Both the position numbers and the translations under genes were made by a program. From assembly GCA_048213135.1 (NCBI GenBank), contig PS015061.1, positions 302,628 to 366,627 of the forward strand: a stretch of DNA of 64,000 nucleotides. Reading direction: 5' to 3'. The first letter of the stretch is position 1. The number at the start of each line of letters is the position of its first letter. This DNA comes from Reclinomonas americana ATCC 50394 (Eukaryota). A model generated the notes under the pieces. That model made no database searches, was not told the origin of the DNA, and saw nothing but the letters and a program-made list of their open reading frames with translations. Shown here in pieces: positions 1 to 64,000 of the stretch.

Positions 1-226
1 CCCATGTCAACGACTTACTCGTTTGGCCTCGTTTCGTTGACTGCGAGTTCATTTTCGGTGTGCGCAAATAGTTTTCCCGCGGTGATGCGAACGAATATGC
101 AGTGCGGGAGAGTGGAGGGGAGTGGGTGTGTGAGGTGAGTGCGTGGCGTGCGTGGTGTGTTTCAGTGCATGTGGGGGGTGGCGAGGTCAACGCTCCCATG
201 CCTAGACAACTCTATCGTTACCGTCA

Positions 227-307
227 GCGACTTTGGCCGAGTGGTTAAGGCGGCGCCCTGCTAAGGCGTTGTGGAAACACGCGAAGGTTCGAATCCTTCA
301 GGTCGCG
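227..307 (+). tRNA. tRNA-Ser(GCT), intronless, long variable arm
   Basis: Cloverleaf folded by eye: acceptor GCGACTT(227-233)/AGGTCGC(300-306), D arm GCC-GAGTGGTTAA-GGC, anticodon stem GCGCC/GGCGT with loop CT-GCT-AA (anticodon 260-262), variable arm GTG-GAAA-CAC, T arm GAAGG-TTCGAAT-CCTTC, discriminator G307, followed by a T-run (Pol III terminator). Confidence 0.96.
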
Positions 308-520
308 ATCATTTTTGCTTTTTTTCTTTTCGTTTTTTCCTCCACTCACACGCACCTCTCTCTCTTTCTCTTCCTACCTTCTCCTTCCACCAACAAGAAA
401 AAGAAAAAGAAAAGACGCCACTATCAATTTCCGCAATTTTTCCTCTTCATTTTTTACTGCAGTCGACGGCTGCCAGCAAGTGCGCACTCGGTCCTTCCCA
501 TCCCTCTCTCCCTCTCGCTC

Positions 521-950
521 TCACAAGTACAGGCCCTCTGGCACACCCTCCGACTTCTTGTACAGAATCTTCTCCTTGGCCTTGCGCAGGTCCGACTGTT
601 GCACCTTCATACGACGGTCGCGCAGCGCCAGCAGACCGGCTTCGGTGCAGAGCGCCTTGATGTCGGCACCGCTCAGCTCGTCCTTGGCCAGAATGAACTC
701 GTCGAGGTTGACGTCCTCGGCCAGCGTCATGCGGCGCGTGTGGATCTCAAAGATGCGGCGCTTCGTCTTCAGGTCGGGCAGCGGGAACTCGATCTTGCGA
801 TCGATACGACCCGGGCGCAGCAGCGCCGGATCCAGGCTCTCAATGCGGTTCGTGGCCATCAACACCTGTGTGGTGAAGGGTGAGAGGCGAAGGAGGGCGT
901 CTTATCTTTTCAACACCTCCCTTCTCATTCTCGTAGTCTATCTTCTCTTC

Positions 951-1047
<97 letters not shown>

Positions 1048-1377
1048 NNNNNNNNNNNNNNNNNNNNNNNNNNNNNNNNNNNNNNNNNNNNNNNNNNNNN
1101 NNNNNNNNNNNNNNNNNNNNNNNNNNNNNNNNNNNNNNNNNNNNNNNNNNNNNNNNNNNNNNNNNNNNNNNNNNNNNNNNNNNNNNNNNNNNNNNNNNNN
1201 NNNNNNNNNNNNNNNNNNNNNNNNNNNNNNNNNNNNNNNNNNNNNNNNNNNNNNNNNNNNNNNNNNNNNNNNNNNNNNNNNNNNNNNNNNNNNNNNNNNN
1301 NNNNNNNNNNNNNNNNNNNNNNNNNNNNNNNNNNNNNNNNNNNNNNNNNNNNNNNNNNNNNNNNCTGTCTTCTCTCT

Positions 1378-1452
<75 letters not shown>

Positions 1453-1457
1453 CTCTC

Positions 1458-1496
<39 letters not shown>

Positions 1497-1502
1497 GTCT
1501 GA

Positions 1503-1536
<34 letters not shown>

Positions 1537-2981
1537 GTCTGTCTGTCTGTCTGTCTCTCTCTGTCTGTCTCCCTTCTTTTTCTCTTCTCCCTCTCCCTTT
1601 CCCTTTCCCTCCTTTCCCTCCCCACAAACCTTGACTTCACCCTGCGCGTCAAAGCCGTCCAACTGGTTGAGCAACTCAAGCATGGTACGCTGAATTTCAC
1701 GCTCGCCACCCGAGTGGGCGTCGTAGCGCTTCGTGCCGACGGCGTCAATCTCGTCGATGAACACAATCGAGGGCGCCAGCTCTTCGGCCACGCGGAACAG
1801 CTCGCGCACAAGCTTGGGGCCTTCGCCGAGGTACTTTTGAATGAGTTCGGAGCCGACCACACGCAAAAACGTCGCCGACGTGTGGTGAGCGACAGCGCGC
1901 GCCAGCAGCGTCTTGCCAGTGCCGGGCTCGCCGTACAGAATCACACCCTTCGGCGGCTTGATGCCGATCTCGTCGTACAGCTCGGGATGCGTGAGCGGGA
2001 ACTCGACGGCCTCCTGCAGCGGTAAACGGAGCGTGAGGACCACACTGACATAAAAAAGGAGGTGGGGGTTATCATATCACGAACCTTGATCTCCTGCACC
2101 TGCTGCTCCAGTCCGCCGACATCGGCGTACGACTCGGTCGGTGCCTTGTCGACCTTCATGACGTCCACCATGGGGTCCGAGTCATCCTGCAGAATGCCGA
2201 CCACAGCGTGCGACTTGTTGTGCAACAGCACCGAGCAACCCGGTTGCAGCAAGTCGCGATCCACAAACGACAGAATGCTGACGTAGTACTCGGGACCCAC
2301 CGCCGAGGACACTGTGGGAAGGGGTGAGAGTGAGCGAAGGAAGGCAGGCGAAGACACACGCTGGACGAGACGCACCAATGCCGTGGCCCTCGTCGATAAT
2401 CTCCTCGAGCGTGCCCACATTCATCGGCGTGCCACGAATCTCGTCGACCTGCACTCGCTCCTCCTCGTTCTTCTCCTCTTGCGGCTTCAGCGTCTCCTGG
2501 TTGGTGATGAACGCCTGTTGCATGACGACAACGATGGTCAGTGATTGTTGAGACAACCTGCATGCCGCCAGTGCAGTCGCTCACCTCCTCCATCAGCAAG
2601 TAGTCCTGAATGCGCTCCAGTCGAAGTAGACGCAGCTTGCACTTGACGCCGGGTGTCACTGTACGTGTGGCGCAGGTAAGCAAATGATGAACGTGCATTG
2701 TTCTTGGCGCGGCAAGGCACTCACCGTCAGGCAGCTTGTTGGAGGCCTGAGGCCCGCGGCGCACCTTCTTGCGGCCCACATGCAGTGGCGGCGGTCGGCT
2801 CTCCTTCTACTCTCGTATACGCACACGCAAACAAACGAGTCAGAGAGACAGACAGCACAACTAGAAATGAACATTTTTCATCGTTGTTACCTTCTTGTCT
2901 TCCTTGTCCTTCTTGTCGTCCTTCTTCTCGCCCTGTCCACTGTTGTGATGGTGAGAGCGCGTGAGTGCGTGGGAACGACAT
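521..2981 (-). CDS. PSMC1: 26S proteasome regulatory AAA-ATPase subunit RPT2 (S4), spliced, about 7 introns
   Basis: Exons join via GT-AG introns to give ...[20 protein letters not shown]..., [16 protein letters not shown] (Walker A), [11 protein letters not shown] (Walker B), [16 protein letters not shown] and the C-terminal PEGLYL*. The first 5-nt exon (ATGTC) is less certain. Confidence 0.95.
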
Positions 2982-3388
2982 GTTTTGATCCAACTTGAAG
3001 TGCGTGCGTGCGTGTGTGTGTGAGCAAAGTGTGCACTCTCTCCTCTCTCTCTCGCTCACTCTCGTTCTCCACGGTGGGCGTCACACGCACGACAGTCGGC
3101 ACAGTGCGAAGTGAATGCGTGTGTGAGCTCACGAGGGCGGGGGCAGTGTGGATGGCGCGCCAAAAGAGATGGCCAACATCACAATTCCTTTTTCTTCTTC
3201 TTCTTCTCTCGGTGGCCAAGAGAGACGCAACGGAGGAAGGCGACCGCCAGCTCCCGGAGCACCGGGGAATCCTTGCGCGTTGCCCATTTGAAACGAGTTG
3301 TCCTTGAGACGTGGGACATGCAACAGCGAGCGATCGACGTTCGCGAAAAATTGCTTATACTATGCTGCATCGCCAAAGCTACGTATTC

Positions 3389-4853
3389 TCACATGTATGG
3401 CCCCATATTCATAAAGGAACTTTGGAAGGGACCATCGGGTGTGGCCAGCACAGTGTCGGCCATGATGCTTGGCAAAATGGAGTCACTGAGCGCCTTGGTT
3501 GGGCTCAGTCGCGGCAGCTGTCCCGGCGATGCCTGTATGTGCGAGTGTGAGTGAGAGGGTGCCGTATTCGCGCACAGCAATGCGCCAATCACTGACCGAC
3601 AAGGTCGACGTTACGGGTGGATTCTCGGCACCCGACATCGACGACGACGACGACATTGGTGGTGGGGCGGCATCAAAGTTCTGCAGTGTGCGCTGAATGC
3701 GCGAGATCAGGTCGGTTGCCCCGGTGCTGCTGGCCATCGGCATCACGGACGAGCTGCCGATCTGTGGTGATACTGGTCGACCGAGAGTTGGTGGTTGCAT
3801 CTGCTGTTGTTGCTGCTGTTGTTGCTGTTGTTGTTGCTGTTGTTGTTGTTGCTGCTGCTGTTGCTGTGACATGGGTGGCTGCGTGTGCGGTTAGACGGGC
3901 GACAAACAAGAGTCGAGAAGAAAAAGAGGACGAGAAGCACGACTCAACTTGATGCGGTGGCGATCGGAAACGCTGACGAACAGGCGACGGGAAACGCGGT
4001 GGTCTCATGGGTCCCGCACCGAAACCAAAACCACTCCCAGCAAACGAGTTCTGAACACACACATCGCGAGAGAATCAGCCAAAGGAGAAAAACCATGGTC
4101 AGCAACAATTACAGCTCACCACTGGCGCTGCCTGCTGCTGCTGCGGTGGCATCTGGAAACGCTGCGCACCCACTCCACCACCCACCGCCGCGGCCATTCC
4201 CGGTAATGAAGAGGGTGGCATGGCAGAGGCAGACGACGACGAGAGACCACCACCAGCAAACTGCGACGAATAATACGGAGAATAATATCCGGACGCCGCC
4301 GCCTGCTGCGACATGCTGGCCGCGGCCGCTGCTGCAGCGGAGGAGGACGACGATTGTTGCGCAGAGCTCGCTCCCGACTGATTGGTGAGATGATTCAACA
4401 GCGCGTCCAGTCGCCCACACAGCGCATTGTTCTCGTGTCGTGTTCGCTCTTGAAATTCTTGCTGCGCCTGTGCGTGTGTGCGTGTGTGGAGCCCGGCATG
4501 AGCAACACGTGCACAGACACACGCACACACCACAGCTCAACCGCAACTTGCGTTTGGATTGCCAGATGCTGCACAGCGGTCTCCAGCGACTGTCGCAACG
4601 CGCCCACCTCCCGCGACATATCACTCACGCGCGACTCCAGATGCGCGATGCGAGCCTCGTGCAGTGACTAACGCGCAAGACAAGGAGTGAGTGCGTGGTG
4701 TACACTCGCTGTCTCACTCTCTCTCTCTGCGTCGCACACACGCACCGACATGGACGATGAAGACGACGATCCGAACCCAAACGCCGACGACACTCCACTG
4801 CCACCCAAATAGCCGCTGCTGCTCAGCTTGCTTGAGCGCCACCGATCGTCCAT
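3389..4853 (-). CDS. Hypothetical spliced protein with short coiled coil and poly-Q tract
   Basis: Exons MDDRWRSSK..., RIAHLESRVSDMSREVGALRQSLE, AQQEFQERTRHENNALCGRLDALL, poly-Q and ...MNMGPYM* can be joined by GT-AG introns; no family recognised. Confidence 0.6.
3802..3867 (-). repeat. Mixed CAG/CAA trinucleotide tract encoding poly-Gln
   Basis: (tgc/tgt)n run on + strand within ORF 3483..3872. Confidence 0.85.
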
Positions 4854-4859
4854 GATGAG

Positions 4860-4891
<32 letters not shown>

Positions 4892-5214
4892 AGGCAAGGC
4901 ACGCGTCCTCTCGATTTCAGAAAAAAACAAAATGGATGCCCGTATTTGCCGATATGCAACGGTAAGTTGCGGAGAGTCGTGTCATTTTCTCGATTGCGGC
5001 GCGCACACGCACCTGTCACTCTGCGCACGGGTGTGCTGCGTGCATCCACCTCGCCTCTGCACACGCGCGCGTCTGCCTTGCGTGCTCACATTGCCCGGCG
5101 GACCGGCAGGGAAGTAACTGCCGTTTCTGTAACGCGAACGACGAGAGAAGGCAACCACAACAACAAAACTGCGAACAATCATCGCGAGTGTGAGTGTGTG
5201 AGTGAGCGAGGCAT

Positions 5215-8200
5215 ATGGAGTCACCGCCACGCGGACGGCGGTCCATGCTGCTGCCTGAGATCGCCATGGCAGTTGCGTTGGAGAGGCGTGCTGGACAAGT
5301 CGTTGTCTCTGCACTCGCTCACACACACGCGTGTGTGCACACAGATGCTCTCGCGTGCACCACCGCCGCCCACGGTGTCGCAATCAGCGCCTGCATCGCC
5401 GCGTGAGACGCGTCGGCGACTGCACACGGCAGCCGCAGGAGCGCAGCGGCGACAGCGATCGGCCGCCGACGACATTGATCTTATCGAGGTGCTCAACCGC
5501 ACTCGTGCACGATCGTACAGTGTCGTGCCTGGCGATCTGCCATTGATGGCGACTGGGAGTGCTGCTGCAGCCACTGCTGCTGCTGTGGCTGCTGGTCTTG
5601 GTGCTGCGCGCGGTAGCCGGGTGGGTGCCGAGAGTGCTGGTTACGGGCGCTGTAGAACCGCCAGTGTCGCCTTTCGCAATCGCAGCAAATCACGACATTA
5701 TTCAACAATGCTTGCCCCTTACGGGTGGTTCCCCCGGCCCACGGGCGAGGAGGAGTTCAATCGGGAGGTGGGGCGTCTGTTGCGCGATGCCGACGAGTGC
5801 GATCACATGTGGGAAACGCTGCCGAAAACCAAGCACGTGACACGACGTGCGTTCAATTATTTTCGATTTCAGGTGCGTGTTCGGTCGTCCCTCACGTGTG
5901 GCACACTGCCGGCAGCTGTCCCATTCGAGAACGAGCTGACGGAACAAAAGAAGCCACCGAAGACGAAACGGGCGCGTCTGCGCGTGGAGGAGAAGCTGGC
6001 CATTATCCGCACGTTGCCGAACGAACGCGAAAACCTCGTGTTGCGGACGGATGAGTATATAAGAGAGCGGAGGGAACGGACAACTGTCATTCGTATGGTC
6101 GACGGCAACGACATTGTGACGCTGAATCGCGACCGAGCCGGCCAGTGGACGCGTCCCAACCTGGAGAAGGAGATCGGGGAGCGAGTTGCGTGCCTGCCAG
6201 TAGTGTTCAGTCGTGATCCGTCGAAAACTGACACACGTGCAGGCTTCGGTGGAGGCGGCGCACATCCACGAGGTCTTTGAGCGGCACGACCACGTGCTGC
6301 AGGAGATGAATCGGTATCAAGTGGAGCTGCTCCAGCAGACCGAGTTCAAGCTCGAACAGGTAACATGCATGTCCGCCGTGTACGCAGTCTCTGACAGCAT
6401 CTTTTATTGATGGAGTCTCTCACCACCGTCACTGTCAACAGGCAGAAAAGTATCGTGATCAGGTACGACAGTTGCCGGCGGTGCGGAAACTGCAAATGTA
6501 CTGGCTGTTCTTCTCGGCATTTGTCAGTCGTGTGTCGCACTGGAGGTCGGTGCTGAAGGTGTGTGTGTGTGTACTGCTTTGGTATTCATTCCCCCTTTCG
6601 CTGCCCTCTCACCGCGTAACCTCTGTCGCACAGCGCCACCGCCGCTTCTCGCAGCGGGACCGTGCCTTGGCGACCGTGCAGAGGCTGTTGGTGCCTCTGT
6701 GGCGCCTCTACATCACCAAGAAGAAGCGAAAAGCTCTGGCAGCGATCCTGGACCGCTCCTCGCTGCTGCTTGCCGTTGGTCGTCGCATCAACCAGAAAAG
6801 ACGCGCAGTGCCAATAGTCAGTGCTTGTGTGTTATCGTGATCCCACCACCGTGCGCAAACACTTACCGAGTGTGCACAGATTATCGACGTGCTGCAGACC
6901 ACGGCAGAGTTTTCGACGTTCAAGTGCAAGATGAAGCTCATTCGCTACAGAGGTTTGTCCAGCAGCAGCAACATCAGCTGTAGCATGTTGTTCCAACTCC
7001 TCTTTACGTGCGTGCAGTTCTCCGCGCGCAGCGCCACGTGGTCAACTATGTGCAGTGTACCCGTGCGCGCTTCCAGCTGTTGATGTTGCAGTGGGAGCGA
7101 TTCTTCGAGAAGAATGTCGGCTGGTTGGGCTCTGCGAGTTCGTCTTCGGCAGGTGCGATGATGCACACTGCCGGCAGTGACGACTTTTCCACCACCTTTA
7201 TCACCGCCAGCGGTGGAACGGATCGGTGCGTATTCGTTTTGCTGATCTTTCCAAGAGCGATTGCTCATCATTCGTGCACGCACGCAGAGCAATGTCTGCC
7301 AACGAGAATGGAGGAGGGGGAGCTAATTACACTTTCCTGATCAAGTTCATGGATCCACTGGGCTCCGACGTGCAGGCGCACGTCTACGAGTACCTGAAGG
7401 CCACGCAGGAGGAGTACCTCGATCAGCTGAACACGTTCCCGCAGCAACTGAAGCAGTTCGACGCCTACTTTCAGCGTCGTGTTGCCGAAGAGTGGATGCG
7501 AAGTTCGCACCTGGCCAGCGTCGCCAACACCAGCAAGGGCAGCAAGAAGAAGCCGGATCGCATCACCGCCAATACCGTGCCGCCGTACATGCAGGCTGTC
7601 ATTCGCCAGCTCGAGCTCGAACGACCAGTGGCACGACGTTGCGTGCACAGAACAACCGCCGCGCTGACTTGTTGTCGCACTTTTGCATCCGCTCACACTT
7701 TCTTTCCGTTGTCGTCTTGAGCAGCACGTCGCAATCTCCTGCGACGAACCGAGCTGCGCGAGGTGTTTCTCATGGAACTGGCACGGGCATTCCTGCGCTG
7801 CAGCGCTCAGGTTTGCTCAGTTCGCTCCGTTCCCCATGGCAATCCCATGGCCACTTAACGTGCACACGCAGGCCTCCATCGGTGTCGACGTGTTGATTCG
7901 GAGATTCTTCGGGTCGCGGACCGACGAGTGCGCCGACATGATCACCAGGTTTGACTGCGCTGCGCTGCTCCATTTATACGATGGCCGTAGCATTGCGGCT
8001 GACACTGCAGATTAATTAACACAGGTTTGCGGATCCGCGTGTCTTGCGCTACCGCACGAATGGTCGCCCCGCCCGCAAGTTCCGTCCGCCCTTCAGCAAC
8101 AGTTCGCAGGTGGCAGAAGCGCCGAAGAAGAAGGTGTTCTGGCGACGGCAGAGTGTCGCGCACAATTTTGTGGCCGTCGAAACGTCGGCGTATGCCAAGC

Positions 8201-8760
8201 TCGGCCGCCGTCGATCGGTGACTGCTTCCCTGGCGGCAGTGGTTGAGCGGCAACCGTCGCTGGCGTCGCTCACCATGGTGAGGAACGGCTCAGTGGGTCG
8301 CGCACTCGCCCTGGCCACAGGACAGCCGGAGCCAGCTGGCGAAAGGAGGCCGTCGACGACAGCGGAGAGTGGCTCCGGGTGGAGCATAGCCTCGCCGACT
8401 TCCAGTCAGCATGGCCGACGGACCTCACTCAGCGGCACCACCACGCCCTCGATGCCGGCCTCGGCGCTCCGATCGCCGAGTCAATTGCTGAACCGAAGGT
8501 CGTCGCTGTCGGTGAGCTTGGCATCACCCACACGCACTGGATCCACCACTCGATTGCCGGGGCGCAGAGTGTCGATGGCTCCCGATGCGTCCGGCGAGAA
8601 GCGAATGTCGAGGGCGCCTGGCTTGCCGCTGGCTCCCACTGGGGCCGAGAAGCGAGCCTCCACGGCGCCAGCACCTGCAGATGCAGCACCAGGGAGGAGT
8701 AACTCTCTGGCGCCTGCTGTTGCACAAAACAGCAGGAGAGTAAGTCGCACGACGCGATAA
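5215..8760 (+). CDS. Hypothetical multi-exon protein with Ser/Arg/Pro-rich C-terminus
   Basis: Long coding-like segments (MESPPRGRR..., EEEFNREVGRLLRDADECDHMWETLP..., FLIKFMDPLGSDVQAHVYEYLK..., ORF 8044..8760) linked by short GT-AG introns; no family recognised. Confidence 0.6.
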
Positions 8761-8868
8761 GCAAAAAGAATTCATAATGAAAACAAAAAAAAACATGGGA
8801 GATGATCGCCATCCGAGTAAACAAACAGCCAACCACATAATTCATTACTACAACATACAAATAGAAAC

Positions 8869-10660
8869 TTAGAACGGGATCTCCCCGGTCCACGAGGCCG
8901 CACGCGAGTAGGGAGGAAGCGACCCGTATTCGCCATCACTCCCGTACCCCGCGTACGCGCCATTGGCACCACCCGACATGTCGTAGGCACCTCGGCCAGT
9001 GCCCATCTCGGAGGTTGTCACCGACGACGCCACACTCCGCTCCGCCCAATGCATCGACAGGCGCGATTGCATCTGCAGCGCGGCCACCGCCACCGGCAAG
9101 TACGGCATAACAAAGCCGTTTTCCTCGCCGTCGCCACCGTATCCATCGTCATACCCGTATGCGAACGCATACGCGGCACCTTGACCGCCCATCGGCATAA
9201 CATCGTCGCCGTCGGCAGGTGCAGCCAGGTGCTGGTATCGCACAGCGCGGTTGCTGATCGGTTCGCGCACATACGGAGACGCCAGTCGTGCCGTCTGGTA
9301 CGACCACACCTCCTCAAACGACATTTGTTGCTCATCACCGCCTGCCGCCTTGGTCGGCGACAGCGGCATGTCGACGGTGGTCACCGCCGCCACCGCCGCC
9401 GCTGCTGCTGCTGGAGCAATCGCCTTTGATGGTGCTGGACTGGCGGCGGACGCAGCCGCCGCCGCTGTATGCAAGCATTCCATCGAGCTTGAGGGCGTCA
9501 GCTGCACCGAGGTCGACGAGGAGCCCGTGTTGAACGAATCATCGCCATTGGTGCTGCCGACTGTGCCACTCGCTCCGAGCGTGACATGATCAACGGCAGC
9601 CACTGAGGCCGACGATGACCACGATGCCACAGTCTCCGCCGCACCCGCCGCCGCCGCCGCCGTTGCGACTGTAGGCGACAGCGGAGGAGGAGGAGCAGCC
9701 GCTGTGGACGACGGGCGTCGACTGAGCGACAGGAGCGCAGCGGCAGTTGGTTCACGCCTGTAATCGACAAATGGAGTCAGAGGGAGTGAATAGCCCGCAT
9801 TCCGAATCAAGCGAGTGCACAAGACACACGCACGAGACACACACAACCAAAAACAACGAAGCGACTGTGTTGGAGGAACAACCAACATCAAGGCACACGC
9901 ACACACAATACAGATACAAAAACAAGCAAATAAGACACATGAAATGCGGTGTTGAGACACGATAAGACACCGGAGAGAAAGACACACACACACACGCACA
10001 CAGTGGAGTCACATAAAAGACACATACACGTTGGTGTTGCGCGATACAGTCACGCGATGAGACACGCACAGCAGACACGACCAAATACAGCCAAGACACA
10101 CACACACACAAGAACGAAACTTGCGCTGTTGCGGCAGTGGCGACAGTGGAGCACCGGTCACACGCACAGACTGCGCAGGCGGAGGAGGAGGCGGAGGCGC
10201 CAGTTGCGCTGACGACTCCGCGACCATTCCAAACAGATCCGCTTGCCTTCTCCACTGCTGCGACTGTTCCTGTTGCACCACATGCGCCTGCTCATCATCG
10301 CCATCACTGTCAACCTCCGCCTGCTGCTGCTGCTGACGACGCAATCGTTGCCGCATCCATCGCGGCATTGGCGGAAGCACATGCGCTCTCTGTTGATGAT
10401 GATGATGAATGCGATGTTGTTGTGGCTGCAACTGATAGCACTCGTCCATGTTCATCATGTACAGCTGCTGCTGCGACGGCGAGGGCGATAGCTGTTGTGG
10501 TTGGCGAGGCAGCAGCTGCTTGTGCGTGGCCTCGGCGAGCATCGCAAAGGGGGATTCGTCAATGGAGCTGTGTGGCGAGGGAGCCACACGACCTCCTCCG
10601 TGTCCTCCGCCAGCAACCGGCGATGATAATGACGAGGAGGAGGCAGAGGAAGGCGCGTCG

Positions 10661-10706
<46 letters not shown>

Positions 10707-10791
10707 TTGTTGTGTGCGTCTGATGTCGGGCATCACTCCGTCGTCCGCGCGTTGTGTGTATCGCTTGTGTGCGCGACGATGAGCACCCCAT
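8869..10791 (-). CDS. Hypothetical low-complexity protein with MGCxxS N-terminus (possible myristoylation/palmitoylation)
   Basis: ORF 10009..10791 starts MGCSSS; ORF 8869..9999 is coding-like from about 9757 after a CAG acceptor; the CA-rich stretch between them looks like an intron. Confidence 0.5.
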
Positions 10792-11392
10792 CTCTCTCTC
10801 TCTCGTCTACTGAACACGAGGAGGTGTCGGTTTCCAAACGACGGGAGACGGAGAAGTGCGTGGCACGCGCGTGTGTTTTTGTTCGTGATTGATGAGACAC
10901 GAGACACACGAGAAATTTGGTGAAAGATTCCCCCTATCATAGGACTCCTTTTGGAGATCCGCATATAGAGGAGCTTCGACGAAAAGCGCTGGGAGGATTA
11001 AGTGATGAAGACTAAAGAGTACACAGCACGATACACGTTTTGTTTAGAGTCTATATTCATTTTTTTCGAGCTTGGCGACCGCGCGCACAACTCTCCGAAA
11101 GCGGTGTCGAACAACTAGACATCCGCACACACACACACACATACACAGAATATGCACTTTTCTTCCCCTCTCTCCCCTCTCTCTCTCTCCTCCATGAATT
11201 CGATAGTAAAACGTACAGCGCGAGAGAGGGTGCTGGTACCCACGAAACAAAAAAACACACAAAACCCCCCACACAAGTAGATGACATGTAAAGGGAAACA
11301 TAAAATGTAACACGCACACACACAAAAACAACAACAACAACAACAACAACAATGACAAATGATTACAAAAAGAAAGAAGCAAATAGCTGCCA

Positions 11393-16754
<5,362 letters not shown>

Positions 16755-17649
16755 TGTCACACGCAAGGGTGGGTGTGGGTGAGCTGACGAACTGCGGGCA
16801 CAACGGGGGAAAGAGAGGTTTTTCAGCTCCACACACGCGTGTTCACAGAGAGGCGCACGCGCACACACACGTACACGCGCACGCAGAGAATGTGTGATGA
16901 GAAAGAGAGAGAGCGCGCGCGTGTGTGTGAGAGAAGGGGTCGGTGGGGGTGTGGAGCACACACACATTCACACAAGTGAATTGACACTTGATATATGCCA
17001 CACAAACAGTGTGGCGAGAAAGTGTTGCACACTCACAAACGCACGCTCACGTGCACACACATGAGACAACACAGTGGAGGAGAAGAGTGCGCAGTGAGAA
17101 AGAGTGTGCGCTGACGTGTGCGTGTCAAGAGTGCGTGATGTGGTGTGGGGAAATGCGCTCACACAAACACAACGCCACACATTACAACATACCCCTGATC
17201 ACCAGTGCGTGTGCAGCGGCGACCACAACCGAGTGTTTCACACGTGTGCTGTGTGCTTGCGTCGCTTGCGCTCTGCGTGTGTGTGTGTGTGATGTGAATG
17301 TTGGCGGGAAGGCGGTTGATCCATCGGAAAAGATTCTCACATTCCGTATTTGCGGTAGTGCATGCACACCCTCCTGCTCACCAGAGAGAGAGAGCGGGAG
17401 TAGAGGCGCGGCTCGTGTGAGAGACAAGTGATGGCCGCCCACCAAAAGTCTCGTTTCTCCTTTTCTGATTGTGGAATATTCTGTGAACGATACTCTGTAT
17501 TCAACGCGAACGCTTCCGTGTGATTGCGACGCCGGCGCCGGTCGCAGCCAGTGATACCGCTGGCGGAAGAGGCAGAGGCTCGCTGGGCGGGGCTTAAAAA
17601 GAAGTCGGCCGCCACGAATGCACGATCGAACGCACACACACTTGCATCT

Positions 17650-18441
17650 TCACCGAGCACGCATGGCCTCGGCAAACGTCACTCGCCCGCGCACGCTGTG
17701 CGCATCATGCAGACACGTGTGCACACCGGCGGCAAACGCCCGCGACACCGCGCCCGGCACCGACACCGGCACCACTCTCGCCGTCGGGTGGCACACACGC
17801 GCCAACTCGGCCGCCGTCAGCAACTCGGGACCACCCACGTCTCTGCGACGCCCGCCTTCTCCTTCTCCATCGACAACACTCACCACCATGTCGGCCACCT
17901 CGCCGGCATCGACTGGCTGAAACACCCAGTCGCGCGGCACGAGCGCTAGTCGCCCTCCGAGCATCGCCGCCTGACTCACAACGCCACCCAGCCACTGATG
18001 GAACTGCGTGGCGCGCACCACGGTCGCCCGATCGGCCGGCCACGATGACGCGATCAGTTGCTCGCACCGATGCTTGGCCTGGTAGTAGCTGAATGGATGG
18101 CGGTCGCAGCCGACAATGGAGAGGTACACCAAGTGCGGAGAGGATGGGGAGGAAGACTGTTGCAAGGCACGCACTAGTTTTTCCGTCATGCCCACGTCGA
18201 GCGAGGCACCAAACGGCGCCGGCCGCGATGCGAGGTGCACCACAGTGTCGTAGTCGTGCGAATTGAGCGCGAGTGGTGTCGATGCAGAGGGCGACAGGTC
18301 GCCAAGGACGACAGATGCACCGCCGATGGGTGTGCGAGGGAGACGGGAGAGGAGGTGCACGTCGTGACCGCGCTGCAGCAGGCGAGGCACGAGGAAGCGA
18401 GCTCCGAAGAGGCCAGTGCCGCCGGTGATCAGTATGCGCAT
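17650..18441 (-). CDS. Intronless atypical SDR / NmrA-like NAD(P)-binding protein, bacterial-like
   Basis: 263-aa single-exon ORF: MRILITGGTGLFG Rossmann motif, VVHLAS, LVYLSIVG, YYQAKHRCEQ, VRATQFH, FQPVDAGEVA, DVGGPE. Confidence 0.88.
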   Translation of the reverse strand: MRILITGGTGLFGARFLVPRLLQRGHDVHLLSRLPRTPIGGASVVLGDLSPSASTPLALNSHDYDTVVHLASRPAPFGASLDVGMTEKLVRALQQSSSPSSPHLVYLSIVGCDRHPFSYYQAKHRCEQLIASSWPADRATVVRATQFHQWLGGVVSQAAMLGGRLALVPRDWVFQPVDAGEVADMVVSVVDGEGEGGRRRDVGGPELLTAAELARVCHPTARVVPVSVPGAVSRAFAAGVHTCLHDAHSVRGRVTFAEAMRAR

Positions 18442-18511
18442 GAGCGGAGGCGGAAGGACTGATCATCAAGGGGACGCGTCCTCTTCGTGGGTCTTGTTAC
18501 AGTTTACGTTA

Positions 18512-21082
18512 TTAAACAGGTTGTGCTGGTTGTGCAGGTGGTGGCGACGGCGACTCTATGGTCAGCAGCTCCACCTCCGCTTCTTCGGCCTCCGAGGCAG
18601 GTCTGCGAGGCGTGTCGCCCACTTGGTCGTCGTCTGCTGCTGCTGGTGTTTCACCGTCACCAGCAGCTGCAGCAGCAGCAGTGGCAGTTGCTGGTGGGGC
18701 TGCCACAGGGCGACTCATCAGGCTGCCGGCACGGACGTCTGCAATCCACAGAAACGCACACAAGGCTGCCGTCACGGCCATGACGATCACCAGTGACCAT
18801 ATGACGCTGTCGTAGCCGAGGCTGGTGACGCGAATTTCACGTCAGCAGGCGCTGGCGAGGCAGTGAAAGAGAGAGCATACACACGCAACTCGTCTTTTAG
18901 TGCACCCACAATGGGCGCCATCACGGCCAGACCGAGGTTCTGCTCGAACGAGAGTGAGAGAAACCGATATCGATCGTCAGCCGCTCAGCAGAACAAGAAT
19001 ATTCACCAGCGTGGCCGAAGCCAGCCCGAATGCCGTGGCGGTCATCCGTGGTTCCACCACGTTGGAGATGCACGGCCACAATGTGGCAGCACCCATGGCA
19101 AACAGGCCGCCGAAGAGGCCCATGGTGATAAATGGCGACACGCTGCCGTAGAGGAGCAGCATATACAGCGCAATGTACAGCAACGAATCGAGCAGCACTG
19201 CGCGACGCAAGACTCAGCAGCAGCACCGACAACAGGCCGAGACGTGGCAATACACGCAACAAACAGGTGGCTTGAGTCCCACACGATCGACCACGAAACC
19301 GACAAGCGGCGACCCAATTGCCGACACTGCGATGTAAGTCGGCAAATGAGCACGACACGGTACAACACGAATAGCAGTGTGCACTCACCCGTGTACACCA
19401 CAGAGCACGCAGCTCCAGCTTCCTCGGGTTCCCACTGTCGCTTGTTGACGAAACAGTCGCTGTGTTGAGAGCATAAGTTGTTTCACGAGTGTGCATATGA
19501 CACGCCAGCACAATGCACGCGTACGCAACGCGCATACGGAGAGGAACGGATAGACGGCACTGTAGTAGGTGAGAGTGAGTAGCATGAGGATCCAGGCCGT
19601 CAGCGGAAAGTAGCGAATGTCCATGAGAGAGACGCGAGCCTGGCGTCGCACGCTGGGTGAGGAGCCGCAGATACAGAAACGAAGACTACGTGGTCACGCA
19701 CTCGACCCTTCGGCTTGTCGGTGGACTTTTTTGCTTCAACGGCCTGCGAGGCCGATCGCGACTGCCACTGCTCATGCGCCTTGTCCATGACACCGGCAAT
19801 AACCGCACACACCATTGATACGACGCAGGCCAGGGTGCCTGTTCCGATCGCAATGATCACCAGCTGCAGTGAGTAAGGGCGGAACGGGGGGGGGGGGGGG
19901 GGGGGGAGACGATGCGGCGATTAGCGCACCAAACCACAGTGCCCAGTCCAATCCAAATCGCTGTGCTATTGCCGGGGAGATGATCATGGTGGTGGCGCTG
20001 GCCTGCAAACAGTGCGTGAGTGGGGACGACGACGAGGAGGAGGAGGAGGAGGAGGAGGAGGAGGAGGAGAAGGAGGAGGAGGAAGAGGAGGAGGAGGAGA
20101 AGGAGGAGGAGGAAGAGGAGGAGAAGAAGAAGAAGAAATAACAACAACAACAGGGAGAAGAAAAATGAGAAGAAGAACAAGCAGATGAAGAGGAGGAGAG
20201 GGAAGAGAACAAGGAAGAGGAGAGAAGAAAGAGGAGGAGGAGAAGAGGAAGAAGAAGAAGAGAAGAAGAGAAGAAGAAGAAGAAGAAGAAGAAGAAGAAG
20301 AAGAGAACAACAACACGGAGAAGAAAAAGAGAACAACAACTGGGAGACCAAAAGGGACAGAAGAAGAAGACTCCACAACCAACTGCAAGCACTCCCCCTT
20401 TCATGATCACCCACCAGTCGACCCGAGGACAGAATGATGGCCAGAGCGAACGCCAGTTCCTTGTTTTTGAACACGCGGGTGACATAGATCACTTGGGCTA
20501 CGGCTGTCGCACGCAACGAGTGAGTGAGCGTGAGAGGAAATCGGGTGAGTGCAGGCGAGAGCAACGCACTGTTTGACTCGCCACCGATGCTGCAACACGG
20601 ACACACACGACTTCATCAATCAAAAACAACAGCGAGTCTCCCCACACGTCAGCGTTCTCACCCAAAGATGAATCGACCGACAACCATGAGCCAGTACAAG
20701 CGCATCGTGCCACCGAGCGCAAACAGCAGCTGTCCAACCAGCGTGATCAGCGTGTACAGGAAGCCACCAAACCTGTGCAACACATACAGAAACAAGTCAC
20801 ATGCCATTCCTTGTCCTTCTTCATCCTCCTCTTCTTCTCCTTCTCCTCCCCCTCCTTGCCCTCTCCCTCTCTTCTCCTCCTCCTTCACCTCAGTGTTGTC
20901 CTTTTCCCAACTTGTTCTTGTTCTCCTCCTCCTCCTCCTCCTCCTCCTCCTCTTCTCCTTCTTCTCCCCCTCCTCCCTCTCTTCTCTGCTTCCTTCAATG
21001 TTGTCCTTCTCCATCTTCTTCTTCTTCTCCTCCTCCATCTTCTCCTCCTCCTCCATTTTCCACTTCCCTCTCTTCTCCTTCT

Positions 21083-21117
<35 letters not shown>

Positions 21118-21780
21118 TCTTCTTTTCTTCTCCCCCTCCTCCTTCTCCTCCTTCTCCTCCTCCTCCCCCTCACCGGATTCCGAACACGCCGTCCATGAGG
21201 TAGCCACCGAAGAAGACGAGCACGATGTTGGGCACCGAGTACATCGTGTAAAACACCTGATACTCACTGGCATCCAGATGATACTCCTGCACCACGATCA
21301 ACACGCGATCACGACAAAAGGAAAAGAAAAAGAGCAAGAGCAAGACCTCTTGCATGAATGTCTGCACGGCGGACGGCAGCTCGTAACAGAAATAGAGGCC
21401 TGCACACTCGGATCAGAGGCGGAGAGAGGCGAGTGTGAGTATCGACGAATGTCCACGCAACCCCAGCTGACGAAGCAGGCCACCAAGAGTAGCGTGTATC
21501 GAAAAAGCCAGCGCGAAGGATGAATGCAACTGACGCGCAAATAGATGAATCCAACTCTCTCACAATGTCAGGCAACATCACACGCACCCTACAGCCTCCT
21601 TCTTCTCCTCTTTCTCGATCAGAAGCCGATCGCTGTGGATCTGTGGCGAAGGCGCCGCTGCATGTTCGTCCTCTTCTTCCTCATCGCCGTCGTGCCTGTG
21701 ATCGCAGAGAAGAAAAACAGGACATGTCAAGCAAAGACAAGAGGAAGAGAGCGGGGACGACCACGCGCTCACCTGTGCAT
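18512..21780 (-). CDS. MFSD1: MFS transporter, MFSD1-like (lysosomal type), many introns
   Basis: Spliced exons give [54 protein letters not shown](T)[39 protein letters not shown]. Confidence 0.85.
20035..20370 (+). repeat. Intronic (GAG/GAA)n purine-rich low-complexity tract
   Basis: Directly visible degenerate trinucleotide repeat inside an MFSD1 intron. Confidence 0.85.
20810..21170 (+). repeat. Intronic (CTC/CTT)n pyrimidine-rich low-complexity tract
   Basis: Directly visible degenerate trinucleotide repeat inside another MFSD1 intron. Confidence 0.85.
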
Positions 21781-21858
21781 GAGGCGCACGCGAGAATACA
21801 AACGTCGACTTGTCCTGCACGCAAAACGTTCCTGTCACCCAAAGCGGGAGTAGACCAA

Positions 21859-23974
<2,116 letters not shown>

Positions 23975-24224
23975 GAGGTGGCCGGCGCGTCGCGTTTGTC
24001 TGTGTGTGTGTGTGTGTATGGTCGGGTTTCGTGTCGCTTTCTGGCTTTCGGTTCTTCGTTTTACAGATTTGCTCGAGAAGAAAGGGAAGAGAGAAATGCT
24101 CCTCTTGTATACGCGAAAAAATGAAAAAGTTTGCTGTCAAAGAAGGGAAAGGGAAGGGAGGCAATCGTAGTAACGTTCGAATTCAAATCTCGCGCGTGTG
24201 TGGAGCAAAGTCATCAGACACCGA

Positions 24225-27080
24225 ATGGTCGACAGCAACTCGATCAAGGCCTACGCCGACGCGTGTCATCGTCTCGGCACCGAGGCCTACCCTTTCGTGA
24301 TTGACTCCTTGCGCCTGCTCGAGCAACAACGGCAAGTTCTGTCGACTGAAGGAGGAGGTGGTGGTGGTGGGGGTGAAGGCGGCAGTAGCAGTGGCGTGAT
24401 CACACTCTCCACTGCCGGGTACCATCTGGGACCAAAGGTAACACTTCTTTACGTGAGTGTGTCTCTCTTTCCCCTCCAACACACGTGATGATGACACAGG
24501 GTGGTGCGGCTCTTGCGGAAGCCATTCGTTTCGTGCCGTGCACGGCGATCGATCTCAGCGAGAGCTTCATCGGTGACGAGGTCTGTGCACCTCACATGAC
24601 ACCTCTCTGTGCATGTGTCACACACTGAGCACGCACACTGTGTGCAGGGATGTGGCAAGATCGTGCACGCTCTGCTGGCGCACGCCGACAGCATTGTGTC
24701 GGTCAACTTGCGCGGGTGCAACCTGCAGGAGACGGGCGCTGTGGCACTTGGCGCGTTGCTGTCGTCGTCGTCCTCGTTGCAGACGTTGAGTGCTCATTGC
24801 AGCCGGTCTTCTTGCATCGAGGCTGACGACTGACTTGTCGCCGCAGGCTCTCGCTCGAGTGGAACACGGTTGGCTTGTCGGAGATCGGTGTCAGTGCACT
24901 CGCCGATGGCCTCGCCCGCAACAACTCGATCACCTCACTCGACTTGAAGAACAACCGACTCGGTCCGCAGTCGGGCAAGCTGCTGGCCGAGGGCATCAAG
25001 GTTGCGTTGGTGGGAACATGGTTTCGCCTTCTTCAGTGTTTTGACGACGAGTATACGCAGCACAATGCCACCATTCGCGTGCTGGATCTGCGGTTCAACT
25101 CGCTCGGCCTCTTTGGTGGCGAGTGTCTGGCGCAGGCACTGGAGAGCAACATTTCTCTCATCGAACTGGAGGCCAGCGCCAATGAGGTGCCGTTCCAGGT
25201 GCTCGGCTCGATCGGTGAGCGTGTCGGGGAAGGAGGGAGAGACTCAAGATCCAGTGCCTGACACGCAGTCACGCACAGCACGGTTACTGGATCGCAATCG
25301 GCAGCAGGGAGCGTTGCTGCTGAAGCAGCGCCAGCTGGAGCTCGATCTGGAGAAGAGCAAGCGCAAGATTCTCAGCGAGCACGAGCAGGTGGGGCCAGCG
25401 AGCGTTGCGCGCAGCCATGAGCACAATGGGTTGTCTCATCATCATGTCGTGGCAGGAAATGGAGCGTCTTCGCACTGCCGTGGAGAAGAAACGTGAGGAG
25501 CTGCTGGTGACCAAGGAGGACTTTACCGATCGGATGGCACAACTGCGCGCAGAGTTGGCGCGCGAGAAGGACCGTGCTATTACGCTGGAGACGCAGCTGA
25601 GGGTTAGTGGGCGTCTCGGCGTGTGTGAGAGGCAACATGTGGCTGAATGATTGTGCACAGAAATACGAGGACCTGCACGCGTCACTCGAGCGAGAACGCG
25701 GTGAGTGGGAACTGGAACGAACACGCCTCTCGGCTCGCTGCCACGAGCAGGAGGTCACGCTGGTGGAGAATCGCACACGTCTCGGCGTTTTGGAGCAACG
25801 CAGCACGGACTGGGAGAGGGTGTGTTCACGCGCTGAAGCCAAGTGTGAGCTGCTGCATATCCTGATCGCTCTGTGTTTTCACAGGAGGTGACAGCTCTGC
25901 GTGCCGATCAACGAGCGAGTCTGGAGGAGCAGGGCAAACTGCAAGGTACTTTGCTGCGGTGTCGTGTCGCACTCTACCTTCGATACTCACCCGATCCTCT
26001 GTAGATCGACTGTTGCGCGCCACCACCGAACTGGAGCGGCTCAAGCTGCAGAACGCGTCACTGACGCAAGACGCCGAGCGACGACGTCTCGAGTTGGAAC
26101 ACGCTGAAGCACGACAGCAGGAGCTGCAGGGCATGTATCAGCGAGCAGTGTCGGGTGAGACGCAGGCACGAGAGGAAGTGGAACGAGTGCGACGTGATCA
26201 CGAGCAGCAGCGTGTGGTCATGGTGCGAGAAAAGGACGCTGCCACGGTTCGTGCTTGTGGGAGGTTGGCAAGCTCTTTGTCCATCCTTGAGGGGCTGACA
26301 AGCCCATAATGTGGCAGCGCGATGAGCAGCAGCGATGGAAAAAGACAAACGAGGAGCTCAGCGCGCAGGTGCTTACACTGACGACGCAGTTGGAGGACAT
26401 GAAGCGGGCGCGCGATGACGCCGAGTATCGTGCCAGTACGACCGCCGTGGATACACGGGCGCAGCTGGAGAGCACATTGCAACGGCTGCAGATCACCGAG
26501 CGCGATTTGCAAGAGGCCCGTCGTGCGCGCGACGATCTCAACACTCGGCTAGAGTCGACACAAGCAGCTCGCGCAACGGCCGAGAAAGAGGTGAGATGCG
26601 CTTCTGCAGCTTGCACGGTTTAGTCGACTTTCTTTTCATCTTCTGTTGCAGGTTTCGTCGCTGCAGGCGGCGGCTCAGGCATCGCAAGCGTCGTTCCAGA
26701 GAGAGCTTGCACAGACTCGCAGCTCTCTCGAGACGCAACTGGCACAGCGCGATGCCGAGTTGCGGACGCGCGAGCAGCAGTCGCAAGTTGCGTCAGCAGC
26801 AACCCCGGCTGTCGCTCTTCTTCTCCGCCGTGGACCAACTCTTGGTGTTGTTTTCGTGCAGATGTGGGAGCAAAAGTCGCGAAACTTGGAACTGGAGGTT
26901 TGCTGTGGCGTGCACTTGTCGTCCATGTTACTGCTGCTGATAACAACACCACAGTTGTCCACGGCACGGGAGCAACACCGTCGAGCCCTATTCGCCCTGG
27001 AAGACGAAGTGTCGTCGTCCGTACAACGACTCTTCGCGCAGGCACGAGCCGGGGCCAGCGGCGGCAGCGCAGTGAAATAA
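24225..27080 (+). CDS. LRR (RNI-like) plus long coiled-coil protein, LRRC45-like
   Basis: LRRs (VNLRGCNL, LSLEWNTVG, LDLKNNRLG, LDLRFNSLG) followed by multi-exon Glu/Arg/Gln-rich coiled coil. Confidence 0.75.
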
Positions 27081-27186
27081 AAACGAAAGAGAGGAGAACT
27101 CGCGTTTCTTGTTTCTGTGCACACGTGTATTTGGTTCTTGTCGCTAGCGTTGTTCGACCGACTTCACGTCAGCTGAGCACGCCGCT

Positions 27187-28278
27187 TCACAGCACTGGAA
27201 TGTACTCGGTGCCGTCGCACTTGAACACCTCGGTGCCGTCGGCAGTCACAATCTTGACAAAGTAGTTGGTGTTGCTCAACACCAGCCTATGCGACAGCGA
27301 CACGAGTGTGAGCAGGCACGACCATGAAGCTCTCTTCTCTCCCTCTCTCTCCCTCACCTCTTTTGCACTTCCTTGATGCACAGCAGCATGATCTGCTTGC
27401 CCTGATCGAGATCCATGTTCTTCTCGAACAAGCGGTCCATGATGGAGAGGGTGAAGTAGGAGCCGTAGCCCTGCGCCGTGTACTGCATACGGTGCAACGT
27501 GCCGAGGTAGTCCATGAAGTACAACGACGGTCCACTCTCCTCGTCGGGCTGTCCAGCCGCCGTCAACACCTCCGACGGTGCATCGTAGCCGACCAGCAGC
27601 AGGTTCACCTGCTGCGGGTCTTTCCGGATGGCCTCTGCGAGCTGCGAGAGAGAGAGAAGAGGTCGTCGGCAACAAGAGTTCACACAAACAGTGCGAGGAA
27701 TGTGAACAAGCACTCAACTTGACCGCGAATGTAGTGCGCGCATCCATGAGTGGACAGGCGCAGGCCTTGGTTCTGGTAGGCGTACAGTGCCAGGTTCTTG
27801 CGGACGTACTCGCAGAACTGAGCGCGGTCACCCGGCTCACCCGCCGCCGCCATCACACGGTGCGAGTCCAGCTCAAAAATCTTGTCTTCCGTGTCCTTCA
27901 GCTTGATGACAGAGAAGGCCGCGCTGGCGTCGGCTGCCACCATTGCCCATCCGTTGCCCACAAGTCCTGGGAAAGAGAAAGACAGAGAGAGAATGAGCAG
28001 TGCAAAATCGTTCATCAAGCAGTTGTCACTCAGCACACACACACGCACAGAGAGAAAAGGAGAAAGAGAGTGCGCATGGATGAGCGACGCATCAACGTAA
28101 GACAGACAAGAGTGAGTGAGCGTCTGTGAGTGTGCGAGTGTGTTCATGGGTGCCATCTCTCCCGCGCGCGCGCGCAAATGCAAGAGTGTGCATGCGTAGA
28201 TTGTCAAGACTGCGGCGTTCTTACTGTGCGAGTGTGGCCGTGTGAGTGAAGGAACGCACCGAGAAGTGTTTCACCCAT
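27187..28278 (-). CDS. PSMB2: 20S proteasome beta-4 subunit (PRE1/PSMB2), 3 introns
   Basis: MGETLLGLVGNGWAMVAAD, KDTEDKIFEL, GEPGDRAQFCEYVRKNLALY, QVNLLLVGYD, GPSLYFMDYLGT, QGYGSYFTLSIMDR, CIKEVQKRLVL. Confidence 0.93.
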
Positions 28279-28694
28279 GATTGTCGCGCGCGATTTGTGT
28301 GTGAGGTCGACGTCGGCGAGTGACAAATGCTCCCGTGGGACAAGGCTCTTCTTCCTCGCCGTCTGCTGTCGTCGGTGAGCTGGGCGCTCTGTGGGTGCAA
28401 GCCTTTTTGTTGTAGTAGCAGACTTGTTGAGCTGGAAAGAAAAAATCTGCGATTCTCCAGTGGAGAAGGCCGAAGTTGTCTCGAATTCGAAGTGGGGTCC
28501 ACTCCTCGCCTTGCTTGCCACCCTGGACCAAGGGCAAGGTGGTGTACTCACTGTACGCAAGCCGCCGCGCCCCTCCGCCCAGTCACAGCGAACCCGACTT
28601 CACGCGACAACAATCGCCCATCGCCGACTGCTCATGCCTGCCTGCCCCTGCCTGCACGTGGCACCGAGCAACAACCTAGGTGCACGCAATACAT

Positions 28695-29495
28695 TTACAA
28701 TCCACCGATGATGGAGATGGAGGTGAGGTTCTCGCCCACGCGCAGCATGAGATAGAGCCACGTGGAGATGAGTGTCGAGTAGGTCGACCAGGGGAAGATT
28801 GTCGAGTAAAAGAGGAGGGCTCCGGAGCCCGCGATGCTGTTGGCGGCGCCGAGTGTGCGCAGCCATGAGCGCCGGCATCCCAACAGGTACGCCGACGCAA
28901 AGAACAGCGCCGACGGGAAGGCCACATGCAGCACCGAGCGCCACAACGAGGTGACAAAGCTCGACTCGGAGATCTGCCGCTTCCACCGTTTCCGCAAGAA
29001 GAAGCGGAAGAAGAAGAGAAAGCGCGAGTTGTTCTTGAGGTACGACACCAGGCGCCACGTGAAGAGGTAGATGCCGAGAGCGCAGTTGGTGACAATCGAC
29101 AGCTTGCGCAACACGCGAACCACCATCGTGTTCCTCCGCTCACGCAGCCCGAGCAGCTCCGATCGCAGCTCCGCCACCTGATGCTGCGTGCGTCGCAACT
29201 CACGCGCCACCACCTGCAGATTGTTCGCCAAATCCGTCTCAGGCGCCTGATCTATGCACACACACATCAGCCGAGCGCGCAGACACTGCTCCTCCACACG
29301 ATGTGCACGCGTACCCAAATCAGCCAGGCACACGTGACTCAGGTTGCGCATGAGCGGCGGTCGACTGGCAGTCACATTGCTCAGACTGCCTCCGCGCGCG
29401 CGCATTCGTCCCCCCAGTGGCGCTGGTGCTCCGGTTGCCAGAGGAGGCGGAGGCGGAGGAGGATCCTCAGGCGAGAAGGTCGCCGACCTCTTCAT
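28695..29495 (-). CDS. Hypothetical membrane protein (coiled coil plus several hydrophobic segments)
   Basis: ORF MKRSATFSPED... with one probable in-frame intron; LQVVARELRRTQHQVAELRSEL coil followed by hydrophobic helices. Confidence 0.6.
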   Translation of the reverse strand: MKRSATFSPEDPPPPPPPLATGAPAPLGGRMRARGGSLSNVTASRPPLMRNLSHVCLADLGTRAHRVEEQCLRARLMCVCIDQAPETDLANNLQVVARELRRTQHQVAELRSELLGLRERRNTMVVRVLRKLSIVTNCALGIYLFTWRLVSYLKNNSRFLFFFRFFLRKRWKRQISESSFVTSLWRSVLHVAFPSALFFASAYLLGCRRSWLRTLGAANSIAGSGALLFYSTIFPWSTYSTLISTWLYLMLRVGENLTSISIIGGL

Positions 29496-29560
29496 TAACA
29501 AGACAAGCACCAATCGATCAAACAACGACCGTTACTTTCTCTCTTATCTCTTGTTTTATC

Positions 29561-30755
29561 ATGCGTCGCGCGACAGCCAACGACTTTTCTGAGCAAGAGC
29601 TCCGCGAACACATTCGCGACATTGTGCCGCTTGAGCGCGGTGCAGCGTCGCCTCTGCCGGAGAACAAGCCGGCGTTGTGGTCAATGTTTCAGCGCGCGCT
29701 CAAGTCAGGCACGTCTTCCTCCTCTCTCACTGTCTCTCTTGCTCATTGTGTTGCTCATTGTGTGTGTGGGGGTTAGAGCACTTGGATGTTCGTGTGCGCA
29801 AGGATGGCGCGGTGGTGTGGGAGAAGCAGCGCGAGGGCGGTATCAAGGTTACCAAGCTGGTATGACACAGTGCATTTCGTGTTGTCTTGTGCGTGTTTGC
29901 TCACTGGGTGTGTGTGTGTGTGTGTGTAGATTATCATTGTGTTGTGGGTGTCGCTGTTCTCGTTTGTGACGTTCAACTTGTTGCAGTCGTTTGGCATGTT
30001 GCCGGTGAGACCTCTCGCTCTCTGTTCTTTTGCAGTGTGTGTTCTCTTGTTGTGACGTGTGTGCGCGGCAGCATGAGTCGGCTGCTAGTGAGAAGAAGGA
30101 GGAGGCGGCGACTCCGCCGGCGAATGAGGCACCCGAGGTGGAGGAGGCGCCTGCGATCACTTCCGATGCGGTGTTGGAGGCGGTCCAGGCTGCGTCGGAA
30201 GCTGCGGCTGAGACACACGAAGAAGAACACCACGAGCAGGAGCAGGAGGCGGAGGCGGAGCAGCATGAGGATGCACCGGCCGCTCATGCTGAGGAGGAGG
30301 CGCACGAGGAGGAGGAGCCTGCGGTGCAGGAGGCGCATGAGGAAGCGGAGGCTGCACCTGCGGCGGAGGAGGAGGAGGAGGATTCAGCGGCGGCTGAGGC
30401 TGCGGCGGCGGCGGCGGCTGCGGCGGAGGCTGAGGCAGAGGCCAAGGCAGCAGCAGAGGCCAAGGCGGCGGAGGAAGCCAAGGCGGCGGCGGCGGAGGCA
30501 GAGGCCAAGGCCGCTGAGGAAGCCAAGGCCGCTGAGGAAGCTAAGGCAGCAGCGGACAAGGCAGCAGCCAAGAAGGCCGAGAAGAAGAAGAGGAAGGCGG
30601 AGAAGGAGGCGGCGGCCAAGGCGGCGGCAGAGGAGGAGGCCAAGGCGGCGGCAGAGGCAGCCAAGAAGAAGGCCGAGGAGGAGGCGGCGGCGGCCAAGTC
30701 CAAGGCATCCAAGGGACCCAAGAAGGACAGGAAGGCCAAGGGCCACAAGGTCTAA
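29561..30755 (+). CDS. Hypothetical protein with Ala/Glu/Lys-rich charged repeat C-terminus
   Basis: Exons MRRATANDFSEQELREH..., EHLDVRVRKDG... and long ORF 30030..30755 (EAKAAEE repeats) ending TAA; junctions partly uncertain. Confidence 0.6.
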
Positions 30756-30941
30756 ACACAGGCAAGCCCTCTTTTCCCCCCAGCTCTTTTCTTTTAACGG
30801 GGTATCGTCCTTTTCCCTATTTACATGTCATGATGCAACGTAAGCAATGCAGTGCATCGTGACTTGAGTGAGACCCACACACACACACGTCGAAGGATTT
30901 ACTATGCGCATGCCACATCTTCTCGCGTCCATGCGCTCGCC

Positions 30942-33241
30942 TCAGCGGGCACCACCGAGCCGCTCGCGCATTTCGTTGTTGAGGTTGCAGGCCTGCACAA
31001 CCAACTCAGTGTCTCACACATTAACAAAGCACACGAAGGCATGCACACTCTCTCACCTCCTGGAACTCCTTCACGGCGCGGAAGTACTGTCGCTGTTGGT
31101 CCATGAGGCGCTCCATTTGCGCCTCGTACGCACCACGCTCCGCCGCGTCCTTGTCGCACTTGCCCTCCACTGCTGTCCGCGACGTCTCGATTTGCCTCAC
31201 GCAGCTGGTGAGGAATTCGAGGAACTTTGGTCCACCGACCTCCGACAGCAGCGCGCCGCCCGCCACATTCGACTGAATCGAATTCATCAGCTGCAACTCC
31301 TTGGTCATGTGGCCGCACGTCTCGTCCAGCGTGTTGTGCGTGTGAATGTACTGGCGAGTCTGCTCCAGCTTGTTGGTGACCTGGTCGTACAGCTCGGTGA
31401 AGCGTCGCTCGTACTGCAACAGCTCGGCGCGTGTAGGAATGTGATCGATGGCACGTTGGATGCGATCGATTTCCTGCACCACACACAGAGGGATAAGCAA
31501 AAATGACAACACGATGTGCACTGCGCGGAACCGACCTGGTTGCGTGCGGCCGCCACATCACGCAGCTGCTCCAGACGCTGCGCATCGCGTGCAATGGTGT
31601 CCTCCAATCGCGCCAGCTCCGAGGCGCTCTCACTGCCGGCACCACCACCACCACCACCACCGAGTGCATCCAACGCCGCAATCTTCTCGTTCCACATTTG
31701 CAGCTGCTCACGGCACGACCGCCTAAACTCCTCCTCGTCGGCATGCAGCTTGTCGTTGAGTTGCAGCAAGTGCTTCAGGCCATTGTACTCGGCCGATCGC
31801 TCCTCTTGCACGACAGCGAACTGGGCCAGGTGTTGGTCGATTTCCTGCAAGTGGGTGGTGAGTAACCGTGTCCGAGTCGGCGGGCAAAAAGCATAAACAG
31901 ACCCTGCGTCGTGCCCGCGACGTCTCAATCATTTGCATCGCAGCCGCGTACTCGGCCTGCGCGGCAGCCAGCGCGCTGCGTGACATCTCCAGCTTGTTCT
32001 TCATCTTTTGCGCACGCTGATGCAGGCCCTCCAGCTGGCGCTTGTGACCCTGCTGCTGACCACGCTCCGAGCTCATCTCCTCCTCCAGCAACTTCGACTG
32101 CTCATCGTACTCGGAAGCGGCGCGGCGAATCGCATCCGAACCCATGCCGACAATGCGGCCCAGATTGCTCGAGCTCACACGCTCACCCGACCCATCCAGA
32201 CCCAACATGTTCAGCCGCAGATTCTCCACCATTCTCCGCTCCTCCTCTGCCGCCACTGCCGCGGCCTCGGCCTCACGACGAGCAGCAGTCGCCGACGCAC
32301 TGCATTTGCAAAAAAAGAAAGGGCGTCAGTGCAACATGCACAGCGGTTTCACATATGAGTGCAGACTCACGAGCCGCCACCGGCATCGGCACCCGCCGCT
32401 CCCGCTTGCATTCCACCCGAGCGGGCGTACTTGCCGTACTCGAGCAGCACCGAGCTCACACGCATCTACCACAAACGCACCAATCACATTAGTCGGCGCA
32501 AACACACGTGACAAGCGGAGAACACGGCGCCAATCACCTCCTCGCTGTCCGACGGCAACGGGCGCGCTCTCCGGTACAGACGACGCGGGCCGTACTTGTT
32601 GACCACCGTATCCAAAAACTTGTTCACCGGTCGCCCCGCCTCATCGCGGTCGTCCTCCGCCTCGGCCGCCGCCACCGGCGCCACATACTCCTGCCGGTAC
32701 TGCAGCTCCGAGTAGCGACGCACCGACTCGCCAGTCTCCGCACGCGTCTCAATCACCTTGCGCACCAGCCACTGCACCGCAGGGAACAGATGCGGGAAAT
32801 CCAGACCCTGCACCTGATGAGCGCGCACCGGGCACGGGCACCGCAGTCGCACCAGCGCATTCTCAATGTTCTCGCCCAGTTTGCTGTGTATGTCACCAGC
32901 AGGTCAGACTCACGCCAGCAAACATAGGGGTGGGCGTGCGTACATCTTGGTGCCGATGTTGGAGTCCTCCTGGAAGTTGAGGTCGATCTCCAGGTCGACG
33001 TTGCTGCCTGTGATGCACCACGCCATGCCACCGACCACCTGCGTGCATGTGTGTGTGAGAGAAGGAGAGATAGAATGTGTGTGTGCGCGCGTGTGTGTAC
33101 CTTATCAAAGGGCGAGAGTGAGGCGATGCGAGCGCGGAAGTAACCCGCGGCCAGCAACATGTCCACAATCGCCTCGTATTTCTCCCGAGCCTCTTCACTC
33201 ATGGCGGGCATGCCACCACCAGCCGCTGCAGCAACCGCCAT
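30942..33241 (-). CDS. CCDC93: CCDC93 (CCC/Commander complex coiled-coil subunit), spliced
   Basis: [86 protein letters not shown]. Confidence 0.92.
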
Positions 33242-33476
33242 ACTCTTTCTCTCTCTTTGCTGGGTGGAAGGAAGGGAAGAGGAGAGACACACGAGTGTGA
33301 GAGGACGCGCAATGACGCACACCACACAGACGCGGAACAAACAACAGCGATGAAGACAGAGAGACAACGCATGCACACAGTGTGACACAAGAGTGATCAC
33401 GCGCGCTTACCGTGCACACCACTCACAGACACACAGAAGAGTGACAAATGATCGTCACGCACATTGTCTTCCGTCC

Positions 33477-33819
33477 ATGACTTCACCACCAGAGCCAAGT
33501 GGTCCTCGTCACGGACGGCTTGCACTGGTGACACTTGCGCTCTCTGTTGGCACGGGTGTGTACATGACGCTCTTTGCGCGTTTCGATGACTCGCTACGAC
33601 CAGGCCGCGATCATGTGTTTAGCGGGTGCGTTGCCGTCTCTCCTCCCACTCTCTCTCCGTGTGTGATCCCTTATGTGTGTCCGTGTGTGTGATTGCAGTC
33701 TGCGACGGCAGGTGGCGAAAAAGTGGGCTGATTTCACTGCATTGCCCGATGACATTCCTCCATCGCCTGCACCATCGCAATCACAATCGTCATCATCGTC
33801 ATCTTCATCATCAACATAG
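33477..33819 (+). CDS. Small (about 90 aa) single-TM protein, one intron
   Basis: MTSPPEP...LALVTLALSVGTGVYMTLFARFD...DHVFSG|LRRQVAKKW...* joined by a GTGCGT...CAG intron. Confidence 0.6.
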
Positions 33820-33901
33820 AACAGTATACACGTGTGTACATATAGCAAACATCATCATCATCATTAGGCGCTGGATTAGTATCTTCTTTTTTCTTCCTTC
33901 G

Positions 33902-36900
33902 TTACCATGCCGAGGTCTGCACGGCGACGGCTCCGCTGCTGAAGATGGAGGAGCCGAGCGGTGCTTCGGCGGCTTGCACGGTGATGTGTCGCAGCACCTG
34001 CTCGTGTGCTTGGATGGAGTACCGCTGGTCGCTCTCGTTGGTGCAGAACTGCAGTTCCAGGCTCATGCCGGTCCACAGTGCGCGGACCGTCTCGCGTTGC
34101 ATCTCCCACGCCGCGAACTGCAGGTGTTCGCGGTGGATCCAGTGCACACGCAGGTCGTCGACGTTGGAGCCGCGCAGGCCGATAATGTCGCGTCGTCGTT
34201 GGAGCACGGCTTGCTTCCAGGCGTGGTCGTCGACAATGCCGAGGTGCACGTTGCGTTCGCAGTCAATGAGGCCGTCGGCGGCTGTGGTCGCTCCCATGGT
34301 GGTGCACGCCACTGTCTCGTCCAGGGCGAGCTTGAATGCCTCGCGCACCGAGCGCACAAAGAGGCGACGAATGTGCATGCTGGCCTCGAACCAGCCCGGC
34401 ATAATGGTCTGGCCGAAGCGGCTGTTGAACAGCGCCAGCAGGCGCTCGGCCATCGCCGGTACCGCCGTCGCCTCCTCCTGGCTGAGTTCTGCAGGTTTAC
34501 ACAGTGAGACAAGCGTCGCCAATGACGCAGGCACGAGGTCCCGGGTCAAGGGAGCACGCAACTGGGCGGTTCAATGAGAGCGCACAGCTCCACCACCAGT
34601 CGCTCGACTTGCGCGCGAGCGGCCAGCATGGACTGCGCCGTAAAGTGCGCCGAGCCTCCGCCGCCGCCACCGCTACGAGCACTGGTGCGCGACGAGGCGG
34701 GACCGGAGCGGACGGCGTACTTTTGTGGTGACAGCAAGTCGGCCACATCGACGGCCTCGTCGGCCTCGGCAGTGGTGACGGTGAGACCTGGCGGTTCTGC
34801 GTGTCCAAACTGAATATTGGTGGTTGCCATGGGTTCGACAGTGACCCGTGTGCCTGCGCCGAACGGATTCATCGTCGACTGCACTTGACGAGAGGTGCCT
34901 GCGTAATCACAAACAATACTGTCAGTGCGAGTGCACCAGCGACACACTTCTGCTCAGTAGTGAAACGCAACGAGCCACCACATTGCCGGCCTTGACGCCA
35001 GTCTTGTGTGCCTCCATCAACATGCCACGCGTCAGATCACCAATGGCGCCACCGGCGTAGTGGTGCGCACCGCGATGGGCACCCTCCTGCGGCTCCACAT
35101 CCAACACATGCACTGGCGGGGTCACTGGCTCCACTTCGTCGCTGATAATGGCCTCGGAGTTGCCGATCCTGAAGAGATCCGCCGCCGCCGCTTGAATGCG
35201 ATCTGCCGAGACGGCCGGACCCAGCTGCGACGGCATGCGCGGCACATTGAGCGCATCCGTGCTGCCTCCATCGCGCATGGCCGGCAGCGCCGGAGCAATG
35301 CCGGGCAGGAGACCAGCAGCGGCCGGCTGGAAGCGATTCGGACCCTGACCAAAGAGCGGTCGTGCCATGTTGTGCGTCGATGGCATCATTTGAATGGTCT
35401 CCACCTCGCTCTGCACGTGCACTACTGGCGGTGGGAGCTGTGGAGGCAGCTGTGGTGGTGGCGCGGCAGCAGTCTTGGAAATGGCAACTGGAGACTCCGC
35501 GGCACCTTCCTCGCCCTCCCCCGATGCGACAGTGATGCCAGACGGCAGCAGCGAGCTGACCAGGTACTCGAAGAAATCCACGGGGAAATCGGCTGCTACC
35601 ACACGGCGAGTGTGGGCACTGCCCTCGGCAGTCACCGCCGCACAGACGCTGTCGTGACTGCACGTGCAGAGGATAAAGAGAGGTTGAGTGAAGCTGGCCA
35701 GAGCAATGATTTGGTGCAAGGCAGCGTGCGCAACATTGCAGTGAGTCGACCAGGTGACCAGCGGCGAGCCACATTCCACAGCAGTGCACGAGCGAGCTGG
35801 CGACGAACATTGGCATAAAACAGTGCCGAGTCGACAATGCCACGGAGAGACGAGTGCTGCGGTGAGTAGCTGTCGAGCGTGCTTGATGCGCGAAGCTGTG
35901 ACGAGATGATGGTGAGTGCAACGTTGCGCTCCCACGGCCAGTGAAGGGAAAGCGCGAGTGTACGCACATCGTACGAGCACATGGGCGTGCTGGTGAACAA
36001 TGGGTTCCTGGCGGCGACATGCCGTCCAACGTCGTCGAGCCGAGTGGCCTCCAAGTGGTGGCACGATGTTGTCTGCAGCTCCAAGCCTTTGATGACGACC
36101 TGTGGTCACCCCGCAAAAACTGTGAGAGACTTCACTCGATGTCAAGCTGCACCACGGGTCGTGACTCACCGTGATGTATCCGAGACCCTCCTCGACAATG
36201 TCGCACCACACGATGAACGGATCGCTGCGTAGCACGAGGGAGCGATCGGCTGGCGACAAGCCAAGAACGCCGTGCGTCGACCACGTGGACAGAGTGTGCG
36301 AGAGCTCTCGCTGCAGCGCAGTGTAAAAGTGCACGTCGCCAGTCGTGACACCGGTGGCATCTGCGTGCAATAATGAGAGGTTCAGGGCAGTGAACGAAAC
36401 ATTTGGTCGTATTTGACTGCACGCACGAAGTGATGGCCAGGTGCGCTTGGGTCGGGGGAAGCCGAGAACCAACAGCGGCGTGCCAAACAAAGCGACCACC
36501 GGTGCACCGAGAATGGTGGCCACCAGTAGTACGGCAAACGAGATTGGGAAGAGCACGCACTGCAGCGATGTCACCAGCTTCCATCCGCGATACTTCAATC
36601 GACTCGTGCGCTGAGTTTCACGCAGAGTGATGCAACAGCAGAGTTATCAAACACACACGATTGCGACTCACCAGCATGCTCCACATCAGCATGATGCCAG
36701 TGAAGAACTTTTCACGCAAGTCGCTCAACCGCGAGACAGCCAGCGATGCCCAGAACAGCTGTGTGAGCACATGAGACTGTGAGTTCGACGCAGCAAAGTG
36801 AATGCAATCCACACACAACGATACCTGCGAACAGAGCGGCTGCGTCAACCACCAGCTGGGGGTGGTGACCAGTTCGCGCACAATGACCACGGCCGCAAAG

Positions 36901-39544
36901 CCGGGCAAGTGCACAGTCGGCTGCTGCACGGCGGCTCGCAACGCACGGAACAGCAGTACTACATTGACAAACTTTGCCACTGATGCCGTCTGCATGTGCA
37001 TCGTGGTGAGTGGAAGTGATAATAACTGTGGAAGTGAGTGCAAAGCGAGACGCAACATCGTTGGGCTGGTTGGCAAACAGAATGACGTAGACAATCATGC
37101 ACACGCGACCGGCCAGCACTCCGAGACGGAACACGGCACTGCCCAACTGACAGCCCGGTTGGCTGCCTGCAAGAACGGAAGAATGGAAGATCAGTTTGAA
37201 TCTAGGTGACCACCCTCTTGCACAGACACACATACCATCCATGCGCAACGCCCTGGTAAAGGGCAGTCGCATAATGTCGAGCATGTACGGGCGCTGCAGC
37301 TGCACACCGGCAAAGCTCAACCCGAATGCGGCCACCACACCCCACCCAAAGACTTGTCGTGTGAGCGTGTTGAGCTTGCCAGTGACTGTGCAAGCAAGTG
37401 AGAACGTGGGGAAGAGTAAGAAGCTGAGGATTCCAGCGCAACTGTCGCTCAGACTCGTCATGTCAGTGGTGAAATTGATAATGATGCCAATGGCACTGCA
37501 GGTGGCGACGAGCAATAGTTGCACAGCCAGCCACTTGATCGCTCGCAGACTGCGCATCGACGTCTGCTGGTGTTGCACGGCACTTCGATTGATGTGGAAT
37601 CCGGCAGTGGGGGAAAGAATGCGATCCATGCGCTGCGTACTGGACTCGGCCTGCAGCTGCTCTTCCTTGTCCTCAATCGACATTGAGTTGCACTGCACAC
37701 AGAATGCCAGCAGGGTCACACAATGTGTGTAGAAGTGCGCTAGCGTGTGAAGACGCAACATCGAGCACGCAGAGAATGTCTTGCGAAATGACCATGATGA
37801 TGCCGAGTGTGATAAAGAGGGACAGGATGGGCGTCAGACTCTCGTACAAGCCGTAGCCCTGGTGCGACAATCGGGTGAGGCGTCGAGCGAGGAAAAATGC
37901 AACATGAGGTGTCGACGGCTCACCAGCAGCACTGTGCCCCAGGCAGCAAACAAGTGGATGTAGAGGCGAAAATTGGAAGACGCCGGACTGCCAGCATGAA
38001 CGTGCACCAGCTGCACAACAGCAACACCAAGTCAAGACGACGTGAGTTTCGGTACTGGCACACTTTTGTGTGCTACATGTTGCACGCAACGAATTGCTCG
38101 GCCATCCACGAGAACAACGCGTCGACAGCCGGCAGCGCCGCCAGCAGCCACACCGCCGGCAGCACCAGGAACAGAATGTGCACTCCGTCGTTCACATTGT
38201 CGAGCGACGGTCCGATGGAGTCCTGCCACGAACAGCAATGAGCGAGTGATTTCATCACGCTTCCCACACAATCCAAACTGACCGCGATAATATGAAACAG
38301 TCCGTGCGCCATGACAATCAGTGGTCTGGTGAGACGATCGACGCCCTCGGCGTGCTCTCGCCGGAACACCACCATCTCAAATGGCTGGTGGAAGAGCAGA
38401 GGATAGAGTGAGACGCCCACTGTGAGCAGGCCGAGTGCGAGAAAGACTGCCGGTGGGAAGCTGAGGGACGACTAGTGAGAGGACGCGCATATGTGAGAGA
38501 GAGGGAGCAGGCACGCGTATGCAACGCACCCACGGCGTTCATAGAACGACAGATCCATGTGTACCGAGGCCAAGGCCACTGTACGTGAATGAATGCATGA
38601 GCATGAGCGATGGTGTGAGGAGAAATACTCGACTCACCGGTCAGTGCCGCAAAGGAAACATAAAACAGAGTCGACAACCACCGCTCCTTGCTGGTGGTGA
38701 CGAGGAAATCCGAGCAAAAGGCCGGGCGACAGCAGTGTTCCAGATCGTACACCTGCCGGGCGACACGTTGTGTAAATCACCATGTGTAAGCAGCGCTGCA
38801 GAGTGTGGCACGATGACAACTCAACCGGCTCATTGACATCGTCGTCATCGCTATCGGTTCTGGCCCCGTGCACTGCATCGGCAGCGCCAGCGTGCGTGCA
38901 CGCCACGCACGCAACGATCGCACGCACCACTCCCCACGCCAGCAGAATCGCACCTGCGCACGACCGATCAGCACCACACCTCAGAACCACAAGCAGAGCA
39001 TGACCACGCACCACCAGCAATCGCCGCCGACACGACCGTAGAGAAGCCGACGTAGCGATACAACATGGAGCCGCCGAGTGCACACGCCGGAGCGAGCATC
39101 CACAACAACAACTGCGACGCCCACACAAACCATCGCACTGACGACGGTTCTGACTCCGCCTCTGCATGCTGCTGCTGCAGTTGCTTCTGCGTCTCTCCAT
39201 CTTGCTCCTCCGCCTCAATCACAGCCACACGCTGTCGCCGACGCTAATGATCGGAATGAGTCACAACCGACGCACACACACAAGCGTCCGCTCACTACCT
39301 TTTGCCGCACAGCGCATCCGCACAGTCGCAGCCCGCCCAGCATGACCTCCAGCACTCGCCGCCGCGTGATGGCCCACTTGGTGCGGTCCATGATCGCGTA
39401 TTGCGCATCAACGGTCGTGTCATGTTCGGAATGGTGATTGTGGAGAGTGTCGTGACGCAGGTCGACATCGACGCCTCCGTCGCCACTGCTGCTGCCACTG
39501 CTGCTGATGGCGTCGCCGACAGCAGCGGCCGTCGCGGTCGCCAT
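33902..39544 (-). CDS. Pecanex-like protein (PCNX4 type), many introns
   Basis: Multi-TM exons; LVLGFPRPKRTWP, GMELQTTSCHHLEA-like motif, and pecanex C-terminal domain ETVRALWTGMSLELQFCTNESDQRYSIQAHEQVLRHITVQAAEAPLG. Confidence 0.82.
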
Positions 39545-39663
39545 TGCGAGCTCAACGATTGATATGAGAATGAATACGGTTGATCAGCCCGTCGGGTGGA
39601 TGGAACGCCAAAAGAGCATTCTTTGATAGTGTTGGGGGAAGCGTCCCCTCCGTGTTTCCCTCC

Positions 39664-42600
39664 ATGTTCCGCTTCTTTGAAAGCTTGTTCAGCACCAAGA
39701 ACAAGTTCACCATCGAGGTCAGCTCTCGTTTTTCTATTTGTGTGTTTGTTCCACGCATTGTGTCTCGCGCGCGCTCTCTCTCTCTCTTTGTGTGTGTGCG
39801 TGTGTCTTGCTCTCTTCCTCGTACTGGTGTGCACAGGCAGTGTGTCTGTCACCCGTGTGTCTCGCGTCTCTGTGTCTCTGTGCGTGTGTGGCGATGATGG
39901 CCTGCGACATCCCCTTCTCCGACCCTCCGCTGTCTCACACACGCACGCGCACACACGCGTACATCTACACACCGACACACGCACACACCGTTACTCTCAA
40001 CAGCTGCTTGTCTTGCATGCGACCATCTCTCGCACATTCCTCTGATGCACCGACACCAATCAGGAGAATTGGATCTCTTTCTCTCTCTCTCTCTCCCTCT
40101 CTCTCTGTGTGTGTGTTTGTGCTTGTGTCTCACTCTTGCGTGTTGGGCGCACAGCGACTGGAACAATTGCACAAGGAACTTGTACGGAATGCGGTGGTGA
40201 CGGATCGCAATGCATCGGTGGTGATTGAGACTGTGCGACAAATCGCCGAGTTGCTCATCTGGGGCGACCAGCACAACGAAAAGTTTTTCGAGTTGCGTCT
40301 CTCTCTCATTCTCATTCGTCACTCTCTCGCGTGCTGACACACGGGATGCGTTTAGTGTGTTTCTGGAGCGCGAGATGCTCGGCCAGTTGCAGAATGTGCT
40401 CAGTCAGAACACCTCCAAGTACGTCAAGGTGCAGCTGCTGCAGACGCTGTGTGTGATGGTGCAGAACCTCAGCCGGGAAACCTCGCTGTGTTGCGTCTTC
40501 CACGGCATGTGTTGTCAGAATCGGTGCATTGTCAGCTGACACAAACCCGGCACGCCACCGCAGACTTCCTGTTCTCCAACAACCAGTTGAATCGCATCAT
40601 TAATCACAAGTTCGACTTTGCCGACGAGGAGATTCTGCCGTACTACATCACGCTGCTGAAGACCGTGTCGCAGCGCTTGACGCCGCACGTCATTCACTTC
40701 TTTTACAACAAGCGGGCGCGTGATTTCCCGCTGTACACACGGTCGATTCGCTTCTTCCAGCACCCCGAGCGCATGATTCAGACGGCTGTGCGCACCATCA
40801 CGCTCAACATTTACAGGATTCGCGACGAGGAGACACATCGATTCGTGGTGTGCGGGCAGGCCGGCACCTACTTTTCACGTCTGTGCATCCAGCTGGAGAA
40901 AATGCTCGTGGCACTCGCCGCCGCACGCTTTGGCACGTCGGCCGGCCAAAACCTGGTGGATGAGATTCTCGATCTGTTGTACTACATGGCCGATATTTTC
41001 GCCACGGGCGTCGACGACATTAGTGCGCTGCTCGCACGTTGCCTCATCGACTACGTCTTCAACCCGCTCATTGTTCCACTCCTCTCCAAGATTCACAACG
41101 AGGTGGGGTTTTGCATCTTTTGCCTGTGTTGTTCGTGTGCTCCCCTTCGCTGACGCACGCGCTGTGCTGCAGTCGCCCGAGCACGGTGTCGTCTCGCTCG
41201 GCCTGTTTGCGCTGGCACACATGCTGGGAATCTTCACGTATGCGCCCCTCTGCAACCACATTGCCGTGTCGCTGTTGTCAAGCGGCGCGGAGGATCTGCA
41301 GTCGGTGGCGGAGATTCCCGCCGTCGTGTGCGTCAACACTGATTTTCCGGCTGGAGGCGGCAGTGGGAGTCCGTCGGGTTCACGGCGACAGTCGACCCGA
41401 CCTGTGAATGGCAGCGCGTCGGCTGCTGGCGAGGATGAGGTACGAGCTTGCCATGGTTGTGTGCAGGAAGTCGCTGGTGGCGTGTTCTGATTGTCGCTGC
41501 CTGTCGTTTGAACAGGGTTCCGAGTCAGCAAGCCTGTCCGACGCCTCGATGGTGATGGAGGGCGAAGGCGTGGAGTTCGAGTCGTACCGGGAAAACAGCA
41601 CCCTGTCGTGCTCGCCCGAGCAGCTGCTGGGTCACGAACTGCAACTAGATCCGGAGGCCTCGTATTTCACCAGCATATCGAGTGGTGCGAGCTCTGTGGA
41701 ACGGTGCGGAGGAGGCCAAGCAGCTGTAATTGTTGTTGTTGTTGATGGTGGTGGATTCTCACTCTGTCCCTCTCGTTTTGCACAGCTTGTCGCTGCGCGA
41801 AACTCTGAGTGCCTGCCTGCGGAGTACCGACGAATCGGTGTCGTGCTTGACTGCATACGCACTGCTCCTTCTGCTCCGGAACAGTGGCGTTGATCGGCGT
41901 GTGCTGGAGCGGTGTGGATTCCTGCCGTTCCGATTGTACCGAGCGCAGCGCATTCTGGTTAGTTGGTCACCTACCTGCACACGAGTGTTTTTGGTGGTGG
42001 TGGTGTCTTGCATCTGACCATCGCCGCTGCTCTACAGGACGATCTCATCTCCCCCGAGCGACGCGACTCGGCTCCCTCTGCCTCCAGCAGTGGTGGCGGT
42101 AGCGCCAGTCAGGTGGATGCAAGCGGTGGTGTGGCGATGGCCCGCTCGCCGATTGATGTCACTGGCTCGCCCAATGGCGCACATCGACGCGCACCCTCAA
42201 TATTTGGTGACGACGATGTCGATGGAGAGGGCGGATCGGCGCTCTCACAGACGGCTCCCGGTGCGTCCAGCTCGTCGGCGTCGTCGGCCGCCGCCAGGCC
42301 ACGAAGTTGGGCCGGACCGTCGGCCGCCTTGAGAAAAGAAGGTATGGCAACGCAAAAACAGCCCCCCCATTGTTTCACACCCGAAATGGTTGACTGACCA
42401 CCTCCTGTCCCGCTGCCACAGCGAGCATTGCGAAGCTGTATGCGCCCGACTCGGATCACTTGTCGCCGCGACCGGCGGATCTCGCGCGGGCACAGTCGTC
42501 TCCCGCACAACCACCGTCCGCCGCTGCGGTGCGAAGACCCGGTGGGCCCGTGTCTGTGACGGTGGATGTGCAGTTGAGTGTCACGACTCGCGTGGAAGGC

Positions 42601-44307
42601 ACCACCCCGGTGATTGCTGTCGTCCTGCTGCCGTGCGTCGTCGACTCGTCGCTGGGCGAGTCGGAGTTGCAGGTGGCGTCACCGACACTTTCACCACCAA
42701 CGCCACCGCCATCACGACCACCGCGTGCACCAGTTGCCGCGTTGGCGATGGATGCGGCGTCGTCCGGGAGCAGCCAGAGAATATCTTCGCAGTCGTCGTC
42801 GCCGATGCCGAGCCCACGGCCAGCAGGGTCCGACTCACTCAGGGCACCAAAGACACCGCTGGTGCCGAGGGTTCGTTGTCTCGATGTGCTTGTGTATTTT
42901 CATTCTTGTCTCTTCATCACGGTCGGCTAAATTGTGCTGTGTTGCGCAGGTGGACGAGTATCCGGCGGACATGCTCAGTGACATCTTGGCTGCCGTGCAA
43001 AAGCCGGATCCACGACCACTCACACTGGTGCTCATCGCCAAGCTAATGATGGAGCTCGTGTTTGTCAACGGTCAACCAAGCTGTCTTCGCGAGGAGCACA
43101 CGGCGCGCTTGAAGGTGTGTGGAGTTGGTGCTTTCCCCTCGCACTGCATCCGCTGACGCTGAATTTCGCCACCTCAGCAAATATCGTATGCGTACGGTGA
43201 GCGCATTCTGCGATTCCTCGACTCGGACTACCAGGACTGCATGTCGGACTTGTTCGAGGTTGAGTATCAGGCGTACGAGACGAGTTGCGTCAGATTGCAA
43301 TGCGCTGTTAATATGTACTGCTGCGTAGTTACTCATGCAATGGTACTACAGTATGGGGAGCACGGCTAGACACGCTGTCGCACAGTCTGCTGCTGATTGC
43401 CACCACGGAGACGCGTGATATTGATAGTACCGGTGCGCCGTGTTGATGATGCTGTCGCTGTCATCTGTGTTTCAATTCTGACGTTCCTTCCTGGCTGGTA
43501 CGATAGATTTCTGGAAGAGGCAACCACTATCGCAGATTGACGAGATGAAGCATGCATGGGCGGTTCGTGCTTCTTTGTGTTATGCTGCATTTTCCCCTGC
43601 TGTTTGTTACTCACTCGTTGGTGATCTGATGACGTTGCAGAATTACTTCACAATCCGCAAGCTCATGTTCGCGTTGGACAACAAGACCGATGAGATGCTG
43701 TCGAATCCGTACTTTGACGCGAGCCTCGGTGCGCGTGTGGGGACGGAGACTCAAGGTTCGAACCCTCTTGTCAGTACATGCGATGTGTCTTGACCACAAC
43801 AGTCGCGCTCACGGGCCGTCGTATTGCAGCCGGCTCGAATCCAATCACGTGCTCGGTGTGGATTAACAACAGGCAATTTAGGATGTACATAGACATTGAG
43901 GGCGACGTGATACTGGCGCTGCAGCCACATCCCACTCGGTTACGGATAGGTCGCATCGAGGCCGCCACGCTGTGCTCCAAGCTGCAGGTACTGCACTCAT
44001 GCAGCAGCGTCCCAGGCTTTTTTTGTGTGATGAAGACGCTTACGTGTGCATTTCCTTGCAGATGGCGATTGACCGCAAAAATGCCAAGACGTTCCGCGTC
44101 TTCGAGGTGTTCCCGATGGGGCCTCGCGTGTTCGACTTTACTCTCCGATTCGAGTCGGTGGAGCTCTCAAGACGAGCCTACGAGGCGCTCCATTCGGCGG
44201 TGGTGTCGGCGCGTGCACGGAAACGCGAGTTTGTGGCGCGCATGATTGCGGAGGCAGCTGGTGTGCCGGTGGAATCAGCGACAGAGTCGCCGGCTGAATC
44301 AACGTGA
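39664..44307 (+). CDS. CLEC16A: CLEC16A / GOP-1 / TT9-like FPL-domain protein, spliced
   Basis: [98 protein letters not shown]. Confidence 0.9.
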
Positions 44308-44629
44308 TGGGTGTGGAAACTCGAGAGAGGGAGTGAGAACAATTTTGACTGTCGCGTTAAGGGTGCTTCAAGTGTGTGCGTACCAAGTGCTTTGTTCCTT
44401 GTGTGTGTGTGTGCGTGTGTGCGTGGTGACACTTGCGGTTCTGGTTCCTGAACAATTTTTCCTCGCTGTTGGTGTGTTTCGGTGCTCTATTCCTCTCTCG
44501 TCTAGTCGGATATGTGGTGTTGCGAAATGTGTGTGTGCGTGTCAATAAAAAGACAACTAATGTGGTACAACAACAATGCGGCGAAGCTAATTTGGTGTTC
44601 TTCATTTTTCGTATTGTGTAGTTTCCTGG

Positions 44630-49494
<4,865 letters not shown>

Positions 49495-49590
49495 TGCGCG
49501 CACAAAAGACAAACAAAGTTGAGCACACAGTCGATCCATTGCAGCGGAATCCACGCACACAACGCTGACTTGCGGAGAGAGCGGAGAGCA

Positions 49591-50540
49591 ATGTTTGATC
49601 CACTGGAGTATGGGCTGCGACTGCTGACGACGCGCGTTGTGTCGTGTCCTCGCGTGGAACTCAATGCACCGCGTGTGTGGATTCCAAGTCGCACTGCCAT
49701 CTTCTTCCTCGTCTTTGCATCGTTGCGCGCATATGCACACACTGGCAGCACACACACACACACACAGACAGTGCACAAGCATGCGTGCGTGCGTGTGTGT
49801 CACACGCACACACATGGCCATGACTCACTCTCTTCTCTCTCTCTCACGCACGCGCAGCTACTTTCTTGTAATGTCGGGTGTGTCGTATGACATCATCAAT
49901 GGGCCACCGGTGATTGGCGGTGAGCCGGATCCCAACAATCCGGGGCGAACGCGACCGGTCGCCTTCATGCGCTATCGTATCAATGGACAGTACGTCATTG
50001 AGGGACTTGTGTCGGGATTCATGATCTTCCTCGGTGGTGCGTGTGGCACTTGCTGTTGTTGTTCAAGGAGTGCACGCTGCTCATCGGTTGGCCTCGTTAG
50101 CTGTCGGTTTGATGCTTCTCGACCGGGCAAATAACATGTATTACACGCCGTCGCTGGCGGAACTGAAGCGAGCGGCGCCTTCGTCGTCGTCGGGTTCGTC
50201 GGGTGGATCGGCGGCGGCCTTGTCGGCAGCGGTGGCCGCGAGTTCGTCGTCGAGTGCACGCGAAGGGCGCACGTTGTTCTGGGCGCAATTGGGAATCGGA
50301 GCGGCGTTGCTGGCCATTGGCTTCTTTGTGTTGCGTTTGGCTACTGGCCGGGGGGCGATATGTGTGTACATGTGAGCTGACATATATTGCGCAGGGTGAT
50401 TTCGTTCATGTTCCTGAAGGTGCCGGGTGAGTCAAATCTTCCTGTTGCTCTCTTGACGTGCGATGGAGCGTCGACAGCTAACCTTGCGCGCGTGTAAATG
50501 TGTGTGTCCACCCGCAGGCTACATGGCTCTCATGCGATAA
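49591..50540 (+). CDS. OSTC: Oligosaccharyltransferase subunit OSTC/DC2, 4 introns
   Basis: SYFLVMSGVSYDIINGPPVIG, RPVAFMRYRINGQYVIEGL, GLMLLDRAN, FLKVPGYM. Confidence 0.9.
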
Positions 50541-51132
50541 TGCGATGCCAGAGGGAGATTAGCCCACCGGCGAAACAAGAAGAGACTGTTCACAATGTAT
50601 ACCGTCAAAGAGATCCTGGGATCGTGGCGGAGAATTGTGCGGGAGCGCGACGTGCAAGCCTGACAGTGTGGGAGAGCTTTGGCATACGCAGCGGGATTTG
50701 CAGCGATGCTTGATTGTGTACGGGTGGGTCCGAACCACAGCTTTCGAGATGTGGTGTTACTGTAGACATCTCCGTTTGTCGTTGCGGAGAATGCGTGCAG
50801 GCCCGAGTCGCGTGCAGAATGCACGCGTTGCCAGTCACGAGCCGAGTGCACGCTGTGATCCCGAACTGCAACTGCATGTGCCTGTTCACGATTTACTGGA
50901 AAACTTTCGTCGTTTCAATTGCGAATGCATACAAAAGCGCCCGCAGCTCGCAACCAGCCAGCCCTTCCCCGCTTCCGCACACGCATACACGGCTTGAAGT
51001 AGTAGCCTCCCACTACGTACATACCGGTACCGACAACGGGGAGCAGAGACGGCAAAAGGCGTTGCACCGACTGACCGAACGCGAAAAACCGGTAACTGAC
51101 TGCCTACAGTGATAGTGATTGACAGCAATACG

Positions 51133-52259
51133 ATGAGCGGCAAGGTACCGCCCGCTCTTTACGCTCTCTCTCCCACACTCGCCCCCTCTCACACTCGCTC
51201 CCTCCCCACTCGTGTCTCTCTCTGTGCGTGTGTGCGTGGAAAAAAACAGCAAGCAGCATCTGGTGGCGGCTCCCCGGCAATGGTGTTTGCAAGTGTGGCC
51301 TCGTCAGAGGCATGGAAGCAAGTTGCGTGGGGGCACACACACACACACACAGCAAGACACGCACACACGCACACACACGCATGCACACTGATTGACTGAT
51401 GATGATGACGCCGAGCCGTTGTCGGTAGTTGTTGTGCCATGGCGCACACACACACTCTCCACGCACACTCTTATCTCTCCTCTGTGCTCACATATCCTCC
51501 GCGCGCGCACTCTCTGCCCTGCACACACGCGCATGCACACTCTCCACTCACATGATGACGCGTGCCTTTTTATTGATCACTCATTCACTCTCTCATTTAA
51601 ACAGCGCGTGGTGGCTGAAGACCGTGCGATGTTGACCTTCATGCGTGAGCAACGAGCGCAACACGGCAACGCACGACACATTTTGCCGCACATTTACTCG
51701 GAGGACGGACCACCACCAGAGGCTCCCAAGCTCTCGTTTCGTCTCTCCACACACATTCACGCTCACTCCCTCTTTGCTGCTCACACACACACGCATGCAC
51801 ACAGTCGTACCTTTGGTGGACCTGGAGCGCACACGGGCCTGCAGGCGGCACACCAACCGCGGCCATACACGCCCGGAAGCCTCTCTGTGGCCAGGTACAT
51901 TTTCCACTCTCACGTCACGTTTCCGCGTTGCTCATGTGTGTGACAGCTCGCGACCGGGAACTGCCATGTCGGAGGCCTCGTATGCCTCGTCGGCTTCGTC
52001 GGTATCACGAGCGTCGCATGGATCGCGCGCCAGCTCCATGTACTCGTCGGCCTCGAAGGTCGATGCGCTGAAGGAGCAGCTGGAAAAGGTCCGTGTGCTC
52101 TGTTCTCGCTCTTTGCAGTGTGTGCGTGAGACTGATGGGCGTGACGCACAGGAGCGTGAAGAGAAGGAGCGACTGAGACGCGAGGTGGAAGAGCTGCGCT
52201 CACGGCTGTCGTCGTCGCACGGCGAGAGCAGCCCGAAGAGCTCGTCGGCCACCAAATAA
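51133..52259 (+). CDS. Hypothetical small spliced protein with C-terminal coiled coil
   Basis: Exons QRVVAEDRAM..., SRPGTAMSEASY..., KVDALKEQLEK|EREEKERLRREVEELRSRL...*. Confidence 0.55.
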
Positions 52260-52469
52260 CTCCCCCCCCCTCCTTGCAAGCCAGCCAGCAAACGAGTTGC
52301 TTCTCTCTCTCTCCTTCTCTGTTTTGTCGCCGGCCTGTCCCCCCTCATGGCCCGCAAGAAAAGTCTCCCGCGAATCAACAAAATGTACCACCACCCCCGT
52401 CCTTGACAATGCATGTGTGATTGGTTTGGAAAATTCATCAAACGCCCGTTTTTTTCTTTGTTGTCGTCA

Positions 52470-55400
52470 ATGTCGGCGCCCAGATCGTCGCGCGGGCCAC
52501 CCAGTCGTGTGCCTGGAGGCATGGCGCCACTAGCCGCCACGCGAGCAGGCAATGGCGGTGGCAGCAGCAGCGGCAGTGCCAATAGCAGTGCTCGCCGTCG
52601 AAACTATGGAGGCATGAGCTCGGCTGCGGCCTCCTCCGGCAACGCAGCCGCTGCCATGGCAGTGTCGGCGCGCACTGGCGGTGGTGGCAGCAGTAACGCA
52701 GAGAGTGGCTCGTCGGCTGCGTCCTCAGACATGGCATTCCTCGATGGGTTTGATGGGTCGAGCAAGATCGTGCTGGAGATGGATCTCGTGCAGCACATGG
52801 GACTGCCGTCGGTGCAGCAGCAGGGCATGCTGTTGCTGACCAATGCCGGTGGTTCGGCGGCGGCGACGGCGAGCAGCATCTCACGTGCGAGTGCCGGCGA
52901 TGCGGGTGGCAGTGGGCGATCGTCGGCATCGGCGGGAGCAGCAGCCGATGATTCGTTGTCGACTGGTGGGGAGAGTGTGTCGACGGGAGCGCCAAGCACG
53001 GCGGTGCAGAAGGCAGCATCGGCTGCCGCGTCCACGATGATGATGTTGGGAGCGTCGGCCACCACGCAGGTGCCGCAGTTCACGTGTTTCACGTTGATGC
53101 GCGATCGCAATGGATTGCTGGCCGGTCGAGGTCTGTCTGTCTGTCTCTTTCTCCTCCTCTTCCTTGTTTTCGATGGCTGCATTCACACGTCGTCTGGGCT
53201 GGTGCAGACGACGGTTCTCTGTGTCTCTATCGCTTCTCGCTCGATCGCTCGACTCGTGTGCGCGGCCCCGATCGCATCATGGAGGGTCACTTGGGTGCCA
53301 TTCGCTGCGTGTTCTACGACTCGTCACAGGGATTGGCCTTTACCGGCAGTGTGGATCGCACCATCAAGGGTCAGCTTCATGTTTGTTGCAGTCAGCACGA
53401 ATGTCGATGGACTCACCCGTGTGTTGGCAGTGTGGGATCCATGGTGTCGTGATAGCATGCCGCCCGTGGTGCAAAGCATGGTTGGCCACGAGCACACCGT
53501 CACTGGTGTGTCACAGCACGGCGACGTGCTGGTGTCGTGCTCCATGGACGGAGCGGTGATGGCTTGGCGCACCGATTACCAAAGTCGCTCGTTCATGTCG
53601 TACCCGTTCTACGCACCGTGGTTGATTGTCAAGAAGCCGTGTTCGTTGCGTAAACAGCATACTCTTCTCACCTAACATGTCCCTCAACTCATCGTCCTCT
53701 CCTGTACTCAATGCACACACAGTGTGTGGGTGGACTGTCTGAGTGCGGCATCCAACCCGTCTGTCGGCGAGGCCACCGATGTGACGGTGGGCGACGGCTC
53801 CGGCACACTGTGGATGTTCAAGTCAGACACCCCGGATGGACTCATTGTGGAGGACATTACTGTGTGCCGGAAACTCACCAACGTGCATCGCCTGAGCGTG
53901 ATCGAGTTGATGCATCTGGAACGGGAAAACCTGCTGTTCAGCATTGGGTCGGATTACGCCAGTTGTGTTCGTGTTTATGACTCTTATCGCTGAAGGACTG
54001 CATGCTCACTCTCTGTGTGTGCACAGTGAAAGCTTTCGATCTGACCACCGGCACCATGTACACCTCGGTGGACAACAAGCGCGGTTGCAAGTACACCTCG
54101 ATGGCGTGGAATGAGCAGGAGCAGGTTGCGCTCGCTCTCGCTCGCTCGCTGCATGTTTCTCTCACACGAGCACTTACGCAGCCAGCACACGCAGGAGGTG
54201 TTTCTGGTCGACGAGCTGGGGTACTTGGAAGTGTGGAGCTATCGTGCCAGTGCAGTGCGCAGTGTGATGCAAATCGCCCATGTGCCTCTGCTTAAGGTGG
54301 CCTTCAATCAGCACTCGCAGATGCTCACCGTCATGACAGCGACCTCCATCAAGGTGTGATACTTGCACACACATCGACGATTCGATGTGTGTGGGGCGCG
54401 ACTGACTGGTTTGTTTGCAGAGCTACGTGGTGCTCGACAGAATACCATTCCAGGAATTCACGCAACACGGCGACGCGGTGATTGGCGTACACGGATATCA
54501 TGCGGGCGACGAGGATCACATTATCACCGTGTCATACGACAACAAGATGGTGGCGTGGGTGATGGGATCGCAGCGCCTCATCCATCTGGGAGTTGCGTCA
54601 GTCGACGACCATTCACTCCACACAATTTTGCTGACACACACGTGCACGCCTCGCAGATCACTGAGGAGCGAGAGAGTGAGTTGTCCAAGTCCGTGGTGGT
54701 GCCCGAGTACGGCGTGCTCGTGGTTGGCCTCGACAGCGGCGCTGTGCGCGTGTGGAAAATCGATGTCGAGCGGTACGAGACGATGCACGAACATCGGAAC
54801 ACGGTGTCTGCCATGTGTGTGGCCGGCTGTGTGTCGTTCCGCGGCCGACTGGAACGACGATCGTGTGTGATCACGGGCGACTATGATGGTTTCCTCGGCG
54901 CTTGGGATGTACAGTACGATGCCCGCACGCACCCCACCAAGGTCGGCTGCGATTGTTGCAATGTGTGTTGCCCTGCTTGTTCACATTCCCGTGCACACTA
55001 CAGATTGGCATCTGGCGTGGCCACAACTCAGAAGTGCTCAGTGTGGCCTACGCTGACCCGATCACGGCCTACATCTCCGCCGGAAGCGACCGCTGCATTC
55101 GATTCTGGGACCCGAAGCGGTTCGACATGCTGGCAGAGATTCGACACGCACACGCCCAATCCATCACGTGCATGGCAGTGGACGGCAACTTTCTGTTCAC
55201 CGCCGGCGAGGACTGTAGCATTGGCGTGTGGGATACCATCAGTTGCGAGAAGATCAAGTCGTTCGACACGGCACACAGTGGCGAAGTCACCGCCATGGCC
55301 ATTGTCAAGAGCAGCGGGCATCTCATCTCTTGTGGTCTCGACGGCTGCCTGCATCTGTGGGATTATGCCACCGGCACGGTGCTCAAGGTGCGTCGCTGGC

Positions 55401-55647
55401 ACGACCTGCAGCAAACAGAACACATCCGTGGCAGCTGCTCACTCGACCACCGTGAATGCAGACGGTTCGCGGCGTTGGTTCCAAATTCACCGCCTTTGTC
55501 TTTCACGAGGCCACTAACGTGGTCTACGTGGGCACCGCCGACGGCAAGATCATTCAGTACTCGCTGGCTCTCGACGATTCACCTCCGGCCGATGGCGTGC
55601 AGGCGCCACCACCACAACTGCAAGCCGAGGGTGGTGCGTGCGATCAC

Positions 55648-55725
<78 letters not shown>

Positions 55726-55822
55726 GACGACGACGACGACGTACGTACGTACGTACGACGTACGTACGTACGTACGTACGTACGTACGTACGTACGTACG
55801 TACGTACGTACGTACGTACGTA

Positions 55823-55855
<33 letters not shown>

Positions 55856-56162
55856 GTCGCGTCGCGTCGTCGTCNNNNNNNNNNNNNNNNNNNNNNNNNN
55901 NNNNNNNNNNNNNNNNNNNNNNNNNNNNNNNNNNNNNNNNNNNNNNNNNNNNNNNNNNNNNNNNNNNNNNNNNNNNNNNNNNNNNNNNNNNNNNNNNNNN
56001 NNNNNNNNNNNNNNNNNNNNNNNNNNNNNNNNNNNNNNNNNNNNNNNNNNNNNNNNNNNNNNNNNNNNNNNNNNNNNNNNNNNNNNNNNNNNNNNNNNNN
56101 NNNNNNNNNNNNNNNNNNNNNNNNNNNNNNNNNNNNNNNNNNNNNNNNNNNNNNNNNNNNNN

Positions 56163-56202
<40 letters not shown>

Positions 56203-56624
56203 AGCCTATGCCTAACAGCATTCCGTCGACAGCATCGACTCTGTCGGTTCCCAAGGGTCTCAGCGGCATGTCGTCGTTGGCCAGTTCGGCACGCCCCGGC
56301 CTGCACTCGGCAGCATCGTATCGCACGTCGGCGACCTCGTCGGCACGGCCACACGACACCAGCCTTCGAGAGCTGATTGAGAGTGCCGGCGACAGCGACG
56401 ATCCCATCACATCCATGCTGATTGCCAAGGCGCACCAACTCAACCTCGACACGAACCGAAGCACCAGCAGTGTTGACGCACTGCTGGAGACGACGAACTT
56501 CACCAGCGTGCTTCCCGTGCGAGTACCACGCATCCCTGGCCGCGGCACCATCACCACCCAGCGATCACGAGGGGCGCTGTCGCGCGACAAGCAGGCATCG
56601 CCATCGCATCACTCCCTTCGGTAG
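52470..56624 (+). CDS. WD40-repeat protein, many introns
   Basis: Repeated GH...WD units: MEGHLGAIRCV...TGSVDRTIK(V)WD, GHEHTVTGV...SCSMDGAVMAW, GHNSEVLSV...SAGSDRCIRFWD, AHSGEVTAM...SCGLDGCLHLWD. Confidence 0.85.
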
Positions 56625-56767
56625 CCGTCGTCAACGTCGTATCACCACTATGTTAAGAAACAGAAAAAAAGTAACATGGCATGGAACATAGGTATTCGCT
56701 CTACACACGTCCGTTGCTTGTAATTGTTGTGCTCCACCAACAGAGGAAGAAAAACGACCCACTCGCC

Positions 56768-57504
56768 TCACTTGCGCTCCGTGGCGTCGGCGCCAAAGCC
56801 TGGAACTGTATCGAGCAGACAGAAATACACACAATGACGTGAGCACGGCAGCTGCTACCCTTCTCCTTTCGTGCACGCAACTCGGTGGCGTCTCGGTAAA
56901 GATGGAGCGGTCTATTGGCAACAGCGAGTCGTCAATCTGCTTGGCCTCGGTCAGCAGCGCCTCGGGGCCGTACTTTTGCAGCGCCGCCAATGCAGCCATG
57001 CGCGCCTTGATGCGTCGCATCTCGGCTGCTCTCAGCGTGTTGTGCTCTCGTGTGCGGCTCTGTGAGCCGAGGTGCGCCACCTGCGCCGACTTGGCGAATC
57101 CTTCGGGTTCCTTCTCGCGCGGGTCCTTCGGCAGCGCATTCTCGATTGGTGTCAGCTGCGTCTGGATGGCGGCCAGCGCCTGCCCGGCTTTGTCGGGCCC
57201 TTTGGCCTTTTTCGCAAAGAAGCGCCCCGCCAGGCGGTAAAGACTGCCTGCAGTGTTGCTGCGACACAATCAACACAATCAGATGGCAAATCTGGGAGTG
57301 CACAGGCGCACATTCATGCACATACACACACACACACAGAGGCGTAGGCTTACACGGCGAGAGCAACACATGATGCGTGCACACAAGGTGGAGTGCGACA
57401 TGTGCAACAGACGCGCACGCACACACACGCACACGCACACAGAAGGAAGCACACACATACACACACAGGGGAGCACCATGTGCATGCACAGCAACACACC
57501 TCAT
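56768..57504 (-). CDS. Mitochondrial large ribosomal subunit protein mL40-like
   Basis: Basic presequence-like N-terminus (…RLAGRFFAKKAKG), helical core and …DDSLLPIDRSIFTETPP|IPG motif recalled for mL40; the start needs a 5-nt first exon (ATGAG|GT). Confidence 0.6.
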
Positions 57505-57569
57505 CACACCACTTCACTGAGGAAGACGGACGACCAGGAAACAAACTTGGGAGCAGGACTTCATCGTCT

Positions 57570-60157
57570 TCAATAACCACGATCGACGTCGACCACATGT
57601 TTCAACGCTTGCACACCGTGCTCACGCCATGTTCTTCTTGTCTGCAGAATGATACGTGCCCCGCTGGCCTCCTCGGCATTGCCAGAAACGTGCGGCGTTA
57701 TACGGACGCGGGGATGCAGCCAGAGCGGCGAAGCGTCGGGCAGCGGTTCGCGACGTGTCACGTCGAGCGTGGCGCGACTGAGATGACCGCTGTCCAGTGC
57801 TGCCAGCAGATCCTCCTCTACCACGTGCTCGCCTCGCGATGGGTTCACCAGTGCGGCGCCCCGAGGCAGGCACGACAGCAGCCGGCTATCGATGATGTTC
57901 CGCGTCTCGTCGGTGAGCGCCAGCAGGTTGACGAGGACCTCGCACTGCGGCAGAAACTCGTTCTCCAACGCTTCGCGACCGGCATACACCGGGTACTCGG
58001 GTGCATCATCACCGTCGCCGTCTTCGGATCGACCTCTTCTCCAGGCCACCACACGGAAACCGAAGTGCGCCAGATGCTGGGCAGTGAAGGTGCCGAAGCT
58101 GCCGGTGCCCATGATGCCTACCGTCACGTCGGGGACGTCGCGCATCGGTAACCTTGCATCCCACACCTGCACAAATGTTGCATGAGAGAAAGGGAAGGGA
58201 GACACGGAGAGCGCCACAAAGGAGGCACCTTGTTGCGCTGCTGCTCCATGAAATCCTCAGTGCGTTTGACAATGTTGAGCACGGCCGTCAGCACCCAGTC
58301 GGCCATACGCCGCTGAGCGGCCGGATCCACCAGTTTCACAATGGGCAGATGCCGTGGCACCTGCTCCTTGTTGCGCATGAGGAAGTCGACGCCGGCACCG
58401 AGCCACGTGATCAATCCCACCGACGGACATTGTTCCGAGGTGAAGGGCAACGGACCCCACGCGATCGCCGTGTCTACCTGCGCCAGCACCTGCGCGTCGT
58501 CCTTGACCAGGTCCCATTCGTACACTGGAATGCCGGTCTTGGATGCCTGGGAGAGACGTGATGAATGCACAGCGATGGTGACGCACGCATGCATGCATGG
58601 CAAGGAAGCAAACCTCGGCGCGAATGGCAGCCAGGAAGCGTCGATACCAGGGCACGAGAGAGGGTTCTTGCACAGTCGGGCACCACAACATGGCACCGCA
58701 ATCGCCACTCGGCGACGATGGTGATGGTGATGAAGGTAATGGCTCAGTGCTGCTCATGATGGATACGCGATTGCGTTGTTGCTCCTCAGCGATGCGTCGA
58801 ATCACACGAGTGAGACGTGAACAAGCCTACAAGACGCAGAGGGATCAGCGCGCCTGCGTGTGCAACCAGAAAGGGACAACTGCGAAGAAAGGACCTCACG
58901 AAGAACGTCGGCCTCCAACACGAGACCGATGCGGACGTGGCCCTTGGCGGACTCGCCGAACGAGTCCGTCGGCAGCAGCGACACGTGCTCCTCCTCGAGA
59001 ACGCGGCTGGCGAACTCGGCCGACGTCACACCGAGTGGCGTGACGTTGATGAGCACAAACATGCCACCGTCGGGGCACACCAGGTCGACCAGCGGAGCCA
59101 GTGGCGACAACGCCTGCAGCACCACATCGCGTCGCTCCTGGTACTTGGCGCGCAGGAAGTTCGGATAGGCCGGTGAGCAGTCACGCAGCGCCGTCAGTGC
59201 ACCGACTTGGGCGAATGGAACCATGCCAAACAGCATCGCCTCGGCGTGAATAGACATGGCCTCGATCAGGCGCTCCGGTCCCACGGCCCAGCCCACACGC
59301 CAGCCCGCCATGCCCAGCGATTTGGAGATGCTGCCGAGAACCACAGTGCGGTCGCGCATGGCCTCGACCTGCGCCGGCGACACATGTTGCTTCCCGTCAA
59401 AGATAACGTCGGCGTACACCTCGTCACTGATGCACCACCAGTCGCGTCGCACGCACAGCTCGGTCAGCTGCTGCACAAACTCCGCGCTGGCTACGGCGCC
59501 GGTCGGATTGTGTGGCGAGTTCAGCAGCACCGCTCGCACTCGCTGTCCGCGCTGAGTATGCTCGTCGGCCGCCGCCTCCATGGCCGCAGCGTCAAAGACA
59601 AACGGTCGCGGCGATCCCGCACGAGCTCGCATCGACACTGGCAGGTAGACGCCGCCAGTGGAGGCGACCGTGGACGGGTAGGTGGCGTACGAGGGCTCCG
59701 GCACCAGCACACCATCGCCCTGATCGACCAGGCATCGCAGAATGGTGAAGAGTGCCGACTGACCGCCTGGCGTGATGATCACGTTCGAGGCAGTCACCTG
59801 TGCATGCATGCATGCGTGAGTGAGTGAGTGTGAGAGAGAAGCGGGAGGAGAGAGGCGATCGCTCACCGCATGACCGGTCATGCGTGCATGTCTCTGAGCG
59901 ATCAACACGCGCAGATCGTGATGGCCCGACGCGTCTGTGTACCCGTGCCACTTGCTCTCCTGTGCCGCCGATGCGGTGGCCGCAATGGCCTCGGCCGGCA
60001 GCGGCTGATCGGGCTGACCAATCGACAGCACAATCATGCGATCGGCGCTCACTTGCCCCGACGCCACCATCACTTGGGCGCGATGATGCATGGCCCACGG
60101 ATCGCCAGCATGCAGCCGTGTGTCGAGGAGTCGCCGAGCGACCTGACCCAGTCGCAT
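57570..60157 (-). CDS. Putative fusion: AruH-like class I PLP aminotransferase + linker + GhrA-like D-2-hydroxyacid dehydrogenase, 4 introns
   Basis: N-part: LSIGQPD, LNSPHNPTG, ISDEVY, SISKSLGMAGWRVG (PLP Lys), PDGGMF, GHVRIGL. C-part: LGAGVD, GIMGTGSFG, VNPSRG, LDVTRREPLP, ITPHVSG, VDRGY*. Joined in frame by intron 58827..58894. Confidence 0.8.
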
Positions 60158-60371
60158 GATGGCGACGAAGGAAGAATGATTTGGCCGACGGATTTAGATG
60201 GTTGGTTTGGTTTTTTGGGTTTGGGTTTATAGCATTTCATTCATGACTCGCACGCGAGACGGTCATGCATGTGCACGCACACAGACAGGGAGAACGGGGA
60301 AAATATAGGGAACGGAATAAGAGCACTAACAAGAGGAAAAAAAGAAAAAAAAGTCACACTATTCGCTGTTT

Positions 60372-63043
60372 CTAGTCGGACTCGGTGGTCGGCGCCTTCT
60401 TCTCGCCAGCCGCGGCCGCGTCACCGTTTCCATTGTTGTTGTTGTTACGTGGCTGAGGACGTGGCTTCCTTGGGCCGTAACGCTGCTGCTGCTGCTGCTG
60501 CTGCTGGTCGGCATTGTCACCGCCCTGCGCGCCAGACGACTGGCCGTAGCGGCGCGGACGCTGCTGTCGGTTGTCGGAGCCACCCTGAGCCTGTGCACCA
60601 CCCTCCTGACTGCCACCACGGCGACCGCGTCCAGAGCGATCGACGCGAGAGTCCTGCAGGTACTGCTTGTGGTCCTCCTCCGACATGTTGCGGAGCTTCT
60701 CCACGTACTGCTTGACGTACTCGGCGTGCGCCGGATCCTTCTCCACCTTGTTCATCTCGCCTGCGTGTGTACGTGCATGCATGCGTGAGCAATGTGGTTG
60801 AGGGAGAGAGGCGTGCAGCACGGCGCGGGGAGACGAAACTGAGCATCTCGTCGGCGACACCAAACTCGCGCGTACGAGCCGCACGACGGGCAACCACAGC
60901 GTATGCCTCGGCGGGCACAGCTGCATTGTTCTCGCGCAGTGACTTCAAAAGCTATACCCAAATACCATGTGAATCACCGGCAGAGACGGTTTCGATGTGA
61001 GAGAGTGTGCGCGCAAGACGCAACAGCCGAGGCGACATTCAAGCGACGCGAGCGAATGTGGCAGTTGGTCAACTCCACGTACGTGCGATCGTTCGGCGTC
61101 ACTCCACGCTCCGGCAGCATGTTGTACAGGTTCACAGCCGAGTCGGGCTGCGCACATGTCACAGTCAACAACCCGGCAACCAAGCACGACTTGTGACGCT
61201 AAAAAAAACTGCACGCAACATTCCGGCTGCACGAGGCAATTGCCGAGTTGTAGCTCTCAATGTCGGCCTTGACGCCCAACTCGGCGTCCGAGGCCAGAAT
61301 GGACAGTGCCAGCTCAGAATCGCTGGTCTCCGCCGCCGCCTGCAACAGTGCGTTGAAGGCGTCCAACGAGATCAAGCCATCCTATGCACACCATCCCCAC
61401 ACCACACAGTCAGCACTTGCCATGGACTTAGTTCTCCACCAGCGGCCAGCTCACCTTGGCGACGTGGCGCAGCGCAGTGAGCGCGTACTCGACGCTCTCA
61501 CGATCGCGACCGATTCCACGCACAATCTTGCGCAGGGTTCCGTCCGACACGCGGTAGTCTGCGAGCGGCGAGCGTGAGACGGCAACACCACCAACAACAT
61601 CACAATCACAATCACAATGACGCACTGAAGCGGGACATCTCGCCCAGGATGCGGAAAGCAGCCTCGCTGTTGCGACCCTGACCGCAGGCACCGGCCAGCG
61701 CGTCGTACAGGTGCAAGCTCGGCGTGAAACCAGCGCGCTCCACCAACTGCCAGCACTGTGTTTCCACCACACGAGGTCAGCATCGCACCCAATGACATTC
61801 TCTCCTCCCCTCCCTTCGAGCACGTGACGAACCGCCTCGGCCAGATCGACGCGTCCGCGTCTCCAGGCCACATTCAGTGCGTGCAACAGAGAGCCCTCGT
61901 CGATGGTCGCCGACTGGAAGGCAGCGTGAATGGCCTGCACAGAAGGCATGAGCAAGAGAAAGAGAAGTGCTCCCACTCATGTGCGCGCACCGTCAACACC
62001 GTGTTGAGCAGAACGGGGTCGCCAGTGGTGAGCGCACGGGTCAACAGATCGCGATACAACTGCTGCGGAATTTGTACTTGCTGCCCAATGGCACTGAGCA
62101 GCAGCCGGTTGGCGTCGGCCGAGCGACCGAGCTTGCTCAGCGCCAAGCACTTGACCACATACGTATGCGCCGTCGGCACCAGGCCCGGCACCTGCTCCAT
62201 CTCCTTGTAGGTGCGCACCACCGACTCAAAGTCACCAGCCCGCGAGTACGCATCCATGAGGTTGTTGAAGGTCCACACATTCGGCTGCATCTGTCGCCGC
62301 TCAATCTCCTTGAACGCATCGACAGCCGTGTCCACAGACTCGGCCGACGCCGCCAGTCCAATCACGTTGGTCAGCGCATGCACGTTGAGGTTGATCGAGG
62401 CATCGGACTTGGAGTCGTGATACATCTTCAGGCCCTCGTCCATGTAGCGACGCGCTTGCCGGAACGCCTGCGTCGATGCCGACAGGATTCTTGCGTCGGC
62501 CTGCACTCCACTGTTGCGGAAGCGCATCGCTGCCTCGGCCGCCTGTAAATGCAAGATGCGATCGCGGTGTGAGGAGGCGGAGAGAAAGAGCAAGAGATTC
62601 TCCTCCACATAAAAAAACACGCAACAAGACGGTACTTGCGATCCTGCAGCAGCTTGCTGATCTCCTCAAAGGCCACTCGACGCGTCTGATCGACATCCTC
62701 TGTGCATGCGCGCGCGTGTGTGAGAAGAGACAGGTGCAGGTGTGCATGTGCATGTCTACACAAGCCCCACTTCGCGTTCTTCCTCCCACGCGCACGACAG
62801 GAGGGAGGGAGGGCGCGAGAGCAAGAGAGAGCAACAGGGGTGCAGGGAGACGCAACTGCGACCAGAGCTGCCGGGGGCTTCCTCACTCCGCGCAGTCATC
62901 GACCGCGATGCCGAGGTGGCCATGCCGCACAGCGCCACCGTGGCGCCTGTTGTCGCCCACGGATTGCGCGCAAACAGCAGCAGCGACGACGAGGCCGCCC
63001 GCTGCGGCTGACGCAGCACCAGTGCGCCCAGAGAACGCAACAT
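60372..63043 (-). CDS. Pentatricopeptide-repeat (PPR) protein, probably mitochondrial
   Basis: MLRSLGALVLRQ... presequence-like start; PPR motifs QPNVWTFNNLMDAYSRAGDFESVVRTYKEMEQ and AVNLYNMLPERGVTPNDRTY; Gln/Arg/Gly-rich tail. Confidence 0.8.
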
Positions 63044-63395
63044 TGTGTTGTGGGACAGTTAACTAGTTTGAGGCAGTGAGTCATGCTTGGTTTGTCGAAC
63101 GTCGCGGCGAGGAAGAGAAGCACGGCGGGAGGCTACGCAGCTGATGCCGACACAAGTAAGAGAGACAGGAGAAGAGTACGTGGTCTGCGCATGGAATCGC
63201 CCAACGTGGGACATTTCTGAACAAACTTCGCACTCTCTCTCTTTCTCTCCAGCGCCAGATCACTTGCAGTTGCATGACTGCGCATTGCGCTCACACGTCG
63301 ATCCGTACGCTGCACAGAACAGCACCCTACTCGCTTCTCTTCCCTCTTCTTCTCGCGGAAACTTCGCGGGACTTGTGCTCAATTTCGTTCTTTCG

Positions 63396-64000
63396 ATGAG
63401 TCGCGGCGGCGAGGAACGCGCCTCGCTGATCAACTCGGCTCACAACGAGCTATTCGAGCAGTACTCTGGCGACTTTAACGAAACACGCGATCAGCTCGAT
63501 GAGGTGCTCAAGAGCATGCGTTCAATGCCTGCCGTCGGTGCGCTCACCACGTGTAACAAACACGCTGTTAGTTGACAACTCTCACACTCACTCGCCCAAC
63601 GCAGACGATCGACGAAGAGCGCTGCAAAAGATCGACAAGCTCGTCGAAGAGTGCGAGGATCTCGTTGCGTCTCTTTTCTCTCTCGTGTGGATGTTCGCGC
63701 GCGCGCTTCTGATCACCACACCTCGACAGCTGTCAAACATGATGCTGGCGGTGCGGAGTCACCCAGTGACGGAGCGTGGACCAATGGGCCAGCGAGTGGC
63801 CATGCATCGCAAGGAGCTGACTGCGCGATTGGACGAGGCGCAACGGCAGCGATCGTCGCGAGCGGCGTTGATGGGCGAGGGTGTGCGTGGAGGAACGAAT
63901 GGCGGTGGCGATGAGGAGCGTGGCAATGCGCGAGATGTGCGAGTGCGACTGCAGCAGCAGAGACGACTGGTGGAGCAGTCGGGGCAAACGCTCGATGAGA
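63396..64000 (+). CDS. VTI1-type Qb-SNARE, 3'-partial (runs off window)
   Basis: ELFEQYSGDFNE...RRRALQKIDKLVEECEDL|LSNMMLAVRSHP...R (V-SNARE N-terminal helical domain), then RVRLQQQRRLVEQSGQTL at the start of the SNARE motif. Confidence 0.72.

What the first reader, a model, noticed from the sequence alone, without database searches (positions are those of the whole stretch)
57570..60157. Putative bifunctional aminotransferase / 2-hydroxyacid dehydrogenase fusion built from two bacterial-type enzymes
Seen: the aminotransferase ORF reaches ...GLVLEADVLRE, then a GT donor at 58894. A 68-nt intron with a CTGAT branch-like motif ends in TAG at 58827. Splicing gives ACSRLTRVIRRIAEEQQ, a linker (MSSTEPLPSSPSPSSPSG) and, without a stop, the dehydrogenase exons through ...VDRGY* at 57570. 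Knowledge: from recall, the N-half closely follows Pseudomonas AruH arginine:pyruvate transaminase, whose end is ...LREACRRI, matching the spliced VLRE|ACSRL. The C-half resembles GhrA glyoxylate/hydroxypyruvate reductase (GxGxxG, Arg/Glu/His catalytic residues, basic WRRGR loop suggesting NADPH). Inference: one polypeptide that transaminates an amino acid to its 2-oxo acid and reduces it to a D-2-hydroxy acid, possibly with channelling. I know of no such fusion. The naive ORF track splits and hides it.
Basis: partly seen in the sequence, partly recalled or inferred. Interest (0 to 1): 0.85.

Follow-up and report, generated by a model that had tools for sequence, protein, structure and literature searches.

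The report
Conserved transaminase-reductase fusion gene, eukaryotic
A protist gene joins an amino-acid transaminase and a keto-acid reductase in one protein, and the same pairing turns up in several distantly related unnamed sequences, which points to an unstudied two-step route that probably turns an amino acid into its D-hydroxy acid.

Summary
The minus strand carries a five-exon gene (four phase-0 GT-AG introns of 62-69 nt, 773 aa): a class I PLP aminotransferase of the AruH-like group, a short linker, and a GhrA-type D-2-hydroxyacid dehydrogenase, with all catalytic residues intact. No RNA data were available, but homology supports the fusion. Seven other sequences (31-64% identical to each other and to this one) carry both domains in one reading frame across the junction, two of them in eukaryotic DNA. 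A profile built from them scores the spliced model above eight alternatives. Trees are compatible with one old fusion. The dehydrogenase groups with eukaryotic GhrA-like proteins, so it is not a fresh pair of bacterial genes. Most likely it transaminates a non-acidic amino acid and reduces the 2-oxo acid with NADPH; the substrate is not established and channelling has no support. Nine literature searches found no description of this architecture. The nearest known kind is the PGDH-PSAT fusion of oomycetes, built from other families and running the other way. Verdict: real, undescribed variant, function untested.

The parts
59867..60157 (-). Exon 1, residues 1-97: N-terminal arm (W21, H24) and start of the aminotransferase (Y73)
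   Evidence: (PF00155 E 7.4e-5)
59798..59866 (-). Intron 1, 69 nt, phase 0, in frame and stop-free
   Evidence: keeping it costs 14 bits and splits the aminotransferase match
58895..59797 (-). Exon 2, residues 98-398: aminotransferase core with Q110, Y134, N194, D222, Y225, K256 (59323-59321), R264, R386
   Evidence: (PF00155 E 3.5e-52)
58827..58894 (-). Intron 2, 68 nt, phase 0, CTGAT at 58848-58844; the junction in question
   Evidence: not confirmed by RNA
58614..58826 (-). Exon 3, residues 399-469: last aminotransferase helix, Ser/Pro-rich linker (about 416-443), first strand and helix of the dehydrogenase (W458); in-frame ATGs at 58757 (M422) and 58691 (M444)
58547..58613 (-). Intron 3, 67 nt, phase 0
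58229..58546 (-). Exon 4, residues 470-575: dehydrogenase substrate-binding part with W499, G519, G521 and the D543-P544-x-A546-x-x-R549 motif typical of the fusions
   Evidence: (GhrA E 3.7e-4)
58167..58228 (-). Intron 4, 62 nt, phase 0
57570..58166 (-). Exon 5, residues 576-773 and stop: Rossmann GxGxxG (595-600), W617-R618-R619 cofactor loop, R686, D710, E715, H734 (57692-57690)
   Evidence: PF02826 E 9e-39; GhrA 146.9 bits

Best explanation
One gene encodes a 773-residue bifunctional enzyme of an old, patchily spread family found in eukaryotic DNA (shown by gene structure and homology, not by RNA). The N-terminal PLP domain moves the amino group of a non-acidic L-amino acid to an oxo-acid acceptor, probably pyruvate (inferred from AruH-like relatives). 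The C-terminal domain reduces the resulting 2-oxo acid to the D-2-hydroxy acid, probably with NADPH (inferred from GHRA kinship). The reduction would pull the reversible first step and remove the oxo acid. The fusion probably works by co-expression and proximity on a flexible linker, not a tunnel (inferred). My split on the donor, given this chemistry: long basic side chain (Arg, Lys, Orn) about 40%; Met, Leu or aromatic about 35%; Ser (to hydroxypyruvate, then D-glycerate) about 20%; other 5%.
For: Gene model and profile tests. Seven fused homologues with one reading frame across the junction: P0002 and P0003 (2 of 11 hits; clusters of 10 and 8 members), P0211 and P0257 (among 150 listed; 2 of the 8 long hits checked), P0306 (1 of 24), L084 and L091 (2 of 22 loci). 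PLP-binding and catalytic residues N194, D222, Y225, K256, R264, R386 and dehydrogenase R686 are invariant in all 8; D710, E715 and H734 in the 7 whose frame reaches them. Q110 aligns with K101 of Thermus aspartate aminotransferase and is Gln in 120 of 120 unfused hits; K101 as the dicarboxylate determinant is recalled. Many top hits are labelled arginine:pyruvate transaminase by their sources. 4 of 29 bacterial loci have an AruI-like neighbour (the one tested passes the NCBIfam cut-off). S. meliloti AspC, 40% like AruH, transaminates Arg, agmatine, ornithine and putrescine with pyruvate (PMC7268258, passages). GHRA enzymes are reductases, mostly NADPH-selective, with a large hydrophobic site; they take glyoxylate, hydroxypyruvate, phenylpyruvate and 2-ketobutyrate (PMC6303947, passages).
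Against: No RNA confirms any junction. Intron 2's donor (GTCCTT) is far from the usual GTRAGT consensus (consensus recalled), and exon 3 has no clear in-frame codon bias (-0.051 versus -0.113 and -0.041 in the other frames). The closest unfused relatives are only 44-47% identical, too far to fix a substrate. The fusions have drifted from AruH-like proteins: His258, present in 120 of 120 unfused hits, is replaced in all 8 fusions. Known best substrates of the two halves (Arg versus glyoxylate) do not match. No GhrA-type gene lies within 1.5 kb of the aminotransferase in 29 bacterial loci, so no operon backs the coupling. The strict GHRA NADPH fingerprint is only partly met.
Confidence: 0.66

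Rival explanations
1. The protein is a real fusion but runs the other way, like PGDH-PSAT: it oxidises a D-2-hydroxy acid taken from prey or surroundings and aminates the oxo acid, salvaging an amino acid.
For: Both reactions are reversible (established knowledge). The known fused analogue works in this direction (PMC2705460 and PMC5715807, passages). No light-harvesting protein was found in the own genome, which fits a heterotroph (incomplete assembly).
Against: 2HADHs that act as dehydrogenases nearly all use NAD+ and carry an Asp in the cofactor loop (PMC6303947). Position 618 is Arg or Ser and 619 is Arg or Lys in all 8 fusions.
Confidence: 0.1
2. The halves are fused but act on different metabolites, for example the reductase clears glyoxylate or hydroxypyruvate while the transaminase handles basic amino acids; the fusion serves co-regulation or co-targeting only.
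For: The characterised substrate ranges of AruH-like and GHRA enzymes barely overlap. The model of homologue L091 has confident domains (mean pLDDT 87) but a linker under 50 and pTM 0.58, so no fixed packing is predicted. A stand-alone member of the same dehydrogenase clade exists in Arcella.
Against: The fusion persists across sequences only 31-40% identical and both halves carry shared fusion-type residues, which is more typical of coupled steps (inference).
Confidence: 0.15
3. In this organism the locus gives two proteins, or adds a dehydrogenase-only isoform starting at M422 (58757, 352 aa), and the full fusion is minor or absent.
For: The ATG at 58757 has the same five upstream bases as the start at 60157; CATC precedes ATG 17 times in the window against 9.8 expected. 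If intron 2 is kept, a 428-aa aminotransferase with a stop results.
Against: That product loses the conserved last helix (profile ends at 379 of 398). Exon 3 has no stop, and none of three poly(A)-like hexamers occurs in 58500-59000. Seven homologues are fused at the same place, and 5 of 7 have no Met in the aligned linker after the last helix region (alignment; P0142 and P0211 do).
Confidence: 0.07
4. The PLP domain is not a transaminase but a GntC/VioD-type eliminase or cyclase of modified arginine.
For: GntC is the top NCBIfam model for exon 2 (229 bits).
Against: It is far below the cut-off of 415, and GntC is also top, at 247-302 bits, for all 4 unfused AruH-like proteins tested. The solved GntC chain matches only weakly (8fft, E 2e-18) compared with Thermus AspAT (1e-42).
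Confidence: 0.02

Closest known systems
PGDH-PSAT fusion of oomycetes, brown algae and Thecamonas (PMC2705460, PMC5715807; passages)
   Same: One eukaryotic polypeptide joining a D-2-hydroxyacid dehydrogenase and an aminotransferase for consecutive steps through a 2-oxo acid.
   Different: There: SerA-type dehydrogenase first, phosphoserine aminotransferase (class V, recalled) second, oxidation then amination. Here: class I AruH-like domain first, GHRA-type domain second, probably deamination then reduction.
AruH arginine:pyruvate transaminase group (P. aeruginosa AruH; S. meliloti AspC, PMC7268258 passages)
   Same: Fold type I class I enzyme; N-terminal W-x-x-H arm, Gln at position 110 and all PLP residues; 39% identity over 414 columns to P0017, labelled AruH by NCBI.
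   Different: Bacterial members found here are stand-alone, some beside the AruI decarboxylase; here it is fused to a reductase and His258 is lost. P. aeruginosa AruH itself was not compared directly.
GHRA subfamily of 2HADH (E. coli GhrA; PMC6303947 passages; PDB 6oxn, 6p35)
   Same: Best NCBIfam and PDB match for exon 5; Arg-Glu-His triad; a conserved Trp at 499 that probably matches the GHRA Trp; no Asp in the cofactor loop.
   Different: Below the GhrA equivalog cut-off; the [ST]R[ST]x[RK] fingerprint is only partly kept; it sits in a eukaryotic branch and is fused.
Tyrosine aminotransferase plus hydroxyphenylpyruvate reductase of rosmarinic acid synthesis (PMC8041713 passages; pathway order recalled)
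   Same: Class I aminotransferase followed by a 2HADH, turning an L-amino acid into a 2-hydroxy acid.
   Different: Separate proteins from other subfamilies (HPPR is GHRB, PMC6303947).
Methionine aminotransferase and MTOB reductase steps of the DMSP transamination pathway (PMC5395565, PMC11306096; passages)
   Same: Same chemistry: aminotransferase then NADPH-linked reductase.
   Different: No DsyB-like methyltransferase and no light-harvesting gene were found in the own genome; no link to DMSP was shown.

Membership tests
Class I/II PLP aminotransferase (PF00155) | Pfam score above cut-off | tested here: met
   178.2 bits for exon 2 and 22.5 for exon 1, cut-off 19.7
Class I/II PLP aminotransferase (PF00155) | PLP lysine, Asp, Asn, Tyr and the two arginines | tested here: met
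   K256, D222, N194, Y225, R264, R386
AruH arginine:pyruvate transaminase | Nearest relatives are AruH-labelled proteins | tested here: met
   Top hits at 39-47% carry that source label where named as more than a generic aminotransferase; labels are automatic
AruH arginine:pyruvate transaminase | His of the K-S-H-A-M motif conserved in the unfused group | tested here: not met
   Leu258 here; His in 120 of 120 unfused hits; replaced in all 8 fusions
AruH arginine:pyruvate transaminase | Preference for arginine and pyruvate | not testable with these tools
   Needs an enzyme assay
GntC cyclodehydratase (NF041364) | Score above 415 bits | tested here: not met
   229 bits for exon 2; 211-277 for 3 full-length fused homologues
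D-2-hydroxyacid dehydrogenase (PF02826) | Pfam score, GxGxxG and Arg-Glu-His triad | tested here: met
   133.1 bits, cut-off 25.1; G595/G597/G600, R686, E715, H734
GHRA subfamily | Placement among GhrA-like proteins | tested here: met
   Best model GhrA; inside the GhrA-like set against the outgroup
GHRA subfamily | NADPH fingerprint [ST]R[ST]x[RK] | tested here: inconclusive
   Residues 618-622 read R-R-G-R-S: Arg619 kept, no Asp, the rest differs
GHRA subfamily | GhrA equivalog cut-off 403 bits | tested here: not met
   146.9 plus 19.6 for exons 5 and 4; 144-186 for full fused homologues
PGDH-PSAT fusion | SerA domain N-terminal, phosphoserine aminotransferase C-terminal | tested here: not met
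   Order reversed; PF00155 and GhrA-type domains
DMSP pathway MAT/MR | Host has an MTHB S-methyltransferase (DSYB, DSYE, TpMMT) | tested here: inconclusive
   PF00891 search gave 4 matches; the eukaryotic-looking one tested resembles HIOMT/COMT and no chain named DsyB was among its 54 PDB hits. DSYE and TpMMT were not tested.

The most novel reading that the evidence does not exclude
The family is a dedicated one-protein route from L-methionine (or a basic amino acid) to its D-2-hydroxy acid, and in some carriers it supplies MTHB, that is, it is the methionine aminotransferase plus NADPH-linked MTOB reductase pair of the DMSP transamination pathway, for which the two papers read name no verified gene.
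Probability: 0.07. Interest if true: 0.85.

Novelty: new variant of a known kind. Interest (0 to 1): 0.55.

Why it matters
A fusion kept in sequences only about one third identical is a strong hint that two enzymes share a pathway. Here it couples two subfamilies whose physiological roles are poorly known: the GHRA role is stated to be undiscovered (PMC6303947), and AruH-like enzymes are described from bacteria. One recombinant protein and a panel of 20 amino acids would reveal the pathway, and might give a gene for an orphan amino acid to D-hydroxy acid step in microbial eukaryotes. It is also a natural one-chain cascade of possible use in biocatalysis. It does not add new chemistry or a new fold.

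Tried and rejected
RNA evidence: no RNA holder listed. The one run listed, X1, gave a single unspliced 611-nt contig over 59569-60178 that does not reach the junction. A close relative in metagenomes: none with exon 4 as query (102 pattern matches, 0 confirmed). Viral contigs: 17 loci, aminotransferase matches only. Plasmids: 0 of 1483 matching records cover 80% of P0211. ESM Atlas: no cluster with both domains among the rows shown, all scores under 0.9. Operon origin: no GhrA-type neighbour within 1.5 kb in 29 loci from 26 of 301 genomes; two Pseudomonas-type loci have a 30%-identical dehydrogenase on the opposite strand; the flank is short. Host identity: no 18S rRNA found, only a bacterial-size small-subunit rRNA on C1. 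Single-sequence fold of P0211 was useless (pLDDT 41.5). A mixed 67-row alignment misaligned the halves and was not used. The careful tree and two AU tests did not finish and were not resumed. Pairwise comparison of exon 3 with Arcella P0241 was not significant. The bacterial promoter scan does not apply to a eukaryote. A mitochondrial presequence reading of the N-terminus was set aside because the same Met-Arg-rich arm aligns with bacterial P0017 and with P0306; no targeting predictor was available. The AruH characterisation paper (PMC1913410) was not held. Complex prediction was not run: two copies exceed the size limit.

Full report
Setting. The window is G000:C53:302628-366627 of a 108-Mb, 16,441-contig assembly. 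The gene lies between a PPR gene upstream and an exon with a weak mitochondrial ribosomal protein match downstream, so the setting is eukaryotic. The assembly also holds bacterial contigs. No chlorophyll a/b-binding protein was found (incomplete assembly). The organism was not identified.

Observation. Five minus-strand exons (60157-59867, 59797-58895, 58826-58614, 58546-58229, 58166-57570) join in phase 0 over four GT-AG introns of 69, 68, 67 and 62 nt into 773 residues. Exons 1-2 match PF00155 and exon 5 matches PF02826 above cut-off. Best NCBIfam models are GntC (229 bits, cut-off 415) and GhrA (147, cut-off 403). Best solved relatives are Thermus aspartate aminotransferase and GhrA. Each half has one close copy in the own genome; the other 22 and 7 matches are 23-41% identical.

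Is the junction real? No RNA could be laid, so the case rests on homology. Exon 3 starts with the last helix of the aminotransferase: a profile of 120 unfused hits reaches position 395 of 398 only with acceptor 58827, and stops at 377-382 with the intron kept, exon 3 skipped or any of three later in-frame acceptors. The same exon then runs without a stop through a Ser/Pro linker into the first strand and helix of the dehydrogenase, including W458, invariant in all eight fusions. Against a profile of seven fused homologues the model scores 672.7 bits, above all eight alternatives. Against this: intron 2's donor is weak, exon 3 shows no clear codon bias, and the in-frame ATG at 58757 has the same upstream context as the main start. 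I put the fused protein at about 0.93 and leave open an extra short isoform.

A family, not a one-off. P0002 and P0003 (2 of 11 long hits), P0211 and P0257 (2 of the 8 long hits scanned), P0306 (1 of 24), and L084 and L091 (2 of 22 pattern loci) all have PF00155 then PF02826 in one frame. P0142 stood in for the P0003 cluster in alignments. L091 is intronless; L084 has one GT-AG intron near the start; both lie downstream of a WD40 gene with intron-like breaks, so they are eukaryotic. The other five have no name or DNA context; P0003 and P0306 carry insertions that look like retained introns, and P0211 is unplaced. Pairwise identity is 31-64%, and 32-40% to the window protein. The homologue searches scored only the best word-sharing candidates, so seven is a floor.

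Origin. In the dehydrogenase tree the fusions group with P0166 (365 aa, possibly the rear part of an intron-split fusion) and stand-alone Arcella P0241 (SH-aLRT 95 with 6 fusions; 80 with 8), next to stand-alone green algal proteins. In the aminotransferase tree all six grouped at 86, but P0211, a long branch, fell among the unfused proteins in three other trees, where the remaining fusions stayed together (85-91). Holding six together was not rejected (p-AU 0.749, likelihood 3.3 higher). These are quick trees on selected rows: 45 of 103 unnamed full-length dehydrogenase hits and 22; 28 aminotransferases left after removing near-copies from 120. Shared changes support one origin: His258 (120 of 120 unfused hits) is lost in all eight, and A546, R549 are invariant, while G737 is present in the seven that reach it. 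So one old fusion is the simplest reading, not a proven one. The aminotransferase's named relatives are bacterial; the dehydrogenase looks already eukaryotic. No bacterial operon pairing was seen.

Mechanism. Shown: both active sites are complete. Inferred: transamination of a non-acidic amino acid, since Gln110 replaces the Thermus Lys101 (its role is recalled) and relatives act on basic amines with pyruvate (PMC7268258, passages; AruI and HisP-type neighbours). Inferred: reduction with NADPH to a D-2-hydroxy acid (PMC6303947, passages); the cofactor loop has no Asp but meets the fingerprint only in part. A model of L091 from a 33-row alignment has confident domains (pLDDT 87), a linker under 50 at 413-426 and pTM 0.58; the listed structural matches each cover one half only. 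That gives no support for channelling, though a monomer model cannot exclude it. The substrate is open: the best-known substrates of the two parent groups do not match, and both halves have diverged.

Comparison with what is known. The nearest kind is the PGDH-PSAT fusion (PMC2705460 and PMC5715807, passages): the same idea, other families, reverse order and direction. The unfused chemistry is that of tyrosine aminotransferase plus hydroxyphenylpyruvate reductase (PMC8041713, passages; order recalled) and of the first two DMSP steps (PMC5395565, passages; PMC11306096, passages, where the one candidate reductase tested had no activity). The DMSP reading is weak here: the host shows no light-harvesting gene and no DsyB-like hit, and those steps may be done by general enzymes, since dsyB alone confers DMSP synthesis on Rhizobium. 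The GntC label is a profile artefact (bioRxiv 10.1101/2023.03.21.533663, passages).

Novelty. Nine searches of the held library (listings, with passages read for nine papers, including 10.1101/2021.04.07.438883) showed no report of a PF00155 + PF02826 fusion. Subscription journals and InterPro were not searchable. I did not open supplements; the tables of PMC6303947 and PMC2705460 could list such proteins. The scan's own index had no matching note by words or sequence. I rate it a new variant of a known kind: a real, conserved, apparently undescribed two-enzyme fusion that makes an unknown eukaryotic pathway testable with one protein. Interest 0.55.

Noticed in passing
L045:1219-3276 (+); also L046, L047 (G096, G088, G236): In three bacterial genomes an AruH-like aminotransferase shares one 682-686 aa open frame with downstream sequence; in L045 this is a HisP-type ABC ATPase: an aminotransferase-transporter ATPase fusion.
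   Followed up: partly
L025:2624-3703 (-), L029:254-1216 (+): AruH-like genes in some bacteria sit beside a homocysteine S-methyltransferase-like gene, and in L025 an FAD oxidoreductase; may hint at a methylated or sulfur substrate.
   Followed up: partly
P0241 (Arcella intermedia, EukProt): Stand-alone GhrA-like protein with an N-terminal extension that looks like a targeting peptide; it groups with the fused dehydrogenases: a fission or a pre-fusion state.
   Followed up: partly
window 56880-57257 (-): Exon with a weak Pfam MRP-L28 match (E 3.8e-4, below cut-off), directly downstream of the fusion gene.
   Followed up: partly
window 60372-62665 (-): Multi-exon PPR gene ending about 215 nt upstream of the fusion start, with a Gln/Gly/Asn-rich tail.
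   Followed up: partly
window, within 55500-56300: Run of N flanked by GA and TACG simple repeats.
   Followed up: no
G000 C1, C2, C350, C696, C7841: Bacterial-looking contigs in the assembly, with a bacterial-size small-subunit rRNA on C1.
   Followed up: no
L051/L052 and L014/L015: Pairs of matches with identical scores on different contigs (an O-methyltransferase and another 2-hydroxyacid dehydrogenase), suggesting duplicated haplotigs.
   Followed up: no
window 59583, run X1: One extra base near the end of a depth-2.4 contig; probably an error, as homology supports the window's frame.
   Followed up: no
P0001, P0195: P0001 joins an AruH-like part to a TPP enzyme start with junk after it (probably a frameshift); P0195 joins CinA to a GhrA-like domain.
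   Followed up: no
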